Shown here in pieces: positions 1-64,000 of a DNA stretch of 64,000 nt. Source of the DNA: a phage. The stretch lies in sequence record PZ445488.1, one strand, 5' to 3'. Below the pieces are notes generated by a model that was not told where the DNA came from, did no database searches, and saw only the letters and a list, made by a program, of their open reading frames with translations. Within the stretch, counting starts at the first letter, position 1. Each line of letters opens with the position of its first letter. Both the position numbers and the translations under genes were made by a program.

Positions 1-699
1 AACATAATCAAAATCACGTTCAAACACATGGGCACTTACCATGGTATGAGTATAATCACCAACTTCTACACCGCATTCGTTAGCGATATAATGAAGTAAT
101 TTTCCTTGGAGATAAAAATCCAACTGCATAACAACAGCACAGTTCTGAGAACGCATATGACAGTGGGTATAAAGCTTACCATCACGAATATAATAAGTTA
201 CTGAGTCAGTACATGGATATTCAAGTGTTTCGTCCGAATCAAGCAAAGCCTGATCAGAACTTTCTAGAATTTGGAACACAACTCTTCGAGAGTTAGGTTT
301 TTCTTTAAGTTCTTTTAGAAGAGTTGGTAATTGGGCCGCAATGCGAGGACCATAGAAAGTGTTGAAGTTCGCCGGCAAAACATCTGATTTTGGTTTAGAA
401 ATAAATTTAGCGACATTAGGATATGCCTTAAACGCTTCTTCTGCGTTGGTACCACCAGAAATCATAAACTTCCAGAAGTCTTCGGCATATTCATAAGAGA
501 TGCGGTTAATACGTGGGTCGGTCATTTTGAATGATGATGGAGTGTCAACAACTACTGTCATAGACCCAATTTCATTACAACGTCCAATACGAGAATCAGT
601 TACGAATTCCGGGTTTTCTAAAATTTCACGATTGACTGCTTTAAATGCGGTTTGAAAATCTGCGGCTTTGATATATTTCATTGTGTTATGTTTTCCCAT
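1..699 (-). CDS. 42: dNMP hydroxymethylase-family protein (thymidylate-synthase fold; gp42-like), 3' end beyond window
   Basis: Minus-strand ORF from ATG 697-699 (GAGG about 5 nt upstream) running off the window start, so absent from the ORF track. Translation MGKHNTMKYIKAADF...PCTDSVTYYIRDGKLYTHCHMRSQN...GDYTHTMVSAHVFERDFDYV matches TS/dCMP-hydroxymethylase motifs. Confidence 0.6.
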   Translation of the reverse strand, partial: MGKHNTMKYIKAADFQTAFKAVNREILENPEFVTDSRIGRCNEIGSMTVVVDTPSSFKMTDPRINRISYEYAEDFWKFMISGGTNAEEAFKAYPNVAKFISKPKSDVLPANFNTFYGPRIAAQLPTLLKELKEKPNSRRVVFQILESSDQALLDSDETLEYPCTDSVTYYIRDGKLYTHCHMRSQNCAVVMQLDFYLQGKLLHYIANECGVEVGDYTHTMVSAHVFERDFDYV

Positions 700-741
700 G
701 TTTACCTCAATACAATTTATTATATACTCAATTCATAAAGC

Positions 742-981
742 TTATTTGAATTTCTTGGCAATGTTGATATAACGTAAAGCTTCAGAATCTATACTTCCAA
801 GAACACTATGAAGAAATGCATCAGCGTAGTATTCCAATTGAACAGGTTCTTTAATCACTTTAGCCGCTTTGGTTTCAAACAGGCCCATCAGGGCCTTTTT
901 AAGAATTTGTTCGTTAGTGTTCAGTTTCATAGTCAAAATCTCTTCGTTAAGTTTATAATTAAAACTTTTTCTAGAAATCAT
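742..981 (-). CDS. hypothetical protein (79 aa)
   Basis: ORF track; lies between the gp42-like gene and the U32 gene; no motif recognised; not membrane-like, so not an obvious Imm. Confidence 0.4.
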   Translation of the reverse strand: MISRKSFNYKLNEEILTMKLNTNEQILKKALMGLFETKAAKVIKEPVQLEYYADAFLHSVLGSIDSEALRYINIAKKFK

Positions 982-2138
982 TCCGGGTACCTCAAAGCGT
1001 CATCAGAGCTAGTTATATCAATAATAGATATGGAGTTTTCTGCTAACCCGTTTTTAGATAATTGACGTTTATAATATCTTTCACAATATGTACACGTCGT
1101 CCCGCAGATTTCATTAGCACAATCGAAATCTGGATGTCTGAACCACCTTTTTTCTAAAAAGCCATCTAACAAAGAGGTTTCAATATTTACTGTATGTGAA
1201 AACTCAGTTTCGTTTTCAAGAGTGAAAATAGTCTCTAAAGGCTTCCACAGTTCTAACAAATTACCTTCAAACTTTTCAGAAGCGTATGCTTCAAGAACTT
1301 TCAAAATGTAGTCTGTGCTACCTGTACGTCCTGAAACTTTGAATTGAGTGATACCAATATCATTATAAAGTTTCAAATCTTGAGGACGAACAAAACGAGT
1401 TCTCAGCCAGTTAAATGGGTCTGTATCACGAGCTTTAATACAGTGTTGCATTGGATATCCATTTAAGGATTTAGCATCATCAGCGGTAACATCAGTACTA
1501 TGGAAAATATAGCAAGAGTCACGATAGCTACAATGTGTTGTATACCCTTTACCAGCATTAGAACAGAACTCATTTACAAGAACTTCAAATATTATATTGT
1601 TCTTATTGCAAAACTCTGCTGCACGCTTCAGGAAAGAAACTGAACGGTTCTTATGAATTCCGCAGCAGACCTTTTTGATATTATATTGGTCATGCAAGTA
1701 TTTGATTTGAGTTACAGCATCGACATGTAGAATTGTTGAAACTTCAATCTCAATATCTTTATTGACTTCACGAACAATTTCCATAACAACAGGGTTAGCG
1801 ATAGTAATACGCCATACGCCTATTGACCAAAGATACTGAACATAATCCTGAATAGCTTTCTTCTTCCACTCAACTAGTTCTCTTTTTGAACCAGGATTTA
1901 TCGTGTTGAGTGTATAGTTAAAGCAAATACCTAATTCGTTACAACGTTTAACGTAATCTTCTAACATCTTTTTGTCAACGTCAGGAAGCCTAAAATCAGG
2001 TCTGGCTGCTACAAAAGCCATTTCTCTTGTAGAGCCGTATACTTCGTTTATCAAGCTATTAGGATAAGTTTTATTGAGCTCTACGATTTTATCAAGAAGA
2101 GCTAAATCAAAATTCGTTCCGATTTTAAAAGTATTCAT
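978..2138 (-). CDS. peptidase-U32-family protein (Fe-S, TrhP/RlhA/UbiU-like putative hydroxylase fold)
   Basis: 386 aa; ATG at 2138. Segments ANPVVMEIVREV, IFEVLVNEFCSNAGKGYTTHC and GITQFKVSGRTGS parallel U32 blocks (SDPGLIMLVRE, ELEIFVHGALC.AYSGRC, GVHSLKIEGRTKS); Cys-rich C-terminus CANEICGTTCTYC. Confidence 0.6.
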   Translation of the reverse strand: MNTFKIGTNFDLALLDKIVELNKTYPNSLINEVYGSTREMAFVAARPDFRLPDVDKKMLEDYVKRCNELGICFNYTLNTINPGSKRELVEWKKKAIQDYVQYLWSIGVWRITIANPVVMEIVREVNKDIEIEVSTILHVDAVTQIKYLHDQYNIKKVCCGIHKNRSVSFLKRAAEFCNKNNIIFEVLVNEFCSNAGKGYTTHCSYRDSCYIFHSTDVTADDAKSLNGYPMQHCIKARDTDPFNWLRTRFVRPQDLKLYNDIGITQFKVSGRTGSTDYILKVLEAYASEKFEGNLLELWKPLETIFTLENETEFSHTVNIETSLLDGFLEKRWFRHPDFDCANEICGTTCTYCERYYKRQLSKNGLAENSISIIDITSSDDALRYPE

Positions 2139-2195
2139 TTTTTTTGCATCTCACGTTAATTGATGCGATGGTTTTTGCAGGTCTTACTTAAATTA

Positions 2196-2597
2196 TTATA
2201 GATTAGGTTTATATGATTTAAATGTTTCGAATTCGCCTTTATTCATAAGAGCTTTGAATTCGTCAGGACGCATAGCTTTGTCGTCGATAATCCAATCATA
2301 TACTGGTTTATGTGTTAGCAAATTATGGTACTTCAAGCCAATGTTTGCCAAGTTCTGAATCAGACTTGGGAGAATGTCAATTGCTATACGACCAGGACCT
2401 ACTGACTTCATACCACGAGCCGTGTAAAGCGTTATGGTATGCCCTGCATCATACAGGGCATTAATGGCAGACACCATTTCGACGTCTGGTTTGAAGTTCA
2501 CGTAATCACGATTGTTATTCCATTCCGTGATGCAATCATCGATATCAAAACAAAGATTAAGCATGTTTTCTACATGGTGCATTAGATTCGTTCCCAT
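2196..2597 (-). CDS. HAD-superfamily phosphatase (sugar-phosphate phosphatase candidate)
   Basis: 133 aa; HAD motif I FDIDDCIT and TARG motif; ATG at 2597 or 2582 (ATGA-type overlap with upstream stop). Confidence 0.6.
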   Translation of the reverse strand: MGTNLMHHVENMLNLCFDIDDCITEWNNNRDYVNFKPDVEMVSAINALYDAGHTITLYTARGMKSVGPGRIAIDILPSLIQNLANIGLKYHNLLTHKPVYDWIIDDKAMRPDEFKALMNKGEFETFKSYKPNL

Positions 2598-4270
2598 TGA
2601 TGAGTGATATCGCCACCGATTGGACGATAGGAAACACCAGTTTCTTTATCAGTTAGTACCCATTTACCAGGATTTTTTGTAATCAGAGTAGCCGTTACAG
2701 GTTCTGCTACGTCATAACTAATAGAGCCGTCTTGAAGTACACGGCCCATGTTATGTAATTGCTTAGTCAGAAGTTCCATACCTTTATAATATGCGGCCAC
2801 CGCTTTAAGTGGATTATTCTTGAAATAACCACCTAATGCAATCCAGATAATTGCTACTGCCAAATGATGATACTCATTAAACGAACTCATCTTTCCATAT
2901 TTGTAAACTAATGGATTGATGTTAATAGTCACATTACAAGTTGTTTCATCAATAGTAAACTGACCCCAGGTCGGATTAGCATTGAATTCATCATAACCTG
3001 AAACAGCATAAAGCACTTTAGCTTCATCGTACAATTTTGGCCCGTAAATCTTGGTTTCACCAAAATATCCACGAGGGTCGATAAACTTGACTTCACCATT
3101 ATCAGTAATCATAGTATTACTGAAGTTCGGGTCGCCGTGAATAACAGAGTACTGTCCCTGAGAACGGTTATGATAACGAATAAGATGTTCTAAAGCTTGT
3201 TTCAACATTGGCTTCAGACGTCCAATCTTAGTGTAGTTCACGTGTGTGATTTTACCAAATGAATCAATCAATGGCTGAATGCTTTCACAACGATCAATAA
3301 CTTTCGTATAGAACTCTTTAGTGAAATCACGGCGAACAGTTTCAGGACTTACAAAATAAGTGTCTGTGCTGAATTTCAGTGCATCTAAAATTGCATCAAC
3401 AATTTGTGGACGAGCAAGACTTGATTTGGATTTAATATATTCAAATGCCGGCTTACCTTTAATGCGTTCCATAATAAAGTGGCCGCCAGGATGATAACTT
3501 ACAATCCGTGGAACTGAATCTGATTTAACTTTCTTATACCAATTGACTTCATCTTTTTGAAGTGCAACGCCCTGTTCTGTTAAAGCAATCTTTGTTACCG
3601 TTTCTTCGCCAATTTCAACTGCATTAAAACTACGATTAAGTTCACGAACTTCATGAGCTTTTTCAAGTTTAGGCATATCACCTAAATCAATTAGATTCAT
3701 AAGCTCTGATTTATTGAATGCACTACCGTAAAGGAATTCTACGAAATCACGTCCTTTGCAGTATTCGTGAATTTCCTCATCAGTAGAACCCATGTAGAAT
3801 TCCCAGTCTTTGAACTGATAAATTCCTACAACATTACCACCTGTTGAACCTACGTTAGTGATATTTTCACCATCGAAATTATATCGACATTCATCACCCT
3901 TAACATAGATTGCGTTAACATTCCAAGACCATGAACCAAAGTCAGGAATAATATCACACCAGTTAACAATTACGTTATGGCCATCTAAATCTTTGTATAA
4001 TTTAGCAAGAGCATAAGCAGAACCATACGCTTCATCAACTGTACGAATAGTCACATTGAACCCTTCTTGCTCGCAATAAGCTCGAACAGTTTCAGCAAAT
4101 TTTGAATGAACTACTACAATAATTTCATCTGCGCCAAGGTCAGAATAAATTGTATACAAATTGCTCAGAATAGTGTCTTGTTTATAGTTAACAAGCACCT
4201 TAGGAATATGGTGCGTTATTGGATACAAACGAGTTGCCAGTCCAGCACCAAGAATAACAGCTTTTTTCAT
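2582..4270 (-). CDS. bifunctional sugar-1-phosphate nucleotidyltransferase (N-term, RmlA/LicC/MurU-like) and anomeric sugar kinase (C-term, APH/choline-kinase fold)
   Basis: 562 aa; N-term KAVILGAGLATRLYPIT (GxGTRLxPxT pyrophosphorylase motif); C-term VIHGDPNFSNTMI...FIDPRGYFG (APH-type catalytic loop and DFG-like motif); ATG at 4270 with GAGGA RBS. Confidence 0.7.
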   Translation of the reverse strand: MKKAVILGAGLATRLYPITHHIPKVLVNYKQDTILSNLYTIYSDLGADEIIVVVHSKFAETVRAYCEQEGFNVTIRTVDEAYGSAYALAKLYKDLDGHNVIVNWCDIIPDFGSWSWNVNAIYVKGDECRYNFDGENITNVGSTGGNVVGIYQFKDWEFYMGSTDEEIHEYCKGRDFVEFLYGSAFNKSELMNLIDLGDMPKLEKAHEVRELNRSFNAVEIGEETVTKIALTEQGVALQKDEVNWYKKVKSDSVPRIVSYHPGGHFIMERIKGKPAFEYIKSKSSLARPQIVDAILDALKFSTDTYFVSPETVRRDFTKEFYTKVIDRCESIQPLIDSFGKITHVNYTKIGRLKPMLKQALEHLIRYHNRSQGQYSVIHGDPNFSNTMITDNGEVKFIDPRGYFGETKIYGPKLYDEAKVLYAVSGYDEFNANPTWGQFTIDETTCNVTININPLVYKYGKMSSFNEYHHLAVAIIWIALGGYFKNNPLKAVAAYYKGMELLTKQLHNMGRVLQDGSISYDVAEPVTATLITKNPGKWVLTDKETGVSYRPIGGDITHQWERI

Positions 4271-4311
4271 GTTGTGGTCCTCATTGGTAAGTAGGTGTAT
4301 TGTACACTATT

Positions 4312-4455
4312 CTAGTTAAAGCATTCATACTTTGCTTGTAGTCCAATCATAATCCATCCGATTATAAGAGTCGGAATCATTACTGGAGCCGTTAAGCTCC
4401 AGTAGATAGTCATGACAAGCATCAATAGTAAAAGTCCTATTGTTATTGCTTTCAT
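4312..4455 (-). CDS. small hydrophobic protein (47 aa, 2 predicted TM segments)
   Basis: Hand-translated MKAITIGLLLMLVMTIYWSLTAPVMIPTLIIGWIMIGLQAKYECFN; its ATG overlaps the stop of the SIS gene (ATGA); below the ORF-track size cutoff. Confidence 0.35.
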   Translation of the reverse strand: MKAITIGLLLLMLVMTIYWSLTAPVMIPTLIIGWIMIGLQAKYECFN

Positions 4456-5087
4456 TGTTCGCCTCGTAACATGGCACCTAGTGCACCACCAGGGTGGAAC
4501 TTAAGGAAGTCATTAGAGGTAAATCCGCGTTCAGACGAAAGGTTGATAGCGAACGTATCGATAAGCGCTAACAACAATGTAGTGGACATTGTAGGAGCCA
4601 GAGAATTCTCATCAACCTCTACCGCGATACCGGTACAGAATGTATAATCAAAAAGAGCTTCGTATTCTTGTGGAATGTCCGGGTTACAATGCAACAGAAT
4701 CTGTTTGACATTTGGACGAATCATTTTAAGATGCTTAGCCACGCCTATCATTTCTTCAGTCTTACCAGAACGACTAATATGAATCAACACATCATTAGGC
4801 GCAATGAATCCTGCATCACCGTGAGAATAATGCCCAGTGTTCAAGTACATACTCGGGATACCGAGCGAAGCAAATGTCTCAGAAGCTTTAGTTGCAATAT
4901 TAGCATTCTTACCAACACCTGTAATAATTACTCGGCTTTCATAATTACTAAGTCCAGGGCGTCGAAGAGTTTCTAGAATAGCATTATAACGAGCAGGGTT
5001 TTGACTAATTACTTTGGCCATAGCGGCCAAAGAAGAAGCTTGTTTTATGATTGCGTCAATAGCGATAGTAATAGGAGTAGTTTTCAT
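4452..5087 (-). CDS. SIS-domain sugar-phosphate isomerase, KdsD/GutQ-type (arabinose-5-phosphate isomerase-like), no CBS domains
   Basis: 211 aa; VIITGVGKNANIATKASETFASLGIPS...HISRSGKTEE...LAPTMSTTLLLALIDTF...FHPGGALG aligns block-by-block with the KdsD SIS domain; ATG at 5087. Confidence 0.7.
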   Translation of the reverse strand: MKTTPITIAIDAIIKQASSLAAMAKVISQNPARYNAILETLRRPGLSNYESRVIITGVGKNANIATKASETFASLGIPSMYLNTGHYSHGDAGFIAPNDVLIHISRSGKTEEMIGVAKHLKMIRPNVKQILLHCNPDIPQEYEALFDYTFCTGIAVEVDENSLAPTMSTTLLLALIDTFAINLSSERGFTSNDFLKFHPGGALGAMLRGEQ

Positions 5088-5127
5088 ATTTCTCTCATTT
5101 AATTAGTTTACCGTCCATGACATTATA

Positions 5128-7839
5128 TCAAAAATCGAACATATCGAACAGAGATGCTTTCTTCTCGTAATCGAGTTTCGCTGCTGATGTGAATCCTTCA
5201 AGTGGTTTAATAAATGTCTTCTCAAGGAGAACAGTGTAGTCCATCCAATGAAGTACGTCGTCTTTAATTAAATCTGTGATTTCAGTACCAGAAGGCCATG
5301 CGATACATTTATCACCGAATGGGTTTCCATCACGTAAAGGCAGAACGTATACCTTTTCGCCTTCTACAACTTGTGGAGCATCAATATTACCTTTGATAGC
5401 TCTGTTATATGTCAGAATTCCACGAATATGGAACGGGCATTTAGGACCAGGGAATCCACCAACGTCATATTTAGCAATGTTATTCGCAGAAGATACCGAC
5501 GCGATGCTAATATAATTCAATTGACGGAATTCTTTTTCAAACTCTTTAAAATATTCTTGTAATGATTCTTCACCTTCTTGAAGCATACGACGAATACATT
5601 CTTTAAGAGCTTTCTGTACTGCTTTAGGGGTCGAAGATTTCTGTGTTTCGAGACCCATGATTTTGAGTTTAGGCTCAGCGTATCTGGTTCCTTCCATATC
5701 CCACACGTTTAATGCATAACGTTTCTTACCAGTCCAGAATCCACCAATACCTTTAGAACCGAGTGGAGGACCAGCAATAGCTTCTCGGTCCATGAACATC
5801 AAATGTTGCTTATTATTCATGTATTCACACATTTCACGGAAACCTCTATCAATAGCCGGTTCCATACGTTCACGAGCAAACTTATCTAAGAAGTCTACCC
5901 AATGGTTGGTATCACGGAATTTAGATTCACCAACCTTATCGATAATTTTATCAGCAGATACGTAAATAGAGTCTGTATCACCATAAAGAACGAAAGCTTC
6001 ACCTTCTGTACCACAAACTTCATTCAGATATTCATTAACTTTACGTTCAATCCACTGTAAAGCCATTTGCCCGAATGTTGTGATTGCAGTAGCATTACGC
6101 AAATCATAATAACGGAACCAAACGTTACCAAGTGCACCATAAAGCGAGTTGATGAGCAATTTACGGTTAATTTGTGCAGTCATACCTGCAACTTCAGTAC
6201 GTTGAGCTCTAAACAACATTTCATTAAGAGATTTAGCAGACAACTTTTTAATCTTTTCTTTAATCTCGTCAGTGAAGTCGAAACGATAATCAACATCTAA
6301 TGGTTCGTCAACAGAAAGATTAGGATTATGTAACGCCTCTTTAATTATTTCACCATTACGTTGAGCCGCAAGCATATAACCTTTATGTTCTTTACGTTGA
6401 TTAAAGACCTTAGTGATTTCAGTTGGAACTACACCATCACGGTCTTTATAATACATCATGCCGTTAGGAGAGCAACTGTACACATCTGAAGGACGTTCAG
6501 CGATTGCGTTAATATAATCATGCAATGGAGCTACTTTAAACGTTCCTGCTATTGTTTCTGGGCTAATATTCACTTGGCGAATAATACTTGGATACAGAGA
6601 TGTAAGGTCGAAACTCATTACATATTTGTATCGATTTGGAATAGGTTCCTTAACAAAAGCGCCAGGATAAGGTTGAACCGGGTGAGAACGACCTTGTGGA
6701 ATCACCTTGTTCTGCTCTTTAAGGCTATTAAAAATAATAGCATCCCATGTTTTAATTGGGCTGAACACAGATTGAATCTGTATCTTAGCATAATAACCCA
6801 TGTCCAAACTCAAGTTGATGAACTGGCGCTTAGCATCAATTTGCAATACACGATACACGTCGATAATGTTATAAGAAATATATCGTTGGTGATTGCTTTC
6901 ACGAAGCTTAGAAATAGGGCCGTCATATTTCAGTTTACCGACATTCAATTCAAATTCTGAAATGTAATCCAGAGAATACGACGGTTGGTTTGTGAAAGAG
7001 AATTTTTTGTAAAGGTCAATGTAATCAAGAACAGAAATACCGAACAATGTAATGATTTCACGAGAACCATACATGTTTTCGATAACTTTAACACGAGTTT
7101 TACGATGTGGTGATAAACGTTTCGCAGTAGATTCGCCAAAAATATTCTTGATTCGGTTATACACATATGGAATATCAAATGACTCAACGTTCCATCCGGT
7201 TAAAATGACAGGAGTTTTCTGTTGCCAGAAGTTGAGATATTCCATCAACAATTCTTTTTCGTTATCGAACGGCATATAAATGATTTTATCGATAATTTCG
7301 GATGGAACTTCATCACCACCTTGTTCTTGAAGCTTAGCCGCAATTTCGATAGACCATTCTTCTACATTACCATATGGAGAATTCAAAAGGTCGAATACGT
7401 AGAACCTGTCGTCAATTGAGTCATAATGGGTGATAGCATCAATCGGATGTTTTGCTTGTGACGGCTCAGGGAACCCATCCGGAGATGTTACTTCGATATC
7501 GAAGTTAGCCACACGAATTTTTGTATGGTCGTATTTGATTTCATAGTTATAAGTGTCAGACAAATACGACAATTTGAAATCGTCCATACCTAATGCTTCA
7601 AGACCGATATCTTCCATGCGTTTAATCCATTGGGAGGCATCACGCATATTAGCGAACAACTTACGAGTACACGGCTTACCGTAGATATCGAAATATTTCG
7701 TAGCCTGACTTTCTGGACAATGAGCAAACAATGATGGTTTATATTCTACTTCACGAGTACGTTCACGGCCATTAGAATCGATGTAACGTTCAAAAATTGA
7801 ATCACCAATCTGTTCAACCGTTAAGTAAAATTCTTTCAT
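5128..7839 (-). CDS. 43: DNA polymerase gp43 (family B, with 3'-5' exonuclease)
   Basis: 903 aa; N-terminus MKEFYLTVEQIGDSIFERYIDSNGRE and motifs YGDTDS and KILLNSLYG-like match the T4/RB69 polymerase (RB69 gp43 is 903 aa, from memory); ATG at 7839. Confidence 0.97.
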   Translation of the reverse strand: MKEFYLTVEQIGDSIFERYIDSNGRERTREVEYKPSLFAHCPESQATKYFDIYGKPCTRKLFANMRDASQWIKRMEDIGLEALGMDDFKLSYLSDTYNYEIKYDHTKIRVANFDIEVTSPDGFPEPSQAKHPIDAITHYDSIDDRFYVFDLLNSPYGNVEEWSIEIAAKLQEQGGDEVPSEIIDKIIYMPFDNEKELLMEYLNFWQQKTPVILTGWNVESFDIPYVYNRIKNIFGESTAKRLSPHRKTRVKVIENMYGSREIITLFGISVLDYIDLYKKFSFTNQPSYSLDYISEFELNVGKLKYDGPISKLRESNHQRYISYNIIDVYRVLQIDAKRQFINLSLDMGYYAKIQIQSVFSPIKTWDAIIFNSLKEQNKVIPQGRSHPVQPYPGAFVKEPIPNRYKYVMSFDLTSLYPSIIRQVNISPETIAGTFKVAPLHDYINAIAERPSDVYSCSPNGMMYYKDRDGVVPTEITKVFNQRKEHKGYMLAAQRNGEIIKEALHNPNLSVDEPLDVDYRFDFTDEIKEKIKKLSAKSLNEMLFRAQRTEVAGMTAQINRKLLINSLYGALGNVWFRYYDLRNATAITTFGQMALQWIERKVNEYLNEVCGTEGEAFVLYGDTDSIYVSADKIIDKVGESKFRDTNHWVDFLDKFARERMEPAIDRGFREMCEYMNNKQHLMFMDREAIAGPPLGSKGIGGFWTGKKRYALNVWDMEGTRYAEPKLKIMGLETQKSSTPKAVQKALKECIRRMLQEGEESLQEYFKEFEKEFRQLNYISIASVSSANNIAKYDVGGFPGPKCPFHIRGILTYNRAIKGNIDAPQVVEGEKVYVLPLRDGNPFGDKCIAWPSGTEITDLIKDDVLHWMDYTVLLEKTFIKPLEGFTSAAKLDYEKKASLFDMFDF

Positions 7840-7897
7840 TATTTTTCCTTTAGACGAGTTATTGTCTTTTGTTTGTTGATGAACTTATTATACTCCA

Positions 7898-7917
7898 AAT
7901 GGGACCGAAGTCCCATT
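7898..7917 (-). promoter_or_regulatory. UUCG-tetraloop RNA hairpin (AAUGGGAC-UUCG-GUCCCAUU) between regA and gene 43
   Basis: Perfect 8-bp inverted repeat read on the minus strand, no U-run after it; could be an RNA stability or translational-operator element upstream of 43. Confidence 0.3.
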
Positions 7918-7920
7918 GCT

Positions 7921-8289
7921 TTAATTACCAATTGTATATTTTGCTTTCAAAGTCCAGTCATCTTTCTGTTTAAAAGAGATAACACGGAAGTTATTAGTCA
8001 GGCCAAACAGATCTTCACGAGCAGAGTCTTCAATAACAATCAAGCCCCAGTCTTCAAGCAACTGAGCAATCGAATCACGACGCTGATAGTCTTCACCATC
8101 AATATCAACCTGACGTCCATCCATACGCAACATTTCTTTAAAGTGGACAATATAGTACTTACCTTGCTTTTGGAGGATATGACAAGACTGGTAAAGGACT
8201 TTATCTTTGTTATTAGCGATGCCCATACGGGTTAGAGTCTCTTTGACTTTCAGAAAATCTTCAGGGTTCTTCAATTTAATTTCAATCAT
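7921..8289 (-). CDS. regA: translational repressor RegA
   Basis: MIEIKLKNPEDFLKVKETLTRMGIANNKDKVLYQSCHILQK... matches T4 RegA (122 aa) when started at the internal ATG 8289; the track start at 8298 adds three residues. Confidence 0.9.
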   Translation of the reverse strand: MIEIKLKNPEDFLKVKETLTRMGIANNKDKVLYQSCHILQKQGKYYIVHFKEMLRMDGRQVDIDGEDYQRRDSIAQLLEDWGLIVIEDSAREDLFGLTNNFRVISFKQKDDWTLKAKYTIGN

Positions 8290-8291
8290 TT

Positions 8292-8855
8292 TTACCATTC
8301 CAATGCTAATTTTTTAAATTGTTTTTGTTCTTTTACGTTTTTAGTAACTTCTTTGAGAAATTCATCAGTGACCATGGCCTTCAGTTCTTTAAGGACTATT
8401 GGCAACTTGTTATTTTTTTCAAGGAGCCGCTTATACTCGGTAGCATCATTCATGTTGATTGTGTAATGTTTCATCAACAGTTTGATAACTAGTAACTCTG
8501 AAGTGTCTTCGACTAGTTTAGCCCATTTAGAGAATCGACGACCACGCGGAATTGCCGCCATCATATAGTTGAAGTGCGCTTCATCACTTAATTCAGAACC
8601 GACTAAGTTCATCATGTAAACGGCTGGCATACATTCTGGAAACTGTGATAATGAGTTCTCAACCATAAATTTTGAGTAGTCGACCTGAGCAATTGACATA
8701 GATTTCTTTTCATTAATAGCATTAATGATTTTAAAGAATTCATTCTCAGGTTTTTCTTTAAACATATCAGCACATTTTTGAATCGCATCAGCGTCATTAG
8801 ACTTCCATGCAATTTGGTGCTCGTTAAGCTGGACGTCATCATCGAATAAGTTCAT
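8292..8855 (-). CDS. 62: clamp-loader subunit gp62
   Basis: 187 aa; synteny between 44 and regA; ATG at 8855. Confidence 0.8.
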
Positions 8856-8856
8856 A

Positions 8857-9819
8857 TTATTTCCAAGTCAGTTCGCAGGTCAGTTGAAGAAGCATATACA
8901 TAACATGTAATTCAATATTACATGCTAGTCCATGAAACTTATTATTTTCGCCTGCAATTTCGTAAAGCGAAATAATACTTTTACCGGGTGCAACTTGGTC
9001 ATAACATTCTGAAACTAATTTATCGATGAACCATGAATAATCTGCAGCATATTTTGGAGCTAATGCACGAAGCTGTTTGATATCTTTGTTCTTCATTGCT
9101 TCGATAACATCAGAGACTGTGCCACGGTCATTAGTTACGATAGACAGAATACCTGCATCAAGAACACCTTTAGACGAGTACTGGTCTAATTGGCCAATTG
9201 TGCGACGAAAGTCTGGGAAGTTCTTTTTAACCAGAGCTGCAACAACTTTCATATCAGCGATTTCGATATTTTCGTTCTTACAGATTTCAACCATACGATG
9301 AATCATTTTCTTCATCATCGAGATTTTATCTTCTTCAGTCGGACGACCGAATTCGATAACTCGACAACGACTACGTAATGGTTCAATAATTCCATCAATA
9401 TTGTTAGCAGTGATAATAATAGAGCAGTTACTAGAGAATTCTTCCATAAACGTACGAAGGTGACGTTGTGATTCGGCAAGGCCACTACGGTCAAATTCGT
9501 CAATAACAATAACTTTAGGCTTGCCTTCCATTGAGACTGAACGAGCGAATGCAGTTAACGGACCACGCACAAAATCAATCTTACAATCAGAACCGTTGAC
9601 GAACATCATTTCGGCATTGATATCATTACATAATGCTTTTGCTACGGTTGTTTTACCTGTACCAGGAGAAGGAGAGTGCAAAATAATATGAGGAAGTTTT
9701 CCTTTAGATACTAAAGACTTGAATATTTCATGGTCATACGCAGGCAGAATACATTCGTCAATGGAAGAAGGACGATATTTCTGTTCTAGAATGTGTTCTT
9801 TGGAATTGATAGTAATCAT
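8857..9819 (-). CDS. 44: clamp-loader ATPase gp44 (AAA+)
   Basis: 320 aa; Walker [11 protein letters not shown], Walker [12 protein letters not shown] motif (PLRSRC); ATG at 9819. Confidence 0.92.
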
Positions 9820-9844
9820 GTAATTTTCCTCATTATCATTAAAC

Positions 9845-9862
9845 TGGAGGATTTCTCCTCCA
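9845..9862 (-). promoter_or_regulatory. RNA hairpin UGGAGGA-GAAA-UCCUCCA in the 45-44 intergenic region
   Basis: 7-bp inverted repeat followed on the minus strand by GUUUAAUGAUAAUG; possible attenuator or processing site. Confidence 0.3.
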
Positions 9863-9894
9863 TAATCGTACTACATTAAACGTAAAGCTTTGAC

Positions 9895-10581
9895 TTAGAA
9901 GTCGTGAGTAGAATCGGCTTCCATTGCAATAACATAACTTACTTGAGAGCTTTCAAACTTGGCTGCAACTTTATCACCAGCTCCCCACAACATTACTTTA
10001 TAGTTACCTGGCTGGATTTTCATATTAGCCATGTTGATTACGAAGTTAAAGTTGTTAGAACCATCATAATCGGTAAGAGTCAAAGAATACTTAGGACGAG
10101 TCAAGCCAGAATCTTCAACTTTATTGTAACCATTGATAACAATTTTACCATCTTTATTTGTAATAGCAATTGTATCAATCTGAAGACCACGTGAAACTCG
10201 AAGCAATTGTTGAAGGTCTTCGGCTTTAATTTCAGTAATCACAGAAGCCACTGGGAATTGAATTGGCTTATTAGGAAAAACAATGGTGCTCTTGTCGGCA
10301 GCAGGCCAATAAACTGTGGAACGTGTATCTGCAATTTTAATATTGCCATCAGTGTGCATTGAAATTTCAGCATCATCAGACACTAGACTCAAAATGCTTA
10401 AGAAGCTATTCAAATCATAAAGTGCTACGTCAAAATCAATTTCATCAGAGATATTTGCTTCTGCATAAGTGGTGCCATTAACTGCACGAGTCATAATAAA
10501 TTTACCTTGACTCAGCAGAATACCGGAGTTAATAGAGGCAAAGTTTTTCAGAATAGCGATAGTATCTTTAGACAGTTTCAT
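9895..10581 (-). CDS. 45: sliding clamp gp45
   Basis: MKLSKDTIAILKNFASINSGI... and C-terminal ALEADSTHDF match T4 gp45 (228 aa) from ATG 10581; the track start 10596 is a TTG extension. Confidence 0.92.
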   Translation of the reverse strand: MKLSKDTIAILKNFASINSGILLSQGKFIMTRAVNGTTYAEANISDEIDFDVALYDLNSFLSILSLVSDDAEISMHTDGNIKIADTRSTVYWPAADKSTIVFPNKPIQFPVASVITEIKAEDLQQLLRVSRGLQIDTIAITNKDGKIVINGYNKVEDSGLTRPKYSLTLTDYDGSNNFNFVINMANMKIQPGNYKVMLWGAGDKVAAKFESSQVSYVIAMEADSTHDF

Positions 10582-10623
10582 TTTATTTCCTTTCAAGACA
10601 ATTCAAAGTTTATAACAAATTTA

Positions 10624-11040
10624 TTATGCATCAACCATCTGCTTTTTAATAGCTTCAGGCAGTGATTCAATATATTCTGGAATTTTAGAAGCAACAATTT
10701 CGCCAGCTGCAATTAATTGTTCGTCTGCATCAACACAGTAGAAATCTTCCAGACGCTCAGAACCGTCTTTATCAAGAACGATTTTTCCACCGGCTTCAAT
10801 AGAATCTTTATAGTGCTTACGCATCAGATGAATCCACATATCAGATACATCGTTATCAATAAAACCATAAATCATAAAACGAGTTTCTTGTGGCAAAGAT
10901 TGAAGCTTTTTAGCACTTGCGTCATCACAATGCAGGACCCATGCTTTACGAACACGATTATGGTTATGCGGGTTAGCGTCAGTACGGATAGAAGTAACTT
11001 TCAGATCAGCAGCAGTGAAACCTTTAGCAGTAGTAAACAT
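10624..11040 (-). CDS. rpbA: RNA polymerase-binding protein RpbA-like (by position)
   Basis: 138 aa between 45 and 46 as in T4; assignment by synteny only. Confidence 0.45.
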   Translation of the reverse strand: MFTTAKGFTAADLKVTSIRTDANPHNHNRVRKAWVLHCDDASAKKLQSLPQETRFMIYGFIDNDVSDMWIHLMRKHYKDSIEAGGKIVLDKDGSERLEDFYCVDADEQLIAAGEIVASKIPEYIESLPEAIKKQMVDA

Positions 11041-11052
11041 ATTATTTCTCTC

Positions 11053-11253
11053 TTATTCGTAGAAGTCAGTAACTGTCCATGCGGAATTGCGATTAGACAT
11101 TATTTTATTATACTCATCTTTAAAAGCAGATTTGAGCATTTGTTCAGTAACAATATGTTCTTCACCTGAAAACGTATTGGTCAAAACATATTTTTTAATT
11201 TCAGGGACAACGAGAAGATGTTGTCCGGTTGAATACTCCATGTTGTTCTCCAT
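11053..11253 (-). CDS. hypothetical protein (66 aa; T4 45.2 position)
   Basis: ORF track; ATG at 11253; compact early array. Confidence 0.5.
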   Translation of the reverse strand: MENNMEYSTGQHLLVVPEIKKYVLTNTFSGEEHIVTEQMLKSAFKDEYNKIMSNRNSAWTVTDFYE

Positions 11254-11260
11254 TTAATTT

Positions 11261-11294
11261 GATGTGGTCATTATAACCACATCGTGTTAAAGCG
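11261..11294 (-). promoter_or_regulatory. candidate MotA-dependent middle promoter (MotA-box-like CGCTTTA, 12-bp spacer, TATAAT) with the -10 in the loop of an 8-bp palindrome
   Basis: Minus strand reads aaCGCTTTAacacgatgtggtTATAATgaccacatc; palindrome GATGTGGT/ACCACATC; sits directly upstream of the 11253 start. Confidence 0.4.
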
Positions 11295-11295
11295 T

Positions 11296-12984
11296 TTATG
11301 AAACAGTCATTACCGTAAATCGTCCAACTTTGCTCATCTGAAGATGTTGTCCATAACGTTGAGGGTCATGGTCTCGATGAGAGATAATGAACACATTAGT
11401 ATTTTGTAAACTTCCAAGAATGGTATCTATAGCCTTAACAGCCTCAGAATCGACAGCACCATCAAAAACCTCATCAAGAATCAGAGTGTTGATTTTAACG
11501 CCAGAGACCTTTTCAGCAATATCTCGCCATGTAAACAACAATGCGATATCGATACGTGCCTTTTCACCTTGACTAAATGAAGCATAACTGAACTCTTCAC
11601 GGCCACGTGATTTTATAGATTCATTGAATTCTTCGTCAATAGAAAACACGTAATCAGCTTCCATGATTTTAAGATAGTGGTTAATCTGCTTGTTGAACAG
11701 AGGCACATATTTTTTAATGATAGCACCTTTAATACCAGAATCTTTTAACATATCTGTGATAATACCACGATGGTATTTTTCAAGAACGATATCCGATTTT
11801 GTTTTAATGATTTTATCAAGTTCTTTTTGAAGCAAAGCTATCTCATCGGCGTGGTCGATAAATTCCGCCGAGGCTTGCTCTATTGCAGCTTTAACTTTCT
11901 TAGCTTTATCAATAGTGGCAATCATTGCTTGTTTCTTGGTACGGATATCGGATGCAAGGTCCTGTTTAGTCTTAACATTAGCTCGATATTCGTCCACTAG
12001 GACACTCAGATTATCTCTGTGGCAGGTAAGTTGCTCGAATGAGTGATTACATTCATGAAGCTTATCGGTAATCTTAGAGACAATAGGGTCACCCTGGTGC
12101 AACTGTGATGCGCAAGTAGGACATGTACCGCCATCATGATACATCTTAATAACTTTGTTATATGAGTCAATTTTAGATTTAATCAAGAATGCTTCTTGTC
12201 CGATCTTGTTGAATGCCTCAGTAGGGTCTTCGTCAAGAACGATATTAAGTAGACGCTCGTTAGCTTCTTCAATTTCTGCTTTTAATGAACGAGCTTCTTT
12301 GGCTAGGTCGTCATACATATTCTGTAGACGCGCTACATTATCGCCAGATAATTTCTTTTGACGTTCGATATTCTCGTTATAAATCTTAATTTGTTGGATA
12401 ATACCATCTTTCTTGGCATCGAGAACTTGTCCCTGGGAATTAAGTTCTCGAACTTGAGACTTATTGATTTTATCCATTTCAGCTAGTGTTCCAACTTCTA
12501 ATAAGTCTTCAACAAGCTTTCTGCGAGCAGGGGTGCTAAGAGCCATGAAAGGGGTATACCCTGCCGTCCCAAGCACAACGATCTGTTTAAAAGACGCGTA
12601 TGACATTCTGATGCTACGTTCAAATTCTTCTTGGAAGTCACGACTGCTGGCAGATTCATCAAGACGAACACCGTCAACGGAGATTTCGAAAATATTAGGC
12701 TTTTGGCCTCGTTTAATGAAGTATTTTTTATCATCGAATTCCATCCAAAGCTCAACTAAGAGCTCTTTCTTGTTCGTGCTATTAATGATTTGTCCTTTCT
12801 TAACATCACGAAATGGTTTACCGAAAAGTCCGAAAGTAATGGCTTCTAACATCGTAGATTTACCACCGCCATTTTTACCAGTGATTAATGTCTTTTGGAC
12901 TTTATCTAATTGGATATCAATAGGATTCCCACCTACCGACATGATGTTTTGATAACGAACACGATTTAATTTAAATGATTTCAT
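11296..12984 (-). CDS. 46: recombination endonuclease subunit gp46 (SbcC/Rad50-like ATPase)
   Basis: 562 aa; N-terminal Walker A ITGKNGGGKST, coiled-coil middle with CxxC hook (CPTCAS), C-terminal signature and Walker B; ATG at 12984. Confidence 0.92.
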   Translation of the reverse strand: MKSFKLNRVRYQNIMSVGGNPIDIQLDKVQKTLITGKNGGGKSTMLEAITFGLFGKPFRDVKKGQIINSTNKKELLVELWMEFDDKKYFIKRGQKPNIFEISVDGVRLDESASSRDFQEEFERSIRMSYASFKQIVVLGTAGYTPFMALSTPARRKLVEDLLEVGTLAEMDKINKSQVRELNSQGQVLDAKKDGIIQQIKIYNENIERQKKLSGDNVARLQNMYDDLAKEARSLKAEIEEANERLLNIVLDEDPTEAFNKIGQEAFLIKSKIDSYNKVIKMYHDGGTCPTCASQLHQGDPIVSKITDKLHECNHSFEQLTCHRDNLSVLVDEYRANVKTKQDLASDIRTKKQAMIATIDKAKKVKAAIEQASAEFIDHADEIALLQKELDKIIKTKSDIVLEKYHRGIITDMLKDSGIKGAIIKKYVPLFNKQINHYLKIMEADYVFSIDEEFNESIKSRGREEFSYASFSQGEKARIDIALLFTWRDIAEKVSGVKINTLILDEVFDGAVDSEAVKAIDTILGSLQNTNVFIISHRDHDPQRYGQHLQMSKVGRFTVMTVS

Positions 12985-13220
12985 ATGTATTCTCTTCGAA
13001 TGAAGTCCTCTACATATTTTAACATGTCATCCCTATCAGCAAAATATTCATCTAGTTCTGCATACATAACAACACCTGGGGCGTACTCACAGGTAACATA
13101 CATTGTTCCAAAGAAACGAGGAGTTGATTCCTCGTAATTCTCAGTCCATTCAACTATACCAATATAACCGTCACCAACACTAAATTCATGACGATGGATT
13201 TCATAATCAGTCTTCGTCAT
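12981..13220 (-). CDS. hypothetical protein (T4 46.1 position)
   Basis: ORF track frame; start moved to ATG 13220 (GAGG 9 nt upstream); the track start 13235 is TTG. Confidence 0.45.
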   Translation of the reverse strand: MTKTDYEIHRHEFSVGDGYIGIVEWTENYEESTPRFFGTMYVTCEYAPGVVMYAELDEYFADRDDMLKYVEDFIRREYI

Positions 13221-13464
13221 TATACGCATCCTCAATACACGCTTCAGCCATTTTAAGAATAGAGCCAGGAGTATCGTTGTCCATTATATTAAAGCTAAAT
13301 TCAATAGCCCAGTCGGTACAGACATGAACGGCTTTAACTTCATTGCCTTCAACGCGTAATGGCTCAATCCAATACTTGATAGTGTTCTCGAATCCATCAT
13401 CATCTTTAACGTCTATTTCAACTTCAAGCCCGAGCCCAGCATTGTTAAATTCATCTAAAGTCAT
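13207..13464 (-). CDS. hypothetical acidic protein (85 aa)
   Basis: ORF track; ATG at 13464 overlaps the gp47 stop. Confidence 0.5.
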   Translation of the reverse strand: MTLDEFNNAGLGLEVEIDVKDDDGFENTIKYWIEPLRVEGNEVKAVHVCTDWAIEFSFNIMDNDTPGSILKMAEACIEDAYNDED

Positions 13465-14480
13465 TGTGTTGCCTCAATATAAAGTTCGTTGGAATATTTG
13501 ACCAGCGCTTCTCTGTCTTCGTCTGAGATATCTGGAATCGCGTCAATATATTCTTTAATGATATCTTGAAGTGATTTAATCTCGATTTCCTGGTCGTCAT
13601 CAGATTCAACACTGTTATCAACTTTAGAAACCATACGAAGAGAGTGAACTACTTTTTCAAGTTCAGATTCAAACTTAGTCAACTCTGAATCAATTTCTGA
13701 TACTATAACACGTACGGCTAGATTAGTATAATCAGAATAATTAATTTTGCCTTTAAACGGATAAGTGATTCGTCGATGCCATGTTGTTTCATTAGGAATA
13801 AATTCCATACGTTCAACATCAGTGTCAAATACCCAGAATCCGCGCGGATCGTTCTCATCACCTGCAGTAAGGGTCCATGGTGTCCCAATATATTTGACGT
13901 TAGCAGCTTCAGAGATTGTGTGGAAGTGGCCAGACCAGACTTGTTTATAGGTCTTTAAGAAATCAGGTTCAAGCCCATGAGACTTCATTCCTTTATAGAA
14001 ATAAAAACCGTTCAGTTCCCAGTGACCAACACAATACGCAGCAGAAGAAGTCTTGATGTGCTCTAAGATTTCACCTGTATTTTCTTCACACATCCACGGA
14101 ACGATATCGATCAGACATCCGTCAAAATCTACAGTAGTTGGATGTTCGTAAATAGTAAAGTTTTCAAATTGAGTTAACAATTCAGAAACAGTGTTAGGTG
14201 TTATTGTATTCTTAAACGCCATGTCATGGTTTCCTATCGTGACATGAACGTGAATGCCTGCCTTAGAAATCATATCAACGATTTCACGATTGAATTCCAT
14301 TGTACGATGTGTTATTGCTTTACGGACGTCGAACCAATCACCGTACTGAATCCAAGTTTTAATCCCGTGTTTCTTAGAGTATTCAATTGCTTGACGAATA
14401 CCATCGCGTTGAATATCTTGAACCCATGGGTCGTCTTGTTTGACTCCAATATGGAAGTCGCCTAAGTGCAAAATTTTCAT
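13461..14480 (-). CDS. 47: recombination endonuclease subunit gp47 (SbcD/Mre11-like phosphoesterase)
   Basis: 339 aa; MKILHLGDFHIG and GNHD metallophosphatase motifs; ATG at 14480. Confidence 0.92.
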   Translation of the reverse strand: MKILHLGDFHIGVKQDDPWVQDIQRDGIRQAIEYSKKHGIKTWIQYGDWFDVRKAITHRTMEFNREIVDMISKAGIHVHVTIGNHDMAFKNTITPNTVSELLTQFENFTIYEHPTTVDFDGCLIDIVPWMCEENTGEILEHIKTSSAAYCVGHWELNGFYFYKGMKSHGLEPDFLKTYKQVWSGHFHTISEAANVKYIGTPWTLTAGDENDPRGFWVFDTDVERMEFIPNETTWHRRITYPFKGKINYSDYTNLAVRVIVSEIDSELTKFESELEKVVHSLRMVSKVDNSVESDDDQEIEIKSLQDIIKEYIDAIPDISDEDREALVKYSNELYIEATQ

Positions 14481-14526
14481 ATTATTTCCTCATTAGTTAA
14501 TTCATTCTATCATCCGTTTATAAAGC

Positions 14527-14550
14527 AAAAAAGGAACTCCGAAGAGTTCC
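14527..14550 (-). terminator. rho-independent terminator (GGAACUC-UUCG-GAGUUCC + U6)
   Basis: 7-bp stem, UUCG tetraloop, followed on the minus strand by TTTTTTGC; immediately 3' of the small ORF at 14550..14723. Confidence 0.6.
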
Positions 14551-14723
14551 TATCCACATAGTACACCATACAGAGGCTCATTTGAACTTTTAAATCGAAT
14601 GGGCTTGTATGTAATAGTTCCTTCGGCTTTAGCTTTATCATAAGACTCTTTAAAACGTCTCATTCTTTCTGCTTTGCCTTTACGGATTTTATCGAAATTT
14701 TCAGAAGTCGGGATGTTCGTCAT
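14550..14723 (-). CDS. small basic protein (57 aa)
   Basis: Hand-translated MTNIPTSENFDKIRKGKAERMRRFKESYDKAKAEG...; ATG at 14723; its stop lies within the terminator stem; below the ORF-track cutoff. Confidence 0.35.
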   Translation of the reverse strand: MTNIPTSENFDKIRKGKAERMRRFKESYDKAKAEGTITYKPIRFKSSNEPLYGVLCG

Positions 14724-14762
14724 GCATAATCACCTCTCAGAAAATACCTAAATCGATTTCTC

Positions 14763-14969
14763 TCATCGTTTCCACCATTTCTTAACTTGAAATGAATCAA
14801 CCCACACGAGTTGTTTTGGGTCTGCCTTTACAATAGGCGGACAAATTTCTGTAATAGAACCGTCGTGATATTCCTTTTCAGAAATTTTAACACAAAGAGG
14901 ACCTCCCAATTTAAGGGTGAACCCTGCATTCAGCTTCAGACGTTTAAACTTTGTTTGAACTAGCGCCAT
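14763..14969 (-). CDS. hypothetical protein
   Basis: ORF track frame; ATG 14969 (GAGG 9 nt upstream) preferred over the TTG at 14984. Confidence 0.4.
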   Translation of the reverse strand: MALVQTKFKRLKLNAGFTLKLGGPLCVKISEKEYHDGSITEICPPIVKADPKQLVWVDSFQVKKWWKR

Positions 14970-15267
14970 TAATGATGTCCTCAATAGCCTGACGAGTAGT
15001 AACCCACTGGATTTTAATTAACTTGTCATTATATGGTTGTCGTAGAATATCCCGAGATTTCTTAATAGCATATTCGTAAGCTTCGAAGTTGTTTTGAATT
15101 GCTGCTTCTTGAGCATGAGCATAAAGACGGTTTAGTTCAAAACGATTCTTTTTAAGAATCTTTTCGGATTTTTTACGTGCTTCAGCTTCATTTTTCTTTT
15201 GGATTTCTTGTAGCATTTTAGCTACTGCATCTTCTGCTTCTTTATTTTCAATAATCTCGGTAGTCAT
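14944..15267 (-). CDS. hypothetical protein (107 aa, Lys/Glu-rich coiled coil)
   Basis: ORF track; ATG at 15267. Confidence 0.5.
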   Translation of the reverse strand: MTTEIIENKEAEDAVAKMLQEIQKKNEAEARKKSEKILKKNRFELNRLYAHAQEAAIQNNFEAYEYAIKKSRDILRQPYNDKLIKIQWVTTRQAIEDIINGASSNKV

Positions 15268-15268
15268 A

Positions 15269-15484
15269 TTATCTCATTAAATTAAAATAAAAACGTCCAT
15301 CCTCTTCAATACAGAACTCATACTCAACCGGAGTCCCATTTATCGAAAATGACACGTCATGTGGGTTCAAAGGGTCGATGTCAAAATTAATTTTAAATTC
15401 ACGACCCAACAGTTTTACCAAATAAGGGATTGCTTCGTCAAAAGGTTCTTCTAAGTAGTTAGAGATGTCAATTGTCATCCTCAT
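15269..15484 (-). CDS. hypothetical protein
   Basis: ORF track frame; start placed at ATG 15484 because the longer track ORF would run 95 nt into gene 55. Confidence 0.4.
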
Positions 15485-16025
15485 ATAAAAAATCCAAACT
15501 AGGCGAATCGCTAACAACTTCCTTCTTTTCAGCCCCAGGAGCTTTATAAGCGGATTCTTCATAATGCGTCATTTTATCGTAGATGTCTTGAATAAACGTT
15601 TCATCTACCAACGCTACCATATCATCGTCATGACTGTCGTAGACATTATGAACGAAGTAACTATATTTCTTTGCAACTTCCTTACGTTCTTTTTTGATAC
15701 GTTGGACAAAAGCATTAAAACAAGCTCGAGTTATGTATGCATGTGGGTTATTGTACTTAGTTTCGTCGAAATTATGAAGTCCCTTAATAGAGGCTTCAAT
15801 CCCATCTGCAATCATCTCCTGCTTCCAAGACTGGGTATATCCTGAAAAGTTGAAACGTTTGGACAGGCCTTCGGCAATAAGCATAATTGCTAAACCGATG
15901 GTATCATTCTGACGAATAATTTTGTTTGGGTCTTTATTATTTAAGAGCTCCTTTTTCCACTCGATTATAGCGGCGAGAAGCTCTTTATTATTCACATAGT
16001 TATTTTTAGGTTTTTGTTCAGTCAT
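15468..16025 (-). CDS. 55: late-transcription sigma factor gp55
   Basis: [60 protein letters not shown]... matches T4 gp55 (185 aa) from ATG 16025 with AAGAGG RBS; the track start 16043 is TTG. Confidence 0.9.
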
Positions 16026-16046
16026 AAGTACCTCTTGGCTCAATTC

Positions 16047-16081
16047 ATAGGTCTATTATATCATAATATTTAGAGACCTAT
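16047..16081 (-). promoter_or_regulatory. early promoter with extended -10 (TGATATAAT) in the loop of an 8-bp palindrome (AGACCTAT/ATAGGTCT), upstream of gene 55
   Basis: Minus strand reads GATAGGTCTCTAAATATTATGATATAATAGACCTATG. Confidence 0.45.
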
Positions 16082-16097
16082 CTTAAAGCACGAGATA

Positions 16098-16367
16098 CTA
16101 TCGGAGCAAACAATAAGCCTGAAACACTTTTTCCATTAAACGTTTGAACTCATGTATATCAATATAAAGCTCAGTAAGACCGGCATTATAAAGAAAATCT
16201 AAAAAGTTCTCATGTGTTTCGTTATAGTCGCCTTCATTTAATTGAGATACATGAGTTTCCCAAAAACCAACACCTTTAACGAATGGAAAATACGTGACTT
16301 TCATGTATTCGTCAACATAAAATTCGCCCAGCTTTTCTTCAGTTATACTGATTCGAGTTAATTTCAT
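16098..16367 (-). CDS. hypothetical protein (89 aa)
   Basis: ORF track; ATG at 16367. Confidence 0.5.
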   Translation of the reverse strand: MKLTRISITEEKLGEFYVDEYMKVTYFPFVKGVGFWETHVSQLNEGDYNETHENFLDFLYNAGLTELYIDIHEFKRLMEKVFQAYCLLR

Positions 16368-16591
16368 TCTAGTTCCTTTGCTGCTTCAAGAGCAGCATCA
16401 AGCGAATCAAATTGGTCAACGAAATCAATATTCAACGCATCGTCAACCGTAGCATATAGCCACCATTGTTTAAATTCATATTCTAGAATAAATCCAGGAC
16501 CTTCGATCTGAGGAAGACCTAGACTATTTGTACCAACTTCGTAACCAGCTAGACGCAGATCATTAATCAAAGTTTCTGTTAGTACGCTCAT
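16364..16591 (-). CDS. hypothetical protein (75 aa, acidic)
   Basis: ORF track; ATG at 16591. Confidence 0.5.
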   Translation of the reverse strand: MSVLTETLINDLRLAGYEVGTNSLGLPQIEGPGFILEYEFKQWWLYATVDDALNIDFVDQFDSLDAALEAAKELE

Positions 16592-16920
16592 TTTACCGCC
16601 TTAACAATTTTCAAGTCAGCGAATTTTTTCTTACGTTGATTTTTCATACGACGGATAGTTTTTTCAGAGATTTCATGTTTCTGATAAGCTTTAGATTCAA
16701 CACCAAATGCAGCAACGTCAAATTCAGAAAGAATATATTGTACTAGAATTTCGCGAATAGAATTACGTCCAATTTTCTGGTCGTGTTTTTGCATGATTTC
16801 ATAAAGACGGAATTCCCACGCGTCAAGAACTTGAGGAGTAACAATACCACCTTTTTCTAGAAGACTAACAACTTTATCGAAAGCGAAAGAGTTCACTACG
16901 TTTTTGATTTTAGTAGACAT
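16588..16920 (-). CDS. hypothetical protein (110 aa)
   Basis: Start placed at ATG 16920 (AGAGGA RBS); the upstream ATG 16959 lies inside the promoter -10. Confidence 0.5.
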   Translation of the reverse strand: MSTKIKNVVNSFAFDKVVSLLEKGGIVTPQVLDAWEFRLYEIMQKHDQKIGRNSIREILVQYILSEFDVAAFGVESKAYQKHEISEKTIRRMKNQRKKKFADLKIVKAVK

Positions 16921-16939
16921 ATTATTTTCCTCTGTTATT

Positions 16940-16983
16940 TTATTATCCAACGAGAGCATTATACTCTGCTCTCAAGAGTTTGT
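16940..16983. repeat. 44-bp exact repeat, copy A (identical to 46351..46394)
   Basis: ttattatccaacgagagcattatactctgctctcaagagtttgt occurs identically about 29.4 kb away; contains TATAAT between inverted GAGAGC/GCTCTC. Confidence 0.85.
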
Positions 16984-16986
16984 GCG
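16958..16986 (-). promoter_or_regulatory. promoter-like element (TATAAT -10; degenerate -35 CGCACA) within repeat copy A
   Basis: Same -10 and spacer as the 46369..46397 promoter, but the -35 TTTACA is replaced. Confidence 0.3.
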
Positions 16987-17226
16987 TTATTTCGTGATAA
17001 GATAATGTAAATAGTTTGCTTGACGAACACTGATATCAACACCCATATCAAAGATACCTTTATAGAACGGGTATTTGTTTTCAGTAGAATCTAGACTAAA
17101 AGCCTTTCCGCCACAACTAACGGTAATAGCATCAGTTAAAGTGTCATATGCAAACTTAATAGTTGAGCCGTTCACTACGACTTCAAGACGTTTTTTCGAT
17201 GTAATAATGTCTAATTCTTGTTCCAT
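16987..17226 (-). CDS. hypothetical protein (79 aa)
   Basis: ORF track; ATG at 17226 with GAGGAAAA RBS. Confidence 0.5.
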   Translation of the reverse strand: MEQELDIITSKKRLEVVVNGSTIKFAYDTLTDAITVSCGGKAFSLDSTENKYPFYKGIFDMGVDISVRQANYLHYLITK

Positions 17227-17254
17227 GATATTTTCCTCATTTTAAGACGATAGG

Positions 17255-17284
17255 AAGATAACACTTCTTCCTACCATCGTAAAC
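17255..17284 (-). promoter_or_regulatory. early promoter candidate (GTTTAC, 18 bp, TATCTT) within palindrome TAGGAAGA/TCTTCCTA
   Basis: Minus strand reads GTTTACgatggtaggaagaagtgtTATCTTcctatc. Confidence 0.35.
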
Positions 17285-17286
17285 TA

Positions 17287-17487
17287 TTAACCGAACTTTT
17301 TAGCGCCTTTCCAGCCTTCGTACATAATTGCGCAAGTCAATAGCACAGCATGTTGGCATTCTTTGTATTTGTAAATCCAGAACCAGCGTAAAAAGTCTTC
17401 ATCCTCAACACCGTTGAGTTTCATATTGGCAAAGAATTCGGCACGTTCTTCACGAAGTTGCCATGACACAATATTTTCAGGATTCAT
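17287..17487 (-). CDS. hypothetical protein
   Basis: ORF track frame; ATG 17487 preferred over the GTG at 17499. Confidence 0.4.
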   Translation of the reverse strand: MNPENIVSWQLREERAEFFANMKLNGVEDEDFLRWFWIYKYKECQHAVLLTCAIMYEGWKGAKKFG

Positions 17488-17711
17488 TTTGTGTTCCACG
17501 CCCCATTTTCATCGATGAACTTAATCCAGTCATTTACAGACCATTTAGTTGTATCACCCTTTGGATTAACATTTAAAGTATATAATCCCTGCTTAAAAAG
17601 CATTCGTTTGATATTCATAATTTCCTCAACTGTAACGATAACATTCGTTAGCTTTACGTTTGGCTTCAGTATGAGAAGTATTATAATCATACTCTTCTTT
17701 ACTGTAAACAT
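17484..17711 (-). CDS. hypothetical protein (75 aa)
   Basis: ORF track; ATG at 17711. Confidence 0.45.
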   Translation of the reverse strand: MFTVKKSMIIILLILKPNVKLTNVIVTVEEIMNIKRMLFKQGLYTLNVNPKGDTTKWSVNDWIKFIDENGAWNTK

Positions 17712-17919
17712 CTTTTTTCAACTTACGAACCTCTTTGCGGAGTTGTCGATTCATTTCATTCTTGACTTCAGAATCAACACCTTTCATACGTTTCCATTTA
17801 TCTGAGCGGAAGATGTTTTCAACCATGTCTTTGTGGCTAACACCGTCAGGAGCTTTACGCTTACCAAAATAGTCGTAATCGCGAACTTTCAAATCTTTAC
17901 GACGATATGTTTTACCCAT
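17626..17919 (-). CDS. hypothetical basic protein
   Basis: ORF track frame; ATG 17919 (GAGG 5 nt upstream) preferred over the GTG at 17949. Confidence 0.45.
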   Translation of the reverse strand: MGKTYRRKDLKVRDYDYFGKRKAPDGVSHKDMVENIFRSDKWKRMKGVDSEVKNEMNRQLRKEVRKLKKDVYSKEEYDYNTSHTEAKRKANECYRYS

Positions 17920-17926
17920 AAGTACC

Positions 17927-18175
17927 TCAGAGGTTGATTGATACGACACGTTTGATAAAATTCACTTCACTTACTGAAAGGTCTTTGAGACCGATTGATT
18001 CTAAACGCTGAGTAAGCGTCAACATCGGGATATAATCCCATTGTGTTTTAGTCGTTTGATAAGTACGGACGCCATTAGCAATTTCAACATGTAAATCGGA
18101 AATGGTAATGAATACCAGTCGCTCGTCATTAACTTTAAGGGTTAGAACAACTTTCTTTGAATCTAAACTAATCAT
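17927..18175 (-). CDS. hypothetical protein (82 aa)
   Basis: ORF track. Confidence 0.45.
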   Translation of the reverse strand: MISLDSKKVVLTLKVNDERLVFITISDLHVEIANGVRTYQTTKTQWDYIPMLTLTQRLESIGLKDLSVSEVNFIKRVVSINL

Positions 18176-18354
18176 GGCTTAATTTCCTTCGCAATTGAAC
18201 AGAAGATACCACGGTCACAAAGCATTTCACCAATTTCTGGATATTTGATTGAACGGTACCAAACATCCAGGCTTGAAACTCTGGTTATCTGTACTGCATT
18301 ACCGTTGACAGAATAATACTGGTCAACCTTAATTTCTTTATCTTCAATTGTCAT
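18172..18354 (-). CDS. hypothetical protein (60 aa)
   Basis: ORF track frame; ATG 18354 with AGAGGAAAATAAA RBS. Confidence 0.4.
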   Translation of the reverse strand: MTIEDKEIKVDQYYSVNGNAVQITRVSSLDVWYRSIKYPEIGEMLCDRGIFCSIAKEIKP

Positions 18355-18382
18355 TTTATTTTCCTCTATAGTAGATGGTTTA

Positions 18383-18411
18383 ATCTTAACACATCTATTG
18401 AGGATGTAAAC
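18383..18411 (-). promoter_or_regulatory. early promoter candidate (GTTTAC, 17 bp, TAAGAT)
   Basis: Minus strand reads GTTTACatcctcaatagatgtgtTAAGAT, upstream of the 18354 start. Confidence 0.35.
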
Positions 18412-18503
18412 TGTTTTATGAAAATATTTTTGATTTGAGAGGGGCACAAGGAGATAGTGAAGTGAGGATTCCAATAGATTATATTAGAAATGGGATAAAG
18501 AAG

Positions 18504-18520
18504 ACCAGGCGGCACCTGGT
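18504..18520 (-). terminator. weak terminator-like hairpin (ACCAGG-UGCCG-CCUGGU) followed by a U-rich tract
   Basis: Immediately 3' of the nrdH stop; the U-run is interrupted (CUUCUUUAU). Confidence 0.3.
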
Positions 18521-18843
18521 CAATCTTCTATGATATCAGAGTCGTATCCTAATGAAATCAAGGACTTTTTAAACTCTGCAATATTCTTTTGTTTCTTATC
18601 ATTTAAAAATATGACAGGATAACGAATATTAAGTGAAGTGAATCCTGCACGTTTAGCAAGAGATACGATTAAAGGACGATCATATTCAATCTTACCATTA
18701 TTAGTGAGGACTTTATAAAATGTATAAGGAGCATTGAGCTCCTTTAAAAGTTTTGTAACAGTATAACATCCTGGACAACGACCTACTTCTTCAGGGATGC
18801 CATAAATTTCAATCTTGTTCTTTAAGTTCGAGTTTTGTTCCAC
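18520..18843 (-). CDS. nrdH: glutaredoxin-like protein NrdH
   Basis: CPGCY redox motif and glutaredoxin-like length; start proposed at GTG 18843 with AAGGAA RBS, because the track start would overlap the upstream gene by 160 nt. Confidence 0.55.
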   Translation of the reverse strand: MEQNSNLKNKIEIYGIPEEVGRCPGCYTVTKLLKELNAPYTFYKVLTNNGKIEYDRPLIVSLAKRAGFTSLNIRYPVIFLNDKKQKNIAEFKKSLISLGYDSDIIED

Positions 18844-19126
18844 GAGAAATAATTCCTTGATAAGCCCAATAAGGAGGATTAACAGAATCATCACCAGAGT
18901 TTTCTTCAGGAAAATAAACCTGGATAACAAATCCAGATGCATCAAATGTAAAATAAACTGTAGGCAGTTCACCTAACAATTCGACACGAGCATTAATTTC
19001 TTCGAGATCTCGTTCGCGTTCAGCCCAAAAACTAGGATTTAGATTACATTCGTAAAAATAATAGTCATTACCGAACATATCAAACCCATTCCAACTCTCT
19101 ACCACGTACCGCTCAAAACTAATCAT
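18809..19126 (-). CDS. hypothetical protein (105 aa)
   Basis: ORF track. Confidence 0.5.
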   Translation of the reverse strand: MISFERYVVESWNGFDMFGNDYYFYECNLNPSFWAERERDLEEINARVELLGELPTVYFTFDASGFVIQVYFPEENSGDDSVNPPYWAYQGIISRGTKLELKEQD

Positions 19127-19128
19127 AA

Positions 19129-19344
19129 TTAAGCCTTTTTATCAAGAACAGAATTCAGTCTGTTAGTAATTTTATCCAGACGCTCATTGAACTCATTAGA
19201 AGATAAGCCCTTTTCTGGAGAAATTAAACTAATCACGAAAAATACACCAGTAAAAGGAATAAGAAAAATAGCTCCAACTGCCATAAACAAAAAGAACGTT
19301 ACAGTTGTAAGAAAATCAGCTAAACCTTTACGAAATTTATACAT
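19129..19344 (-). CDS. small membrane protein (71 aa)
   Basis: ORF track; hydrophobic core FFLFMAVGAIFLIPFTGVFFVISLI. Confidence 0.45.
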   Translation of the reverse strand: MYKFRKGLADFLTTVTFFLFMAVGAIFLIPFTGVFFVISLISPEKGLSSNEFNERLDKITNRLNSVLDKKA

Positions 19345-19458
19345 ATTTACCCTTAATTAATTAACCAAGCATTGATAAGCACTAAACCATATTGCGAATA
19401 AAATTCTGGACCAAAATGAAAAATCATATCATTTATAGTATCCATAATGTAATTCAAT

Positions 19459-19929
19459 TTAATCATGTTTCCACACCCCATCGGTATTTGACCAAAGTCG
19501 CTGATTATCTGATCCTCGCCACAGCTTTTTGGTCGGAAGATTTTTCTCATACTTCCCATCAATAATAACATCAACATATTTAAGCATTTCTAGCTGTTTA
19601 ATATCTTCAAACTTATATCCTGTCCACAACCAAATGCTTTTATTGGGATAAAGATTTTTTACTGTTTGAACAATGTAATGAATAACATCTCGGTTATCAG
19701 GATAGAGAGGGTCTCCTCCGGTTATAGTTAATCCTTCTATATAATCATTATTCAAACATTCAATTAATTGTTCTAGTGTTTCACCAGTGAATGGAATACC
19801 ATTTCTAGCGTTCCATGTTGATTTATTATAACACCCTTCGCATTTATGCAAACAACCTGTAACGAAAAGAACGACCCTACAACCAGGGCCATTCACAAAA
19901 TCGCAAGGATAAAATCTATCATAATTCAT
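19459..19929 (-). CDS. nrdG: anaerobic ribonucleotide reductase activating protein NrdG (radical SAM)
   Basis: 156 aa; Cys-rich N-terminus (CDFVNGPGCR, CLHKCEGC); same length as T4 NrdG. Confidence 0.9.
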   Translation of the reverse strand: MNYDRFYPCDFVNGPGCRVVLFVTGCLHKCEGCYNKSTWNARNGIPFTGETLEQLIECLNNDYIEGLTITGGDPLYPDNRDVIHYIVQTVKNLYPNKSIWLWTGYKFEDIKQLEMLKYVDVIIDGKYEKNLPTKKLWRGSDNQRLWSNTDGVWKHD

Positions 19930-21743
19930 TGGTGTTTAACCCTATGCATGATTTCTTTATTTTTACCGAGATTAAATCCGCGTTCGTTCGGATTTCCAAG
20001 ATAACCGCATGTTCTTCTTATGGTGTTCATCTTTTTAGGATCAGTTTCTCCACAAACTGAACAAACAAATCCGTTTTCAGTAGGAGTCATTTCATGGGTA
20101 CTTCCACACGTAAAACATTTATCTACTGGCATATTAACACCAAAATAATCTAAATGTTGTGCAGCATAATCCCACACAGCCTCAAGACCTTTTAGGTTAT
20201 TTTTCATATCAGGAAGTTCAACATAAGAAATGTGACCACCTGTCGCAATGAAATGATATGGCGCTTCACGAGAAATCTTTTCAAACGGAGTAATATTTTC
20301 TTCTACTGAAACATGGAAACTATTAGTGTACCAGCCTTTATCAGTGACATCCTTTACACTTCCATATTTTTCTGTATCAAGTTTACAGAAACGATAACAC
20401 AAGTTTTCAGCAGGAGTAGAATATAAACTAAAAGCAAATCCAGTTCTTTCAGTCCACTGTTTAAGATGAGCATTCATTTTAGTTAAAATTTCTTGTCCAA
20501 TATCACGACCAACAAGAATATTCAATTCATGAATACCAATATATCCTAAAGACACTGAACTTCTACCGTTTTTAAATAACTCAATTATATCATCGTCGGG
20601 TTTAAGACGAACACCAAATGCACCTTCTTGGTAAAGAATAGGAGCAACAGTAGCTTTAACTCCTTTTAAGGAACTAATTCTACACATCAAGGCTTCAAAG
20701 CACAGATCCATTCGTTCATTAAATAACTCAACAAATTTCTGTTCATTGAACTGTGTTCCAATATAAGAATCTAACGCGATGCGAGGAAGATTCAGTGTTA
20801 CAACACCGAGATTATTACGTCCATCAAGAATTTCATTACCAGTCGAATCTTTCCATACACTCAAGAAACTACGGCAGCCCATTGGAGAAACAGGAATAGA
20901 TGAGCCGGTGATAGCTTTATTATTCTTAACAGAAATAATGTCAGGATACATTCTTTTGCTTGCACACTCTAGAGCGAGTTGCTTAATATCATAGTTCGGA
21001 TCGTCTTTATAAAGATTAACACCCTCTTCGACAAACATAACAAGTTTAGGGAAAATAGGAGTTATTCCATCACGACCAAGACCTTTAATCCGATTTTTCA
21101 GAATTGCTTTCTGAATCATTCGTTCGGTCCAATCAGTTCCAGTACCAAATGTAATTGTTACAAAAGGCGTTTGCCCGTTTGAACTAAAAAGAGTATTTAC
21201 CTCATACTCATAAGCTTGAAATGCGTCATATACATCTTTTTCTGTTTTAGATTGAGCATAATTCAGAATGTCTGGTATTTGCCATTTTTCTGCATCTTCA
21301 ACATGTTTAGCGTATGTACGTTTAACATAAGGAGAAAGAACTTTATCGACATTCGCAAATGTAGTTCCGCCGTACTGATGTGAAGCAACTTGTGCAGTAA
21401 TTTGTGCCATAATTGCAGTAGCAACACCAATCGATTTAGGCGTTTCAATTTGAGCATTGCCCAATTTAAATCCGTTCTCAAGCATCCCCTTTAAATCGAC
21501 TAAACAGCAATTGGTAAACGGAAGAGCAGGAGAATAATCAATATCATGCATGTGGATAATTCCACTTTCATGCGCATTCATAATAAAAGACGGGACCATA
21601 TTTTTGGCAATGTGCTTAGACACAATACCAGCCATAAGGTCCCGTTGAGTTGGAAAAACACGAGAATCTTTATTAGCATTCTCGTTCAAAAGATCTTTAT
21701 TAGTTTTATAAATTAATCCTTCAATTTCTTTTTCAATTTTCAT
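19926..21743 (-). CDS. nrdD: anaerobic ribonucleoside-triphosphate reductase NrdD
   Basis: 605 aa; C-terminal Cys cluster (CFTCGSTHE...CSVCG) and glycyl-radical motif RTCGYLG. Confidence 0.95.
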   Translation of the reverse strand: MKIEKEIEGLIYKTNKDLLNENANKDSRVFPTQRDLMAGIVSKHIAKNMVPSFIMNAHESGIIHMHDIDYSPALPFTNCCLVDLKGMLENGFKLGNAQIETPKSIGVATAIMAQITAQVASHQYGGTTFANVDKVLSPYVKRTYAKHVEDAEKWQIPDILNYAQSKTEKDVYDAFQAYEYEVNTLFSSNGQTPFVTITFGTGTDWTERMIQKAILKNRIKGLGRDGITPIFPKLVMFVEEGVNLYKDDPNYDIKQLALECASKRMYPDIISVKNNKAITGSSIPVSPMGCRSFLSVWKDSTGNEILDGRNNLGVVTLNLPRIALDSYIGTQFNEQKFVELFNERMDLCFEALMCRISSLKGVKATVAPILYQEGAFGVRLKPDDDIIELFKNGRSSVSLGYIGIHELNILVGRDIGQEILTKMNAHLKQWTERTGFAFSLYSTPAENLCYRFCKLDTEKYGSVKDVTDKGWYTNSFHVSVEENITPFEKISREAPYHFIATGGHISYVELPDMKNNLKGLEAVWDYAAQHLDYFGVNMPVDKCFTCGSTHEMTPTENGFVCSVCGETDPKKMNTIRRTCGYLGNPNERGFNLGKNKEIMHRVKHQ

Positions 21744-22213
21744 TTTAAACTCTTTCTAAGCTGCTTTTTGAATGAAGCTATTAATTGTGTTTTAGTATCA
21801 GATTCATTATATTCAAATCCTCTTTGAAGCATCTCAGTCATCATTTCCTCTTTACCTAGTCTTGAGAACTCTTTAGTTTTGTCTGGAACAAAATTAGGAT
21901 GGATATTATTATCAGAATAATCTTGTTTCAAATAAGCAAGAAGAGCTTCAAGCCATTCGAGGTAGTCGACATCACGACCTTTAAGACCAGAACGGTTGAA
22001 CTTATGCTTCATTTGGCCTTCTGCTGCGTTGCACAGATTACAGAGTAATCCACGAACTCTACCGGCTTTTGGCCCGTTTAACTCGTGGTCGTGGTCAAGA
22101 TGGTTACCTTGAACATCAGGGTCTAATTCACGGTGGCAAATAGGACACTTACCGTTCTGTGCATCATAAAATTTTTGTTTTTCTTCTTTATATTTTGCGC
22201 CTGATAATAACAT
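21740..22213 (-). CDS. 49: endonuclease VII (Holliday-junction resolvase) gp49
   Basis: 157 aa; zinc and active-site motifs CPICHRELD...HLDHDHELNGPKAGRVRGLLCNLCN; ATG at 22213. Confidence 0.9.
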   Translation of the reverse strand: MLLSGAKYKEEKQKFYDAQNGKCPICHRELDPDVQGNHLDHDHELNGPKAGRVRGLLCNLCNAAEGQMKHKFNRSGLKGRDVDYLEWLEALLAYLKQDYSDNNIHPNFVPDKTKEFSRLGKEEMMTEMLQRGFEYNESDTKTQLIASFKKQLRKSLK

Positions 22214-22218
22214 GATAA

Positions 22219-22250
22219 ACCCTTACCTTAAATAGATAAGGGTATTTATA
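22219..22250 (-). promoter_or_regulatory. gene 49 late promoter (TATAAATA) abutting a hairpin (ACCCUUA...UAAGGGU) that sequesters the gene 49 Shine-Dalgarno
   Basis: Minus strand reads TATAAATAcccttatctatttaaggtaagggtttatcATG; the 3' arm contains AAGGG 5 nt before the AUG. Confidence 0.55.
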
Positions 22251-22252
22251 AT

Positions 22253-22423
22253 TTAGTAAATGTTATAAAAGTTACGATGAGAACGTTTAGCTTTGCGAAG
22301 CTGACGTTTAGTAGGACGAACTGTAAATGGTTGTCCAGAGAAAAAATTCGGATCGGTTTTAATAAGCAAATACCAATCACGCTTGCCATTTTTTAATAAA
22401 CGGTACAATAATTTAACTTGCAT
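22253..22423 (-). CDS. hypothetical basic protein (56 aa)
   Basis: ORF track frame started at ATG 22423; the track start 22450 is TTG. Confidence 0.35.
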   Translation of the reverse strand: MQVKLLYRLLKNGKRDWYLLIKTDPNFFSGQPFTVRPTKRQLRKAKRSHRNFYNIY

Positions 22424-22472
22424 AATAATCTCTTCCCATTTCCATATCAATTAATTCATTTATTGAAGGTTC

Positions 22473-22502
22473 ATCATAACATGGTTCTTCGTCGTTGTAA
22501 AC
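22473..22502 (-). promoter_or_regulatory. early promoter candidate (GTTTAC, 18 bp, TATGAT)
   Basis: Minus strand reads GTTTACaacgacgaagaaccatgtTATGAT, in the 100-bp gap upstream of the 22423 start. Confidence 0.4.
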
Positions 22503-22551
22503 CGTTTCGACGTCTGGCTCGACAGTCTCCCATCGAGCCGAATACCATGGT

Positions 22552-22908
22552 TTAACCCCGGAGTTTATTGAGCTCTTCATAATCAATCCAGGATTCTAGC
22601 CCTGATGGCAGGTCACATTCAATGTTCCACAGAAGCTCTTCAATGGCTTGCAGGCGATTATATTCTTCAACGGTAATGGTAACCATTGGTGCAACCGGTT
22701 CTGCCTTTTTAACCATCATGTCGTTCATCAGGACGTAAAGGTCATCACGAACGACAGTGTCGTTCCAACCCCATGATTTGGCTTCGTAAGCTAATGATGA
22801 AGGGAGCACATTTAAAACTTCAATAATAGTTGGAGCATCAGGACCAAGTTCATTGGCACAAACTTCGTATACATCTTGGAAATCTTTAAGATTTAATGAA
22901 TATGTCAT
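22552..22908 (-). CDS. hypothetical protein (118 aa)
   Basis: ORF track; ATG at 22908. Confidence 0.5.
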   Translation of the reverse strand: MTYSLNLKDFQDVYEVCANELGPDAPTIIEVLNVLPSSLAYEAKSWGWNDTVVRDDLYVLMNDMMVKKAEPVAPMVTITVEEYNRLQAIEELLWNIECDLPSGLESWIDYEELNKLRG

Positions 22909-22926
22909 TTAAAATATTCTCGCAGT

Positions 22927-23223
22927 TTATTGTTCTACCCAGGCACAGGAAACTTCGAAATCAGGACCACCGTATTCCCAGTGATATTCACCAACAGGAA
23001 TCCAGTCACCGTGCTCGTTTTCTTCATAGTCCTCAGCCTCAAGGCCAACGAATCGCCATTGGACACCGATGATTCGATTACCCATTAATATATGAAATTC
23101 ACCCCATGGATTATCGATAGCATATTGGATATCGTTCTTAGCACGAGAACACATTTCTTGATATAACAAAGCTTCTAATTCGCCCTGATCATAAGGGCCC
23201 GGGAAAGTTAAATCAATACTCAT
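22927..23223 (-). CDS. hypothetical protein (98 aa)
   Basis: ORF track. Confidence 0.5.
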   Translation of the reverse strand: MSIDLTFPGPYDQGELEALLYQEMCSRAKNDIQYAIDNPWGEFHILMGNRIIGVQWRFVGLEAEDYEENEHGDWIPVGEYHWEYGGPDFEVSCAWVEQ

Positions 23224-23483
23224 TTAAAATATTCTCGTAGTTGGTCAAATCCACCAATATGACTTCCATCAGGAGCAAATACTTGAGGCATAGTCAATCC
23301 AACTTGTGATTCACGTCCAAGCTTAACCAGAAGCTCAGCAATTTTCTCATCATCAAAAACACCTTTTTCTGGCATAACATTAATGAATTCGAATGGCTGT
23401 TTCTTAACAGTCAGCAATCGTTTCGCATTATCACAATAAATGCATTTATGAATAGTAGAGTCATACCCGTACACTTTAAACAT
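23220..23483 (-). CDS. nrdC: thioredoxin/glutaredoxin NrdC
   Basis: MFKVYGYDSTIHKCIYCDNAKRLL...GGFDQLREYFK matches T4 NrdC (87 aa) from ATG 23483; the track start 23498 adds MKGKI. Confidence 0.85.
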   Translation of the reverse strand: MFKVYGYDSTIHKCIYCDNAKRLLTVKKQPFEFINVMPEKGVFDDEKIAELLVKLGRESQVGLTMPQVFAPDGSHIGGFDQLREYFK

Positions 23484-23889
23484 TATTTTTCCTTTCATCG
23501 ATTAAATATGCAATGCCAAATACAATACATGTAATAAAACCTGTGATACAGATAGAAACCAACAACACTGTACCAAAGAACCAAATCAAGTTATTTTTAG
23601 TAGTTTGTTTGATATCCATCTCACGAATTTCTATAGCTATCGTATCACCTTTATTCAGAAGCGTATAAAACGACGGTGATACACGCCTGTCAAAAACTCG
23701 TCCTTGCTCATCTTTATAGACTGCAATAAATTCTAATTTAGAATATTTTCCTGTAGATTGGCCTGAGATTAATTCCACTACCTCCACAGGAATTACTTTA
23801 GTTTCCATGTAAGTATTCTGACTGTTCCAAATGAATGGAATAATGGCAAAAACTAAAGCTGCGATAAAACAACGAAGGCTATATCTCAT
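23476..23889 (-). CDS. membrane protein (137 aa)
   Basis: ORF track; N- and C-terminal hydrophobic segments. Confidence 0.5.
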   Translation of the reverse strand: MRYSLRCFIAALVFAIIPFIWNSQNTYMETKVIPVEVVELISGQSTGKYSKLEFIAVYKDEQGRVFDRRVSPSFYTLLNKGDTIAIEIREMDIKQTTKNNLIWFFGTVLLVSICITGFITCIVFGIAYLIDERKNNV

Positions 23890-24194
23890 TATAATATTCT
23901 CTCAAATTTGTGGAAGCATTTACGGCATTTCAATTTCAAGTTATCAGTGGTCCAGTTAACCAGTTGGACTTGGATAGTTCCACATTCCGGGCATGGATGT
24001 TTTGCTGCTGATTTGGCAGCATTTTCACGTCGTTCAACCATTTTCATTATTTCGTTCCATGCCGGAGGAACGAACTCTTCTTCACCGTGGATTTTATCTC
24101 GCTGAACAAATTCAATCTTTGAACTATCGTCAATAAACTTAACCAAGCAGTGGTTAGTGTTCATATCAATATCCTCTAAAAGACGTAGTTTCAT
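23889..24194 (-). CDS. zinc-ribbon protein (101 aa)
   Basis: ORF track; CPECG...CRKCF pair near the C-terminus. Confidence 0.5.
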   Translation of the reverse strand: MKLRLLEDIDMNTNHCLVKFIDDSSKIEFVQRDKIHGEEEFVPPAWNEIMKMVERRENAAKSAAKHPCPECGTIQVQLVNWTTDNLKLKCRKCFHKFERIL

Positions 24195-25144
24195 TATAAC
24201 ACCTCAATGGCATTTCGTAAACCATCCGCTTTTGCATTCAGAGCTTTTAATGATTTAGTTTGTTCTGCAATCTGGGCTTCGACTTCTTTCAGACGTGATT
24301 TGAGGTATTCACGTTCTTCGCTCAGGTTATCAACCTTTTCTGCTTTAGGTTCTTTAATAGGCTTAGACTTAAACACATTAGGATTCTTCAGCTTAATTCG
24401 GGTGCGAGAACTATATAACATTGAACCGTTATCTTCGGATTCGTCGAACGTTTCAACAACATCCATAGTCTCTAACAATGTAATAAGTTTATAAGACAAT
24501 GAACGAACGGTTTTGTTATGCTTATTAATTTCTTCAGCTTTCATGGTACCGAGATTACGTGAGTAGTAATAAGGAACCTGGATATCAATTGATAATGATG
24601 CGTTACCATTACCGGTTGGTTTGAATACTGCAGTAACCCAATCTTTAACATGAACTTTATTTGTACGGCCATCACCGCCAGTGAATAATTTACGAGAATG
24701 TTTAAAAAGCATATTCACTTGGTTATTGAATTCACAAGCAAATTTATCAGCAAATTTAGTTTCAGGAATGGTAGATAACCAATCAGCCAAATGAGTCTTT
24801 TTAACATCATTAACAATAGTGAATTCAACCAAATCGGTTTTAGATGTCACAGATTTAATAAAGCTCGGCTTCATAAAGTTTTTAATGTTATCGCGAGCTA
24901 CAGTAGAAGATAATAAACGAGAACGTTTGAACCATTGAAGCAGTGTCCCTAATGAATGAGAATACGCATTCTGAGTATCTTTACAGATATGATTTTCTTG
25001 ACCTGTGTATGTACCAAAATCGCGAAGAATACCACTTACTACATCTCGGTGTGGAACATCAAATCCTAGTGCACCAACAGCGCGCTTGGCATGAACGTTA
25101 GCGATAAGACCGGCAAAGTATTCAATGTAATGTGAACGTGTCAT
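24194..25144 (-). CDS. hypothetical protein (316 aa) with C-terminal coiled coil
   Basis: ORF track; ATG at 25144; first of three similarly sized genes, each preceded by a palindromic promoter. Confidence 0.55.
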   Translation of the reverse strand: MTRSHYIEYFAGLIANVHAKRAVGALGFDVPHRDVVSGILRDFGTYTGQENHICKDTQNAYSHSLGTLLQWFKRSRLLSSTVARDNIKNFMKPSFIKSVTSKTDLVEFTIVNDVKKTHLADWLSTIPETKFADKFACEFNNQVNMLFKHSRKLFTGGDGRTNKVHVKDWVTAVFKPTGNGNASLSIDIQVPYYYSRNLGTMKAEEINKHNKTVRSLSYKLITLLETMDVVETFDESEDNGSMLYSSRTRIKLKNPNVFKSKPIKEPKAEKVDNLSEEREYLKSRLKEVEAQIAEQTKSLKALNAKADGLRNAIEVL

Positions 25145-25173
25145 AATATTTTCCTCTCGTTAAGATAGATTCA

Positions 25174-25202
25174 TTATACTCCAACCATCCTTGGTTGTAA
25201 AC
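25174..25202 (-). promoter_or_regulatory. early promoter (GTTTAC, 17 bp, TATAAT) with palindromic spacer CAACCAAGGATGGTTG
   Basis: Minus strand reads GTTTACaaccaaggatggttggagTATAAT; 26 bp shared with the copy at 26193..26221. Confidence 0.5.
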
Positions 25203-25206
25203 CGTT

Positions 25207-26166
25207 TTATGATTTTAATGCATTCATTGCATTAAAAAGTTTAGAATACTGCAACTGGAGATTCGTTACAACACTTTGAGCATCACGAAGCTTAGCTTGT
25301 GCTTTGTCAAGTTCAACGGACAGTTGGTCCATAGTGGCCTTGATTTGATTGTAATGGTAATCTTCGACCGGAAGAAGGTCATTAGAAACATTTAGTTTTA
25401 CTGCAGACAGTTTGCACACATTTGGCAAACCTTTAAACATTGATTTACCCGAAGTAGAATATGAACCTAGAACTTCAGCATTACCAATTGGGGTTGCAGT
25501 AATTGACGCTTCAAATGTTGCATTTTCCTTTTTAAGATTTTGATAGTATTCAGAGTCTTTGTGCCACCATGGCGCAGGAACCTTTTTACCAATAGATACA
25601 CGAGCCTGGATAGCGATATGGCCCTTATTCTTGATAGGGTCGATAATATTAAGCTCACGAGAATAAATTGCTTTAATCTGGTGGATATTATCACCTAAAA
25701 CTTCCAACGCTTGGTGGAATACACGAGCAACGTTATCATTCTTAGGTTTATACGTAAGAGTGAACTCGTTCTCACTGATAACCATGATTTCCAACTTATC
25801 GTAAGTATATTTCAAATGTTTCATGTTAATTGCTTGAGGACGAATACGAGAAGCAATGGCCATCAGATTGTTAAGGTTATTCCGGAACTGCTTAGCGAAA
25901 TATTGTCCTTCACCGCCAATACAAAAATTACGAAGTTTCTGTTTGGCTAATAAACGGCTGAACTCACCATTTTTAATGAACTCTTTAACGGGCGTGTTAG
26001 TAACACATTCAAATTGAGTAAACATACGAGAAGTAATCCCATAATACGAACAGACTTCCTCAATCTCTTCAGGAGTTTTTACAGGCATACGGATAGGATT
26101 AGGTCCTGGAGTATATGCGTTCGAGGTAAATTCTTTGATAAGTTCTCTACGTGTAATAAAAGCCAT
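25207..26166 (-). CDS. hypothetical protein (319 aa) with C-terminal coiled coil
   Basis: ORF track; ATG at 26166. Confidence 0.55.
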   Translation of the reverse strand: MAFITRRELIKEFTSNAYTPGPNPIRMPVKTPEEIEEVCSYYGITSRMFTQFECVTNTPVKEFIKNGEFSRLLAKQKLRNFCIGGEGQYFAKQFRNNLNNLMAIASRIRPQAINMKHLKYTYDKLEIMVISENEFTLTYKPKNDNVARVFHQALEVLGDNIHQIKAIYSRELNIIDPIKNKGHIAIQARVSIGKKVPAPWWHKDSEYYQNLKKENATFEASITATPIGNAEVLGSYSTSGKSMFKGLPNVCKLSAVKLNVSNDLLPVEDYHYNQIKATMDQLSVELDKAQAKLRDAQSVVTNLQLQYSKLFNAMNALKS

Positions 26167-26192
26167 TTTATATTCCTCATGTTGAAAAATTT

Positions 26193-26221
26193 ATTATACT
26201 CCAACCATCCTTGGTTGTACA
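26193..26221 (-). promoter_or_regulatory. early promoter (TGTACA, 17 bp, TATAAT), paralog of 25174..25202
   Basis: Identical 26-bp core attatactccaaccatccttggttgta. Confidence 0.45.
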
Positions 26222-27217
26222 TCATTCCTTAAGAAGTTTTACTACTTGAATAAGATTAGCTCGTTCTGTTTTATTTTTACCATTTAAGCCTGCTAATCGT
26301 GAGATTTCATCGTCAGTCTGTTGAATAGTTACATTAAGTTCGTTAATCAAAGCTTCAAAGTATTTGATTTGCTCAGCATGTTTTGATTCAAATTTCTGAA
26401 CCGGAATAACGTCTTGGTTCAGTTCATCAATAAGGTCTTTAAGAGCATCTTCTTGGTTGATATCATATTCAACTTCTTTTATTTCTTCAACGAGCTCGTC
26501 TTTATATCTAACGTCTTTTAGTCCTGGAGCTGGTCCTGAAATCTCTTCTTTAAGAGTACAAACATACCCAATACGGTATCCAATGCCGTCTCGCTTGATA
26601 TCAACTTCGTCGATAAATCCACAATGTTTAAGACCAGAGCCGATTATGTCAAAATATCCTTGACGTCGTCCTTCAAACGTTACACGAACTACTAAGACAG
26701 TTTTACCACCAACCTTTTGAAGCTCACATTTATAAAAGTCTGTTGAACCTGAATAACGTGGATGAGTTTTAAAGTTCATCTGACGATCTAGGCCCATTTG
26801 TAAACGTGCTGTTACGGCCATAAAACGTGTTTGGTTCTCGTTAAGATGAGCAACAATCCATTTCAAAGGCATTTTACACTGTTCACGACCGAACAAATCA
26901 GTACGTCCTAGATTACGCAGGATATTGTTAGAGTTAATCATCGACAGAACGTTAAGTTTATTCAGCGCGCTGAAGATTCCATCAGCCATTGATTTTCCAT
27001 AACCTTTACACGCTTTAATAAGTGCTCGCGGCAGATTAGTATAGATTTCAGACGGCATATGAAAATCAAATTTACTAGTCAGTAATTGATGAACTTGGAT
27101 AGCAATTTGCTCATAATTAAGTGCTCTGCGATCGTTATGGTCTTTAAACCACACTTTAATCTGTGAAGCACATAAACCGTTAATTTCATGTTTTACCGCA
27201 TCAGATGTAATACTCAT
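26222..27217 (-). CDS. hypothetical protein (331 aa) with C-terminal coiled coil
   Basis: ORF track; ATG at 27217; preceded at 27253..27276 by a degenerate copy of the CCAAGGA(T/C)GG promoter element with a shortened spacer. Confidence 0.55.
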   Translation of the reverse strand: MSITSDAVKHEINGLCASQIKVWFKDHNDRRALNYEQIAIQVHQLLTSKFDFHMPSEIYTNLPRALIKACKGYGKSMADGIFSALNKLNVLSMINSNNILRNLGRTDLFGREQCKMPLKWIVAHLNENQTRFMAVTARLQMGLDRQMNFKTHPRYSGSTDFYKCELQKVGGKTVLVVRVTFEGRRQGYFDIIGSGLKHCGFIDEVDIKRDGIGYRIGYVCTLKEEISGPAPGLKDVRYKDELVEEIKEVEYDINQEDALKDLIDELNQDVIPVQKFESKHAEQIKYFEALINELNVTIQQTDDEISRLAGLNGKNKTERANLIQVVKLLKE

Positions 27218-27279
27218 AACTATTTCCTCAGATTGAATTGGAACTCAAAACCATTATAACCCGTCCTTGGGTAAAGCGT

Positions 27280-27807
27280 TTATGCGTGAACCGTCTTTAA
27301 ACGTTCTTCAAATTTCCGAAGAGTACTAATACGTTCTGCTTTCTGTTTTGTATAGTTTGCAATACGTTCTGAAGTGAGAGCGTATCGTTCGTTTACTGTT
27401 TCTTTCATGAAGTCAGGGATTTCACGAGAAGCTTTAATTTCATCAAACTTGTCGAGTACTGCCTGGTCTTCAGCGATTAAATTTTCATACATCTCGATAT
27501 CTTTCTTGATAAACTCGATATCTTCCTGAGTTACTTTGGATAAACGAGATGCTTTATCCTTTTTGTACTGCTCGTTAGTTTCACGAGACCAGAATAATGT
27601 ACGTTTTTTGTTAGTGTTTTTGTAGACTTCCACAATTCCAACTGAATCGATGATAACAATCCAATTCCAGCGAGATTTGAAAATCTGACCTCCATCCACG
27701 GTAATCTCGTTACCATAAGCAACGTCATTAAAGAACTTGCTCTGTGCTTCAGATTTAAATTTACCGTCGTTATAATTTACCAGGTTGAAAATATCTTTAG
27801 CGTTCAT
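27280..27807 (-). CDS. hypothetical protein (175 aa)
   Basis: ORF track; ATG at 27807 with GGAGGTAAAAC RBS. Confidence 0.55.
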   Translation of the reverse strand: MNAKDIFNLVNYNDGKFKSEAQSKFFNDVAYGNEITVDGGQIFKSRWNWIVIIDSVGIVEVYKNTNKKRTLFWSRETNEQYKKDKASRLSKVTQEDIEFIKKDIEMYENLIAEDQAVLDKFDEIKASREIPDFMKETVNERYALTSERIANYTKQKAERISTLRKFEERLKTVHA

Positions 27808-27834
27808 GTTTTACCTCCAGTAGTTGATAGGTCT

Positions 27835-27863
27835 ATAATAACATAACCATAGACCTTGTAAAC
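27835..27863 (-). promoter_or_regulatory. early promoter (GTTTAC, 17 bp, TATTAT) inside palindrome AGGTCTAT/ATAGACCT
   Basis: Minus strand reads GTTTACaaggtctatggttatgtTATTATagacctatc. Confidence 0.5.
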
Positions 27864-27865
27864 AA

Positions 27866-28153
27866 CTAAAAGAAACTTTTTTCGGTATTTTTTCCACTGA
27901 ACCAAACAGACTTCGGGATTTTTTGTAATTTTTCAGATTTAAGTTTCTCTTCCTGTTCTTTCTTATATACACTCTTGTCGTACTGGAGCATCTCTATGGC
28001 ATTCTTTTGCAAATGATCTAAGGTAATTAAGGCTTTAGTTTTTCCTTTCAAGGAAGAGTCCTGGCGAACTTCCTCGCTATATTGCATCGTAGAACTAACC
28101 ATACGATGTGCATAGAGTTCGACTGCGGCTTTAATTTTTTGCATAAAATCCAT
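27866..28153 (-). CDS. hypothetical protein (95 aa)
   Basis: ORF track. Confidence 0.45.
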   Translation of the reverse strand: MDFMQKIKAAVELYAHRMVSSTMQYSEEVRQDSSLKGKTKALITLDHLQKNAIEMLQYDKSVYKKEQEEKLKSEKLQKIPKSVWFSGKNTEKSFF

Positions 28154-28290
28154 AACATATCCTCTTTGATTTGTACATCATTATTTTAAATATTTCTATG
28201 CCCTCAGTAGGTTCCTGGTGTCCTTCTTTGAGGTAAGCCATATGATTATTCATCTTTATGGCTTTTGTTACCTCAGGACTTCCTGTAAGC

Positions 28291-29292
28291 TTATTTCAGT
28301 AAAGTTACTTCAGAGATTTCCTCCCAACCATCTTTATCAGTTGAAATAAAATCTGCTACATAAAGAGCCGTACGTAATGATACATTGCGAAGACGAGATA
28401 CGTTAGCCTTCATCCAGGACAATGCTTTGTACGTTTCAGCATCAGTCAAGCCACGTTTCTGCATCATGTCAGTAGATAATATTACATCTTCAACTCGAAC
28501 CATAATCTCTTCATTAGAGTGTACTCCAAGGTCCAAATACACTGAACGAGATACTAAAGCTTGAAGGTGTGGAGCAAGTTTCGAACCGCGTTCTAACTCT
28601 TTATCAATATCAACGTTTGTAATGAAAACGATAGTACCTTCAAACTCAAATTCTTTATCGATACCCTTATCCTCGAGATAAGATGACGCAGTGCTCCAAC
28701 AAACTTTGCGTTTATCTCCGGTATCTAATGCTGCTTTAAGAAGGTTCAGGATGTCCATATCTGAGAATACGTCAACGTCATCGATTAAGAGAACGCTGTC
28801 TTCATCACGGTTGAGCCAAAGTTGTTCGTAAAGGCCAATACCGGAGATTTTACCATTAATGCTTTTGTATTTGATGAAACCATTATCATTAGCATTATTA
28901 AGTGCTTTATCCAGAGAATACGTCTTACCAATACCAGCTGCACCTGAAATAATGAGTGAACGAATTTTGCCATCAATAATGCCATTCGTCATCATGTTCA
29001 TTACTTTAAAGCGTTTGTTGATACGAGTTTTCATATCTTCAGTGCTTTCAACAACTGCAACTGGTGACGTCTCAACTCCTTCCATTACGATGTCTGATTT
29101 GAAGACCCATACTCCACGTTCAGAACCATCAATCATAACGAAAATTTTACCGTCACCTAAGTGGGAACATTCAGGATTAAGCTTTGCCGGGAACCATGTC
29201 TTTGTGGCAACATAAGAACCAGAGATTTCGTTATTACGATAGATACCTTTTTTGATTTGAACGTTGAACATTTTATTCTCCAATTTACTCAT
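28291..29292 (-). CDS. P-loop NTPase (AAA-like ATPase)
   Basis: 333 aa; Walker A GAAGIGKT and Walker B LLIDDVD; ATG at 29292. Confidence 0.6.
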   Translation of the reverse strand: MSKLENKMFNVQIKKGIYRNNEISGSYVATKTWFPAKLNPECSHLGDGKIFVMIDGSERGVWVFKSDIVMEGVETSPVAVVESTEDMKTRINKRFKVMNMMTNGIIDGKIRSLIISGAAGIGKTYSLDKALNNANDNGFIKYKSINGKISGIGLYEQLWLNRDEDSVLLIDDVDVFSDMDILNLLKAALDTGDKRKVCWSTASSYLEDKGIDKEFEFEGTIVFITNVDIDKELERGSKLAPHLQALVSRSVYLDLGVHSNEEIMVRVEDVILSTDMMQKRGLTDAETYKALSWMKANVSRLRNVSLRTALYVADFISTDKDGWEEISEVTLLK

Positions 29293-29309
29293 TTCGTTTC
29301 GATAGGTCT

Positions 29310-29338
29310 ATAGTATCATATCCTAAAAGCATGTACAC
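29310..29338 (-). promoter_or_regulatory. early promoter (GTGTAC, 17 bp, TACTAT) followed by GACCTATC palindrome arm
   Basis: Minus strand reads GTGTACatgcttttaggatatgaTACTATagacctatc. Confidence 0.45.
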
Positions 29339-29367
29339 TACTTTTTAAAAATATTTTAACCCCCTAA

Positions 29368-29385
29368 GGGGACCCGAAGGTCCCC
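29368..29385 (-). terminator. UUCG-tetraloop hairpin GGGGACC-UUCG-GGUCCCC (terminator or stability element)
   Basis: 7-bp GC-rich stem 3' of the 29390..29656 gene; near-identical hairpins at 47276..47291 and 7898..7917. Confidence 0.4.
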
Positions 29386-29389
29386 ACAT

Positions 29390-29656
29390 TTACTTATCAC
29401 ACTTAGCAACATAATTAGGCATATCACAGAATACAGAGCGAGTAACTACTCGTCCCTTTGACCATGCTTCAGTTGCTTGTCCGGCCGTGCTATTAATATA
29501 GCTTGATTTAATGTTCTCAATACCCTGAGAATGTGATGCATTTACCGAACCGTTAGAAGGCGCAGGAGCCGGTGGTAACCAGTCTCCTGCGCCCGTGGTA
29601 GCACCAACAGAGAATGCCATCATTACTGCGAATAAACCAATTACTAATTTTTTCAT
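29390..29656 (-). CDS. small secreted/periplasmic protein (88 aa, signal peptide)
   Basis: MKKLVIGLFAVMMAFSVGATT... signal-peptide-like N-terminus; ATG at 29656; a late promoter motif lies 28 nt upstream. Confidence 0.55.
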   Translation of the reverse strand: MKKLVIGLFAVMMAFSVGATTGAGDWLPPAPAPSNGSVNASHSQGIENIKSSYINSTAGQATEAWSKGRVVTRSVFCDMPNYVAKCDK

Positions 29657-29683
29657 ATTTACCTCAAGTTAATGGTTATTTAT

Positions 29684-30673
29684 CTATTTATAGTAAGAAT
29701 TATGATTTTCGAGATAGACTTGCTCAAGGAAATCATCCCAGAAACTCATATCTACTTTTTGTTGCATACCATTCTTGGCAGCTTGTTCTGACGCATGTTC
29801 AACTTGGTCAACGATATCTTCTAGGAATTCTTGTACAGTTTTAAACGTATGTTTACCAAGCTTAACATCGAGAATAAATGGAGCATCTTGAAGTGGGTAA
29901 ACCAGGTCGCCGGTTTTGTAAATTTCCAATAATTGAAGTCCACCACGACATGCATGACTCAATGCTTTCCAGTCAATACCTTCGTTAGCTTCTGCCTTAC
30001 GAGCACGTTCACCATAGTTCTCTTCCAGTTTAACCAGGATGGCATTGAACTCTTTATTGGTTAACGTGTCTTGGAATTTACGGTCTAACAGATTATAGAA
30101 TGTTTGCTTACCTGTTTTCTCGTTTTCGGTTTCAACCCACGAAGCAAATTCACCTACAGGCAGAACATTCTTCATATGTGATAAACGAATTACTGCACCA
30201 TTATCAAAGTATTGTCCCCATTCATTAGAACGTTTAAGGGCTTGACGAAGAACAGCCAGTCGAGAACCCTTGACACCGTATTTAGAAGCTTGCTTACGGA
30301 CATACCCTAAATAAGATTTCATGTTAGTGGTATAGAAACGAGACCTGTTATCTTGAATATACTTCCATACATCAGGCAAATCAGATTTAACTACTAGACT
30401 TGGTGGAGTGTGAAGCATATCTAATGCGACGGTTTCACCATCCGCAGCTAGTTTAAAGAAATATTTGAGACTATACAACTCATGGTCTACGTCGTCTTTT
30501 GTGTTCTTAGAAGATGTGTTATTCGTGTTCTTGCTCATGTGTTCTTTAACGTTACCGGTCAAGATATCACGAGCATGAGGGACATAAATTTCTTTAAAAT
30601 CGACGTCAGATTCAGGAGTAGACGTTCCATAAAGGTGGCTACCAAAGTAGCTTTTCATAATTGTTTTCATCAT
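29684..30673 (-). CDS. predicted nucleotidyltransferase (Pol-beta superfamily GS...DxD motif)
   Basis: 329 aa; N-terminal YFGSHLYGTSTPESDVDF fits the minimal nucleotidyltransferase signature. Confidence 0.5.
   Translation of the reverse strand: MMKTIMKSYFGSHLYGTSTPESDVDFKEIYVPHARDILTGNVKEHMSKNTNNTSSKNTKDDVDHELYSLKYFFKLAADGETVALDMLHTPPSLVVKSDLPDVWKYIQDNRSRFYTTNMKSYLGYVRKQASKYGVKGSRLAVLRQALKRSNEWGQYFDNGAVIRLSHMKNVLPVGEFASWVETENEKTGKQTFYNLLDRKFQDTLTNKEFNAILVKLEENYGERARKAEANEGIDWKALSHACRGGLQLLEIYKTGDLVYPLQDAPFILDVKLGKHTFKTVQEFLEDIVDQVEHASEQAAKNGMQQKVDMSFWDDFLEQVYLENHNSYYK
29685..29692 (-). promoter_or_regulatory. late promoter motif TATAAATA (minus strand)
   Basis: Exact T4 late-promoter octamer 28 nt upstream of the 29656 ATG, overlapping the end of the upstream gene. 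Confidence 0.45.
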
Positions 30674-31143
30674 TTAGCCTTATATTCAAGAGTAGGACAG
30701 ACTTTTTCTTTACGAGCTTTAAGGTATTCACCTATTAATGATTTCTTACGTTCAATAGGCTCAAGTCCATTTTTAATTCGTTCTTGGTTTTGCGCAATGA
30801 GCTCAATTTCTTTATAATATTTTCTGTCGTTATATTTGTCTAACAACCAAGACGGACCAATTACCAACCCGGTAGCAATAAAAGCCATGACTGCTACAAT
30901 TAAAATGCCTACACCAATTGAGGCTGGAACTAATGTCCATAGACTGCTAAAAACAAAGAATTTAGTTAAAATTTCCTGGCCAATGATTGTGACTGCTGCT
31001 AAAATCGCAAATCCAATAATTGAAACAGCCAATACCGGGATTAACGTTTTCCAAAAATAAGCACATAATGTTTTCGGACGATTCCACGTACTATTGAACG
31101 CGGCATAAATTTTAAAGTGCCAAGAGTTTTCATTGATAATCAT
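30670..31143 (-). CDS. integral membrane protein (157 aa)
   Basis: ORF track; several hydrophobic segments. Confidence 0.5.
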   Translation of the reverse strand: MIINENSWHFKIYAAFNSTWNRPKTLCAYFWKTLIPVLAVSIIGFAILAAVTIIGQEILTKFFVFSSLWTLVPASIGVGILIVAVMAFIATGLVIGPSWLLDKYNDRKYYKEIELIAQNQERIKNGLEPIERKKSLIGEYLKARKEKVCPTLEYKAK

Positions 31144-31152
31144 AATAATTCC

Positions 31153-31683
31153 TTATTTCAAAGTCGGGATAATAGAATCGAGATAAGCTTTAAGAGCAAC
31201 TGCTTCATCTTTGTCTAATGTAACGATATGTTGACGAAGGTCATCAATTTGGCGAATAACTACGACATCACCGTCTTCATAAGAAGGATTAACGCCTAGG
31301 ACCGTTGTATAGTCAGGGCGGTCCTGATTTGTAATAAAAGCATTACGGCATTTAGCCCATTGAAGTTTGGCTTTTTTGACTGTTTCAGATTCCATGAATT
31401 CTTTCACCTTAGTGACAAATGTTTTCCAATTATTAATAGAAAAACATTTGTCTTCAGTTTCGATATTAACCCCACTATAAAGTCCGTGATAAAAACGAAC
31501 TTGAAGGTCTTCATCAATGTTAATTACAGATGCATGGCCGGGTGGATTGAGTTTCAAAATCTTGTCCAGTTCCATAGGAAGAATAGTAACAGCATCATCT
31601 TCTTGTGTCAGAACGTAAGCATAACCACGTTTTTCGATACATAAATCACCAAACAACTCGGTTGTTTCAATTACAATTTTCAT
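31153..31683 (-). CDS. hypothetical protein
   Basis: ORF track frame from ATG 31683 (MKIVIETT...); the track start 31695 is TTG. Confidence 0.55.
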   Translation of the reverse strand: MKIVIETTELFGDLCIEKRGYAYVLTQEDDAVTILPMELDKILKLNPPGHASVINIDEDLQVRFYHGLYSGVNIETEDKCFSINNWKTFVTKVKEFMESETVKKAKLQWAKCRNAFITNQDRPDYTTVLGVNPSYEDGDVVVIRQIDDLRQHIVTLDKDEAVALKAYLDSIIPTLK

Positions 31684-31684
31684 A

Positions 31685-31864
31685 TTATTCACCAATTAAA
31701 GTTTCAACAAAATTCACCAAAGCATTCTGGCACGCATCAACCTGATTTTCATAAAAGTCTCCGTTATCATTTACCGCGTGATAAGCTACATCATTCAAAT
31801 CTGAATCGGCTTCACGTAGGTCACGGATAAGGCCCATCAATTTATTAGCTTGTTCACGGGTCAT
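31685..31864 (-). CDS. small protein (59 aa), paralog of the 32243..32422 product
   Basis: Hand-translated MTREQANKLMGLIRDLREADSDLNDVAYHAV...; shares its N-terminal pattern with MTRKEKISKLMFLIEEYANS...; below the ORF-track cutoff. Confidence 0.4.
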   Translation of the reverse strand: MTREQANKLMGLIRDLREADSDLNDVAYHAVNDNGDFYENQVDACQNALVNFVETLIGE

Positions 31865-31999
31865 TTTACCATACTCGTTTCAATAAGATTCACTATGCCG
31901 TTTACCATGTTATAAGTAAACATCGGATAATTGTATTGTACTACAACATAAGCGATAAGCAAAAGTTTCATTTTGTTCTCCGTTCATTTTGGTAGGACT

Positions 32000-32029
32000 A
32001 CTATAACATAATCCTACCAAGATGTAAAC
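32000..32029 (-). promoter_or_regulatory. early promoter (GTTTAC, 18 bp, TATAGT) inside palindrome GGTAGGA/TCCTACC
   Basis: Minus strand reads GTTTACatcttggtaggattatgtTATAGTagtcctacc. Confidence 0.45.
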
Positions 32030-32235
32030 TACCGATTGTGTTTTAAATGTTGATAAAGTTCTTCAACTTGTTTTGGGTCCAAAACAATTAGATCATTTTC
32101 TTGACGAAGATAAATCCATCCCTTATCCCCAGGGCCATTTTTACAAAACATCACCACCATATCATCATCTTCAGCGCTTTCAGGTAAAAGTTCAAGTACA
32201 CCGTCTTCAGATTTTCCAGTATAATCGTAAAGCAT
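32029..32235 (-). CDS. hypothetical acidic protein (68 aa)
   Basis: ORF track frame started at ATG 32235 (GAGGA 6 nt upstream). Confidence 0.45.
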   Translation of the reverse strand: MLYDYTGKSEDGVLELLPESAEDDDMVVMFCKNGPGDKGWIYLRQENDLIVLDPKQVEELYQHLKHNR

Positions 32236-32242
32236 AATGTCC

Positions 32243-32422
32243 TCACATAATCTCGTTAACATACATTTGCAATTCGGTGTGGGCGTCGGCCATCTTTTTC
32301 ATAGCTCTGTTAATGTCGATGTCTCCATCTTCGCAACCATGAGCATTTTCCCAATCGGATACAGAATTAGCATACTCTTCAATCAAAAACATCAACTTAG
32401 AAATCTTTTCTTTACGTGTCAT
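32243..32422 (-). CDS. small protein (59 aa)
   Basis: ORF track frame started at ATG 32422 (AGAGGAGAA RBS); the track start lies inside the promoter element. Confidence 0.45.
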   Translation of the reverse strand: MTRKEKISKLMFLIEEYANSVSDWENAHGCEDGDIDINRAMKKMADAHTELQMYVNEIM

Positions 32423-32449
32423 AACGTTCTCCTCTAGTAAGTAAGGACT

Positions 32450-32478
32450 ACTATAACACAACCTGAGGAGAAGTAAAC
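32450..32478 (-). promoter_or_regulatory. early promoter (GTTTAC, 17 bp, TATAGT)
   Basis: Minus strand reads GTTTACttctcctcaggttgtgtTATAGTagtcc. Confidence 0.45.
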
Positions 32479-32489
32479 TGATAGATGCC

Positions 32490-32516
32490 AAAAAGCCCCA
32501 ACCATAAGGAAGGGGC
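32490..32516 (-). terminator. rho-independent terminator (GCCCC-UUCCUUAUGGUU-GGGGC + U5)
   Basis: 3' of rI; its stem is nearly identical to the terminator at 47968..47995. Confidence 0.6.
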
Positions 32517-32523
32517 TAGTAAA

Positions 32524-32826
32524 TTAGATAGATGTAGGCTCTAATTTTATTTTCATGAACTCAGCAAATTGTCTGGCAGTTTTTATGCCTTGTTCATGAC
32601 ATTCAAATGCATCATCACAGGGGCTATTTTTGTAATGCTTTGCCATATACTTATAGAATTTTTCAGAATTCTCGACATTTTGAATTTCAAACAAAGTATA
32701 TACGTTTTTAATCCCTGATTCCATAAAGTTATCAAAATATGGGTCAATATGTGCAGTACCAACGATAGGAGTTGTTGCTGCAAAAAACCCCAGCATCGCT
32801 ATGACAGCTATCGCTCTTAAGGCCAT
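32524..32826 (-). CDS. rI: lysis-inhibition regulator RI (antiholin)
   Basis: MALRAIAVIAMLGFFAATTP...DPYFDNFMESGIKNVYTLFE resembles T4 RI (signal-anchor plus periplasmic domain); lies next to tk as in T4. Confidence 0.85.
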   Translation of the reverse strand: MALRAIAVIAMLGFFAATTPIVGTAHIDPYFDNFMESGIKNVYTLFEIQNVENSEKFYKYMAKHYKNSPCDDAFECHEQGIKTARQFAEFMKIKLEPTSI

Positions 32827-32838
32827 ATAGGCCTCCTG

Positions 32839-33051
32839 TTAATTTTGGCCAGTATTTATTTTTCGCCTTTGGACGGCCTTAACATCTGCGAGGTATTTTT
32901 CCAGCTTGCGCTTGCGTGTATAATCAGCTTTAGAACCGGTTTGACGGATATCCTCGTTTAAATGAGAAATAGAATGTCCTAATTCTCTTCGGATTTCGTC
33001 CAATTGGGTTACAGTAAGATTACGAAGTTGTCTTTCGTTTAATTGCTGCAT
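32839..33051 (-). CDS. hypothetical protein (70 aa)
   Basis: ORF track; ATG 33051 with AAGAGG RBS. Confidence 0.5.
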
Positions 33052-33075
33052 ATATACCTCTTGGTTAGATATTAG

Positions 33076-33083
33076 TATTTATA
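33076..33083 (-). promoter_or_regulatory. late promoter motif TATAAATA (minus strand)
   Basis: Exact octamer 25 nt upstream of the 33051 ATG, overlapping the tk stop. Confidence 0.4.
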
Positions 33084-33660
33084 ACAACCCTGTCAAATCA
33101 TTCCAATGCTTCCGGCATAATGACACGTATCTATCGGTATCACCAATTTCAATTTGACTGCCATCTGTAATTGGAAGTCCGTCTTCCGTGACTCTAGCTA
33201 CCATTGTGGCCTTTTTACCGCAATGACAGACACCTTTAAGTTCAACAAGCTTATCGGCAATAGCCATTAATGCTTGAGAACCTTCAAATAGATTACCTTT
33301 AAAATCTGTTCGTAGTCCATATGCCATTACTGGCACATTGTATACGTCAACAATACGACTAAGTTGATACACCTTTTCAGTAGTTAAGAACTGAGCTTCG
33401 TCAACAAATACACAGTGAATATCCTTTTGTGCTGCAGCCCATTTATAGAATTCAAAGATATCCATGTCTTTTGTAATTATATTGGCATCCTGACGAATAC
33501 CAATACGAGAGACTATTTCACCTTTTGAATCACGAGTATCAATAGCCGGTTTAAGAACTAATACACCCATGCCACGTTCTTTATAGTTATGTGCGGCAGT
33601 AAGTAATGAAGCAGACTTACCAGCGTTCATAGCGGCATAGGTAAAAATTAAACTAGCCAT
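33079..33660 (-). CDS. tk: thymidine kinase
   Basis: 193 aa; P-loop AAMNAGKS and zinc-ribbon cysteines (CHCGKKA...CRKHW). Confidence 0.93.
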   Translation of the reverse strand: MASLIFTYAAMNAGKSASLLTAAHNYKERGMGVLVLKPAIDTRDSKGEIVSRIGIRQDANIITKDMDIFEFYKWAAAQKDIHCVFVDEAQFLTTEKVYQLSRIVDVYNVPVMAYGLRTDFKGNLFEGSQALMAIADKLVELKGVCHCGKKATMVARVTEDGLPITDGSQIEIGDTDRYVSLCRKHWNDLTGLL

Positions 33661-33850
33661 AAGAGTCCTTAGTTAAATTTTCTAAATATGTTTCTAAATC
33701 ATTTTCAGCTTTATTGATAGATTTTACTAATTCGTAATATGTTTCGGCATCTCCATATTCAGAAGATATTTCAAAAGACAAATCCTTTTCTAAACTAATA
33801 ATTTCACCAACTAAAAATAATATTTCGTTCTTTTGTTCGCGAGTAATCAT
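33653..33850 (-). CDS. small acidic protein (65 aa)
   Basis: ORF track; paralog-like to the adjacent 63-aa ORF. Confidence 0.45.
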   Translation of the reverse strand: MITREQKNEILFLVGEIISLEKDLSFEISSEYGDAETYYELVKSINKAENDLETYLENLTKDSYG

Positions 33851-34038
33851 AAGGAATTTATATAATTAATAAGTTCTTGTTCTTTATTATCGAATTCTTT
33901 AGAAAGTTCTTCGTACTCGTTTTCACTAAAAGGACCGCATTCATTACAAACTTTTTCCAATTCACTATTTTTATCCATAACTTCGTGGATAAGAGAAAAG
34001 AGTTTGTCTTTTTGTTCTTTACTTAAACTCATAACCAT
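33847..34038 (-). CDS. small acidic protein (63 aa)
   Basis: ORF track. Confidence 0.45.
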   Translation of the reverse strand: MVMSLSKEQKDKLFSLIHEVMDKNSELEKVCNECGPFSENEYEELSKEFDNKEQELINYINSL

Positions 34039-34256
34039 GTCACCTTTAAGCAGTATTCTTCTACATGCTGTTTACGACCTTTCTTATCAATAAAGGTATA
34101 TTCAACGAATGTTCCGATGTAGTCTTTATCTACATCATGTGGACTATTAATTGGACATTTGGTACGACAAATGCGTTCCCATTGACGAATAATTACTGCC
34201 TTATTCTTTGGGTCATATGGATGCGGATAATGTATATTCATAATAATGGTTCCCAA
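34029..34256 (-). CDS. hypothetical protein (75 aa)
   Basis: ORF track. Confidence 0.45.
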   Translation of the reverse strand: MGTIIMNIHYPHPYDPKNKAVIIRQWERICRTKCPINSPHDVDKDYIGTFVEYTFIDKKGRKQHVEEYCLKVTWL

Positions 34257-34705
34257 TCAACAATCACAATTTCTAGTTTAGTGGAATACGTATCTAAAAT
34301 CTCTTCGATGACATCCCAGTTTCCACCACCTATACCTGCACCAATTCTTGGCATATAAATTACAGGCTTTGCTATCTTATTCTTTCCGAATTTATTTAAT
34401 TCTATTATACAATTCATTAAAGCAGAGTACTCAAAATTAGGTCCCGGCTCAAACTGCGTATAAAGATTAAAGCAATAAGCTTTATGGGTCTTGAAATATT
34501 TTTCATAAACCGAATAGGAACCGAGTTTAGTCTCATCGCCGAATTCGGTTTGGAGCTTATCGGCTTCTAAAATCTTTGGAAAGGCCTTCGCTAATTGCCC
34601 GGCTACTCCTGCGCCCATTGTATGGAAACAGTTACAACCATGAGCAACATTTTTACCTTCAGAAAACAGGGCGACAATATCGCCCTTGATATAGTTTTTA
34701 ATCAC
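34238..34705 (-). CDS. macro-domain protein (ADP-ribose binding / hydrolase family)
   Basis: 155 aa; VAHGCNCFHTMGAGVAGQLAKAFP and GAGIGGG blocks typical of macro domains; the start is GTG per the ORF track. Confidence 0.6.
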   Translation of the reverse strand: MIKNYIKGDIVALFSEGKNVAHGCNCFHTMGAGVAGQLAKAFPKILEADKLQTEFGDETKLGSYSVYEKYFKTHKAYCFNLYTQFEPGPNFEYSALMNCIIELNKFGKNKIAKPVIYMPRIGAGIGGGNWDVIEEILDTYSTKLEIVIVDWEPLL

Positions 34706-35045
34706 TTGCTACAAGTCCTCTAGTATAAGAGTCAACTAGACGGTCCACCATAGAATTGCATGCTGCCTTATCTTTAGGTTCCGCCACCGAGCATTCTAAT
34801 ATTTGCCATTTTTTATAGTATCTTTTAATTAAGGTAGATGCCTTGAACCTACTAGACGCCCCATCTTTTTCTCCGTCTTTATACGCATATAACAATTTTT
34901 GTGAAAAATCTACTTTACACTCTTGACTTTTACCACAATAATCAGACGCCGTTCTGTTTGTATACTCCGTTACATCAGTATATGTAGTATTAGCAAGAGC
35001 GTTAAATGAAACCAAGCTAACTATTAAAGCCAACATTTTGGTCAT
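34698..35045 (-). CDS. secreted/periplasmic protein (115 aa, signal peptide)
   Basis: MTKMLALIVSLVSFNALA signal-peptide-like N-terminus. Confidence 0.5.
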   Translation of the reverse strand: MTKMLALIVSLVSFNALANTTYTDVTEYTNRTASDYCGKSQECKVDFSQKLLYAYKDGEKDGASSRFKASTLIKRYYKKWQILECSVAEPKDKAACNSMVDRLVDSYTRGLVASD

Positions 35046-35584
35046 TCTTTTATTTCCAGTAGTTTATTTGATTTAAGGTAATTAGCCTTTTCTAGGACTT
35101 CAGAAGCATATTTACTTCCAGCACTTGTCTTCCATCCCGCATTATATGAGGATATAGCTTTTCTTATATCCCCGTTATGTATATTTAACCAATAAGAAAA
35201 TTCGATATAAGCCCATCTTGCTGAATTAGACCGCTTAGATAGCATTTTCTTAATTTGGGCATCAGTCATATTATAACCAAGCTGGTTAATTCTTGCCCTC
35301 ATTGTTGGTAGATAGTTTTGGAACATTCCATACGCATGGTGACCTTTCTTATCTTTAAGATTAATACCTGCGGATGATTCTTGCCATAGTATTGCGGCCA
35401 TTATGTATCCAAGTCCTTTCTTATGCATATTTTCATGCGTTTTAAATTTTCCGTCCTTAGAAAACTGTTCCCCAAACTGATAAGCATAATTCAAGTTATC
35501 GAGTTGGACATTACTAAAAGTATGCTCGGAGCTATGTGCTGATAACGAAAGAGCAAATAGACCAGCGAGTAGTGCTTTTCTCAT
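35042..35584 (-). CDS. periplasmic lytic transglycosylase (SLT domain)
   Basis: Signal peptide MRKALLAGLFALSLSA; SLT motifs AAILWQESSAG, AYGMFQ and YNAG. Confidence 0.65.
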   Translation of the reverse strand: MRKALLAGLFALSLSAHSSEHTFSNVQLDNLNYAYQFGEQFSKDGKFKTHENMHKKGLGYIMAAILWQESSAGINLKDKKGHHAYGMFQNYLPTMRARINQLGYNMTDAQIKKMLSKRSNSARWAYIEFSYWLNIHNGDIRKAISSYNAGWKTSAGSKYASEVLEKANYLKSNKLLEIKE

Positions 35585-35592
35585 GTTTACCT

Positions 35593-36051
35593 CTAGATTT
35601 TAATCACTGCTTTAGAAGCTTTTCCTGGTAGTCGTTTACTGTTAATAATAGCCATTCTGCATTGAAGAGTCTTCATTTTGAATGCTGGATTTTCGCGACA
35701 GACTGTAAGTCCTAACCAAAGATTTCCATCAGTTATTTCTAAACGGCCTGGGCGATATTCGACACCTTCGACAAAATCTTCATCAACATCTGGACGTGCC
35801 GGCATTGATAAAAATTCTGCAACTTCTTTAACATGATTTTTTACTTTATGAAATAATTCAAAAACGTAATTCTCATCTATTTCTCTCTGGATGGCACGAT
35901 CTAAGAGATGTTGAGAATACTTGATATGAAAGCCTGGTAGTCCAAGAGACTTTGCAGCATCTTTTATACCGGCATTTATTTTGCGGAACTCCGTTTCAAA
36001 GATTCGACGGAGTTTATTACGGCGGATAAAAACTTCCGAATTGATAGACAT
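35593..36051 (-). CDS. regB: site-specific endoribonuclease RegB
   Basis: MSINSEVFIRRNKLRRIFETEFRKIN...YSQHLLDRAIQREIDENYVFELFHK... matches T4 RegB (about 153 aa); ATG at 36051. Confidence 0.85.
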   Translation of the reverse strand: MSINSEVFIRRNKLRRIFETEFRKINAGIKDAAKSLGLPGFHIKYSQHLLDRAIQREIDENYVFELFHKVKNHVKEVAEFLSMPARPDVDEDFVEGVEYRPGRLEITDGNLWLGLTVCRENPAFKMKTLQCRMAIINSKRLPGKASKAVIKI

Positions 36052-36079
36052 TTTGATTTCTCCTCTAGTTGACAGGTCT

Positions 36080-36108
36080 ATAGTAACACAACTAGAGGAG
36101 AAGTAAAC
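36080..36108 (-). promoter_or_regulatory. early promoter (GTTTAC, 17 bp, TACTAT) with the -10 in the loop of a 10-bp palindrome (CCTCTAGTTG/CAACTAGAGG) that also contains the regB RBS
   Basis: Minus strand reads GTTTACttctcctctagttgtgtTACTATagacctgtcaactagaggagaaatcaaaATG. Confidence 0.5.
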
Positions 36109-36112
36109 TACT

Positions 36113-36328
36113 TTATTGATAAAACGGAGTTAAAGCCCAAGATTCTTTAGATACCATATCGGTGAAATGTCTCATCTCTTCGATTTGGCGACGACGCTGG
36201 TCAGCATAATCTTCTTCACCTTCTTCCTTACAATCTTCAAGGTCTTCTTCAAGATACTTTAAGTATTCACTACAAATTTTGTTGACCTTTTCTTGAAAGT
36301 CCAATAACCCAGTAATAGTAGAAGCCAT
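36113..36328 (-). CDS. hypothetical acidic protein (71 aa)
   Basis: ORF track. Confidence 0.45.
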   Translation of the reverse strand: MASTITGLLDFQEKVNKICSEYLKYLEEDLEDCKEEGEEDYADQRRRQIEEMRHFTDMVSKESWALTPFYQ

Positions 36329-36594
36329 TAGTATTTTTCCTCAGGTCGAAATACTGCACGACACGCCCACATGCTGGCTTCTTTTAGATGTTGCTTAGCA
36401 TACTTAAGAGCCTGTACTGCATCCATATCTTCTTTGGTTTGTTGCTCTGTTTCATTTTCTTTCAAGATATAGGCTTCTTCAATCAGAGCATCAAACAACA
36501 ATCCAAGACGGACTTCTGCATCTTTAATAGCGTTCACTTTACCGATTTTATCATCGGTATGCGGCTTGTAGCCTTTGATGTCTTCAATCGACAT
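36328..36594 (-). CDS. hypothetical protein (88 aa)
   Basis: ORF track frame started at ATG 36594 (GAGGA 9 nt upstream) to resolve the overlap with the 36584..36808 ORF. Confidence 0.45.
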   Translation of the reverse strand: MSIEDIKGYKPHTDDKIGKVNAIKDAEVRLGLLFDALIEEAYILKENETEQQTKEDMDAVQALKYAKQHLKEASMWACRAVFRPEEKY

Positions 36595-36808
36595 AAGGAA
36601 TTTCCTCATCGGTGGCAAGGTCATATTCGACCAATTGGATAGGCTCATTAATACCATATCCACGTACAATGATATCAGTTGTCGGATAGTTTCCAGTAAT
36701 ATCACCCATTCTAAATGCTTCAGTGAATGATTGCTCGCCAGAGCAACTAAACCAGGCGGCAAAACATTTTAAAACATCTTCAGACCCTTCTATAATCAAT
36801 TTAGCCAT
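36584..36808 (-). CDS. hypothetical protein (74 aa)
   Basis: ORF track; start abuts the GrcA-like stop. Confidence 0.45.
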   Translation of the reverse strand: MAKLIIEGSEDVLKCFAAWFSCSGEQSFTEAFRMGDITGNYPTTDIIVRGYGINEPIQLVEYDLATDEEIPYVD

Positions 36809-37170
36809 TATAGGCTCTCAGTAAAGGTACGAGCGATAACGTCGCGCTGCTGTTCCGGAGTCAGAGAGTTAAAGCGAACTGCATAACCGGATACACGGAT
36901 GGTCAGCTGAGGATATTTTTCCGGATGCTTAACTGCATCTTCCAGAGTTTCGCGACGCAGAACGTTAACGTTCAGGTGTTGACCACCTTCAATTTTAACT
37001 TTAGGTTGATGTTCAATTTCAATTTCACGGGCATTCAAACCGTAGAAAATTTCCGGGTCTACAATAGCGTCTTCTTTAAAAGTCTTAGAGACAATAATCC
37101 GGGCTTGAGTACCGTCTTCAAAATAAATAGTGCCTTTGTGTGTGCCTTCAAGAATTTGATATGCTTTCAT
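36808..37170 (-). CDS. grcA: autonomous glycyl-radical cofactor (GrcA/YfiD-like; T4 Y06I-type)
   Basis: 120 aa; glycyl-radical motif RVSGYAVRF; the C-terminal about 60 aa ([59 protein letters not shown]) match E. coli GrcA as I remember it. Confidence 0.85.
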
Positions 37171-37176
37171 ATAACC

Positions 37177-37485
37177 TCAATTAGAAAATAAATTTATCCA
37201 AGTTTTTTCTTTAATCAAAAATGGGTCAGAATTAAACGCCATTAAACTTTGAGTGATTAATCCCTTAAACGGCCCATCAATAAATTCCATTTTGAAATGC
37301 GGAATACTAGTCATCAACCGTGCATTAGGAGCAGTACAAAGAACCTGCTGCCCTGCGAACGGACCTTTAGTCAAACGATATCGTTTAGGTTTAAAATGGT
37401 AAATCTCGTAATTTTCTACAAGAGCCCTTTTATTGCATACTGGGCTGTTATAACAATACTCAAAAACTTCAATAGTGGTCATCAT
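37177..37485 (-). CDS. hypothetical Cys-rich protein
   Basis: ORF track frame; start moved to ATG 37485 to remove the overlap with the upstream gene. Confidence 0.4.
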   Translation of the reverse strand: MMTTIEVFEYCYNSPVCNKRALVENYEIYHFKPKRYRLTKGPFAGQQVLCTAPNARLMTSIPHFKMEFIDGPFKGLITQSLMAFNSDPFLIKEKTWINLFSN

Positions 37486-38021
37486 TGCATTCCAATCACA
37501 AAAAATTGAGGACGAGCAATACCGCCGATGCAATATTTGCTTTTGCAACAGTGTTGGACTGTTTTAATATGGACATTGTAAATCTTATCCATATCAGGAG
37601 CTTTAATAGGCTCGTCAATTATGTACAGAATACGAGAAAGCGTTAATCCACGGAATTTAGAACCTTCATTGCCAATAAAACTACGGACAGAATCAGTAAA
37701 TAAACGGAATCGAATATCATCGCTAGAATAACGAGAAAATTCTTTTTTAATGTTGCCAGCAGAAATTTTAGCATAGGCTGAAGTATTAGAAAGAACAATA
37801 ACTGTTCCACCGTCATACAGCCAATTAACAGCAAAATTAGTTACTGCAGTCGATTTACCTGATTGTCGGCCGCCGTCTAAACGAAGTGTACAGTACTGCT
37901 TGAGTACGTCTTCAAACGGTGGGATATAACCGTTCTTACAAATTTCTTCTACTCTAGCATCAGAATGGTGTGTAAAAGCATTCATCAGGGATAGATAAGG
38001 TCCAGTTAAAAATGTTCTCAT
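37482..38021 (-). CDS. P-loop-containing protein (179 aa)
   Basis: ORF track; Walker-A-like GGRQSGKST. Confidence 0.5.
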   Translation of the reverse strand: MRTFLTGPYLSLMNAFTHHSDARVEEICKNGYIPPFEDVLKQYCTLRLDGGRQSGKSTAVTNFAVNWLYDGGTVIVLSNTSAYAKISAGNIKKEFSRYSSDDIRFRLFTDSVRSFIGNEGSKFRGLTLSRILYIIDEPIKAPDMDKIYNVHIKTVQHCCKSKYCIGGIARPQFFVIGMQ

Positions 38022-38193
38022 TTAGTTTCTCTTAAGGTTGGGGCCATTCCGTGGCACATGTTAGGTCCTTCGACTCGCTATGTAAACCCATTACCGCATT
38101 GCGCTCGACCTTATTACAGGTTGGAAAAGGTACATCACTTAGAGGACTCGACGTTCATAAGGAGAGGTTGCGTTTCCCTTTATTAGACAAGAA

Positions 38194-38523
38194 TTATACT
38201 CTAGGCTTTTGAGCTTGTTTGGTATTGGATTCCCATGCGGCTTTGGTAATTTTGTTAGCGGCATAGCCAAAGGCATTAGATAGAACACCTTTAGAGTTGA
38301 ATACATCCAATCCAATAAGTACACCTGCTGTGTTAAATTTAGGAGCAAAGTATGCATTAGTTTTAGAAAGAGCTTTTTTCAATTCAGGGTCTTGAACCAA
38401 GCCATCAAAAACGCCTTTACTATTTACTTTATATGTTACTTTGGGATTTTTACCTTCTTCGATAGCAGCTTTCTGTTCAGCAGATAATGTAACTTCAGTG
38501 ATAAATTCTTGATACATTTTCAT
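38194..38523 (-). CDS. internal-protein-like capsid-targeted protein (ipII/ipIII class)
   Basis: N-terminus MKMYQEFITE matches the T4 internal-protein capsid-targeting leader MKTYQEFIAE; adjacent to denV as in T4. Confidence 0.55.
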   Translation of the reverse strand: MKMYQEFITEVTLSAEQKAAIEEGKNPKVTYKVNSKGVFDGLVQDPELKKALSKTNAYFAPKFNTAGVLIGLDVFNSKGVLSNAFGYAANKITKAAWESNTKQAQKPRV

Positions 38524-38529
38524 TTTTCC

Positions 38530-38943
38530 TTAGTAAATTGATTTACCATAGTATTTGTACCAAGTCAGTCGTTGAGCAATTTTTTCATCTAAGCGTGCTT
38601 GACTTATCGCAATGGACGCTTCGGAAGGGACATAATTATTACGAAATTCGGCAGGGATGTCGGAAATATCCTGGACTGTCGTGTCCTTGATTTTGAAACC
38701 ACGTTTCAAGCATTCAGCGATTAGCTCGATTTGTCGTAAACGTAAAAATTCAAGTTTGTCGTAAAAGAATGTTACGTGACCTGTGCCTAAGATAAATGTT
38801 GGAGAGATTTTAAAATCCTTTACACGTTTACCGTTTTGAACATGTTTACGGACTGCACCAAATACGCGTGGTAATTCACGATACTCAGCCATAAGATGTT
38901 GGTCGGTCAGTTCAGAAACAAGTGTTAAATTGATACGGGTCAT
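38530..38943 (-). CDS. denV: endonuclease V (pyrimidine-dimer DNA glycosylase) DenV
   Basis: [35 protein letters not shown]... matches T4 DenV (138 aa) from ATG 38943; the track start 38955 is TTG. Confidence 0.9.
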
Positions 38944-38970
38944 AATTTCCTCCAAGTAGTTGATGAATGT

Positions 38971-39000
38971 ATAGTATCAAAGTCCTTGGAGGAAGTAAAC
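38971..39000 (-). promoter_or_regulatory. early promoter (GTTTAC, 18 bp, TACTAT) inside palindrome CCTCCAAG/CTTGGAGG that contains the denV RBS
   Basis: Minus strand reads GTTTACttcctccaaggactttgaTACTATacattcatcaactacttggaggaaattATG. Confidence 0.5.
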
Positions 39001-39001
39001 A

Positions 39002-39283
39002 CTATTTTTCTGAAGCGCCTGAAATATATTTTTCAAGACGTTGTTTCATTAACGAGCCGTTCTTAGCGATTTCTTCCGGTTTATCGCACATACGCAACAG
39101 TGCTTCAAGCTTAGCGATATCGCTGGTACGTTCAAATTTGCGAGTATCTATCTTACTGGCAAGTTCAGAAATACGTGCTAATAGACTTTCGGCTTCAACC
39201 AAAGCTGCACCTAGCTTAGTTGCAAATGTGTCAGTAGCTTCGTTAAGAATAGATTCTGATAAAAATTCACTATATGTTTTCAT
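39002..39283 (-). CDS. internal-protein-like capsid-targeted protein
   Basis: From ATG 39283: [20 protein letters not shown]...; the ATG overlaps the lysozyme stop (ATGA). Confidence 0.55.
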
Positions 39284-39768
39284 ATATACGCTTTCCAAGT
39301 TCCTGTTTTAAATGTTGAGATTACGCGTTTCGCGCGATTAGGTGTCTGACGATACCATTTAGATTGGGCTAGATTTACTGCCGCTTCATCCCAACGTTTC
39401 TGTTGAAGCATACGAAGAGAATTAGTAAAACCAGCAACGCCTGCTACACCCATTTGGAAGACCATATTGACCAATGCACATCGACGAACTGCATCTAAAG
39501 AATCATATACCGGTTTAAGTTTAGCATTACCCAAGATTCCGCGAACGGCTTTATCGACGTCTTCATTAAATAGCTTTTCAGCCTCATCAAGGGTAATTGT
39601 ACCGTTGCATTTACGACCGATCATTCTGTCAAGTTCAGCTTTAGCTACGGCTAAAGACGGGTTCTTTGTTACTAAATGGCCTATGCCAATCGTCCAAAAG
39701 CCTTCAGTGTCTTTGTATAAAGTCAGTCTAAGACCTTCGTCATTACGAAGCATTTCAAATATATTCAT
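39280..39768 (-). CDS. e: lysozyme (endolysin) gene e
   Basis: 162 aa; [32 protein letters not shown]... is about 80 percent identical to T4 lysozyme by eye; ATG at 39768. Confidence 0.95.
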
Positions 39769-39770
39769 AA

Positions 39771-39794
39771 TACCTCCTACGTTTATAGGAGGTA
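39771..39794 (-). promoter_or_regulatory. RBS-sequestering hairpin upstream of lysozyme e (UACCUCCUA-UAAACG-UAGGAGGUA)
   Basis: 9-bp perfect inverted repeat; the 3' arm on the mRNA contains AGGAGG 5 nt before the AUG; classic T4 gene e architecture. Confidence 0.55.
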
Positions 39795-39802
39795 TTTATT
39801 AC

Positions 39803-40261
39803 TTATAGGAGGGTAGTGAGCACCTTATATAATGATTTGCCCATCACATATTCCCATTGAGAAGGTTTAATTAAAGCGAATGCATCAAATTCAGGAATCT
39901 GTCGTCCGTCTGGGAATGTATGATAGGAATTACAAACACTGTTTCTGAATTGCTCGTGCTCTACAGGGATGGTATATAGGAACAGATGAATATTCTTATT
40001 GTCTGAGTAATGATGTTCACCTAGGTCTTTCAGGAAGGCAGGGTCATATTGTGTAAACCCAGTTTCTTCTTCGCATTCACGAATAGCGGCTTCAATAGGA
40101 GATTCGCCAGGTTCGACACGGCCTTTAGGAATATCCCAGCGATGAGCTAATGCACCTTTAGGACGAGAACCAGTTACACGCCCCATGAATAATTCTTTAT
40201 CTTCGGTAAGGAAAATAATACCGGCTGATAGCTCTTTCACTTTATTTTTCTTACTCATCAT
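39803..40261 (-). CDS. nudE: Nudix hydrolase NudE
   Basis: 152 aa; Nudix box GRVEPGESPIEAAIRECEEETG. Confidence 0.85.
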   Translation of the reverse strand: MMSKKNKVKELSAGIIFLTEDKELFMGRVTGSRPKGALAHRWDIPKGRVEPGESPIEAAIRECEEETGFTQYDPAFLKDLGEHHYSDNKNIHLFLYTIPVEHEQFRNSVCNSYHTFPDGRQIPEFDAFALIKPSQWEYVMGKSLYKVLTTLL

Positions 40262-40502
40262 CTCGGTCCCATGATTTGGCCATTAATTCGGACATAAATT
40301 CTTCAATGCGCGTTTCTTTAGATGGACTTTCACTATTAGAGACCACAAGTTTGTAATCTGCAATAGGACAGAACATATCAAGGTCCGTATTAAGGTCGTC
40401 TTTGATTTTTTCTTCTGACACATCTTTATCGTATGTGTACAGATAACTATCACATGATTCTGATTTAATGTAAATTGCTATACTCATCTCAAATTCCTGC
40501 AT
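40251..40502 (-). CDS. hypothetical acidic protein (83 aa)
   Basis: ORF track. Confidence 0.45.
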   Translation of the reverse strand: MQEFEMSIAIYIKSESCDSYLYTYDKDVSEEKIKDDLNTDLDMFCPIADYKLVVSNSESPSKETRIEEFMSELMAKSWDRDDE

Positions 40503-40975
40503 TCGGTAATAAAACGTTCAACTTCATTATTCTTGGCTTTTATCTTGTCTTTATGTTCTTGTAAACCACTTTTAATAAGATTAATAATGATGGCGGCGGT
40601 ACCGCCGCCAATGATGCCACCAACAACACTTACGATACTAGATGCTAATAAGATAGCAATAATATCAACAAAACCGAAAGAACTCACCTTAGTACTGAAA
40701 AACCATACCGACGGTACAAATATAATCCATCCTGTTATCCATTGGCACTTATTGAAAAACTTTTCAAGCTCAGCTTGAGTTGTTCGTATTACTTCATCGA
40801 TAGGTTGATATCCATTAATGTATCTGTTCACGATAATACCTGCTGGCTGGTCGATTTTAAATTCTTGGCAAATACGTTTCACTAAGTAGGATGGACATCC
40901 TGTCCAATCCACTGAATAGTACGAAATACCTTCGTTGCCATCGTCTATATTAGACCAATATGTTTTGTTAATCAT
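40484..40975 (-). CDS. membrane protein (163 aa)
   Basis: ORF track; two C-terminal hydrophobic segments. Confidence 0.5.
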   Translation of the reverse strand: MINKTYWSNIDDGNEGISYYSVDWTGCPSYLVKRICQEFKIDQPAGIIVNRYINGYQPIDEVIRTTQAELEKFFNKCQWITGWIIFVPSVWFFSTKVSSFGFVDIIAILLASSIVSVVGGIIGGGTAAIIINLIKSGLQEHKDKIKAKNNEVERFITECRNLR

Positions 40976-41661
40976 TACCAGCCTTCCATAGGGAATTCCA
41001 GATAAACTTGAGCATTGACACGAATTTCATTGGTAATCTTTTTAACTCGGTCTGTATTACGAGATACACGTCCGAACCAACGCCATCCGTTACTAGTTGC
41101 ACGAGAACCAGTGTGCCATGTTTGCCAATCAAACTGAAGAAGAGTACGATCTGGAGCTTCCCATTTCTCTAGTTCGCCTTTTTCGATTTTTTCGAGGACT
41201 TCTTTGTGCCACTGGCGATAGATAAGTTCGCCATCAGGAATCTGACTGAACTCTGCAGTTCCTGTTGCAAAATGAGTAGGACACACATCAGCGTTAACAA
41301 GACCAAGAATATGTTCAGACAAATAGCGAGGATTGTCATAGTCAGGTTGTCCTGCAGTAATAAAATGTTGACCAACCGGAATATCCGGGCGTGGTACGTC
41401 ATCATGGTGATAACCAGGAATAGCAGGATACCAACCAGGCATCAGCATATGGACTCGTGAATCAAATACTACATCTGAGTCTTTCCAATCGTCAGGGAGA
41501 TTTTGGATAAAGCTACGAGTAATTGGACCGCCGTTATCAAAAGCAAAATTCAAATCGCAATTAAAGAACATAGGCTCGTTTTTAATCTGGTCATTTTTAA
41601 TCGCATGAGCAAAACCACCTACTGCACGAGCTTGACTATTAAACACTTTAGAACTATTCAT
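40975..41661 (-). CDS. hypothetical protein (228 aa), His-rich motifs
   Basis: ORF track; function not assigned. Confidence 0.55.
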   Translation of the reverse strand: MNSSKVFNSQARAVGGFAHAIKNDQIKNEPMFFNCDLNFAFDNGGPITRSFIQNLPDDWKDSDVVFDSRVHMLMPGWYPAIPGYHHDDVPRPDIPVGQHFITAGQPDYDNPRYLSEHILGLVNADVCPTHFATGTAEFSQIPDGELIYRQWHKEVLEKIEKGELEKWEAPDRTLLQFDWQTWHTGSRATSNGWRWFGRVSRNTDRVKKITNEIRVNAQVYLEFPMEGW

Positions 41662-41662
41662 A

Positions 41663-41968
41663 TTATTTTCCTCGACATTCTTTAATGAAATTTTCTAGAT
41701 TGGTAGATTCAATAGCTTTTTTACGAGCTTCTGCGTGTTCTTCTTCAGACAATTTACATTTATAATTGACCCAGACGTTATGGTCGAAACTAGTCGTGGC
41801 ATATAATAACAATGCTCCAACGAATAGCAAAAACGGCGATAAGAATACAAAACCAGGAACACCATCCATACTGTAAGCCTTTTGTAATACTGCAACAGAA
41901 AGAGCTGCGTAAAAAAGTGATACAAATATTGTTAAAAGACCAATTCGGTTGGTTTCGCCTAATTTCAT
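41663..41968 (-). CDS. membrane protein (101 aa)
   Basis: ORF track; ATG at 41968 with GAGGAGAA RBS. Confidence 0.5.
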   Translation of the reverse strand: MKLGETNRIGLLTIFVSLFYAALSVAVLQKAYSMDGVPGFVFLSPFLLFVGALLLYATTSFDHNVWVNYKCKLSEEEHAEARKKAIESTNLENFIKECRGK

Positions 41969-41997
41969 AATATTCTCCTCATGTTTTAATAGGACTA

Positions 41998-42026
41998 CTA
42001 TAACATAGTCCTATCAGTTTGTACAC
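41998..42026 (-). promoter_or_regulatory. early promoter (GTGTAC, 17 bp, TTATAG) within palindrome ATAGGACTA/TAGTCCTAT
   Basis: Minus strand reads GTGTACaaactgataggactatgTTATAGtagtcctat. Confidence 0.45.
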
Positions 42027-42227
42027 TTATTTTGACATTTCTTCGATGTCACGACGATACCCATCACGAACTTCACGAAGAGCTTCAAGGCCACACATAG
42101 GCTCGATACCAGTAATGTGAACTTGATTAATCTGATACTCTACATCTTCTAACTGAGCGAAAACATAACGACGTTCTGCTGCACAACCAGGTTTAGCTTT
42201 ACCGAAACGTTTATTCAAAGTAGTCAT
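42027..42227 (-). CDS. hypothetical protein (66 aa)
   Basis: ORF track frame from ATG 42227 (GGAG RBS). Confidence 0.45.
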   Translation of the reverse strand: MTTLNKRFGKAKPGCAAERRYVFAQLEDVEYQINQVHITGIEPMCGLEALREVRDGYRRDIEEMSK

Positions 42228-42265
42228 TTTTATATCTCCATTCACTCATTTGTTTTGATAGGTCT

Positions 42266-42295
42266 ATAGTATCAACAACTACAGACCTTGTAAAC
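42266..42295 (-). promoter_or_regulatory. early promoter (GTTTAC, 18 bp, TACTAT) + GACCTATC arm
   Basis: Minus strand reads GTTTACaaggtctgtagttgttgaTACTATagacctatc. Confidence 0.5.
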
Positions 42296-42307
42296 TGTTT
42301 TGTGAAA

Positions 42308-43264
42308 TTATTTGAAAGGTTTTACCATATGAAAGTTTTGTTTGAAACGCTTGACGTAATCGTCGTGTCCTAAGCTTTGGTACATACTTACTACTTTGCT
42401 ATAATTTTCCCAAGCGAACTCACGGAACCATCCTGATGTGATTGATGTACAGACCTTTTCAAGGGCCATCATAAAACTATCACGTGGATGGATTTCAAAG
42501 TTATTAGGAATCTGAGAACGTTCTAACGCTAGTACACATGATTCTTCGTATACGCCGGCCAATTTGACCATTTCTGGTAATGATTCGAACTTCTCGCGTG
42601 AGGTCATGACTTCAGAACCATCTTTCATATAAAATGTATACGCTGGACGGTCTGTTAGTGCAATGGCTTCATGAATAGTATCATGGTCATATGTATAGAT
42701 GTCATCTTTAAAGAACGCACTTTTAGAAGTGTCAAGAACTGGGTGAGCATAATTCAAGGTTTCTTTCTGGCGTTTCAGCATAATTTCAGTAAGTTCATCG
42801 TTCAGTGTAACACCTTTACCACGAAGATACTGAATATGGTTCATAGTCTTTAAAAAGAATGGATTATTTTTCTTGAAACGATGAGACATCTTAATTGCAA
42901 GACATATCTCAGGAGTTGCCCAGTAAAACCCGTTCAAACGGTCTTTAGTCAAATTTTTCTTGGCGTATTTTAAAAGGTCATAAGAAGACGTGAAATCTTC
43001 AGGAGTGAGTTCACCGACTAGTTCGCGAACGTTAGTGATAGCCGGAACGATGTATGCTTCAAAATGAGTTTCGCGTCCATTATGGAAGCATTTGAAAACT
43101 TGGACATCAGGGTTATCTTGGTGAACATATACACCCATCATTTGATTTTTGAATGCATTCCAAGAACCTTGGTCCGCAATAAAGTCCCAATCACTATTTT
43201 TAATAGCGCTAGAATCAATAAGACCGTGATAGTGAAGTGCACGAGAACCAATAACTAACATCAT
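42308..43264 (-). CDS. hypothetical protein (318 aa)
   Basis: ORF track; weak nucleotidyltransferase-like GS...DWD pattern, not called. Confidence 0.55.
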   Translation of the reverse strand: MMLVIGSRALHYHGLIDSSAIKNSDWDFIADQGSWNAFKNQMMGVYVHQDNPDVQVFKCFHNGRETHFEAYIVPAITNVRELVGELTPEDFTSSYDLLKYAKKNLTKDRLNGFYWATPEICLAIKMSHRFKKNNPFFLKTMNHIQYLRGKGVTLNDELTEIMLKRQKETLNYAHPVLDTSKSAFFKDDIYTYDHDTIHEAIALTDRPAYTFYMKDGSEVMTSREKFESLPEMVKLAGVYEESCVLALERSQIPNNFEIHPRDSFMMALEKVCTSITSGWFREFAWENYSKVVSMYQSLGHDDYVKRFKQNFHMVKPFK

Positions 43265-43292
43265 AATATTTTCCTCGGATTAATTCATTAAC

Positions 43293-43532
43293 TTAAATTT
43301 CGCGACATGCGATATTATATTCATCCCAGAGGTCGTCATGTGAAGCCTCTACCAATGGAACGATTGTGCCGTTTATGTCTTCATTATAAGGGCAAATTGT
43401 ACAGTGCGCATCTTCGAATCGGATGTCTTTGTGTTCAGATTTTTTATAACGCATATCGAATATCTTTGCAAACTTTTCACGAGTAATAGTTTTAGCAACT
43501 ACTTCGGTTCCGATACTTTCGTAATAAATCAT
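43293..43532 (-). CDS. hypothetical Cys-containing protein
   Basis: ORF track frame from ATG 43532 (GGAG 7 nt upstream); an in-frame ATG at 43544 lacks an RBS. Confidence 0.45.
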   Translation of the reverse strand: MIYYESIGTEVVAKTITREKFAKIFDMRYKKSEHKDIRFEDAHCTICPYNEDINGTIVPLVEASHDDLWDEYNIACREI

Positions 43533-43561
43533 TGTGGACTCCATTTGTTTTGATAGGACTA

Positions 43562-43590
43562 CTATAACATAGCCCTATCTTGTTGTAAAC
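43562..43590 (-). promoter_or_regulatory. early promoter (GTTTAC, 17 bp, TTATAG) within GATAGG-CTA palindrome
   Basis: Minus strand reads GTTTACaacaagatagggctatgTTATAGtagtcctatc. Confidence 0.45.
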
Positions 43591-43594
43591 TGTT

Positions 43595-43792
43595 TTAGCA
43601 AGAATAACTAGATGATACCCAGCCTTGAACAGTGATACTATTGTGGGATAATGAGATCGCGTCCTGGAGATTCAGACCTGCGTTATCTTCAATCCACAAT
43701 GTAACTTCTTCACGCTCTTCGGTTGCAATCTGGAACAGGTTTTCCAGGGCAGCTACTGCCGTACGTACAGCACAATCTAATTCACGAGACAT
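43595..43792 (-). CDS. small protein, member of a tandem paralog family (C-terminus WVSSSYSC)
   Basis: ORF track; shares its C-terminal motif with the next two ORFs. Confidence 0.4.
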   Translation of the reverse strand: MSRELDCAVRTAVAALENLFQIATEEREEVTLWIEDNAGLNLQDAISLSHNSITVQGWVSSSYSC

Positions 43793-43801
43793 ATGATTTC
43801 C

Positions 43802-44074
43802 TTAACAAGTGTGAGAAGATGCAACCCAACCACCATCTTCAAGGCTCAGGTTGTAGTCGTATTGGTAAACGTCAGCCCATTCAGCCTGGCCGTTTTTTGT
43901 ACAACGTTCAAGATCGGCTTTAAGATGTCCGGGTGAATGATAGGTTCCACCCATGCCATAAGCTGGATACAAGTTGAATGTTGTGTTTTGTTTATCAGCA
44001 ATTTCTTTGGCAGCCTCAATAGCTGCATAGATTTTTGCTACAGCTTCAGCCAGTTCGGTTTGTTCTTTAGACAT
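43802..44074 (-). CDS. small protein, tandem paralog (C-terminus WVASSHTC)
   Basis: ORF track. Confidence 0.45.
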   Translation of the reverse strand: MSKEQTELAEAVAKIYAAIEAAKEIADKQNTTFNLYPAYGMGGTYHSPGHLKADLERCTKNGQAEWADVYQYDYNLSLEDGGWVASSHTC

Positions 44075-44083
44075 AATGATTCC

Positions 44084-44389
44084 TTAGCACAACGCAGAAG
44101 ACGAAACCCAAGCACCTTCAGTAATAACGTATCCATTACCTTCACGCTTAACATCGCCGCCATTATTTTCAATTTCATCTTTCATCCACTGGGATACGAT
44201 TTCACCCTTAGGATAATAAGTACGACCGCTACCATAATCACCTACAGAAAATGATACGGCATATTGGTCTGCGATCTTTGTTGCTTCTTCTTCGATACGT
44301 TCAGCTTGATTCAGAAGTTTATAAATTGCATCTGAAGCGGATTTGGCATCATTAAACTCTGGTACTTTAATTTCAATAATCTTACTCAT
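44084..44389 (-). CDS. small protein, tandem paralog (C-terminus WVSSSALC)
   Basis: ORF track. Confidence 0.45.
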   Translation of the reverse strand: MSKIIEIKVPEFNDAKSASDAIYKLLNQAERIEEEATKIADQYAVSFSVGDYGSGRTYYPKGEIVSQWMKDEIENNGGDVKREGNGYVITEGAWVSSSALC

Positions 44390-44745
44390 TTTCTACATTC
44401 CTTAATAAAGTTTTCGATTGTTTCATTTTCACGTCTAGCTAGGAGTTCATTATAACTAATCATTTGAGAAGCGTAAACCTTTTTATTTTTCTTGTTGTGG
44501 TTTATAAAATCGTAGTAAAAATAGACTACAGTAAAAAATGATGCGATGGATGCAAAGGCTTGGGTATACCGTAAGTCCTGCCATTGGTCTGTGAATCCAC
44601 CAGTGTTCCCTATAAATCCTAACACAACGCCGTCAATAAGAAATCCAACTAATCCAAAGGCAAATCCCATGCCAATACTCATAATAAAAATTAGAATGTT
44701 CTCACCAAGAGAAGGCCATACGGTTAAGAGTTGAGGCTTTTGCAT
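44386..44745 (-). CDS. membrane protein (119 aa)
   Basis: ORF track; hydrophobic core. Confidence 0.45.
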   Translation of the reverse strand: MQKPQLLTVWPSLGENILIFIMSIGMGFAFGLVGFLIDGVVLGFIGNTGGFTDQWQDLRYTQAFASIASFFTVVYFYYDFINHNKKNKKVYASQMISYNELLARRENETIENFIKECRK

Positions 44746-45149
44746 CTTATTTCCTTAACGAATTCCATAGCTTCTTCATATTCATACTTTTTAACAGCTT
44801 CATCATACTGAGCTTGGGCTTTTGCGCACTGAACTTTCCATTCTCTTAATCGGGCTCTGTGATGACGTCCTTGGTACCAATATCCCATCCAGTTAATAGG
44901 CATTAATAAAAACGGTACAATAAGTGGTGCGACGAACATTAATGAAAATGCTGCATCGGACGATATAACTTCACTAGAATCTAAAACGGCTCCTATAATC
45001 ATAAAGATTAAAAATGCTAAAGCTAAAATAGGGCCAAATAGTACTTCATTTGGGATTAATTTACGCTTGTATTCATACGCCCAGGGCTTACTTGGCATGT
45101 ACAGGGTTGGCTTTGACATATTCTCTACATTCCATAATAAATTGCTCAA
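44724..45149 (-). CDS. membrane protein (start uncertain)
   Basis: ORF track; overlaps the upstream ORF, so an internal Met (about 45098-45119) is likely the true start. Confidence 0.45.
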   Translation of the reverse strand: MSNLLWNVENMSKPTLYMPSKPWAYEYKRKLIPNEVLFGPILALAFLIFMIIGAVLDSSEVISSDAAFSLMFVAPLIVPFLLMPINWMGYWYQGRHHRARLREWKVQCAKAQAQYDEAVKKYEYEEAMEFVKEIRCKSLNS

Positions 45150-45705
45150 GGATTAAATTGTTAGTGAAATTAGGACTAACAACCATAGTTTCATAAAGCG
45201 CATCAATAGAACTTAAAGCATCAACTCTTTTAAGCAAAGGCTTGCCTTCATACATAGTTTCAGAATCGACGATTAACGTAAAGTAGTATTTTTTATTATC
45301 GACTAGAACTTCTGTATCGATATAAAACATATTAGACCTCAGAAGCTTATCTCTAAAACCATAATAATCTTCAGAGCGTTCGCTGATATATTCCCATTCA
45401 GTGTTTAAACAACAAACAGACCACGTAGGAGCAACGAAATCAGTGAATCTAATATCATGGTCTGCAACTAGTTTAGCAATAGCTCCGATATCATTAATCA
45501 TGATACCTGGGGCTAATAAAGATTTTCGGTTATTTGCATATTCAGTTGTCTCATAAGAAGACGACCAGTACCATTTACGTCCAGTTGCAACATATCGTAA
45601 TGAATCAACTAAAGACGTAGGTGGATTTACCTTATTTCGGAACTCTTCGAACATTGAGTCAATATCATTATTTTGGTTTCGCATGTTAACTCCTTTATTA
45701 TCCAA
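45088..45705 (-). CDS. hypothetical protein (205 aa)
   Basis: ORF track. Confidence 0.5.
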   Translation of the reverse strand: MDNKGVNMRNQNNDIDSMFEEFRNKVNPPTSLVDSLRYVATGRKWYWSSSYETTEYANNRKSLLAPGIMINDIGAIAKLVADHDIRFTDFVAPTWSVCCLNTEWEYISERSEDYYGFRDKLLRSNMFYIDTEVLVDNKKYYFTLIVDSETMYEGKPLLKRVDALSSIDALYETMVVSPNFTNNLILEQFIMECREYVKANPVHAK

Positions 45706-45733
45706 AAGGAGGACCGGAGTCCTCCGTATTATT

Positions 45734-46327
45734 TTATTTCAAAGAGTTAATATATTCTTGTACATCAGCAGAAGTGGTTTCGACACCGGTTGGAGTGCCA
45801 TTGAACGTTTCAACACGAGTCAGAGTGTCTTCGATATCAACCTTGGTCAGTGCAGCGATTTCAATTACATCATCAGCCGTAGAGATACCAAGGGCATTAG
45901 CTGCTCGAGTTTCACGAATGTATTCGAGTTTGATTGCCAGGTTCTGACGAGCATCGTCAAGTTCAACCACCTTACGAGCAATTTCAATTCGCATAGCGGC
46001 ATACCCGTCAGCTTTTGTATTAAGTTGTTCGGCAGTTCGACGATACAGAAGACCAAGCTTAGCATGCATAGTAACATCTTGTCCTTCAGCCAGGAGCTTA
46101 CGAATTTCACGTTCCTTAGAAGCGGCTTGCTTGTTCTTTTCATTAACAAGTTCGCGAATACGTTTTTCTTCGTTAATAGATTTAACAGAAGCCGTTTTTA
46201 GTTCTTTGATTTGGGTAATCAACTTATCTGCAGCTGCGTTATACTGTTCTTCGACAGTCAGATTTTTAGCCATAACAGTACCCAGTTTAGTGCGGATGAA
46301 TTCAACAAGTTTCTTCAGTGTGTTCAT
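45734..46327 (-). CDS. coiled-coil protein (PspA/IM30-like pattern, tentative)
   Basis: ORF track frame from ATG 46327 (AAAGG RBS); largely heptad-like, Ala/Lys/Glu-rich. Confidence 0.5.
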
Positions 46328-46350
46328 ATTATTACCTTTCAATTGGTGGT

Positions 46351-46394
46351 TTATTATCCAACGAGAGCATTATACTCTGCTCTCAAGAGTTTGT
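46351..46394. repeat. 44-bp exact repeat, copy B (identical to 16940..16983)
   Basis: See copy A. Confidence 0.85.
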
Positions 46395-46397
46395 AAA
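46369..46397 (-). promoter_or_regulatory. early promoter (TTTACA, 17 bp, TATAAT) with the -10 between inverted GAGAGC/GCTCTC
   Basis: Minus strand reads TTTACAaactcttgagagcagagTATAATgctctcgttgg. Confidence 0.5.
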
Positions 46398-46625
46398 TTA
46401 TTTTTTAATCAAATTAACATAAAACTTGGCGTCTTCCGGGTGCATTCCTTCGCAGTATTCTTCAACCATGAACTTCTTAACAGCTTCATAAGGACCACTC
46501 AGATTAAGCTCAGTTGTCCAGAACTTGGAATCTTGTACTGAATCGATACGAACTTCAGGGTGACGGTTGCGAATAACTTCTTCTGTGTATTCATAATCAA
46601 CGACATCAATACTAACTTTAGCCAT
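46398..46625 (-). CDS. hypothetical protein (75 aa)
   Basis: ORF track; ATG 46625 with AGAGGAGAAAC RBS. Confidence 0.45.
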   Translation of the reverse strand: MAKVSIDVVDYEYTEEVIRNRHPEVRIDSVQDSKFWTTELNLSGPYEAVKKFMVEEYCEGMHPEDAKFYVNLIKK

Positions 46626-46654
46626 TTTGTTTCTCCTCTTGATTTGATAGGTCT

Positions 46655-46683
46655 ATAGTAACACCGTCCATGGTGTTTGTACA
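46655..46683 (-). promoter_or_regulatory. early promoter (TGTACA, 17 bp, TACTAT) + GACCTATC arm
   Basis: Minus strand reads TGTACAaacaccatggacggtgtTACTATagacctatc. Confidence 0.45.
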
Positions 46684-47187
46684 TCATTTATTTTTAATTT
46701 TGCAAATTTTTCCAGCTTCGATACATGCAGCATAGATGATGCTCTGGGCAATTTTATTGCTAGTAGACCTTGCAATCACACTAAGAACAATTTCTTTTTC
46801 TTCACCACCACAACCCCAGGACCTTTGCTCATGAGTACCTTTAACTACGGCTGAAACTTCAACAGAACGTCCGCCATCAGAAGTTTTAACATCTACAACC
46901 CAATCGCCATCTTTCTCTTCAACCTGTGGTTTATCCCAAGAAATACTAATATATGATTCACTGTCAATAGAAGTCGCCGGGTTTTTCTTTACTGTAAGGC
47001 CTTCACTTTCCAGCCATTCAATAGTATTTGCGCATAAATCAGAAGAACACCTCATCGGAAACCGGCAAGATTTTTCACCTTTAGCTGCAGTGTTATACAT
47101 CTTTTCTAAAATACGCTTTTGCACGTTTTTAAAAATAGTTTCAGCAGATTCTTCAGATTTTTTATTCAGTTCAGTGTAAAGACTCAT
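46684..47187 (-). CDS. hypothetical protein (167 aa)
   Basis: ORF track frame from ATG 47187 (AGAGGAAAAT RBS); the track start 47376 would read through the promoter and terminator. Confidence 0.5.
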   Translation of the reverse strand: MSLYTELNKKSEESAETIFKNVQKRILEKMYNTAAKGEKSCRFPMRCSSDLCANTIEWLESEGLTVKKNPATSIDSESYISISWDKPQVEEKDGDWVVDVKTSDGGRSVEVSAVVKGTHEQRSWGCGGEEKEIVLSVIARSTSNKIAQSIIYAACIEAGKICKIKNK

Positions 47188-47215
47188 AATATTTTCCTCT
47201 GTGGTTGATAAATCT

Positions 47216-47244
47216 ATAGTATCACATCTAGGGAAGAAGTAAAC
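47216..47244 (-). promoter_or_regulatory. early promoter (GTTTAC, 17 bp, TACTAT)
   Basis: Minus strand reads GTTTACttcttccctagatgtgaTACTATagatttatc. Confidence 0.5.
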
Positions 47245-47275
47245 AACTTTTTCAGTAAGTTGTAGACCCCCTAAT

Positions 47276-47291
47276 GGGGACCGAAGTCCCC
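47276..47291 (-). terminator. UUCG-tetraloop hairpin GGGGAC-UUCG-GUCCCC (terminator or stability element)
   Basis: 3' of the 47297..47923 gene; paralogous to the hairpin at 29368..29385. Confidence 0.4.
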
Positions 47292-47296
47292 ATTCT

Positions 47297-47923
47297 TTAC
47301 TTACGAGTTTTTGCATACTGAGCAGCGTCAGCAGCCAAACGACCTGCTTGTCGAAGTTTTTCTTTAATCTCATCATGAAGTGGTTGAGTATACTTCAAAC
47401 CTTCGATAGTCAAATAAAGACGATAAAGGTCTGGGGTATCAAGGTTGTTGATATGTTGGCCATTACGAAGACTATTGAATTCACGAACGAGTGAAGATGT
47501 ATCAGATTCAATATCACGAACAAGCGAAGATAGTTGTTTATATTTTTTTTCCAGGCTAGAAGTATCAAACTTAAGAGCAGGAGCTTTAGGAGTTGCTTTT
47601 ACTTCCGGCTTAGGCTCAGGTTTTGCTACTGCTTTAGGGGTCGCAGGTTTAGGAGTGGTAGGAGCAGGTTTTACTTTAGGCGAACCAGATTTAGCAGAAA
47701 CACCACCACTAACAATATCTTTGAATGCTTTAGAAGCTCTGTAATATTCTTTTTGGCTGGAAGTGTCGATACCGTACATGGCTTGAACGTTTTTGAAAAA
47801 CTCTGTACTAGTTTTTGTACCAGAAATAGCATCGTAAGCAGCTTGCCATTTCTCTTTTGTCATACGTACACCGGCTTCGGTGATTACTTCCGTTTCGGCT
47901 AAAAATTCATTAAAAGTATACAT
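47297..47923 (-). CDS. internal-protein-like capsid-targeted protein (Lys/Pro/Ala-rich)
   Basis: 208 aa; N-terminus MYTFNEFLAE resembles the T4 internal-protein leader; a late promoter lies 36 nt upstream. Confidence 0.55.
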   Translation of the reverse strand: MYTFNEFLAETEVITEAGVRMTKEKWQAAYDAISGTKTSTEFFKNVQAMYGIDTSSQKEYYRASKAFKDIVSGGVSAKSGSPKVKPAPTTPKPATPKAVAKPEPKPEVKATPKAPALKFDTSSLEKKYKQLSSLVRDIESDTSSLVREFNSLRNGQHINNLDTPDLYRLYLTIEGLKYTQPLHDEIKEKLRQAGRLAADAAQYAKTRK

Positions 47924-47958
47924 TGATGGTCCTTAGAAAGTAGGTTTATTGTTTACTA

Positions 47959-47966
47959 TATTTATA
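47959..47966 (-). promoter_or_regulatory. late promoter motif TATAAATA (minus strand)
   Basis: Exact octamer directly after the terminator and 36 nt upstream of the 47923 ATG. Confidence 0.45.
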
Positions 47967-47967
47967 C

Positions 47968-47995
47968 AAAAAAGCCCCAACCTTTCGGAAGGGGC
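47968..47995 (-). terminator. rho-independent terminator (GCCCC-UUCCGAAAGGUU-GGGGC + U7)
   Basis: GC stem followed on the minus strand by TTTTTTTG; closes the tRNA / small-RNA region. Confidence 0.6.
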
Positions 47996-48038
47996 TATAT
48001 ACCTTGTCGGGGTTTCCACCTACTAGGTAAGTGTTTGT

Positions 48039-48130
48039 ACGAAACGCCGGGATTCGAACCCGGTTATTAAGCAGTTGACGCTACTCAATATTTTTAAAAG
48101 GCCATATCTCTACCATATCCGAACGTCCCG
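48039..48130 (-). ncRNA. tRNA-like element (canonical T-arm and acceptor-like ends; cloverleaf not resolved)
   Basis: Minus strand has CCGGG-TTCGAAT-CCCGG followed by CGTTTCG, which can pair with an upstream CGGGACG, but no consistent D or anticodon arm could be folded by eye. Confidence 0.3.
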
Positions 48131-48298
48131 TCAAAAACGCTACTCGGCTTACGGCAAAGATATTTCCTCGAATCGATAATTCTGTGCGCCGTTTCTGCTG
48201 TGATGTAAGGGGATATTAACGAATCATAAAGATTTATTAAGACCAGTCCTTACTCAGGGAACATCAGTCCGACGACTTGCCGGTAGCGACCCGGCTTC

Positions 48299-48643
48299 TT
48301 ATTTTGGCATATCATCAATTTGCTCTCGACGCCGATGCCATAGATTAATCGCTTCATAAACACATTCAGCATTTGGTATATGGCGACAATAGTATAGTGA
48401 TTCGCGTTTCTGGAACCGATGTTGCAATGGGATTTCGTTTAAAAGGTCTTTACGGTCAAAGTATTCAAAACTAGTTAACCCGGAACGGTTTTTAAGAAAC
48501 TTCCAATGGCCAAATTCATTTTGGAAATAAACGTAATCAGCGTGTTGATATAATGAATTAATCAACCGGTCGGAAATAACTGTATCCTGTTCGTTAAAAT
48601 AAAACGTTAAATCATGAACTACCAGATAAATATTACCTTTCAT
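48299..48643 (-). CDS. hypothetical protein (114 aa)
   Basis: ORF track frame from ATG 48643 (GAGGAAAAT RBS); the track start overlaps tRNA-Arg. Confidence 0.45.
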   Translation of the reverse strand: MKGNIYLVVHDLTFYFNEQDTVISDRLINSLYQHADYVYFQNEFGHWKFLKNRSGLTSFEYFDRKDLLNEIPLQHRFQKRESLYYCRHIPNAECVYEAINLWHRRREQIDDMPK

Positions 48644-48661
48644 ATTTTCCTCACTTGAAGT

Positions 48662-48738
<77 letters not shown>

Positions 48739-48741
48739 AAT

Positions 48742-48816
48742 TGGTGACCCTGGCTGGTTTCGATCCAGCTACCTATCAGTTATGAGCTGACAGCTCTCCC
48801 ATTGAGCTACAGGGCC
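48742..48816 (-). tRNA. tRNA with anticodon CAU (Met, or Ile after lysidine modification)
   Basis: Hand-folded: acceptor GGCCCTG/CAGGGTC, D-arm GCTC-AATGGGA-GAGC, anticodon loop CTCATAA, T-arm GCTGG-ATCGAAA-CCAGC, encoded CCA; 3 nt from tRNA-Arg. Confidence 0.75.
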
Positions 48817-48895
48817 TTAATAACTTTCTATTATGAAAGGCACTTTAGAGCACCTTTGGTAATAGAGGGTATGAATTAATAATAACACATAATTC

Positions 48896-49411
48896 TTAAA
48901 GCAAATCAATCATTTTAACAGTTGGCAAAACAATTTCTTCTTCAATATAAGCAAATTCGACACGTTCAACTACACGCAAGAAATCGTAATCATAGTATTC
49001 AGAAGCATAGCCAAGAATATCAATAAGTCCTTGAGATATCTCATCGCCTTTCACAAAGAACAGGTCGAATACGCGGGCTTCGTCTTCTTCAGATTTATCA
49101 CCAAGGTCTACTTCGATGCCAAAGACCTTTTTAATAAATTCCGGTTGGAGTTGGTCTGAGAACAGTCCTTCAACCAGATATTCGTAGATAATAAGCGAGC
49201 AACGACCGAATGGTGTATTACCGCAATAACGTTCGGCTTTGGTGCTAGAATGACGGCTCTTAAATTTCTTCAAGAGATATTTAAACTGTTGGAGCTCATG
49301 CTCTTCCACTTCAAACAATGTTTTGGTTTTATAGTTGTCACCATCACTTTCATAGGTAGTGACATCAATTACGTAGCCCTTAGGAATTGTACTGCCTAAT
49401 CGAATATTCAT
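48896..49411 (-). CDS. hypothetical protein (171 aa)
   Basis: ORF track. Confidence 0.5.
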   Translation of the reverse strand: MNIRLGSTIPKGYVIDVTTYESDGDNYKTKTLFEVEEHELQQFKYLLKKFKSRHSSTKAERYCGNTPFGRCSLIIYEYLVEGLFSDQLQPEFIKKVFGIEVDLGDKSEEDEARVFDLFFVKGDEISQGLIDILGYASEYYDYDFLRVVERVEFAYIEEEIVLPTVKMIDLL

Positions 49412-49415
49412 TTAA

Positions 49416-49706
49416 TCACCGTACCATATTAATGTAATTATATTCAATGCAACGTAATTTCAAAGGATTCTTGAAAATATCATATTCAAGAGGGCCTTTT
49501 TCTGTTTCAATAAAGAAATCAAAGTTAACTGTGTTAAATTTATCATCTTCACAGAGTAATTTAACCTGTGAAGACGAACGGTCAATGTAAACCTTTTCAA
49601 CTTCAAAATATGTTAAAATGCCATAATCATCGACTAGTGCTTTAGCTGCACGTTGATCGCTTTCGTATCCATTCTCGACAGATTTTACTTTAGCATAAAG
49701 AATCAT
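49416..49706 (-). CDS. hypothetical protein (96 aa)
   Basis: ORF track. Confidence 0.45.
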   Translation of the reverse strand: MILYAKVKSVENGYESDQRAAKALVDDYGILTYFEVEKVYIDRSSSQVKLLCEDDKFNTVNFDFFIETEKGPLEYDIFKNPLKLRCIEYNYINMVR

Positions 49707-50083
49707 GAGTGTTCCACCACTTCAAAGGTATGAGCATCAACAATATGATACCAGTCAAAATTTTCTTCTGCGTTTTTATAAATTTCGCGAAGAGCTTCAA
49801 CAGTTTTTCCTGTAGCAACAAGGTCGTCAATACCACCAAGAGGATAACAGTCATAACCAGCAAACAGAAGGAAATTAATAGTTTCTGTAGGTTCTGGATG
49901 CAAAACACCATTATCATCTACCACTTCAAAGAAAGTGTAAGAAGGAGTACAAGTTTTAATCCAGGCCCATGCTTGAGCTGCTGAATCAAACGGATTACGG
50001 AATAAACGACAATCCGGGTCTTTAGAAGGATTTGCTTCAAAATCCGCATATATGTGATATTTCATTTTACTCACCTTTTGCAA
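49703..50083 (-). CDS. hypothetical protein (126 aa)
   Basis: ORF track. Confidence 0.5.
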   Translation of the reverse strand: MQKVSKMKYHIYADFEANPSKDPDCRLFRNPFDSAAQAWAWIKTCTPSYTFFEVVDDNGVLHPEPTETINFLLFAGYDCYPLGGIDDLVATGKTVEALREIYKNAEENFDWYHIVDAHTFEVVEHS

Positions 50084-50273
50084 TTTTATCCATAACGATA
50101 GCGATTAAGCCGATTAGAAATGCTACTACCAATGAGATAGAGTTTTCAGTTGTTGTCAGTAGTCCACAAATGAATCCTACAAACATCGAAAAACTAAAAG
50201 CCATTGAAGCAATTACTACAGCAACATTACGAATCAGTTCAGCGCGTTTCATTTTATTTCTCCATTTACTCAT
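50067..50273 (-). CDS. small membrane protein (68 aa)
   Basis: ORF track; two hydrophobic segments; ATG 50273 with GGAG RBS. Confidence 0.45.
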   Translation of the reverse strand: MSKWRNKMKRAELIRNVAVVIASMAFSFSMFVGFICGLLTTTENSISLVVAFLIGLIAIVMDKIAKGE

Positions 50274-50289
50274 TTGATTTGATAGGACT

Positions 50290-50316
50290 ACTATAACATA
50301 GTCCTATCATGTAAAC
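50290..50316 (-). promoter_or_regulatory. promoter-like element (GTTTAC, short 14-15-bp spacer, TATAGT) in palindrome GATAGGACTA/TAGTCCTATC
   Basis: Same element family as 50618..50647, but the spacer is about 3 bp shorter; probably weak or inactive. Confidence 0.3.
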
Positions 50317-50318
50317 TA

Positions 50319-50582
50319 TTAAATACCAGCTTCGCGTTTAACATAATCGACGTAAGCTTGGATAGCTTTCTTGCTGGTAATTTTTACCTGGCCTCGTCCG
50401 TTGCCTTCTTTAGAGTTTTTCTTAACAACTACATTACCATCTTTAACACCCCATACATGGACATAAGTACCGATGTTTCGGTCGTAGAACATTGCATGGT
50501 CGTTGTTGTAAGAGAATGATTCGTAGTTCTCTGACAGAGTAGAAGATTGAGATTCAGCGATAAATTCTTTATAGGTTTTCAT
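50319..50582 (-). CDS. internal-protein-like capsid-targeted protein (ipI class by position)
   Basis: 87 aa; N-terminus MKTYKEFIAE is a near-exact match to the T4 internal-protein leader; next to 57B as T4 ipI is. Confidence 0.55.
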   Translation of the reverse strand: MKTYKEFIAESQSSTLSENYESFSYNNDHAMFYDRNIGTYVHVWGVKDGNVVVKKNSKEGNGRGQVKITSKKAIQAYVDYVKREAGI

Positions 50583-50617
50583 TTGTTTTTCCGTTTGGTT
50601 GTTGATTTGATAGGACT

Positions 50618-50647
50618 ACTATAACATAGTCCTATCAGCATGTAAAC
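50618..50647 (-). promoter_or_regulatory. early promoter (GTTTAC, 18 bp, TATAGT) in palindrome GATAGGACTA/TAGTCCTATC
   Basis: Minus strand reads GTTTACatgctgataggactatgtTATAGTagtcctatc. Confidence 0.45.
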
Positions 50648-50650
50648 TAC

Positions 50651-50938
50651 TTACAGAAGAGTTTTTGCAATAATTTTAAGCTGAGCTACAGAAATATGCT
50701 TAGCTTTAAACAGTGCGGTCTCTTCGGCCGGAGAGATAACAACAGTAGCGCCATCTTTCTTAGCAGACCATCCGTCCCCTAAGTAAACAGTACCTTTTAC
50801 TTCTTCACCATCAACCAGACTAATCATCGGTTTACCCTCACGTCCTTTATTTGCTTTAATAACTTCGGAAGTAAGGGTTGCTTCGGTCAGAGTAGAAACG
50901 TTAGCAACAGGTGATATAAATTCTTTATAGGTTTTCAT
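50651..50938 (-). CDS. internal-protein-like capsid-targeted protein (second tandem copy)
   Basis: 95 aa; N-terminus MKTYKEFISP. Confidence 0.55.
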   Translation of the reverse strand: MKTYKEFISPVANVSTLTEATLTSEVIKANKGREGKPMISLVDGEEVKGTVYLGDGWSAKKDGATVVISPAEETALFKAKHISVAQLKIIAKTLL

Positions 50939-50972
50939 TTTATTTCCTTGAGGTTGTTTATTTGATAGGATG

Positions 50973-51002
50973 ATAGTATCACACCATCATCCTTATGTAA
51001 AC
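50973..51002 (-). promoter_or_regulatory. early promoter (GTTTAC, 18 bp, TACTAT) in palindrome AGGATGAT/ATCATCCT
   Basis: Minus strand reads GTTTACataaggatgatggtgtgaTACTATcatcctatc. Confidence 0.5.
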
Positions 51003-51015
51003 TGTTTTGTGAAAA

Positions 51016-51701
<686 letters not shown>

Positions 51702-51705
51702 TTTA

Positions 51706-52440
51706 TTACCTTAAGATTGTTTCAATTTTAGAATAAAGCTCTTCTAAAGAGCCGTCGTTTGTAATAACTAAATCGCCTTCTTCAATAGGCAACCCAGCTT
51801 CTGTAATATGTTTATCGGTGGATTCCGTACCAGAGCGAACCACATGAATAACTGTAGCACCCATCGCTCTAGCGGTTTCCATTTCATGGACTTGGCGTGT
51901 ATCGGTTACAACATAGTAATCGAAATCACTTCCAATATAATCCATATAATTTAATGCAAAAAGTTTAACCCAATACATACGGTCAAATAAATTAACGACA
52001 ACATCCGTACCGAGGGCTTGCATAAGACGGCGGATTGACCATGTGTCGTTGATATTATTTATAGCTTCACGCAGGGCTTCATATGGTTTAATATCTAGAT
52101 ATGAATATCCACCTTCTAACGATGATAATACTTTAACATTATTAATTGGTAAATATTGACTTTGTAAATAAATTAGCGCTTCTTCCAATAATTCAATAAC
52201 ATCCAACTTATTGAGATTTAATGGTGTTTCACGGTCATATCCAACACCTTCAAAGTATTCGTATTTCAACTCGGTGAATACGTTGGGGTTTTCAGCATGT
52301 TTACGCTCCCAGGCTATTGCTAGAGCGTCTTTAATTGGATATGCCAATTGGTATTTTACGGATTTAAAGTTTGAATTGATGTAATCAGCAGTAGTGTCTT
52401 TACCACTACGTTTGATGCCACTTAAAAAGATTAGCTCCAT
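51706..52440 (-). CDS. 1: deoxynucleoside monophosphate kinase gp1
   Basis: 244 aa; P-loop GIKRSGKDT; synteny 57A-1-3-2-4. Confidence 0.85.
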   Translation of the reverse strand: MELIFLSGIKRSGKDTTADYINSNFKSVKYQLAYPIKDALAIAWERKHAENPNVFTELKYEYFEGVGYDRETPLNLNKLDVIELLEEALIYLQSQYLPINNVKVLSSLEGGYSYLDIKPYEALREAINNINDTWSIRRLMQALGTDVVVNLFDRMYWVKLFALNYMDYIGSDFDYYVVTDTRQVHEMETARAMGATVIHVVRSGTESTDKHITEAGLPIEEGDLVITNDGSLEELYSKIETILR

Positions 52441-52493
52441 AGGTTTTCCTCATATAATTTATGAATGATTATAACATACAGAGCTAGAAGCGA

Positions 52494-53084
52494 TTAACGC
52501 AAAGAAGGGTGTCTAGAAATGGATTTAGATTCGACCGCTTGACGTGGTTGTTGAGATACAATGACTTCGCCGTCTTTTTCTATCGTCATATACGCGAAGT
52601 GAATAGTTGCTACGCACGTAACGGCAGGGTCAGAATCTTCAGTGTAACTAAATTCAATTTCGCTCAGATCGGAAATCCATGGTTTATAGAAATTCGCAGT
52701 CAAAACTACTTCGGTCTTATTGTTGTTTAAAATGTGCAAAGTAACAAACTCAGGACCATCGGCATGTGCCGTATTATGTCCGGTTATATAGTTATTAGTG
52801 CTGAGCATCCATTTATACATGTTCATCCAGGACGTCATGTCTTCATCAACTATAAATCGTACAATAAAAGGGTCATATTCAAATGTAGTGCCTGCACGCA
52901 TTGCACGCCCTAGCCCCATTGTGCCTGTCACAGTTTCAACAACAGGAATTCTCACACCTGGCAGTGGAGCCGTTTGGGCATTGAGCACAAAACCTGAAGT
53001 TCGTGTACTATCCGGGATATCCACAACAAAGTTTGTTATATTTGTTTGGTTAAAAATCTGTCTCGCTGGACGAGTCATAAGCAC
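52494..53084 (-). CDS. 3: tail completion / sheath stabiliser gp3-like (by synteny)
   Basis: ORF track; position between genes 1 and 2. Confidence 0.5.
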   Translation of the reverse strand: MLMTRPARQIFNQTNITNFVVDIPDSTRTSGFVLNAQTAPLPGVRIPVVETVTGTMGLGRAMRAGTTFEYDPFIVRFIVDEDMTSWMNMYKWMLSTNNYITGHNTAHADGPEFVTLHILNNNKTEVVLTANFYKPWISDLSEIEFSYTEDSDPAVTCVATIHFAYMTIEKDGEVIVSQQPRQAVESKSISRHPSLR

Positions 53085-53180
53085 CTCAAAAACGCTTTAA
53101 TAAAAATGCAGTATAATGGTTTTAGGTCTCTTCCATTAATCCGGTTCAACAGAATATCAGAAGAACGGAAGAGAATAGAA

Positions 53181-54002
53181 TTAAGATTTCCAAACAGTAT
53201 TCGCAGAGAAACGTTTTCCTTTTGACATAAACTGCTGAGTAGGTAACATGATTATGTTAGCCCAGTCTTTAGGAGCGATTTCTGTTATTGTTCCTCTAAT
53301 GTGGCCTGGCAGGTATGCTTTAATCATTTTGTCAGCACCTTGAAATCCTTTCACCTTGCTCCAGTCTATCTTCAACTTTGTGTTATTAGTAATAGTAGTT
53401 GTGCTAGCATATTGCTTCAGCAATTCTTCAAGAAACTGTTGTCGTGCTTTAGGTGGGATATAGTGCAAGTTTAACCCATACATCAAATTATGTTTACCTA
53501 ATCCTAAATAAATAATCAAAGGATATCTGTCCCAATACGGCAGAGTATCTTTATGTTTAGCATCATACACGTAAGTATAAATTTTGCCTGGCGTAGGCTT
53601 GACTACTTTATGACCTTTTACACTTTTCTTAATTGTTTCAACAAACCACTTAGATGATTTGTTGTTTACTGCTGCGCCTTCATTTCTAATCTTTTCTCGT
53701 ATTGAACTGCGAAACGAGTTTATCATCAGAAGTTGACGTTCTTGCTTATTAAGTTTATTTTTAGGTTTAGATTCAAGCGTTTCAATTTTCTGTGCAGTCT
53801 TAATAGATGATGCATATCTAGACATTGCAGATGTAAACGACGAGTATTTTATTCCTTTTGATTCTGCAAATGCTTTTGCAGTGATTCCTTTCTCTTTAGC
53901 TTTCTTGTATTCTAATCCTATCTCAATCCATTTTCTTTCATTCATAGACTGAGCAATCTTAGGGGCTTGTACGCCTTCAGATATAATTTGGAATATGCTC
54001 AT
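53181..54002 (-). CDS. 2: DNA end-protector protein gp2
   Basis: 273 aa; length and position match T4 gp2. Confidence 0.7.
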
Positions 54003-54004
54003 AA

Positions 54005-54454
54005 TTACCCCTTGTATCCGAGTTTCCTAAGTCCGTCTTCGGTTAGAACTCGAAATTTTATATTTCTCTTTTCAGCAACAGCTGAAGCAGCTTTCCATTT
54101 GTCACAGTTCACAGACCAGGTGTATATTTCATTCATATAACGTTTCTTTGCTGCGGTAGTAAGATTTGCAGGCTTAATAGGTGGTTGAGTTTCTTTCTTT
54201 GGTTTTATTTCTACAAAGAACTCTTGACCTGATGCATCTTTCATCCATATATCCATAAAGTATCGACGTTTTTTACCTTCTGCGTTACAGAAATATGGAA
54301 TTACTGCCGTTTCGCTGCCCCATGCAATAATTTCTGGATTTTTATCTAACCATTCGAAAAAGAATTTTTCCCAGTTTGAACGGTACGTTATTTTGGTATG
54401 GTCTCCACGGTATTTTTTTAAATTTTTTGGGACCCATTTACCAGAGTAGGCCAT
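54005..54454 (-). CDS. 4: head completion protein gp4
   Basis: 149 aa; ATG at 54454; divergent late promoters lie just upstream. Confidence 0.75.
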
Positions 54455-54465
54455 GTTGTCCTCCT

Positions 54466-54473
54466 TATAAATA
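54466..54473 (+). promoter_or_regulatory. late promoter motif TATAAATA (plus strand) for gene 53
   Basis: Exact octamer about 43 nt upstream of the gene 53 start. Confidence 0.55.
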
Positions 54474-54480
54474 GTATTAT

Positions 54481-54488
54481 TATTTATA
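54481..54488 (-). promoter_or_regulatory. late promoter motif TATAAATA (minus strand) for genes 4-2-3
   Basis: Exact octamer 27 nt upstream of the gp4 ATG; divergent from the gene 53 promoter. Confidence 0.5.
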
Positions 54489-54515
54489 CCAATTTAATAT
54501 TGGAAGGAGACTATT

Positions 54516-55091
54516 TTGTTATTTACATTCTTCGACCCAATAGGATATAGTGCTAAAACAGTTGATAAGAATGCACCTACTATTCCTATGACAGACATAT
54601 TTCGTAACTATAAAGAGTACTTTAAACGTGTTGCTGCCAATTATAGATTACGTTCTTATTACATTAAAGGCTCTCCACGTCCTGAAGAACTAGCAAACAT
54701 AATTTATGGCAACCCTCAATTATACTGGGTCCTTTTGATGTGTAATGATAACTATGATCCGTATTATGGTTGGATTACATCTCAGGAAGCAGCGTATCAA
54801 GCGTCTATTCAGAAATATGCAAATGCTGGTGGAGACCAAATTCTTTACCATATTAACGAGAACCGTGAGAAATTTTACAATTTAGTTTCATATCCAGACG
54901 AGCCTTTAGTGTGGTATGATAAAGGTGATGAAGCTCGTAAGTATCCGCAATATAAAGGACCTTTAGCTGCAGTAGATACTTATGAAGCGGCAATATTAGA
55001 TAATGAAAAACTTCGTAAAATAAAAATTGTTGCAAAAGAAGATATAAACTCGTTTATTACTGATTTGATTCGTGAGATGGAGATTGCATAA
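54516..55091 (+). CDS. 53: baseplate wedge protein gp53
   Basis: MLFTFFDPIGYSAKTVDKNAPTIPMTDIFRNYKEYFKR... matches T4 gp53; TTG start with GGAGA RBS. Confidence 0.85.
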   Translation: MLFTFFDPIGYSAKTVDKNAPTIPMTDIFRNYKEYFKRVAANYRLRSYYIKGSPRPEELANIIYGNPQLYWVLLMCNDNYDPYYGWITSQEAAYQASIQKYANAGGDQILYHINENREKFYNLVSYPDEPLVWYDKGDEARKYPQYKGPLAAVDTYEAAILDNEKLRKIKIVAKEDINSFITDLIREMEIA

Positions 55092-56827
55092 TGGAAATGA
55101 TTAGCAGTAGCCTTAATTGGTTCGTGGGTGTTGTTGAGGACAGAATGGACCCATTAAAACAAGGGCGAGTTCGAGTTCGAGTCGTTGGTCTTCATCCAGC
55201 ACAGAGAGCACAAGGTGATGTACAAGGTATTCCTACAGAAAAACTTCCGTGGATGACTGTTATTCAACCTATTACGTCTGCATCAATTTCAGGTATTGGT
55301 GGTTCTGTTACAGGTCCTGTTGAAGGAACTCGAGTATATGGTCATTTCTTAGACAAATGGAAAACAAACGGGATTGTACTTGGTACATACGGCGGAATCG
55401 TACGTGAAAAGCCTAATAGACTTGAAGGTTTTTCAGACCCGACTGGCCAATATCCGCGACGTTTAGGTAATGATACGAACGTATTAAACCAAGGTGGTGA
55501 AGCTGGTTATTATTCAAACTCTAACGTAATTCAAGATAACAACTTGGATTATGGTATAAACCCAGATGATACAGATTTAGCAAATATTCCAGAAGATGAT
55601 GACCCTAATTTTACAATAACAGAAATGTTACGTCGTGACGAAGGACTTCGTGATAAAGTGTATTGGGACCATCTAGGGTATCCTACAGTAGGTATTGGAC
55701 ACCTTATCGTAATGGAAAAGACCCGAGATATGTCTCGAATTAATAAATTGTTATCTGATCAAGTAGGGCGTGAAGTAACAGGAAATCCCGGGACTATTAC
55801 ATTAGAAGAAGCAACAGCGTTATTTGAGAAAGACCTTGCTAAGATGCAGAAAGATATTCGTTCTAATTCTAAAGTAGGTCCTGTTTATGCCAAAATGAAT
55901 AGGTCTCGCCAAATGGCATTAGAAAACATGTGCTTCCAAATGGGTGTTGGCGGTGTAGCAAAATTCAATACTATGCTTAAAGCAATGGCCGCAGGCGATT
56001 GGAAAACTGCATACAAATCTGGGCGTGATTCGTTATGGTTCCAACAGACTAAAGGACGTGCTTCACGCGTAACAACAATTATTTTAACTGGTAACATGGA
56101 ATCATACGGTGTTCCTGTTAAAACACCACCTTCGCCTGGTGTTGGTGCCGATTTAGTTACTAGAAATACAGATCCAGAAGATCCGGCTAGTCCTCCTGTT
56201 CCATTAGATTCACGTATCCTTTTTAAAGAACCGGAATCAAGTTATCGTGGTGAATACCCGTATGTTCATGCTATGGAAACAGAAAGCGGACATATCCAAG
56301 AGTTTGACGACACTCCAGGTAATGAACGTTATCGCTTAGTTCATCCAACAGGGTCATATGAGGAAGTTTCTCCATCCGGTCGTCGTACTCGTAAAACTGT
56401 AGAAGACCTTTTTGACATCACTAATGGCGATGGGAACTTCTTGATTTCTGGTGATAAACTTGTTAACGTTGGTGCTAATGAAATATATTATAACATGGCA
56501 GACCGCCTCCATCAAATAGATGGCAGCGACACAATCTTTATTCGTGGTAACCAAACTAAAACTGTTGAAGGCGATGGAACTCTTTACGTTAAGGGCAATA
56601 TCAAAATAGTTGTTGACGGAAATGCAGATATTCTTGTTAAAGGTGATGCTAAAACTCAGGTTGAAGGGAATCATGATTACACCGTCAACGGAAACGTTAA
56701 ATGGACTGTTAATGGTAATGTTGATATGACTGTTGCCGGGAATTGGGCAGAAACAATGTCTACAATGAGCTCAGTAGCTTCAGGACAATACACAATTGAT
56801 GGTAGCCGTGTGGATGTCGGGTTATAA
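55091..56827 (+). CDS. 5: baseplate hub + tail lysozyme gp5
   Basis: 578 aa; internal lysozyme domain (DEGLRDKVYWDHLGYPTVGIGHL, like gene e); C-terminal beta-helix VxGxxxxx-type repeats. Confidence 0.95.
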   Translation: MEMISSSLNWFVGVVEDRMDPLKQGRVRVRVVGLHPAQRAQGDVQGIPTEKLPWMTVIQPITSASISGIGGSVTGPVEGTRVYGHFLDKWKTNGIVLGTYGGIVREKPNRLEGFSDPTGQYPRRLGNDTNVLNQGGEAGYYSNSNVIQDNNLDYGINPDDTDLANIPEDDDPNFTITEMLRRDEGLRDKVYWDHLGYPTVGIGHLIVMEKTRDMSRINKLLSDQVGREVTGNPGTITLEEATALFEKDLAKMQKDIRSNSKVGPVYAKMNRSRQMALENMCFQMGVGGVAKFNTMLKAMAAGDWKTAYKSGRDSLWFQQTKGRASRVTTIILTGNMESYGVPVKTPPSPGVGADLVTRNTDPEDPASPPVPLDSRILFKEPESSYRGEYPYVHAMETESGHIQEFDDTPGNERYRLVHPTGSYEEVSPSGRRTRKTVEDLFDITNGDGNFLISGDKLVNVGANEIYYNMADRLHQIDGSDTIFIRGNQTKTVEGDGTLYVKGNIKIVVDGNADILVKGDAKTQVEGNHDYTVNGNVKWTVNGNVDMTVAGNWAETMSTMSSVASGQYTIDGSRVDVGL

Positions 56828-56830
56828 ATA
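56823..56830 (+). promoter_or_regulatory. late promoter motif TATAAATA (plus strand)
   Basis: Exact octamer overlapping the gp5 stop, 16 nt upstream of the 56846 ATG. Confidence 0.5.
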
Positions 56831-56845
56831 ATTCAGAGGTAAATT

Positions 56846-57307
56846 ATGAAGAAATCCAAAACCATACAATTCCGTTACATTTATAAATCAACAGTAACCA
56901 ACCCAAAGGGGTTGGTTCGAATATATATAGGAAAGCATGAATCCAGATATTTTAATCTAGAGGATGATAATTACGTAGGAAGCGGGGATTATATACAAAA
57001 GATTAAAAACAAACCAGGCTATGCTATAGATTTCGAAATTATCGAATTCGTTTCAACACTCGATGTTTTAAATGAAAGAGAAAAATTTTGGATATCTGAA
57101 TATAGAAAAACAGGCCAGTGTGTTAATATAAAAGACGGTGGAGATGGATTTTCTTCAAACGATTTAAAACGAATGTGGTCTAATCCTGAGTATCGAGAAA
57201 CTCAACTTAAAGCTTTGGCAAAAGGAAAATCTACAAAAGAATTTTCAGAAAAATTTCAAAAATTAATAAACTTAGATGTTCGGAATCTGAATATCGAAAG
57301 AAAATGA
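56846..57307 (+). CDS. GIY-YIG homing-endonuclease-like protein (seg family), catalytic N-terminal part
   Basis: GIY-YIG signature YIYKST...VRIYIGK; first copy of a WSNPEYRE-type DNA-binding repeat; ends in an ATGA overlap with the next ORF. Confidence 0.6.
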   Translation: MKKSKTIQFRYIYKSTVTNPKGLVRIYIGKHESRYFNLEDDNYVGSGDYIQKIKNKPGYAIDFEIIEFVSTLDVLNEREKFWISEYRKTGQCVNIKDGGDGFSSNDLKRMWSNPEYRETQLKALAKGKSTKEFSEKFQKLINLDVRNLNIERK

Positions 57308-57708
57308 GTAATGCGATGAAAACTGCTTTTGAAAATGATCCCACATTAAAAATTCGTATTTCTAATACTGTCAAATCTTTATGGAAATCCGATGAATATA
57401 GAAACAAATTAATTAATCATCCAGGAAAAATAGAAGGAACGAAAAAATCCTGGAATAATCCTTTAATAAGAAAATCAAGATTAGATACTAGAAATAAAAA
57501 ACTAAGATCAGTTGAACCTTGGATTAGTATTGAAAAAGTCAAAAAACTTTGGGAGGATTTGGGAAAACCTCATCCGCAGAAATATAAATGGTTTAGAGAA
57601 AAAGCAATTGAACATAATCTACCGGATGTAAGTTATAACGCAATTTTAAAAGCATTGAAAAAATGTGATTATAAATTTACACCATTGGAGAATTCAATAA
57701 TTGGCTAA
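57304..57708 (+). CDS. seg-family endonuclease C-terminal DNA-binding part (separate ORF or frameshifted remainder)
   Basis: Repeats WKSDEYRNK and WNNPLIRKS continue the motif of the preceding ORF; its frame is open about 26 codons upstream of the ATG. Confidence 0.5.
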   Translation: MSNAMKTAFENDPTLKIRISNTVKSLWKSDEYRNKLINHPGKIEGTKKSWNNPLIRKSRLDTRNKKLRSVEPWISIEKVKKLWEDLGKPHPQKYKWFREKAIEHNLPDVSYNAILKALKKCDYKFTPLENSIIG

Positions 57709-58216
57709 TATACTTCCTTTAAATACCGACTTAGGAGAAGACATGGAAGGGGCGTCTATTGACGTCCTTTTTACTCCACAGTTAGAAACAACCGAAACTT
57801 TAGTGTCAATAAATATAACAGATTATGAACCGACACAAGGCATTACGGTGGACGGTAATCGTTTATATGGAACATATGAAAGTGTGTTTAGCTTTTCTTC
57901 TGATGCATTGAAATACCGATTAAATGATGATTTTGAAACCGCATCTTCATGGGATGATTTACCAAAAGATGAGTCAACACAGTTATATTTGTGGAGAGCT
58001 CCTCAGAATCTTCGTAAAGTGTTTAGTTATACGGTTGAAATGATTTATAACCACCAAGAAGAAAGTTCATCAGGCGGTTCTAGAAGTGACTCTGGTACAG
58101 AACCTCCACCGGCTCCAGTACAAAAAACTCTTACTAAGGTTTATACAAAAACTATAGTAGGAAATTGGAGCAAATGGGCTCATCAATTACGAAACTATGT
58201 TTATGTGAGGCCGTGA
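57701..58216 (+). CDS. hypothetical late protein (gp5.1 position)
   Basis: ORF track; between the seg-like ORFs and PAAR gp5.4. Confidence 0.5.
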
Positions 58217-58218
58217 AA

Positions 58219-58512
58219 ATGTCTGGTTTAAGTTACGACAAGTGCGTTACAACAGGTCATGAAGCATGGCCTCCTACTGTAATAAATGCTTCCCAATCTA
58301 AAGTGTTCACCGGCGGTATTCCTGTTCTTGTGGCAGGAGACCAAATAACACCTCATACAGAAATTAAAAAACCATACGAGACTCATGGAGGTGTTACTGA
58401 ACCTCGTACATCTAAAGTATACATCACCGGTAAAAAGGCCGTTCAAATGGCTGATCCAATTTCATGCGGTGATACTGTTTCTCAGGCCTCGTCAAAAGTC
58501 TTTATAAAATAG
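58219..58512 (+). CDS. 5.4: PAAR-repeat spike-tip protein gp5.4
   Basis: From ATG 58219: [14 protein letters not shown]...; 97 aa as in T4 gp5.4; the track start 58165 is TTG. Confidence 0.8.
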
Positions 58513-58520
58513 GAATTAAA

Positions 58521-60491
58521 ATGGCAAACACTCCTGTAAATTATCAATTAGCCAGAACAGCGAATGCTATTCCCGAGATTTTTATCGGTGGTACATTTGC
58601 CGAAATCAAACAAAACATTATCGAATGGCTCAATGGGCAGAATGAATTTCTTGATTATGATTTTGAAGGTTCACGCTTAAATGTATTGTGCGACCTTTTA
58701 GCATATAATACTCTTTATATCCAACAGTTCAGTAATAGTGCAGTGTATGAAAGTTTTATGCGTACTGCAAACTTGCGTAGTTCTGTTGTACAAGCGGCTC
58801 AAGATAACGGATATCTGCCTTCATCTAAATCAGCAGCACAAACAGAAATTATGCTCACATGTACGGATGCATTAAATAGAAACTATATCACTATTCCACG
58901 TGGTACTCGTTTCCTGGCGTATGCTAAAGGTACTTCTGTAAATCCATATAACTTTGTTTCCACCGAAGACGTCATTGTAGTTAAAGACAAAAATAATCAA
59001 TATTTCCCACGTCTTAGGTTAGCTCAGGGACGTATTGTTCGCACTGAATTAACATTTGATAAATTAAAACCTATCATTATTCGTGATAAGAACATTGACC
59101 GTAATTTGGTTAAATTGTATGTTGACGGAGCAGAATGGATTAACTGGACTCGCAAATCGATGGTTCATGCTGGTTCTACTTCAACCATTTATTATATGCG
59201 AGAAACTGTTGACGGGAACACTGAATTTTATTTTGGTGAAGGTGAAATCTCTATTAACACATCAGAAGGTGCTTTAACATCCAACTACATTGGTGGCCTT
59301 AAACCTGTCCAGGGTTCTAAAATCGTAATTGAATATATTTCTACTAATGGTGCTGAAGCAAATGGTGCAGTAGGATTCTCTTATGCTGATACATTAGCTA
59401 ATATCACAGTTATTGGAATTAATGAAAACCCAAGTAATAACCCTGACTTCGTTGGTGCGGATGGTGGTGGCGACCCTGAAGATATTGAACGTATCCGTGA
59501 ATTAGGTACAATTAAACGTGAAACTCAACAACGATGTGTGACTGCAACCGATTACGACACATTCGTCTCTGAACGATTTGGTTCTATTATTCAAGCGGTT
59601 CAGACATTTACGGATTCATCTAAGCCTGGGTACGCATTTATTGCTGCTAAACCTAAGTCTGGGTTATATTTGACTTCCGTCCAACGAGACGATATTAAAA
59701 ATTATCTTAATGAGTATAACTTAGGGACGATAACTCCTGTTGTTATTTCTCCTGATTATTTGTTTATTAAAATGAATATTCGCGTTACGTATGCATTGAA
59801 CAAATTACAAGAATCTGAACAATGGTTAGAAGGCCAAATTATTAATAAAATCGACCGGTATTATATTGAAGACGTGGAAATTTTTAACTCGTCATTCGCA
59901 AAATCTAAAATGCTAACATATGTCGATGACGCAGATATTTCTATCATTGGTTCGTCTGCGACTATTCAAATGGTTCGCGAGGTACAGAACTTCTACAAAA
60001 CACCTGAAATAGGTATTAAATACAATAACCAGATTAAAGATAGAACATTAGAATCTAACGTGTTTTCATTTGATAGTTTACGCGTTGACCCTGAAACAGA
60101 AGCTACTATTAAATACGACGTTCGCATTGTAGGTTCAGATAGAAATGACCGTGGCATTGGACAAGTTATCATTGGTCCGTTTGCAGATGGCGACGTTATA
60201 GAAAACGCTTATATTCAACCATATACTGGTGACGATTTTAATAAACTTCATGTTACGGACGGAAGAAACAAATATTACTCTATAGGTGAAGTAAATTATC
60301 CGGCTGATTCAATTTATTGGAATATAGCTAAAATTGATTTAACTTCTGATAGGTTTGAAGTTCAAACTATTGAACTCTATTCAGACCCAGCTGATGATGT
60401 TATCTTTACTAAAGACGGGTCATTAATTGTATTTGAAAATGACTTACGTCCACAATATTTAACCATAGATTTGGAGCCTATTTCACAATGA
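58521..60491 (+). CDS. 6: baseplate wedge protein gp6
   Basis: 656 aa; size and position match T4 gp6. Confidence 0.9.
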   Translation: MANTPVNYQLARTANAIPEIFIGGTFAEIKQNIIEWLNGQNEFLDYDFEGSRLNVLCDLLAYNTLYIQQFSNSAVYESFMRTANLRSSVVQAAQDNGYLPSSKSAAQTEIMLTCTDALNRNYITIPRGTRFLAYAKGTSVNPYNFVSTEDVIVVKDKNNQYFPRLRLAQGRIVRTELTFDKLKPIIIRDKNIDRNLVKLYVDGAEWINWTRKSMVHAGSTSTIYYMRETVDGNTEFYFGEGEISINTSEGALTSNYIGGLKPVQGSKIVIEYISTNGAEANGAVGFSYADTLANITVIGINENPSNNPDFVGADGGGDPEDIERIRELGTIKRETQQRCVTATDYDTFVSERFGSIIQAVQTFTDSSKPGYAFIAAKPKSGLYLTSVQRDDIKNYLNEYNLGTITPVVISPDYLFIKMNIRVTYALNKLQESEQWLEGQIINKIDRYYIEDVEIFNSSFAKSKMLTYVDDADISIIGSSATIQMVREVQNFYKTPEIGIKYNNQIKDRTLESNVFSFDSLRVDPETEATIKYDVRIVGSDRNDRGIGQVIIGPFADGDVIENAYIQPYTGDDFNKLHVTDGRNKYYSIGEVNYPADSIYWNIAKIDLTSDRFEVQTIELYSDPADDVIFTKDGSLIVFENDLRPQYLTIDLEPISQ

Positions 60492-63400
60492 CAGTAAAAG
60501 CGCCAGCAGTCACGAGTCTCAGATTATCTAAATTGTCCGCAAACCAAGTTCAAATTCGCTGGGATGAGGTTGGCGCTAATTTCTACTATTTTGTGGAAAT
60601 AGCTGAGACCAAAACAGCTAACGGGGAAGTAATTCCACGTAATAGCTATAGATGGACTAATTTAGGATATACCGCTGATAACAATTTCTTTGAGTCTGGT
60701 TTAAATTCATTAACAACATATATGATGCGTGTGGCTACAGCAGCGGAGGGATTTGAGCAGTCTGATTGGAGATATACCGAAGAGTTTGAAACATTTGAAA
60801 TAAACGCTTATACATTCCAACATATGATTGAAATGCAATTAGCTAATGAGTTTATTTCTGAAAAATTTACAAAAAATAATACAAACTACGTTGATTTTAA
60901 TAATGACACGATCATGGCAGCACTGATGAGCGAGTCGTTCCAATTTAGTCCTGCATACACCGATGTGTCATCGATTAGAAATTTTATAATTGGCGAAAAT
61001 CAGTATCATGAAATCCAGGGGCATATCCAAGATGTATGTAAAGATATAAATCGAGTATATCTAATGGAATCTGAAGGAATTCTTTACCTTTTTGAAAGAT
61101 TCCAACCTATTGTAAAAGTGTCTAATGATAAAGGCCAAACATGGAAAGCGGTTAAATTGCTTAATGACCGTGTAGGATATCCACTTTCACGAACTGTATA
61201 TTACCAATCAGAATATACGACGTATTTGCTCGGCTATGATAAGATTTTTTACGGGCGTAAATCATCCGATATTCGTTGGTCTGCTGATGATGTTCGTTTC
61301 AGTTCACAAGATGTAACATTTGCTAAAATCGGGGATCGATTAAATTTAGGTTTTGATGTAGAGATTTTCGGTACATACGCGTCATTACCAGGAAACGTAT
61401 CACGTATTGCAGAAGCTATTACTTGTAATGATGACTATGTTTATATTGCGGCCAGAGATAAAGTTCGCTTCGTTAAAACCAGTAACGCTCCTATTGATTC
61501 AGATCCATTATCTCCGACCTATTCCGAACGGTTGTTTGAACCTGAGACGTTTACAATAACAGGCAACCCTAAAGCAGTTTGTTATAAAATGGATTCTGTT
61601 GGTGGAAGAATATTCGCTCTTATTATTGGTGAAGTCGAAAACGTTAATGACGACCCAAGAACAAAGCCTATTTTAGATTCCGTTGATAAAGGTGTATACG
61701 TTTTAGACCATGACGCTGGAACATTTAAAAGGATATTTGGTAATACCGAAGAAGAACGCCGTCGTATAGAACCGGCTTTCACCAATATGTCTACTGACGG
61801 TGTTGAGCTTTATATCTCTTCTAGTAATTTTAAATTTTTGGAATCTGATATTGTTGACGACCCAGAAACGCAATCTAAGTATGGACTTTTAGGAGCAGTT
61901 AAGTACGAATATCCTAGAGAATGGCTCGCAGATAAACATTACCATATGATGATTTTCGCATCAAACGAAGAAAGTAATTGGGAAACTTTTTCACCAACTC
62001 CTATGCAGTATTATGCAGAACCTTTCTTTAGTTATTCTAGAAAATCAGGCACACGTTCTTGGATTAATAACTCTGATAGAGCGGTAGTGATTTATTCTGA
62101 TTTGCTTTACACAAAGGTAGTGGAAAGCCACCCTAGCACTTCACCTGATCGTAAAGTTCATGAATACTGGAATGATGGCGATTGTAAGATTGTTATGCCG
62201 AATATAGAATTCACTGGATTTAAAAAATACGCATCTGGTATGTTGTTTTATAAATCATCAGGTGAAATAATTTCATATTACGATTTTAGTTATCGTGTTA
62301 GAGATAACGTTTCTATAATTTGGAAGCCCACTAATGTATTTTTGACCTCCTCATTACAAAACCAAGAAAAAGAAACTTCTTGGGTTCCTGTTGAAGAGAC
62401 AGGTCTAGCTGACCCGGATTTACGCCCATTACTCACTACAATGATGCCAGAGTCTTATCTGTTGGATAATACAAACTTTGAAGCATTTTGTGAAGCGTAT
62501 ATTCAATATCTTTCTGATGGATACGGGACTCATTATAATAACTTATTGAATTTGATTAAAAATAAATACCCACGAGAAGAACACGCATGGGAATATCTTT
62601 GGTCCGAAATTTATAAACGGAACATTTATTTGAATGCTGAGAAACGTGATTTAGTTTCTAGGTTCTTTGAGTCCAGAAGTTATGATTTTTATTCTACTAA
62701 AGGAACTGAAGCGTCGTATAAGTTTTTGTTTAAAGTTCTTTATAACGAAGACGTTGAAGTGGAAATTGAGTCATCTGCTGGAACAGAGTACGATATCATA
62801 ATTCAATCTGATTCTATAAGTGAAGATTTGGTTGGACAAACTATATACACCGCTACAGGTAGATGTAATGTTACATATTTAGAAAGAAGCTATTCTAAAG
62901 GTAAATTACAATGGACTGTGACTATTCATAACCTTTTAGGTAGGCTTTTAGTCGGTCAAGAAGTAAAAGCCGAAAGACTAGCAGATTTTGAAGGTGAAAT
63001 AGTTCGCGGTATTAAAGGTAAAGAACTTGCCCAAAACACTATCGATTATTTTAATCGTGGTAGAGCTTATTACGTCATGAAAATAAAGTCAAATCTTCCG
63101 TCCTCTCGTTGGAAATCTGACGTACTACGTTTTGTACATCCGGTAGGATTTGGATTTATTGCAATAACCTTATTAACAATGTTTATTAATACAGGATTAA
63201 CGCTTAAACATGTTGAAACTATTATTAATAAATATAAAAATTATAAGTGGGATTCCGGACTGCCTACGGAATATGCAGACCGCGTCGCTCGTTTAGACCC
63301 TCAAGGTAATGTAGAATTCAATCCTGTTACAGGTGAAGTAATTTATGATGCTGGGCCTTATGCCGGTATCGAATACCCTTTACCTGCAAATTATAACGAA

Positions 63401-63586
63401 GAAAATGATAACTCTATTTTCCAAGGACAATTACCGTCCGAACGACGCAAGCCAATGAGCCCATTATTTGACGCATCAGGTACAACGTTCTCTAGATTTA
63501 GAGAGCTTGTTAATGAAAGATTGTTAGATAACGTGGGAAATCCTAGAGACCCGATTAATCCACCACAGGTTAAATTAGATGAATGA
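60488..63586 (+). CDS. 7: baseplate wedge protein gp7
   Basis: 1032 aa, identical in length to T4 gp7; synteny. Confidence 0.9.
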   Translation: MTVKAPAVTSLRLSKLSANQVQIRWDEVGANFYYFVEIAETKTANGEVIPRNSYRWTNLGYTADNNFFESGLNSLTTYMMRVATAAEGFEQSDWRYTEEFETFEINAYTFQHMIEMQLANEFISEKFTKNNTNYVDFNNDTIMAALMSESFQFSPAYTDVSSIRNFIIGENQYHEIQGHIQDVCKDINRVYLMESEGILYLFERFQPIVKVSNDKGQTWKAVKLLNDRVGYPLSRTVYYQSEYTTYLLGYDKIFYGRKSSDIRWSADDVRFSSQDVTFAKIGDRLNLGFDVEIFGTYASLPGNVSRIAEAITCNDDYVYIAARDKVRFVKTSNAPIDSDPLSPTYSERLFEPETFTITGNPKAVCYKMDSVGGRIFALIIGEVENVNDDPRTKPILDSVDKGVYVLDHDAGTFKRIFGNTEEERRRIEPAFTNMSTDGVELYISSSNFKFLESDIVDDPETQSKYGLLGAVKYEYPREWLADKHYHMMIFASNEESNWETFSPTPMQYYAEPFFSYSRKSGTRSWINNSDRAVVIYSDLLYTKVVESHPSTSPDRKVHEYWNDGDCKIVMPNIEFTGFKKYASGMLFYKSSGEIISYYDFSYRVRDNVSIIWKPTNVFLTSSLQNQEKETSWVPVEETGLADPDLRPLLTTMMPESYLLDNTNFEAFCEAYIQYLSDGYGTHYNNLLNLIKNKYPREEHAWEYLWSEIYKRNIYLNAEKRDLVSRFFESRSYDFYSTKGTEASYKFLFKVLYNEDVEVEIESSAGTEYDIIIQSDSISEDLVGQTIYTATGRCNVTYLERSYSKGKLQWTVTIHNLLGRLLVGQEVKAERLADFEGEIVRGIKGKELAQNTIDYFNRGRAYYVMKIKSNLPSSRWKSDVLRFVHPVGFGFIAITLLTMFINTGLTLKHVETIINKYKNYKWDSGLPTEYADRVARLDPQGNVEFNPVTGEVIYDAGPYAGIEYPLPANYNEENDNSIFQGQLPSERRKPMSPLFDASGTTFSRFRELVNERLLDNVGNPRDPINPPQVKLDE

Positions 63587-64000
63587 TTCAAGTGTTGTCT
63601 ATCGTTCGATAGTTACTTCAAAATTTAGAACTGAAAAAATGTTGAATTTCTACAATTCAATAGGTGATGGTGATAATAAAAACACCATCTTTATAACGTT
63701 TGGTCGGTCTGAACCATGGGCTGCTAATGAAAATGAGGTGGGCTTCGCCCCGCCGTATCCAACAGACTCGGTTTTAGGCGTAACAGATATGTGGACTAAC
63801 ATGATGGGTTTAGTTAAAGTTATCCCATCTATGTTAGACTCGGTTATTCCTAGACGTGACTGGGGAGATATTCGTTATCCAGACCCTTATACATTCAAAA
63901 TAAATGATATAGTCGTATGTAATACAGCCCCTTATAATGCTACTGAAGTCGGTGCCGGGTGGTTAGTATATCGTTGCGTAGATGTTCCTGATGTTGGGAT
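63579..64000 (+). CDS. 8: baseplate wedge protein gp8 (5' part; continues beyond window)
   Basis: ATG at 63579 overlaps the gp7 stop (ATGAATGA); MNDSSVVYRSIVTSKFRTEKMLNFYNSIGDGDNK...; not in the ORF track because it has no stop in the window. Confidence 0.85.
   Translation, partial: MNDSSVVYRSIVTSKFRTEKMLNFYNSIGDGDNKNTIFITFGRSEPWAANENEVGFAPPYPTDSVLGVTDMWTNMMGLVKVIPSMLDSVIPRRDWGDIRYPDPYTFKINDIVVCNTAPYNATEVGAGWLVYRCVDVPDVG

Follow-up and report, generated by a model that had tools for sequence, protein, structure and literature searches.

Enzymes of the polymerase-beta nucleotidyltransferase type are recognized by a classical signature, which is made up of hG[GS], [DE]h[DE]h and a third carboxylate in a later strand. 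In several described systems an enzyme of this general kind stands together with a small partner, such as GlnD with PII, MntA with HepT and GlnE with glutamine synthetase, and in gene pairs of the AbiE/MenAT and MNT-HEPN type the usual order is the small gene upstream and the nucleotidyltransferase downstream. Tails that insert into a pocket of a partner characteristically consist of a short fixed C-terminal motif on variable bodies. Tandem precursor genes in variable copy number beside a conserved enzyme, on the other hand, are the classic arrangement in RiPP clusters. Among the hundreds of small genes without a known function in large virulent phages, very few come with a built-in hypothesis. 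The locus studied here offers a sharply defined and mutable feature, an invariant C-terminal tail, together with an enzyme-like neighbour. Its proteins are members of families in the PHROG and Pfam catalogues (phrog_899, phrog_4882, phrog_2141, DUF7277 and DUF7275), all of which are given as "unknown"; the catalogues split the small proteins into separate families and record neither the tail nor the linkage, and the source records name the genes either "hypothetical" or by inconsistent guesses. A search of the openly accessible literature found no mention of DUF7275, DUF7277, the PHROG ids or the ORF names of RB69. In the libraries searched, neither the tail motif nor the pairing appears to have been described, and neither does the unity of the small family across PHROGs.

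The DNA analysed, hereafter the window, is a stretch of 64,000 nt of the phage record PZ445488.1. It belongs to an RB69-like T4-type phage (Mosigvirus); Escherichia phage CEV1 is 100% identical to it over 43000-45200, and many Mosigvirus genomes are ~98% identical. Shigella phage JK45 (MK962757.1) is classed as Tequatrovirus, yet it is ~98% identical to this Mosigvirus window across the region. Three genes for small acidic proteins follow one another on the minus strand, namely a 101-aa gene at 44084-44389 (RB69ORF139c type, phrog_899), a 90-aa gene at 43802-44074 (phrog_899) and a 65-aa gene at 43595-43792 (RB69ORF136c type, phrog_4882). The initial annotation had reported ORFs of these lengths with G-x-WV-x-SS-x-x-C ends, and all three are present exactly where it placed them, with the tails as given. 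The 101-aa protein consists of an N-terminal helix, a YGSGRTYYP loop and the tail GAWVSSSALC (ending EGAWVSSSALC), the 90-aa protein of a helix, a YGMGGTYH loop and the tail GGWVASSHTC (ending DGGWVASSHTC), and the 65-aa protein of a helix, one strand and the tail QGWVSSSYSC (ending VQGWVSSSYSC), without the Gly-rich loop. Over its six frames the window holds 966 stop-to-stop ORFs of 30 aa or more, of which these three alone have a W-x-x-S-[ST]-x-x-C end. Residue frequencies predict 0.004 such ORFs per window, and a single motif-ending ORF turned up in 200 shuffled windows taken together, which rules out a chance origin of the shared tails. The codons of the serine region read TCA TCT AGT, GCA TCT TCT and TCG TCT TCT, with TGC, TGT and TGC for the cysteine; since the tail codons differ among the three genes, the tails are not copies of one DNA repeat.

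The three genes are only 9 nt apart, and an AAGGAA ribosome-binding site precedes each of them. That of the 90-aa gene (44080-44085) overlaps the stop codon of the 101-aa gene, that of the 65-aa gene (43798-43803) overlaps the stop codon of the 90-aa gene, and a 4-nt overlap joins the start of the 101-aa gene to the stop of the membrane-protein gene upstream of it. Compared with close relatives, pN/pS is 0-0.27 for the 101-aa gene, 0.05-0.12 for the 90-aa gene and 0-0.03 for the 65-aa gene, so that all three are under strong purifying selection, and related phage records carry a CDS annotation for each. Some of these records label the proteins as "tail completion protein", "Ig-like domain-containing protein" or "baseplate hub subunit". 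These labels were rejected, being inconsistent across records and having no profile support; they look like annotation-transfer errors. Directly upstream of the array, at 44386-45149 on the minus strand, two predicted membrane proteins of 119 and 141 aa are encoded (phrog_2330 and phrog_2604), whose genes are the positional equivalents of T4 e.3 and e.4, the first being the one that overlaps the 101-aa gene. The label "sulfurtransferase" in phage JK45 was considered as a clue to sulfur chemistry and discarded, for it belongs to the neighbouring 141-aa membrane protein and has no Pfam support. Between the 65-aa gene and the next, 83-aa gene there is a sigma-70-like promoter match on the minus strand (43561-43589, TTTACA-17-TATAGT with an upstream TG), which is a consensus match only, the count of such matches in the region being not above the shuffled expectation. 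Elsewhere in the window, a 70-aa ORF at 33653-33865 on the minus strand matches the small-family HMM weakly (E 0.002) and ends in LTKDSYG without the tail; it is probably not a family member, and its match may reflect only the helical N-terminal part.

Besides the tails, the initial annotation had taken the three proteins for paralogs. This holds well for the 90- and 101-aa proteins, which BLASTP aligns over 73 residues (E 9e-7) and profile-profile comparison by hhalign over 62 columns (97% probability, E 3.4e-11); an alignable core thus lies beyond the last residues, and for this pair the similarity is not the chance resemblance of terminal residues that the annotation had allowed for. Both proteins carry a second common motif, YG(M/S)G(G/R)TY(Y/H)(P), and both match phrog_899 (E 5e-19 for the 90-aa and 1e-22 for the 101-aa protein) as well as the family HMM built here (E 6e-24 and 3e-22, respectively). 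The relationship is weaker for the 65-aa protein, of which the helix and the tail alone align. It gave no match to the family HMM at E<=0.01; its N-terminal helix aligns with the family at an hhalign E of 0.0034, and its tail at E 2.8e-4, or with 85% probability and E 6e-6 against a profile of ~150 diverse members. In global mode the alignment runs collinearly through helix, strand and tail and skips the Gly-rich loop. With moderate confidence, and judging by sequence, we regard it as probably a shortened family member. The further description of the family as "expanded in place" turned out to be misleading, because orthologs of all three types recur in this order in other genera, for example as orf129/128/127 of phage JS98 and in Klebsiella and Enterobacter phages. 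The duplication is therefore old, and a recent expansion in place is ruled out.

A profile of the 90- and 101-aa types was searched against 1.84 billion representative proteins, and the motif, followed beyond the window, was found widely: the family comprises at least 565 representative clusters at E<=1e-3, of which 54 reach E<=1e-10. Nearly all matched clusters are 70-120 aa long, and the match runs through the last residue. Tail statistics were collected from 146 representatives, drawn from the best 150 listed of the 565 clusters. The terminal residue is Cys in 136 of them, and in 8 more the Cys is followed by a single residue. Counting back from the terminal Cys among the 136, Trp at -7 and Ser at -4 are found in 136/136 and Ser at -3 in 133/136; position -5 is S, A or P, and G is common at -8 and -9. 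The YGxGxxY motif is present in 127 of the 146. In the loci fetched for the linkage analysis described below, 224 of 237 members end in Cys, and the variants recovered there by HMM (WYSSSMQNC, WYTSSC, WDSSNC, WSSSYGTC, WYSSHC and WEGSSC) have as common denominator a W, then S-S, then the terminal Cys. What is more, 103 distinct tail DNAs use all six Ser codons at the invariant serines and both Cys codons, and this diversity indicates selection on the protein and not on a nucleic-acid element, ruling out a DNA-repeat origin of the tail across the family. The tail is thus under extreme constraint on otherwise divergent bodies, and the three small genes of the window are real, related members of a large family that is found in phages only.

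Extra internal W-x-S-S-like units occur in 41 of the 146 representatives. In JS98 a fourth paralog of 74 aa, orf126 (positions 5010-5234 of the fetched JS98 locus), has WLNSSCYGEE as an internal unit besides its KIWYPSSC end; Enterobacter phage PG7 encodes a protein of this double-unit type (PG7_138, with the end WYTSSC), and so do metagenomic sources of family members such as ...EWNNSSCYGEDNYGWNSSSSNC. Such internal W-x-x-S-S-C-Y-G copies suggest that the free carboxylate of the tail may not be essential. Members of 139-172 aa, found at twelve of the fetched loci, have an extra N-terminal domain of ~80-100 aa before the helix, strand and tail. These extensions are of at least two unrelated types, with no known domain and no Pfam match among them, and they may give the best indication of the binding partners of the small proteins. 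The AF2 model of the 101-aa protein reaches a pLDDT of 89.7; it places the W in the last strand, and the terminal Cys is its least ordered residue. No solved structure matched the predicted fold.

Several of these features would also suit small proteins that act alone, as host-directed or anti-defence acidic oligomers whose terminal Cys residues come together in disulfides or at a metal ion or cluster, the nearby large gene being merely co-transcribed. The median net charge of the family is -8 at a length of 70-110 aa, the terminal Cys is the only one in 89 of the 146 representatives, so that a binding site would need oligomerization, and some members hold two W-x-x-S-S-C units. The genes lie in an accessory region and are absent from T4, and their copy number and body sequence vary widely, as in an arms race. 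At the same time, no sequence or fold similarity links them with known sponge or anti-defence proteins, and the genomic arrangement of the family bears directly on this explanation.

In every locus examined from other genera, a gene of ~300 aa lies just downstream of the small genes. Its counterpart in the window, which the initial annotation had not connected with the small genes, is a 318-aa gene at 42308-43264 on the minus strand, whose product matches DUF7277 (Pfam E 1e-27) and DUF7275 (E 3e-79); its start codon is 330 nt downstream of the stop codon of the 65-aa gene, and its pN/pS against close relatives is 0-0.06. The large protein of JS98 is 75% identical to it, that of Enterobacter phage PG7 65%, that of an unclassified 151-kb Pseudomonas phage 55%, and that of Aeromonas phage 25 48%. 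The pairing survives a changed genomic neighbourhood in the last two, with the genes of Aeromonas phage 25 located beside nrdD/49/nrdH. The linkage was then measured in both directions. For the forward test, 80 viral loci were fetched with the large protein alone as seed, and 75 of them hold 1-4 ORFs with the strict motif, all of which are upstream and on the same strand; downstream or on the opposite strand, no strict-motif ORF was found in any of the 80. With the family HMM and a looser tail definition, 1-6 upstream copies are found in 28/28 lineages (70% identity clusters). For the reverse test, 24 loci were seeded on DNA able to encode YGMGGTYY. Every one has a small-family member, and the tail is seen in the 22 with a complete ORF, the small ORF being cut by the locus end in the other two. 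The large gene follows downstream on the same strand in 17/17 loci with at least ~800 bp of downstream sequence (795 bp in the shortest). The small genes are thus almost always just upstream of one conserved, uncharacterized enzyme-like gene. That small proteins act independently of the large one leaves these 28/28 lineages and 17/17 reverse loci unexplained.

All-against-all clustering of the neighbourhood ORFs found no third gene family in more than 5 of the 28 lineages, and for this reason the module has two components. It is phage-exclusive and conserved in gene order. In the window an 83-aa ORF (43293-43544, minus strand; phrog_3723, RB69ORF135c type) stands between the array and the partner; it is confined to T4-like lineages (JS98 orf123) and is under purifying selection, and it does not belong to the conserved core. 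It carries a C-x-x-C (FEDAHCTICPY). The gap from the last small gene to the large gene is variable, with a median of ~340 nt and a maximum of 1.6 kb, and other genes may intervene, so that the linkage might reflect co-regulation and not contact. All in all, we hold a functional partnership between the small proteins and the large protein to be likely.

The neighbourhood also bears on a biosynthetic explanation, by which the large protein would convert the C-terminal residues of precursor proteins into a released small molecule or a modified peptide, in the manner of RiPP or scaffold-peptide pathways. Tandem genes of variable copy number with one invariant end and an adjoining conserved enzyme are what such a pathway would look like, and the invariant residues W, S, S and C are rich in chemistry. 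However, the bodies are confidently folded domains, by the model described above, and not disordered leaders; no recurrent protease, exporter or known RiPP enzyme family is found nearby, and just two families are conserved in the neighbourhood. We consider this explanation very unlikely. As to the wider surroundings, in six distant phages the large gene is near genes of NAD salvage or RNA repair, tRNA clusters or a Sir2-like gene. Aeromonas phage 25, roseophage DSS3_VP1 and Vibrio phage K412 have NAMPT there, and K412 has a ribose-phosphate pyrophosphokinase gene as well; the RNA-repair genes are those of RNA ligase 2 with a phosphoesterase, or of polynucleotide kinase. In the window itself nudE lies a few genes downstream of the large gene. 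These neighbours may be a coincidence of accessory regions, or may hint at nucleotide- or tRNA-related chemistry.

The 318-aa protein carries the signature hhhGSRA ... DWDF ... FEAY (G6, S7, D25, D27 and E69), which is a case of the three-part signature hhhGSxA / DxDhh / h[DE]x[DE]h of the large proteins. In every enzyme lineage hhhGSxA is followed by DxDhh ~15-18 residues on; G6, S7, D25 and D27 are invariant in 30/30 sequences, and the acidic E/D column at E69 of the window protein, located in a later strand, is conserved in the paired clade. Further conserved core residues are K125, H128, K139, H194, D195, H198, E240, E241, E248 and R249. Some records of Acinetobacter phages label the large protein "putative nucleotidyltransferase", and in Pfam one of the 30 sequences weakly matches DUF6036 (E 0.005), a nucleotidyltransferase of unknown function. 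Profile searches of PDB, Pfam, NCBIfam and PADLOC did not tie the large protein to a characterized family or structure: its full-length profile matched nothing in PDB at E<=10, the N-domain profile gave two chance-level matches to unrelated proteins there (an aminotransferase and an erythrocyte-binding antigen, E 1.6 and 6.4) and no nucleotidyltransferase, and the NCBIfam search gave no match. The single-sequence AF2 model of the 318-aa protein has an unusably low confidence (pLDDT 36). The protein is accordingly named here, from its motifs, a putative nucleotidyltransferase-like enzyme; that its DHDxIHE block and the His before it might be HD-like is a conjecture. Phage records with the large protein number 734 and cover Straboviridae, Phapecoctavirus, and Pseudomonas, Stenotrophomonas, Acinetobacter, Vibrio, Streptomyces and Gordonia phages.

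The pairing is not universal. The most distant enzyme homologs, which share 26-34% identity and come from Gordonia phage Aphelion, Streptomyces phage Wakanda, roseophage DSS3_VP1 and Vibrio phage K412, have no tail-bearing neighbour. They keep G6, S7, D25, D27, K125, H128, K139, H194, D195, H198, E240, E241, E248 and R249, and they lack R148, Y172, H174, Y212, G237, L245, F264, I275, E282 and Y295, which are invariant in the paired clade; at position 272, Cys is found in 26/26 paired sequences and I, V and I in three of the four unpaired ones. A separate case is the T4-like contig IMGVR_UViG_650627040_000001, where the large gene is intact (positions 3576-4918 of the fetched locus) and the small genes are absent; the e.3-like membrane gene abuts the large gene, and the whole small-gene array appears to have been deleted. 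The intact core of the unpaired homologs and this contig imply that the enzyme does not strictly need the small genes, and the residue pattern suggests that it has a chemistry of its own, with an additional conserved surface in the paired clade. That the enzyme can exist without the small proteins agrees with small proteins acting on their own. Such a reading, however, leaves without explanation why a set of residues is conserved only in the paired enzyme clade, and on balance we think it unlikely.

The same homologs, together with the gene order, recall an antitoxin-like explanation, by which the small proteins would be inhibitors or regulators whose tail plugs or masks the active site of a potentially toxic nucleotidyltransferase. 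Small genes upstream and a nucleotidyltransferase-like gene downstream is the order of the AbiE/MenAT and MNT-HEPN type pairs, and the core of the enzyme is independent of the small proteins. Against this, no toxin-antitoxin or defence model matched, and a copy number of 1-6, variable spacing and intervening genes are unlike tightly coupled pairs; the T4-like contig that lost its array, moreover, retains the large gene without any small gene. Cellular genomes also lack the module almost entirely. A search of 185,579 species genomes of bacteria and archaea matched 6 loci, all in metagenome bins, whose contigs are phage-sized in four cases (73-167 kb) and fragments of 2-3 kb in two, with pairing in 5/6; such near absence is hard to reconcile with an antitoxin role. 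In the T4 e-to-tRNA region neither component was found. We judge this explanation distinctly unlikely, and none of the rivals has membership support.

The best explanation overall, to which we assign a probability of roughly 0.5 on the strength of sequence comparison, is a two-component module in which the tail would be the element that the enzyme docks onto or modifies. The small folded, strongly acidic proteins would work together with the downstream DUF7277-DUF7275 protein, which we infer to be an enzyme with an N-terminal domain of the polymerase-beta nucleotidyltransferase type. Because an invariant motif at the free C-terminus of variable bodies typifies docking or modification, the exposed tail G-x-W-x-[S/A/P]-S-S-x-x-Cys-COOH may be recognized by the enzyme, either as a docking motif or as a modification site; recognition by the co-encoded enzyme in particular seems to us an even bet. 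The Ser hydroxyls and the thiol are invariant, which makes them plausible acceptors for nucleotidyl transfer, and a possible modification would be nucleotidylylation of the Ser-Ser hydroxyls or of the terminal Cys, although this specific chemistry is doubtful. Through their variable bodies, the 1-6 paralogs would differ in specificity or target, and the residues specific to the paired clade are candidates for the binding surface of the enzyme. The position in the e-to-tRNA accessory region and the absence from T4 suggest that these genes probably have accessory, host-directed functions with expression early in infection. Put most fully, and only tentatively, there could be a phage-exclusive system of tail modification or docking, in which the enzyme modifies, or is steered by, W-x-S-S-S-x-x-Cys-COOH on 1-6 interchangeable acidic effectors.

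The pairing was seen throughout 28 independent lineages and in hundreds of sequenced phages, some of which are therapy candidates, and the module lends itself to direct testing in RB69-like coliphages by mass spectrometry and standard genetics. Modification or docking of the tail by the enzyme, if confirmed, would represent a new kind of phage protein chemistry and likely a new mechanism of host takeover or counter-defence, and would give a function to two Pfam DUFs and several PHROGs at once. In the case of a true tail-modification system, T4-like, rV5-like, Pseudomonas, Acinetobacter and jumbo phages would share a new class of effectors that are armed post-translationally.

It remains to set the module beside the systems already described. 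In T4, the 102-aa gene e.2 has the same place between e.3 and nudE and a similar size; its sequence is unrelated, and it has a hydrophobic C-terminus and no tail motif, so that e.2 is ruled out as a homolog of the small genes. Membership in AbiEii/MenT or MNT-HEPN (DUF1814/MNT) was not found, with no relevant match from PADLOC. The ThiS/MoaD type is characterized by a beta-grasp fold, a C-terminal Gly-Gly and an adjacent E1-like adenylating enzyme, and this combination was not found either. The small proteins have no sequence or fold similarity to a characterized member of Acb2, Tad1/2, Acr and similar groups. With RiPP clusters the module has in common 1-6 tandem small genes with one invariant segment beside a conserved enzyme, whereas its small proteins are folded domains of 65-170 aa and no known maturase, protease or transporter goes with them. 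The HbYX tails of proteasome activators, PDZ ligands and ssrA/ClpX tags, which are docking motifs dependent on a free carboxylate, likewise consist of a short motif at the extreme C-terminus, and the bodies that carry it are variable in the module. The motif itself is different, however, and no PDZ, ClpX-like or proteasome partner is encoded; by analogy, a pocket for the tail, if present, would lie in the DUF7275 protein or in a host protein.

The likeness to GlnD/PII, MntA/HepT and GlnE/glutamine synthetase is that of an enzyme with G-S ... D-x-D ... acidic residues accompanied by a small partner, and it is an analogy only: the large protein has no detectable sequence relationship to GlnD, GlnE or MNT, and neither in sequence nor in fold do the small proteins resemble PII or HEPN. 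The module differs from these systems in being restricted to phages and in having its small partner in multiple copies. In systems of this type the acceptor is a Tyr in a loop, whereas the candidate in the module is the C-terminal tail, whose invariant Ser-Ser in an exposed segment would, by the same analogy, be chemically suitable acceptors.

Follow-up and report, generated by a model that had tools for sequence, protein, structure and literature searches.

A candidate family of CTS-bearing internal head proteins encoded behind the tRNA-rnaD-rnaC terminator of T4-type phages

What kind of protein is encoded directly behind the stable-RNA genes of a T4-type phage, and when during infection is it made? 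This question is raised by a 208-aa ORF in a 64,000-nucleotide stretch of phage DNA (sequence record PZ445488.1; this whole stretch is referred to as the window). A first-pass annotation, made from the letters of the DNA, had described the ORF as a gene for an internal-protein-like, DNA-binding product, whose late promoter abuts a terminator that insulates it from upstream early transcription. The ORF with its MYTFNEFLAE start was readily recovered, including the sequence AKPEPKPEVKATPKAPALK, and all other sequence elements listed in that annotation are likewise present where it had placed them (Table 1). The 1.8 kb around the gene share 99.9% identity with Escherichia phage CEV1 and 95-97% identity with many complete Mosigvirus (RB69-like) genomes. 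Judged by its DNA, which is 96-99.9% identical to Mosigvirus genomes, the source phage is a Mosigvirus-type relative of T4. In annotated relatives the genes are arranged in the order 4-2-3-1-57A-57B-ipI, tRNAs, 208-aa gene, frd.3-e.6-e.5 and onward to e, which corresponds to the order in T4 and thus places the 208-aa gene in the plastic, non-essential e-tRNA-ipI region. Genes 21 and 22, whose products, the protease gp21 and the scaffolding-core protein gp22, belong to the core gene set of T4-related phages (PMC9026906), lie outside the window.

Table 1. Features at the 208-aa gene (positions in the window)
Feature	Position	Strand	Remarks
CDS, 208 aa (precursor 23.2 kDa)	47297..47923	(-)	ATG ORF; phrog_2280
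CTS-like leader MYTFNEFLAE, codons 1-10, ending in gp21-type site L-A-E↓T	47894..47923	(-)	by comparison with T4 IPII/IPIII
TEVITE, codons 11-16, second gp21-type site I-T-E↓A	47876..47893	(-)	alignment; resembles IPI TITE↓A
N-terminal helical domain, residues about 17-75, pLDDT about 85	47699..47875	(-)	AlphaFold2 and alignment
Pro/Lys/Ala-rich spacer, residues about 76-117, predicted disordered	47573..47698	(-)	composition, AlphaFold2
C-terminal helical hairpin/three-helix domain, residues about 118-208, pLDDT about 85	47300..47572	(-)	AlphaFold2 and alignment
Shine-Dalgarno sequence TAAGGA	47930..47935	(-)	6 nt before ATG
T4 late-promoter box TATAAATA	47959..47966	(-)	exact; 35 nt before ATG; 23 nt spacer to TAAGGA
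Intrinsic terminator, AGCCCC-internal loop/GAAA-GGGGCT, then U6	47968..47996	(-)	homologous to terminator downstream of T4 rnaC
Homologues of T4 stable RNAs (rnaD 48183-48302, rnaC 48038-48176)	48038..48302	(-)	alignment to T4
3' stem-loop AATGGGGAC-UUCG-GUCCCCAUU	47273..47294	(-)	starts 2 nt after stop codon; no U-run
Early-type promoter TTTACT-N16-TACTAT, for next gene (46684-47187)	47216..47243	(-)	PeSL-type, with stem-loop

Comparison of the ORF with its counterpart in a relative of 96% identity revealed nine synonymous and two non-synonymous codon differences, both replacements falling into the spacer, and the length variants of the ORF (618, 624 and 630 nt) are all in-frame. Purifying selection is evident from these codon differences, and the ORF is a real, conserved gene of an RB69-like (Mosigvirus) T4-type phage. 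Searches of PHROGs yielded a single match, phrog_2280, to which no function is assigned (E 2e-58). Homologues form 18 clusters among 5.8e9 proteins and occur in 139 phage records; a profile search of 1.8e9 representatives retrieved 13 proteins, all belonging to the same family. They are restricted to T4-type phages with Enterobacterales hosts, spread over at least seven genera, and none of the database names and annotated records examined calls them anything but 'hypothetical protein'.

The clue to the kind of protein comes from its N-terminus, which resembles the capsid targeting sequence (CTS) of the T4 internal proteins (IPs). T4 IPII and IPIII both start with MKTYQEFIAE. The leader MYTFNEFLAE is identical at M1, T3, E6, F7, A9 and E10; its differences at position 4 (Y to F), position 5 and position 8 (I to L) are conservative, and residue 2 has Y in place of K. 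Targeting by the T4 CTS has been mapped mainly to positions 4 and 7 and processing to positions 8 and 10 (PMC9026906; PMC8442874), and the leader agrees with the T4 sequence at all four (F4, F7, L8, E10). The T4 CTS alone suffices to bring proteins into the prohead core, and the protease gp21 removes it (PMC8442874; PMC5694885). The gp21 motif (L/I)-x-E↓ (arrow, cleavage) is present at the leader end, as LAE↓T at residues 8-10 and as ITE↓A at residues 14-16, and at this second site the positions E15/A16 of our alignment A1 are invariant or nearly so. T4 IPI is cut at the related sequence TITE↓A (PMC9026906).

A pattern derived from these leaders, M-x-x-[FY]-x-[EDQ]-[FI]-[LIV]-x-E, is found in four ORFs of the window, in each case at the N-terminus and on the minus strand, and in none of 100 shuffled versions. 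Apart from the 208-aa ORF (47297-47923) these are 50319-50582, next to the ipI homologue, and 39002-39283 and 38194-38523, both after lysozyme gene e; the pattern ORFs sit at or near canonical IP positions. The ORF at 50319-50582 (87 aa, minus strand) starts with MKTYKEFIAE, and the leader-bearing ORF at 50651-50938 (minus strand) is a close homologue of ipI, its mature part being nearly identical to T4 IPI. The two minus-strand ORFs downstream of e (93 aa and 109 aa, respectively) occupy the positions of T4 ipIII/ipII, with sizes unlike that of IPIII; where T4 has ipIII, the source phage has only the 93-aa CTS ORF.

The loci examined include those of Dhakavirus (JS98, dhabil), Winklervirus (CBH8), Kanagawavirus (Kosakonia 305, CIP9), Tegunavirus (fHe-Yen9-01), Karamvirus (PG7) and Marfavirus (Marfa) as well as two metagenome contigs. 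The gene directly follows the tRNA cluster in the two metagenome loci and in those of Mosig-, Dhaka-, Winkler-, Karam- and Marfavirus; for Kosakonia 305, CIP9 and fHe-Yen9-01, the tRNA is more than 1 kb upstream or none is annotated in the stretch. Full-length homologues down to ~33% identity retain the leader pattern given above, with P0027, which lacks E10, as the one exception, and most of them also keep the second site as [LIV]-x-E-[AS]. In Dhakavirus the leader is the canonical MKTYNEFLNE. The proposal of an internal-protein-like product is thus supported both by the match to an experimentally defined CTS and by the retention of the leader across the family.

Other parts of the protein are exchanged. 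CIP9 (L010 1501-2127), P0023 and P0026 have the N-domain and the spacer in common and carry unrelated C-domains, and P0025 and P0027 combine the same C-domain with a different N-domain; the leader persists despite exchange of either domain. This constancy of the leader amid both sequence divergence and domain swaps argues for selection on the tag itself. RB69 (NC_004928) possesses a divergent member in the same slot (L015 9429-9991, minus strand), which starts with MKTYAEFLTE and is annotated as the overlapping ORFs 149c and 148c. Joining of the two frames gives a protein of ~187 aa that aligns with the family over 166 columns (hhalign probability 93%), and the split into ORF149c/ORF148c may reflect either a frameshift or a sequencing error. 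At two loci the slot is occupied by tandem CTS genes (L007, i.e. fHe-Yen9-01, 2080-2616; L013, 2792-3579), with the leaders MLEYSEFLKE and MDFKQFVNES; in L013 a single late box precedes both. Because of such tandem CTS genes in some genera, the post-tRNA slot looks like a hotspot for genes of injected proteins.

Which properties does the remainder of the protein have? AlphaFold2, run on a 10-sequence alignment (mean pLDDT 71), predicts two confident helical domains (residues ~20-72 and 120-206, each at pLDDT ~85) joined by a spacer that is disordered over residues 74-112 (Table 1), and the C-terminal domain is the best-conserved part (FDTSSL..LRNGQHINNLDTPDLY..YTQP). The low-complexity, basic Lys/Pro/Ala stretch noted previously corresponds to the spacer, which contains 11 P, 9 K and 8 A and has a net charge of +7. 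Among 15 homologues, the spacer varies in length between 16 and 49 residues and is always cationic (+1 to +9). The predicted mature protein (residues 17-208) has a mass of 21.3 kDa, a pI of 9.73 and a net charge of +13; it is basic, as are T4 IPI* (pI 9.0), IPII* (pI 9.6) and IPIII* (pI 9.65, net +10). One further I-K-E motif occurs at residues 186-188, inside a confidently predicted helix. The conserved cationic spacer would be compatible with DNA contact inside the head. The DNA-binding role proposed in the first-pass annotation would have to be attributed solely to this conserved Pro/Lys/Ala segment, which is perhaps a plain linker. The spacer includes SPKV, TPKP, TPKA and TPKA and no (S/T)PKK, i.e. 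no SPKK/histone-H1-like repeats, and judged by these motifs its resemblance to SPKK sequences is compositional only.

Searches with the predicted structure and with the sequence gave no match that points to a function. Foldseek gave nothing useful against the PDB (E > 2), and the matches in BFVD were uncharacterised family members only. In Pfam and NCBIfam no model scored above its cut-off; SIX1, PspC, TonB and IcmG matched weakly, the latter three for compositional reasons. The TonB model NF008084, for example, reached 17.3 bits as compared to a cut-off of 315 and covers the Pro/Lys stretch only. A TonB-like or secreted periplasmic protein was rejected on account of this score, the acidic N-terminus and the lack of a hydrophobic signal.

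Is the protein then a version of one of the T4 internal proteins? When aligned to the T4 IPs by hhalign, only the leader was matched (25 and 11 columns, with probabilities of 26% and 6%, respectively), and no similarity to IPI, IPII or IPIII was detected for the mature part. Homology to IPII/IPIII was consequently rejected beyond the leader. In its general features the product is nevertheless similar to IPIII: both possess a 10-residue CTS-type leader ending in [IL]-A-E, are of comparable size (193 aa for IPIII versus 208 aa) and mature pI (9.65 versus 9.73), and are encoded in the plastic e-tRNA-ipI region. By analogy, packaging into the core, trimming by gp21 and injection would also be expected for the 208-aa product. 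However, the similarity to IPIII does not extend past the ~25 N-terminal residues that hhalign aligned with 26% probability, and the 208-aa product has two helical domains plus a Pro/Lys/Ala spacer that is missing from the IPIII sequence. Moreover, ipIII is located downstream of gene e and has an early-type promoter, whereas the 208-aa gene resides behind the tRNA/rnaC terminator with its own TATAAATA box. With IPI the product shares a longer leader containing a second internal site (TITE↓A in IPI, ITE↓A here) and a polymorphic locus, and IPI, being injected, provides a model for an anti-defence role. In contrast, IPI* is a compact alpha/beta protein of 76 residues, whose mature part and fold are unrelated to the 208-aa product, and the true ipI homologue sits elsewhere in the window (50651-50938). 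T-even internal proteins are diverse and have the CTS as their sole common feature (PMC3012670).

We next consider how the gene is delimited at its 5' side. A G+C-rich hairpin directly followed by a U-run, as is typical for intrinsic terminators, is present at 47968-47996: the hairpin AGCCCC-UUCC-GAAA-GGUU-GGGGCU covers 47973-47996 (minus strand), the U6 run 47968-47973, and a single G separates the latter from the late box, which had correctly been described as lying immediately 3' of the terminator. The stem comprises 6 + 2 bp; the centroid fold has a free energy of -16 kcal/mol (z = -2.3), and 3 of 200 shuffled sequences were equally stable. A simple terminator scan missed the hairpin because of its internal loop. 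Alignment of window positions 48304 to 47964 with T4 positions 71173 to 70825 revealed 88% identity over 352 bp, spanning rnaD, rnaC, their trailer and the terminator hairpin with its U-run; the homology to T4 stops inside the TATAAATA box. Thus, the AGCCCC..GAAA..GGGGCT hairpin and the U-run are common to both phages. In T4, however, a spacer of ~150 nt and then the e.8 early promoter come after the terminator, and a counterpart of the 208-aa gene is missing, whereas in the window only 1 nt separates the U-run from the late box. Since T4 has the same hairpin after rnaC and yet lacks the gene, the hairpin represents the conserved end of the tRNA-rnaD-rnaC unit. For the view that the terminator insulates the gene, this means that a hairpin with U6 does lie directly upstream, but that it is no dedicated insulator, since it is the rnaC-unit terminator conserved in T4. 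As read from this alignment, the late box and the gene are placed directly behind the rnaC-unit terminator.

Some further features of this unit are worth recording. The 300 nt upstream of the gene matched no Rfam family, and the stretch was identified by alignment to T4 rnaD/rnaC; because no Rfam family matches, a curated model seems to be lacking for these 'species 1 and species 2' RNAs. The rnaC homologue carries a tRNA-like T-arm (CCGGGTTCGAATCCCGG). A 115-aa ORF (48299-48646, minus strand; phrog_3355, function unassigned) separates tRNA-Arg (48662-48738) from the 5' end of rnaD, its stop codon abutting rnaD; T4 has no ORF here, rnaD following directly after tRNA-Arg.

When is the gene expressed? 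T4 late promoters consist of a -10 box without a -35 element, located a short distance upstream of the gene, and require gp55, gp33, gp45 and replication for their activity. The window is AT-rich and contains the sequence TATAAATA eight times, with 7.4 occurrences expected, i.e. at chance level; the significance of the box therefore derives from its conserved position. In 12 of 12 loci, which are orthologous or syntenic and come from different genera, a NATAAATA box, whose first letter is T, G, C or A, precedes the start codon of the CTS gene by 24-38 nt, and in most of them a G+C hairpin occurs no more than 45 nt upstream of this box. No sigma-70-like or MotA-type (TGCTT) element was found in the stretch that separates the terminator from the ATG. 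These features suggest that the 208-aa gene would be expressed strictly late. An alternative is that expression is not confined to the late phase and that read-through from the strong tRNA/stable-RNA unit or from promoters farther upstream adds early or middle expression. T4 ipI, ipII and ipIII and the other IP genes of the window do have early-type promoters directly upstream and no late boxes, the terminator hairpin is only moderately stable and broken by its internal loop, and in RB69 the late box is ~55 nt away from the terminator. However, the hairpin and its U6 run lie immediately upstream here, early and middle promoter consensus sequences are absent between hairpin and ATG, and in most genera examined the late box is directly preceded by a hairpin, which makes such leaky expression rather unlikely. 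Because the canonical T4 IP genes use early-type promoters, a late-only internal-protein gene would be a regulatory variant. Searches of the accessible literature for Mosigvirus, fHe-Yen9-01 and AV110 found neither transcript data nor virion proteomics for members of the family.

At its 3' side the gene is bounded by a stem-loop and an early-type promoter. Cassettes composed of a stem-loop and an early promoter, termed PeSL, have reportedly been described for T4-type phages by Arbiol in 2010 and Comeau in 2014. As in these cassettes, the 3' boundary of the 208-aa gene is formed by a stem-loop that is followed by TTTACT-N16-TACTAT. PeSL cassettes flank exchangeable ORFs in hyperplastic regions, and the 208-aa gene is absent from T4 and divergent in RB69. 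Unlike them, it has neither the 17-nt spacer of the consensus TTTACW-N17-TAYWAT (PMC4122927), the spacer being 16 nt here, nor an early promoter at its 5' boundary, which is provided by the terminator and the late box. In BLAST searches the early-promoter stretch 3' of the gene matches other T4 promoter regions. A stem-loop follows right after the stop codon in 10 of the 11 other loci, the exception being fHe-Yen9-01 with a second CTS gene directly next, and an early-type promoter follows the stem-loop in nine of these ten, including RB69 and excluding PG7. In terms of its sequence layout, the gene forms a late cassette of its own, with the rnaC-unit terminator on one side and a PeSL-type element on the other.

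We propose that the product represents a hitherto unannotated family of T4-type internal head proteins that are targeted to the capsid, processed by gp21 and injected, a reading to which we assign a probability of roughly 75%. In this model, the phage-modified RNA polymerase would initiate late at TATAAATA behind the rnaC-unit terminator, producing a short, essentially monocistronic mRNA that ends at the UUCG stem-loop. MYTFNEFLAE would take the 208-aa precursor into the prohead core, as suggested by its identity at the mapped motif positions and its conservation in the family, and the prohead protease gp21 would cut after E10 (LAE↓T) and/or E16 (ITE↓A). The basic mature protein of ~21 kDa (pI 9.7, net +13) would then be retained amid the DNA of the head, its Pro/Lys/Ala spacer, rich in lysine, likely lying against phosphates, and would be injected together with the DNA. 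Within the host, the helical domains would most plausibly hit a host target, in line with an anti-defence role for which IPI* sets the precedent and which has likewise been proposed for IPIII.

How do other explanations compare? The product could be a late protein that works in the cytoplasm or in association with assembly and is not kept in the virion, such as a late regulator or a scaffold-like core component that is degraded or expelled at maturation, in which case the CTS-like leader would be a relic or merely a transient core-binding tag. The C-domain is indeed a long helical hairpin, as occurs in scaffolding and coiled-coil proteins, and the protein has the extra I-K-E motif at residues 186-188. 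T4 core proteins, however, are cleaved to short fragments (PMC5694885), and the 208-aa product has just this one internal [LI]xE beyond its leader, within a confident helix. Furthermore, few features are as constant as the leader in this family, which otherwise diverges and swaps domains, and the basic pI resembles that of the retained IPs. We therefore regard a non-retained protein as improbable.

A more serious possibility, though one we hold to be the lesser, is that the protein is packaged and acts mainly in a structural or electrostatic manner, as a histone-like counter-ion or DNA condenser without a specific host target. Lysines of T4 internal proteins touch DNA phosphates in the head (PMC3012670), the mature protein has a net charge of +13, and all 15 homologues retain a cationic spacer although its sequence drifts freely. 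On the other hand, conservation is strongest in the helical C-domain and not in the spacer, whose length and charge vary widely (16 to 49 residues, +1 to +9), strict SPKK motifs are absent, with SPKV, TPKP and TPKA as the only similar ones, and Pro/Lys/Ala stretches also serve as plain extended linkers. Exchange of N- and C-domains between phages is what would be expected of host-directed effectors. Among T4 internal proteins, IPI* blocks GmrSD (PMC3012670) and IPIII is required for infecting ECOR17; these precedents, together with the domain exchanges, favour a host-directed, i.e. anti-defence, function for the injected protein.

Very probably, the gene represents a never-annotated family of a known protein kind rather than something fundamentally new: polymorphic CTS proteins are established in T-even phages (PMC3012670, PMC9026906, PMC4122927), and the family is therefore best seen as an unannotated addition to this class. 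Its unusual traits would be modest, namely the two-domain modular build with a cationic spacer and the dedicated late cassette behind the terminator of the tRNA operon. More speculatively, and at about the same low degree of confidence as the purely electrostatic role, these traits may define a modular chassis for injected effectors, in which the CTS leader and a cationic tether carry interchangeable helical domains. Expressed from a late cassette in a fixed slot, such cargo could be swapped between T4-type genera, and even within Mosigvirus between RB69 and CEV1/JS09, against the first-line defences of different hosts, and the protein might functionally replace IPIII in phages without an IPIII homologue.

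Of all phage proteins, the internal proteins enter the host cytoplasm first, and the two with known phenotypes, IPI* (GmrSD) and IPIII (ECOR17), both affect host range. The family described here is a ready candidate for a new anti-defence factor. Its carriers comprise many coliphages that are candidates for therapeutic use (Mosigvirus, Dhakavirus) as well as phages of Enterobacter, Klebsiella, Serratia and Yersinia. The conserved layout, in which a terminator is followed by a late box, a CTS gene and a stem-loop, may serve as a simple rule to find more injected proteins in T4-type genomes, and the leader could enlarge the CTS toolbox for loading foreign proteins into T4 heads.

Inspection of the canonical IP genes revealed an additional feature of their early-type promoters. 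In five cases, two in the window (50608-50637 and 50967-50993) and three in T4, at ipI, ipII and ipIII (L002; 3756-3791, 4460-4483 and 11901-11930), the -10 box lies in, or overlaps, the loop and the 3' arm of a perfect or near-perfect inverted repeat of 8-14 bp. The 208-aa gene has no such repeat at its promoter. At the canonical IP genes, the repeat may serve as an operator, form a cruciform or be a 5' element of the RNA.

Follow-up and report, generated by a model that had tools for sequence, protein, structure and literature searches.

The window, a stretch of 64,000 nucleotides of phage DNA, carries on its minus strand the ipI locus of what is, judged by its sequence, an RB69-like T-even phage (Mosigvirus); it matches the CEV1 fragment at 100% identity and Mosigvirus phage 55 at 99%. 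The cytosines of this genus are reported to be arabinosylated, not glucosylated (PMC6024577). Genes are arranged in the order 2-3-1-57A-57B-ipI-X-trna.4, which is the order of T4 except for X, a gene of 87 codons; in T4, trna.4 follows ipI directly with nothing between them. The two open reading frames of 87 and 95 amino acids that the initial annotation had placed between 50319 and 50938 lie exactly there, both on the minus strand. In the direction of transcription, the features of the locus are as follows.

51016..51471, minus strand: 57B, the Acb1 anti-CBASS phosphodiesterase (Pfam PF23474 Acb1, 6.5e-59; order 1-57A-57B-ipI as in T4)
50967..51002, minus strand: early-type promoter-hairpin of ipI (GTTTAC at 51002-50997; sigma-70-like scan, fold)
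50651-50938, minus strand: ipI, the IPI precursor of 95 amino acids (Pfam PF11634, PDB 2JUB)
50602..50650, minus strand: upstream copy of the GATAGGACTA repeat, promoter of the 87-aa gene (GTTTAC at 50647-50642; scan, repeats, fold)
50319-50582, minus strand: candidate internal protein gene of 87 amino acids (open reading frame list; phrog_13302, function unknown)
50274..50318, minus strand: downstream copy of the GATAGGACTA repeat, promoter of the trna.4 homologue (GTTTAC at 50316-50311; repeats, fold)
50067..50273, minus strand: homologue of trna.4, a small T4 membrane protein ('6.6 kDa protein in segB-ipI region'; phrog_1692, gene order)

The ipI locus is bounded on the left by 57B, and the slot that the 87-aa gene occupies is bounded on the right by the trna.4 homologue; both borders are fixed. 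The homologue probably starts at the ATG at 50252.

The first anti-defence molecules delivered by a T-even phage are its injected internal proteins, and comparison with known proteins identifies the 95-aa product as the orthologue of one of these, the IPI of T4 and RB69. Residues 20-95 align to the whole of the Pfam profile PF11634 IPI_T4 (positions 1-76 of 76; 3.2e-50; score 168.4 bits, with a threshold of 25), and the mature product is identical to PDB entry 2JUB (IPI*) at 72 of 76 residues (95%, 8e-42). The 2JUB chain begins at A20 of the open reading frame, and the complete precursor is 87% identical to that of T4. The leader comprises residues 1-19 (nucleotides 50882-50938) and ends in LTE, leaving residues 20-95 as IPI*, and the register of cleavage is kept (STLTE/ATLTSEV here, STITE/ATLTSEV in the T4 precursor), with a propeptide that reads MKTYKEFISPVANVSTLTE in this phage and MKTFKEFTSTTTPVSTITE in T4. 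Related genomes label the gene ipI or nuclease inhibitor. Thus, the earlier suggestion that the locus holds an ipI-position gene, to be compared with T4 IPI, was borne out by a true ipI.

IPI of T4 and RB69 (PF11634, 2JUB) is an injected inhibitor of the type IV enzyme GmrSD and is encoded in the same slot after 57B, and the T4 gene shares the upstream promoter-hairpin architecture as well. Inhibition of GmrSD has been reported for T4 IPI (PMC12373910) and also for RB69 IPI, a protein with four substitutions relative to T4 IPI* that reportedly stops restriction by GmrSD (PMC6024577). The protein encoded here likewise differs from T4 IPI* at four residues (72/76), and by analogy it would be expected to inhibit a GmrSD-type restriction enzyme. 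Its N-terminal leader would direct it to the prohead core, the gp21 prohead protease would cut after LTE19, and the mature protein would be injected with the DNA to block its target enzyme. The T4 proteins Ip1, Ip2 and Ip3 differ in the GmrSD variant that each of them blocks (PMC12373910).

The 87-aa gene and ipI are alike at their beginnings. Both products start with MKTYKEFI, and the DNA around the two start codons is identical at 28 of 30 nucleotides (repeat D2). When the products are compared by BLASTP, residues 1-18 of the 87-aa protein align with residues 1-19 of the IPI precursor at 12/19 identities (MKTYKEFIAE-SQSSTLSE against MKTYKEFISPVANVSTLTE), and there is no alignment beyond residue 18/19. 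The shared part therefore extends past the first eight residues and amounts to the whole propeptide, including the second L-x-E site. The initial annotation was accurate in describing a common start followed by unrelated bodies, but it drew the boundary too early. The mature part of the 87-aa protein has neither sequence nor structural similarity to the IPI* fold or family, and the predicted folds of the two proteins differ. A duplication of ipI as the origin of the pair can be rejected, because the leader is all that the two open reading frames have in common.

Each gene had also been credited with its own GTTTAC promoter in a palindrome. These promoters proved to be real, sigma-70-like and embedded in sequences of unusually stable fold (z from -3.2 to -4.35), but there are three such elements at the locus and not two. 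The element of ipI has 8-bp arms, AGGATGAT and ATCATCCT, at 50993-50986 and 50974-50967, with a TG-extended -10 box, TACTAT (50978-50973), inside the loop and an RNA fold of -16.6 kcal/mol (z = -3.18). Since the genes are on the minus strand, this AGGATGAT palindrome at 50967-51002 lies outside the span 50319-50938 in which both promoters had been placed. The upstream GATAGGACTA copy has 11-bp arms at 50637-50627 and 50618-50608, a -10 box, TATAGT, at 50623-50618, a normal spacer of 18 nt counted from GTTTAC, and a fold of -19.4 kcal/mol (z = -4.0). In the downstream copy (arms at 50309-50299 and 50290-50280, TATAGT at 50295-50290; -19.1 kcal/mol, z = -4.35), a deletion of 3 nt shortens the spacer to 15 nt. 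The short-spacer promoter had been assigned to one of the pair; however, this copy is located downstream of the 87-aa gene and belongs to the trna.4 homologue. In a scan of 3.1 kb, the best sigma-70-like match was TTTACA-17-TATAGT with TG (10/12 matches), and the same scan returned TTTACA-17-TACTAT with TG, which is the ipI element.

The arms of these elements vary in sequence while their pairing is kept: 81.6% of cells are paired, compared with 32-58% after sliding, and compensatory changes on both sides affect 5 of 11 pairs, in a test that covers only seven elements, three of them closely related. At the ipI position of T4, the same architecture is present with arms that differ in sequence yet remain complementary. 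A permissive Rfam scan of 49900-51200 returned just a sub-threshold chance match to RAGATH-35 (21 bits against 38.9), and the promoter-hairpins belong to no described RNA family.

Hairpins of this kind invite an explanation at the level of RNA, in which the palindromes chiefly serve as 3' structures that end or stabilize the upstream transcript ('promoter-terminator') and any role in recombination is incidental. Comeau et al. (2014) call such elements composite terminator/promoter motifs (PMC4122927), and the stability of the hairpins, their compensatory changes and their placement 8-14 nt past the stop codons of ipI and the 87-aa gene all agree with that description. As intrinsic (rho-independent) terminators in the main, however, they must be rejected, because no U-tract lies behind the stems: AAATCAA or AAATAAA follows instead, and a terminator scan reported none at the three hairpins. 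Furthermore, the junctions that distinguish occupied from empty alleles fall exactly in the repeats, although the two roles are not exclusive. A predominantly RNA-level function retains a considerable but minority chance of being correct. The full hairpin would be present only in read-through RNA, and transcripts from the embedded -10 box would miss part of it.

The two GATAGGACTA copies constitute a direct repeat of 45/48 nt (36 nt perfect plus 11 nt perfect, spaced at 328/331 nt) on either side of the 87-aa gene. Many Mosigviruses match a 971-nt query of the locus over only about 643 nt; these are 328 nt shorter and have one repeat copy and no gene. Bas46 and HX01 both have the empty allele; in Bas46, it consists of ipI, a single copy (18-nt spacer; termed hybrid) and trna.4, and the upstream copy in our phage is identical to that single Bas46 copy. 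In Mizar, the LF82 phages and Shf125875, the slot is filled by Ip7, with the same repeat upstream of it. The indel breakpoints coincide exactly with the repeats, which therefore do serve as recombination substrates. The alleles fit insertion into an empty site as well as deletion from an occupied one and do not show in which direction the event went. The initial annotation was right to call the locus hypervariable, but what it called a doubled locus is no duplication of ipI. The arrangement is more aptly described as an unrelated body that appears to have been inserted as a repeat-flanked cassette, in a slot that is empty or holds Ip7 in sister phages.

Rearrangements of this type have precedents. 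Shuffling of IP genes through promoter/stem-loops, with multi-gene ipI loci and flanking repeats, is attributed to Repoila 1994 by PMC2839356 and PMC4122927, and the same process is described by Arbiol 2010 (PMC2839356) and Comeau 2014 (PMC4122927). T-even phages have two polymorphic IP loci, flanked by conserved early-promoter/stem-loop sequences, with 'more than 30 known variants' (PMC2839356). The 87-aa gene fits the description of an IP locus, lying between ipI and trna.4 and inside the 45/48-nt repeat. The locus is an instance of this known shuffling and not a new kind of system; the established picture is unchanged and gains a case in which it can be tested. Occupied, empty and Ip7 alleles all occur in closely related phages, which makes this a clean natural example of a cassette.

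Among the known cassettes, Ip7 provides a close parallel, since it shares with the 87-aa gene the slot between ipI and trna.4, a GATAGGACTA-type promoter-hairpin, the 24-nt coding sequence of MKTYKEFI, and a small basic product. Unlike the 87-aa gene, which is rare and unnamed (29 records), Ip7 is widespread and named (284 records), and its body is unrelated. The promoter-early stem-loop (PeSL) elements are similar in organization, combining an early promoter with a stem-loop between small open reading frames of a hyperplastic region; they also form direct repeats around one small open reading frame, and their presence/absence junctions fall in the repeat, as expected from integration and excision of a mini-circle. 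However, homology of the three elements described here to the RB49/phi1 PeSL consensus was not found. PeSL promoters carry TTGACA in a near-perfect TTGACA-N17-TATAAT consensus with a G/C-rich stem, whereas the elements in our phage have GTTTAC and AT-richer stems; moreover, the stem-loop here extends across the spacer and the -10 box, in contrast to the PST drawing, which places it immediately before the promoter. Arbiol et al. regard the IP-associated elements as analogues, not homologues, of the RB49 PeSLs (PMC2839356).

Taken together, these observations favor an account, to which we assign a probability of roughly 0.65, in which IPI and a separate leader-tagged cassette gene lie among promoter-hairpin repeats that mediate gain and loss. 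A T4 early-type promoter stands in front of ipI, of the 87-aa gene and of the trna.4 homologue, each time with its -10 box located within the loop of a hairpin of 8-11 bp. The 328-nt cassette could be gained or lost by homologous recombination between the repeats, or by a circle of one repeat plus the open reading frame that integrates and excises. Recombination inside the shared 24-nt leader coding sequence might also place different bodies behind one leader.

The leader of the 87-aa protein (residues 1-18, nucleotides 50529-50582) begins with MKTYKEFIAE and continues with SQSSTLSE. The first ten residues are identical at nine positions to the capsid-targeting sequence (CTS) of T4 IPII and IPIII, MKTYQEFIAE. 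In the experimentally defined CTS, positions 4 and 7 serve targeting and positions 8 and 10 serve processing, and ten residues suffice to package foreign proteins (PMC9026906); Y4, F7, I8 and E10 are all retained here. L/I-x-E motifs occur in this open reading frame as IAE (8-10) and LSE (16-18) alone, and a scan of the body for such motifs found none. The second site, STLSE, parallels STLTE of IPI, and one allele reads STLTE. Cleavage after E10 would yield a mature N-terminus of SQSSTLSENYESFSYNNDHAMFYDR, and cleavage after E18 would yield NYESFSYNNDHAMFYDR. Either way, the predicted product is small and basic (7.9-8.7 kDa, pI 9.2-9.4); IPI* (pI 9.0), IPII (9.6) and Ip7 (9.7) are likewise basic. 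From this leader we infer that the protein is packaged, processed by gp21 and injected, and its target would most likely be some first-response host defence other than that met by IPI.

Behind the leader, the body of about 69 residues (about 19-87) is basic and is modeled as a beta-sheet plus a helix. With AF2, pLDDT was 46 when three sequences were supplied and rose to a mean of 82 after three distant leaderless relatives were added, with block means of 82-93 from residue 21 and values below 50 for residues 10-16. A word-indexed protein search with the open reading frame found two clusters only. A profile search against 1.8 billion cluster representatives gave six matches at E<=0.001, adding three short relatives and a local match in a protein of 3562 amino acids. 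Homologues in other T4-like phages are 34-63% identical, with nine invariant columns. The Dhakavirus relative (73 amino acids, 63% identical, downstream of gp52) is leaderless and has an in-frame stop 18 nt before its ATG, and the three short relatives inspected besides the Mosigvirus and Dhakavirus proteins are all leaderless as well, two of them in T4-like gene contexts. Among the relatives inspected, a leader is thus absent from every member of this small family except the 87-aa protein.

For most of the other Ip variants, to our knowledge, no target has been reported. For the 87-aa gene, we consider somewhat short of an even bet the possibility of a natural 'leader capture', by which a member of a leaderless early protein family (Dhakavirus and others) would have become a pre-packaged, injected protein through acquisition of the ipI promoter/leader module. 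In this phage the leader precedes a body whose relatives are ordinary leaderless early proteins, and the product would be packaged, cleaved by gp21 after E10 and/or E18, and injected. [quoted passage not shown] Because a phage with both genes is sensitive, the anti-restriction target of the 87-aa protein, if any, is not BrxU, and under leader capture the protein would neutralize a first-response defence that lies outside the reach of IPI and differs from BrxU. The presence of the same body with a leader here and without one elsewhere bears on how an expressed effector is converted into a pre-loaded one. If leader capture is true, the empty, Ip7 and 87-aa alleles of near-identical Mosigviruses make the role of the protein directly testable. 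The gene also exposes a gap in annotation: its product is named nowhere and bears the label 'hypothetical' in each of its 29 records, and its peptide strings were not found in the supplements of Silas 2025 or the other papers searched.

Engineered CTS fusions offer a model for such a protein. In the fusions of Hong & Black 1993 and Mullaney & Black 1996, the 10-residue IPIII leader packages foreign proteins in T4 heads. As in those fusions, a short IP leader precedes a body that functions elsewhere without it, and the 87-aa protein is predicted to be packaged, stripped of its leader by gp21 and injected; unlike them, the arrangement is natural, and the leader has 18 residues and two candidate cleavage sites. 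IPIII that lacks its CTS still works from the cytoplasm (PMC9391042), so body and leader are separable modules.

That same result lends some weight to a reading in which the 87-aa protein is an early cytoplasmic protein only and its IP-type N-terminus is a by-product of recombination with no packaging role. All inspected relatives of the body work without a leader, so that of the 87-aa protein could be dispensable; the inspected short relatives in other T4-like phages are encoded in early-gene regions. Only early-type promoters are found next to the gene. In the window, the late promoter motif TATAAATA is present at chance frequency (8 copies, 7.4 expected), and the copy on this strand that is closest to the gene lies within gene 1, at a distance of 1.5 kb upstream. 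However, ipI, whose product is packaged in T4, has the same promoter type and likewise no other kind beside it. Moreover, nothing is missing from the leader, which has two L/I-x-E sites and all four positions that matter in experiments, and each of the 29 full-length tblastn matches spans residues 1-87 with at least 95% identity. [quoted passage not shown] A purely cytoplasmic role is therefore regarded as unlikely.

It is highly improbable that the 87-aa open reading frame is non-functional, either a chance frame or a decaying remnant between promoter repeats, because, although it matches no Pfam family and has no named function, it is preserved intact at 95-100% identity in 29 records (about 25 distinct phages), has conserved homologues in other T4-like phages and a confident AF2 model, and possesses a good promoter of its own and a GGA located 9 nt upstream of its ATG.

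The 87-aa ORF adjacent to ipI is a probable, unannotated addition to the known class of internal protein (IP) genes, and the shuffling locus in which it resides is likewise of a known type. The initial annotation recognized a real feature here and read it mostly correctly, erring only on which gene one promoter serves and in treating ipI as "doubled". By sequence, the window is from an RB69-like T-even phage, because this stretch matches a fragment of Escherichia phage CEV1 at 100% identity and Mosigvirus phage 55 at 99%. All genes in the ipI part of the window are encoded on the minus strand, and the features are as follows.

53181-54002, minus strand: gp2
52494-53084, minus strand: gp3
51706-52440, minus strand: gp1 dNMP kinase
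51471-51701, minus strand: 57A
51016-51471, minus strand: 57B, which is Acb1 (Pfam 6.5e-59)
50967-51002, minus strand: promoter-hairpin of ipI (arms AGGATGAT/ATCATCCT, -10 TACTAT, 18-nt spacer)
50651-50938, minus strand: 95-aa ORF (ipI)
50602-50650, minus strand: promoter-hairpin of the 87-aa ORF (11-bp arms TGATAGGACTA/TAGTCCTATCA, -10 TATAGT, 18-nt spacer)
50319-50582, minus strand: 87-aa ORF
50274-50318, minus strand: promoter-hairpin of the trna.4 homologue (arms TGATAGGACTA/TAGTCCTATCA, 3 nt missing, 15-nt spacer)
50067-50273, minus strand: trna.4 homologue, a small membrane-protein ORF

Past the trna.4 homologue, in minus-strand reading order, are more small ORFs and tRNA genes. Except for the 87-aa ORF, the gene order 1, 57A, 57B, ipI, trna.4, trna.3, trna.2 is the same as in T4. 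Gene 57B, directly upstream of ipI, encodes the anti-CBASS cyclic-nucleotide phosphodiesterase Acb1, and thus known or candidate counter-defense genes lie side by side here. The trna.4 homologue has two in-frame ATGs as possible starts (50252 versus 50273), and is annotated as a 186-nt or 207-nt gene depending on the related genome; the upstream ATG overlaps the end of the promoter-hairpin repeat. Between 47000 and 50000, ARAGORN finds only tRNA-Arg(TCT) and tRNA-Met(CAT), at 48662-48816 on the minus strand; the phage 55 annotation adds a tRNA-Lys further on, and the equivalent region of T4 holds eight tRNAs.

Comparison with T4 IPI, suggested in the initial annotation, identifies the 95-aa ORF as IPI by homology. 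It matches Pfam IPI_T4 at 3.2e-50, and its residues 20-95 are identical at 72 of 76 positions to solved mature IPI* (2JUB), in an alignment that begins exactly past LTE19. The four differences from T4 IPI* equal in number those reported for RB69 IPI, a protein that reportedly blocks restriction by GmrSD (PMC6024577). Given this strong orthology, we infer that IPI here functions in GmrSD inhibition after injection.

Both ORFs open with MKTYKEFI, and their start-codon surroundings are identical at 28 of 30 nt (repeat D2). As had been claimed, they are unrelated after the leader, or N-terminal propeptide: BLASTP aligns only residues 1-18/19 (MKTYKEFIAE-SQSSTLSE versus MKTYKEFISPVANVSTLTE) and finds no alignment beyond them. 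The N-terminus of T4 IPII and IPIII, MKTYQEFIAE, is matched by the 87-aa ORF at 9 of 10 residues. The first 10 residues of IPIII suffice for packaging, with leader positions 4 and 7 serving in targeting and 8 and 10 in processing, and the prohead protease gp21 cleaves after L/I-x-E (PMC9026906, a review of Black's work). Residues Y4, F7, I8, and E10 are all kept in the 87-aa ORF, a further L-x-E (LSE at 16-18) corresponds to the proven site of IPI, and the body contains no L/I-x-E motif. The predicted mature product of 7.9-8.7 kDa and pI 9.2-9.4 resembles IPI*, IPII, and Ip7. Because of these leader residues, L-x-E sites, and size and pI values, the 87-aa protein is likely to be packaged and cleaved. 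In the phage RPN187 allele, the second candidate cleavage site is STLTE instead of STLSE and thus equals the proven site of IPI; both alleles retain the L-x-E motif.

The 87-aa ORF has neither a Pfam family nor a relative with a solved structure. It falls in phrog_13302 (unknown function), and its full-length matches in the phage collection (29 of 29) are annotated as "hypothetical protein" or not at all. With tblastn, the protein matches only 36 of 50,697 phage records, 29 of them full-length at ≥95% identity and representing ~25 distinct RB69-like phages. The remaining seven are Dhakavirus records from four distinct phages, with 63% identity over residues 15-82. The homologue in Dhakavirus AnYang (73 aa, MKTLNINSFFYNANTDHAMFF...; positions 2495-2716 of L003, the MK234886 stretch) occupies another locus, following the gene for the gp52 topoisomerase subunit; it is without a leader because an in-frame stop lies 18 nt upstream of its ATG. 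Its promoter is GTTTAC-17-TACTAT, ending in ATAGACCTATCAAAAC, and on its 3' side is a AGGTCTAT/ATAGACCT hairpin with ...CCTATCAAATAAA; thus, the same kind of flanking motif occurs at another locus in another genus.

Six hits at E≤0.001 came from a profile search against 1.8 billion cluster representatives: the Mosigvirus and Dhakavirus proteins, three short relatives, and one 3562-aa protein that matches locally. The leader is missing from all three short relatives, two of which are on T4-like contigs; one of these two has a DnaB-type helicase and an Rv2179c-like exonuclease nearby, and the other adjoins Cef. In the family alignment, a 12-residue N-terminal insertion (TYKEFIAESQSS) sets the Mosigvirus protein apart from the rest.

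Two GATAGGACTA elements, spaced 328/331 nt apart, form a direct repeat around the 87-aa gene, with 36-nt and 11-nt perfect matches and a 3-nt indel between these. In a search of phage genomes with the 971-nt trna.4-to-ipI stretch, many Mosigviruses matched in two pieces over ~643 nt, a span shorter by 328 nt. Phages with the empty allele include Bas46, HX01, phiC120, mar005P1, and MM02. In Bas46, the ipI stop is followed by a single copy of the repeat, whose spacer has the normal 18 nt, and then by the trna.4 leader region, as expected for the product of recombination between the copies or for the target before circle integration. In Mizar, LF82 phages, and Shf125875, the slot between ipI and trna.4 holds a 102-aa ORF (MKTYKEFINE...), the named internal protein Ip7 (284 records), behind the same upstream element as the 87-aa ORF. 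In T4, trna.4 directly follows ipI. Near-identical phages thus differ at this slot, which has at least three states (empty, Ip7, and 87-aa). The proposed doubling of ipI is not borne out, since the 87-aa ORF shares only the leader and the slot can also be empty or carry Ip7.

The three promoter-hairpins follow a common plan, which consists of an AT-rich stretch, GTTTAC, the left arm, a loop holding a TG-extended -10, the right arm, ATCAAA, a Shine-Dalgarno sequence, and then ATG AAA. The element at 50602-50650 is the best sigma-70-like match in the region scanned. Each ip gene does have a palindromic GTTTAC promoter, but the short-spacer copy previously assigned to an ip gene serves the trna.4 homologue. 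Folding energies are -16.6, -19.4, and -19.1 kcal/mol (z -3.2 to -4.35); no U-tract follows the three hairpins, and no Rfam family matches them. The same design recurs at equivalent positions in T4 and phage Mizar, with arms that are different yet complementary. Over seven elements, pairing occurs in 81.6% of cells, versus 32-58% with the partner slid, and both-sided changes are present in 5 of 11 pairs. These pairing data give modest support for selection on the stem itself.

Additional elements at minus-strand GTTTAC positions 32029, 27863, and 17284 have an 8-9-bp hairpin across the spacer and -10, ending CCTA(T/C)C (arm examples are TTGGTAGGA...TCCTACCAA and AGGTCTAT...ATAGACCTATCAA); thus, the design is not confined to the ipI locus. 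A TATAAATA sequence, the T4 late-promoter -10 motif, is located inside gene 1 (52056-52063, minus strand); no other copy lies closer upstream of 57A-57B-ipI on the coding strand. As a possible route to late ip gene expression it is only a lead, because the 8 occurrences of the motif in the window are about as many as chance predicts (7.4).

The ipI locus here is an instance of the shuffling system of promoter-early stem-loops (PeSLs) and IP loci described by the Krisch group. According to passages in PMC2839356 and PMC4122927, the two T-even IP loci are highly variable (citing Repoila et al. 1994), early-promoter/stem-loop elements "analogous" to PeSLs accompany the IP genes, and the known IP variants number more than 30. 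ORF-flanking PeSL pairs of RB49/phi1 have been shown to excise as mini-circles (PMC4122927). The 87-aa gene was not found as an IP candidate in the sources covered, though Repoila 1994 itself may list a related sequence; neither the exact three-allele Mosigvirus series nor the 87-aa body as an otherwise leaderless family was found in these sources.

The 87-aa protein would most likely be an injected effector against a first-response host defense. This reading draws on the fact that all three characterized T4 Ips are GmrSD-variant inhibitors, each of different specificity (PMC12373910), and that IPIII is active without its capsid-targeting sequence when supplied in the cell (PMC9391042), so that such bodies are autonomous. 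The anti-defense reading is limited by NicPhage, whose genome carries IPI and an identical 87-aa gene, yet the phage is sensitive to BrxU (PMC13390438). The locus is of value chiefly for its natural series of alleles and for a body that can be compared in leader-bearing and leaderless forms.

A second IP locus is present in the window at 38194-39283 on the minus strand, and comprises or adjoins the following features.

39280-39768: lysozyme e, just upstream of the locus
39002-39283, minus strand: 93-aa ORF (phrog_3499, "internal head protein")
38530-38955, minus strand: denV, between the 93-aa and 109-aa ORFs
38194-38523, minus strand: 109-aa ORF, MKMYQEFITE... (phrog_3966, "unknown function")

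The 109-aa ORF seems to be a further IP candidate, likewise unannotated and with a leader.

Follow-up and report, generated by a model that had tools for sequence, protein, structure and literature searches.

A seg-like GIY-YIG homing endonuclease gene lodged in the last codons of phage gene 5 and its apparent disruption by a one-base deletion

The closest described counterparts of the gene considered here are SegC of phage T4, the intron-encoded endonuclease I-TevI and the frameshifted homing endonuclease genes of the vibriophage ICP1. T4 segC, which is located between 5.1 and 5.3 (PMC2988022, Table 1), encodes a free-standing nuclease of the Seg-type GIY-YIG group and lies in the same gene 5-6 interval of the baseplate cluster as the gene described here. 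SegC, however, is only 140 aa long and has another C-terminal part, and neither segC nor 5.3 is present in the window, by which is meant the whole stretch of 64,000 nt of phage DNA that was analysed (PZ445488.1). An assignment as a SegC orthologue was rejected, given the position of the window gene between genes 5 and 5.1 and an identity to SegC of 32% over the nuclease domain only (BLASTP E 3e-8; hhalign probability with the family profile 99.6%). I-TevI has the same catalytic fold and motifs, its Glu75 and Asn90 corresponding to E79 and N94, and the same order of an N-terminal nuclease and a C-terminal DNA-binding part, whereas the window gene is free-standing and encodes W-x2-PE-x-R helical repeats with a further C-terminal domain. 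In ICP1, gp115-gp116 and gp5 are frameshifted homing endonuclease genes, which the authors of that study read as inactivation (PMC10448857). There too a frameshift separates a nuclease ORF from a DNA-binding ORF, but the nucleases are of the HNH and T5orf172 families and the phage belongs to another group.

T4 itself may offer a second case. The segC (140 aa) and 5.3 (56 aa) genes of T4 (NC_000866; L006 5197-5792) correspond to a single ORF of 196 aa in T4_ev151 (L014 6383-6973), the two being distinguished by one frame-breaking base in GAGGGCCTAGAGGG(C)CTAGAGG, and the T4 pair has the appearance of a further seg gene broken by a 1-nt indel, or else of an error in the reference. The idea that T4_ev151 is a laboratory recombinant with a homed gene was rejected, since across the region its identity is about 97% to T4 and to T6 alike, and it is simply an ordinary Tequatrovirus.

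The initial annotation of the window recognised, between gene 5 and gene 5.4, a seg-like homing endonuclease with a GIY-YIG motif that is divided between two overlapping ORFs, and offered inactivation by frameshift, programmed frameshifting and a two-subunit arrangement as explanations. The two ORFs and their ATGA overlap (57304-57307) are as it described them, and gene 5 is indeed the upstream neighbour, but downstream the gene is followed by gene 5.1 and only then by gene 5.4 (Table 1). The motifs that it had recognised are also in place. ORF1 has Y-I-Y at residues 11-13, Y-I-G at residues 27-29 and one WSNPEYRE repeat at residues 111-118, while two more repeats, WKSDEYRN and WNNPLIRK, are found in ORF2. 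The frame of ORF2 is open upstream of its ATG, as had been noticed, although for 31 codons from 57211 and not for about 26.

Table 1. Features of the disrupted gene and its surroundings, in window coordinates.
Feature	Position	Strand	Remarks
Gene 5 (baseplate hub and tail lysozyme)	55091-56827	+	578-aa ORF; annotated gp5 in ZQ3, F2, T6 and T4
Recoded 3' end of gene 5	56798-56827	+	GAT GGT AGC CGT GTG GAT GTC GGG TTA TAA
TATAAATA, match to T4 late-promoter consensus	56823-56830	+	Overlaps gene 5 stop; kept in three lineages with the element
Shine-Dalgarno GAGG	56836-56839	+	6 nt upstream of the seg ATG; kept in T6 and in the third lineage
ORF1	56846-57307	+	153 aa; GIY-YIG nuclease domain and first repeat units
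Hairpin, 9 bp, AACCAACCC-AAAG-GGGTTGGTT	56896-56917	+	Within seg, 5' part, between the codons for GIY and YIG
Stretch open in both frames	57211-57303	+	93-nt overlap; includes 31 codons of the ORF2 frame upstream of its ATG
Lesion, A5 run	57249-57253	+	A6 in ZQ3 and F2
Mosaic tract	57289-57717	+	93-98% identical to the T6-type gene
ORF2	57304-57708	+	134 aa; remaining repeats and C-terminal domain (presumed DNA-binding part)
Right edge, ATTGGCTAATATACTTCC	57700-57717	+	Last codons and stop of seg; equals T4 gene 5 end and spacer
Gene 5.1	57743-58216	+	68% identical to T4 gp5.1; phrog_1168; Shine-Dalgarno AGGAG at 57733-57737
Gene 5.4 (PAAR spike tip)	58219-58512	+	PF05488, E 1.1e-10

The origin of the split is apparent from a three-way alignment of the window with the Escherichia phages vB_EcoM-ZQ3 and F2. 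A 1-nt deletion in the run of A residues shifts the frame at codon 137/138, so that residues 1-137 of ORF1 are authentic and residues 138-153 (FQKLINLDVRNLNIERK) form an out-of-frame tail. The frame of ORF2, which is -1 relative to that of ORF1, encodes the authentic sequence ISKINKLRCSESEYRKK from 57254 on, and the open stretch upstream of the ORF2 ATG carries a further repeat, CSESEYRKK. Aligned with the intact protein, ORF1 follows it to residue 137 and the ORF2 frame takes it up again from residue 138. The real junction is therefore not the ATGA overlap, where it had first been placed, but lies 55 nt upstream of it. Full-length homologues in a single ORF do exist, yet the repeats are continuous across the junction in them and the break falls inside a repeat unit and not at a domain boundary. 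Apart from the missing base the window differs from ZQ3 and F2 at only two positions of the gene, 57288 (T/G), a silent change when read in the true frame, and 57697 (A/G), which exchanges Ile and Val. Read from the sequence, ORF2 has no good ribosome-binding site or Shine-Dalgarno sequence of its own.

Genes without this break were found in three lineages. In ZQ3 (QWY13391.1) and F2 (YP_010068992.1) the gene is one ORF of 864 nt encoding 287 aa, at the same site and with the same junctions and mosaic structure, and its nucleotide identity to the window copy is 99.7%. About 30 Tequatrovirus genomes of the T6 type have one ORF of 867 nt (288 aa) at this site, next to the same recoded end of gene 5 and with 86% amino-acid identity; T6ncORF142 (AXN58183.1) of T6, annotated as a "seg-like" hypothetical protein, is one of them. 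The third lineage, which is more divergent and comes from a Logan metagenomic assembly, likewise has a single 288-aa ORF there. The codons at the position of the lesion are GAA AAA ATT in ZQ3 and F2, GAG AAA ATA in the T6 type, which lacks a long A run, and GAT AAA ATA in the third lineage; of the three lineages compared, only that of the window has the mutation-prone A6. The gene as a whole is distributed patchily, being present in 33 of the 186 matching records. Most Mosigvirus records match the flanks alone, and in T4 no gene separates 5 from 5.1. Searches of the literature turned up no study of this particular element. The Seg lineage to which it belongs has been annotated before, without experimental characterisation in that literature, and the window copy is a further member of it.

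Profiles and structure establish the locus as a free-standing gene for a Seg-like homing endonuclease of the GIY-YIG type, the Pfam models being silent. A Pfam scan of the intact and the split proteins gave no match to GIY-YIG or NUMOD3, in the case of the intact protein not even at E <= 10, and with NCBIfam ORF1 reached 19.8 bits against TIGR01453, below the cut-off of 56. The intact protein does match PHROG_314 "homing endonuclease" with an E of 7e-20, over residues 9-240, and when a profile was built from 50 homologues it matched the catalytic domain of I-TevI (1LN0) with an E of 2.8e-9, the GIY, the YIG, the catalytic Glu and the Asn all being aligned. Structures of that domain are available as 1LN0 and 1MK0, and the beta-beta-alpha-beta-alpha arrangement of the GIY-YIG fold is found in the window protein. 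Among the 50 homologues Y13, Y27 and G29, which align with the GIY/YVG motifs of I-TevI, are invariant or nearly so. In the family alignment N94 is invariant and E79 conserved to at least 90%; E79 and N94 align with the ERE and YNI of I-TevI. R34 is a candidate for the counterpart of I-TevI R27, in a variable stretch that is poorly aligned. Some of the 50 relatives do match Pfam families, namely SegE_GIY-YIG (14/50), GIY-YIG (9/50) and NUMOD3 (7/50); NUMOD3 (PF07460) is also matched by P0004 and P0006. In an exhaustive search with HMMER, 1257 representative relatives of typically 200-350 aa were recovered, and their matches are continuous across the break point.

Downstream of the nuclease domain the intact protein has about six repeat units of 17 residues and then a C-terminal domain. 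The family consensus of the repeat is W-x2-PE-x-R-x-K-x-S-x3-K-x2, a 17-residue unit that looks related to the NUMOD3 motif and may likewise bind DNA. From the architecture of GIY-YIG homing endonucleases it would be expected that the repeat region and the C-terminal part together make up the DNA-binding portion of the protein. A sequence search of the PDB with the C-terminal 185 aa gave no meaningful match, and the AlphaFold model is poor outside the nuclease domain.

The gene lies inside the last codons of gene 5, which it replaces, and stops on the old stop codon of gene 5. Genomes of both genera that lack the gene end gene 5 with GGA TCx xGx ATT GAx ATT GGx TAA, whereas those that carry it end gene 5 with GGT AGC CGT xTx GAx GTx GGx TTA TAA. 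The recoding of the last seven codons is mostly synonymous, with one extra Leu, and is common to all genomes of the two genera that have the gene; it marks the left edge of the element. This recoded end is probably a version of the target site that is immune to cleavage. The comparison with insert-free genomes which the initial annotation had proposed shows both the absence of the element from most Mosigvirus and a different end of gene 5 there. At the protein level gp5 ends ...DGSR(I/V)DVGL in phages with the element and ...DGSRIDIG in those without it (window 56822-56827), and the extreme end of the spike is therefore altered by the element. In the T4 baseplate this C-terminus is the end that carries the gp5.4 PAAR tip.

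The element also appears to bring its own expression signals. The match to the late-promoter consensus at the gene 5 stop is of a kind that is not enriched in the window (8 found against 7.4 expected), and its putative promoter role is suggested by its position and its conservation. A hairpin within the coding sequence is kept in all three lineages, with z-scores of -3.9, -5.6 and -3.6, and none of 200 shuffled sequences was as stable; it is found at 651-672 of the T6 record (L008) and at about 124-143 of L013. In the T6 type the stem carries two compensatory changes from C-G to T-A at synonymous positions and has a GAAA loop. Such a structure may limit the expression of the endonuclease.

At its right edge the ORF ends ATT GGC TAA TATACTTCC, which is identical to the end of gene 5 of T4 and the spacer behind it. 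This is a junction of the Tequatrovirus (T4) type on a Mosigvirus backbone, the empty site of Mosigvirus being ATTGGGTAATATATGGCACAAATACTTCC. F2 has in addition a longer tract of T4 type within gene 5. The T4-type right junction and the longer tract of F2 together indicate that a Tequatrovirus-like phage donated the element and that the flanks were co-converted. The interior of the gene is mosaic as well. The 5' half, which encodes the nuclease, shares about 70% identity with the T6 type, and there is a sharp switch at about 57289 to the much more similar tract that forms the rest of the gene (Table 1); the nuclease half and the flanking genes are at about 70-78%. Compared with the T6 type, dS is 0.25 in the 3' half and saturated in the 5' half. 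The third lineage is divergent in the 3' half, which points to recent exchange of that half between phage lineages of different genera rather than to constraint. In both halves dN/dS is well below 1, and the intact gene is thus maintained by selection.

Loss of the gene was also encountered. In four Tequatrovirus genomes, those of Shigella phage ESh36, 215Ecol030PP, LF73P1 and LF73P3, seg is absent and a deletion footprint is left (ESh36: L016 1170-1240), where the recoded end of gene 5 runs directly into the final 37 nt of seg, with the 8-nt repeat TTATAAAT at the join. The window has this 8-nt sequence as direct repeats at 56822-56829 and 57669-57676. The locus therefore occurs as a naive empty site, with an intact gene, with a frameshifted gene (in the window) and with the gene deleted, states which, taken together, are those expected from the life cycle of a homing endonuclease gene.

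The reading which is preferred for the window copy, with a probability of roughly 0.55, is that it is a recently inactivated pseudogene in which a real 1-nt deletion represents a step of decay. This was one of the options offered at the outset, and it agrees with the single-ORF homologues in three lineages and with the continuity of the repeats across the junction. The alternative that survives best, which the initial annotation had not raised and which must be regarded as quite possible if doubtful, is that the phage really has A6 and an intact endonuclease of 287 aa, the A5 being an undercall of the homopolymer in a region where an assembly gap was closed. Loss of a single base from a homopolymer is a classic sequencing or assembly error, and the missing A is the sole frame-breaking difference from ZQ3 and F2. 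A draft contig of phage CEV1 matches the window at 99.99% identity over 20 kb, and a second contig does so at 99.88%. The draft breaks off at 57223 and begins again only at 57541; the lesion is inside this gap (57224-57540), in a stretch that was hard to assemble. Over the 20-kb contig (KM389388) the draft and the window differ only in the length of homopolymers, at 47543 (T8 vs T7) and 54423 (T6 vs T5), and exact look-ups of the split proteins in the protein collection found no independent record of them. At both of these discrepancies, however, the ORF is intact in the window, and the errors are apparently in the draft record. When 83 ORFs of a relative with 97% identity were compared, every one proved to be unsplit in the window, and at one T-run it is the relative whose ORF is broken while that of the window is whole. 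With the window correct at both discrepancies and no other gene split, its homopolymer error rate appears to be low, which favours a real mutation, and decay of the same element has been seen independently in other phages. Neither an A5 nor an A6 version of the site was found in the viral and metagenome contigs that were scanned, and the window holds no second copy of the gene that would explain the break in the draft assembly.

A homopolymer split of the opposite kind, lying in a relative, was observed at another place. An ORF of 179 aa at 37482-38021 (- strand) is intact there, whereas phage CAU_ECP01 (L012 8513-9053) has two overlapping 'endoribonuclease' CDSs in its place, the difference being T6 versus T7 at window position 37743.

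It is also conceivable, though improbable, that the split copy still functions, slippage in the -1 direction or reinitiation at the ATGA yielding a trace of enzyme or a DNA-binding fragment that occupies the target. Were this so the window would hold a naturally attenuated or repurposed homing endonuclease. Its first form, which the initial annotation had raised as programmed frameshifting, is that a -1 ribosomal frameshift or transcriptional slippage provides a low level of full-length protein and hence an attenuated endonuclease, an explanation to which very little weight is given; in its specific form tRNA-Lys would slip back at A_AAA_UGA (57301-57307) and read AUG next. The geometry would allow it, as a -1 shift anywhere in the 93-nt overlap of the frames joins ORF1 to ORF2, and an AAA codon directly before a stop, as in A AAA TGA, belongs to a known type of shift-prone sites. 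This one, at the stop codon of ORF1, is the sole shift-prone feature, from which a trace of fusion protein might arise, although fusion at this point would scramble 16 residues of one repeat unit. The region 57240-57340 folds into a mildly stable structure (z -1.9), but not significantly so, since 9 of 200 shuffled sequences were as stable, and neither the lesion nor the zero frame within 57211-57303 has a canonical X XXY YYZ heptamer. The frameshift is, moreover, found in no relative. In the three lineages more than 30 genomes keep the frame, with codons that differ between the lineages at the site, and the evolutionary conservation that is the hallmark of programmed recoding is consequently lacking.

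The suggestion of two subunits, in which ORF1 supplies the nuclease and an ORF2 reinitiated at the ATGA cooperates with it, or ORF2 alone binds or protects the site, is the least probable of all: ATGA overlaps can support translational coupling, and in ORF2 the bulk of the repeats is kept along with the C-terminal domain, but ORF2 lacks a Shine-Dalgarno sequence, all of the 30-plus homologous genes as well as the wider family encode one polypeptide, the break is within a repeat unit and not at a domain boundary, GIY-YIG homing endonucleases, as known from I-TevI, need the nuclease to be covalently tethered to the DNA-binding domain, and a single base separates the arrangement from an intact gene that is 99.7% identical. 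Even when the recoding and two-subunit readings are taken together they are considered very unlikely.

If the copy in the window is indeed a recently inactivated pseudogene, its history may be pictured as follows. The intact enzyme would cut the unrecoded end of gene 5 in phages without the element, which would then be copied in during repair, bringing with it the recoded end of gene 5 and, apparently, its own late promoter and ribosome-binding site. Loss of one A from the A6 run would subsequently cause translation to stop 16 codons further on, leaving a nuclease domain deprived of nearly all the DNA-binding region and probably inactive, while the remainder of the gene would persist as an ORF that initiates weakly or not at all. 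The window copy would thus stand at one point of the cycle in which such elements usually invade, decay and are lost.

Since loss of a single base from a homopolymer accounts for the split, the finding has little weight as a discovery in itself. For annotation, the two ORFs are better recorded as one disrupted seg-like gene. What the locus does show is the stages of the life cycle of a homing endonuclease side by side, in a Seg lineage whose likely target is the last codons of the essential gene 5.
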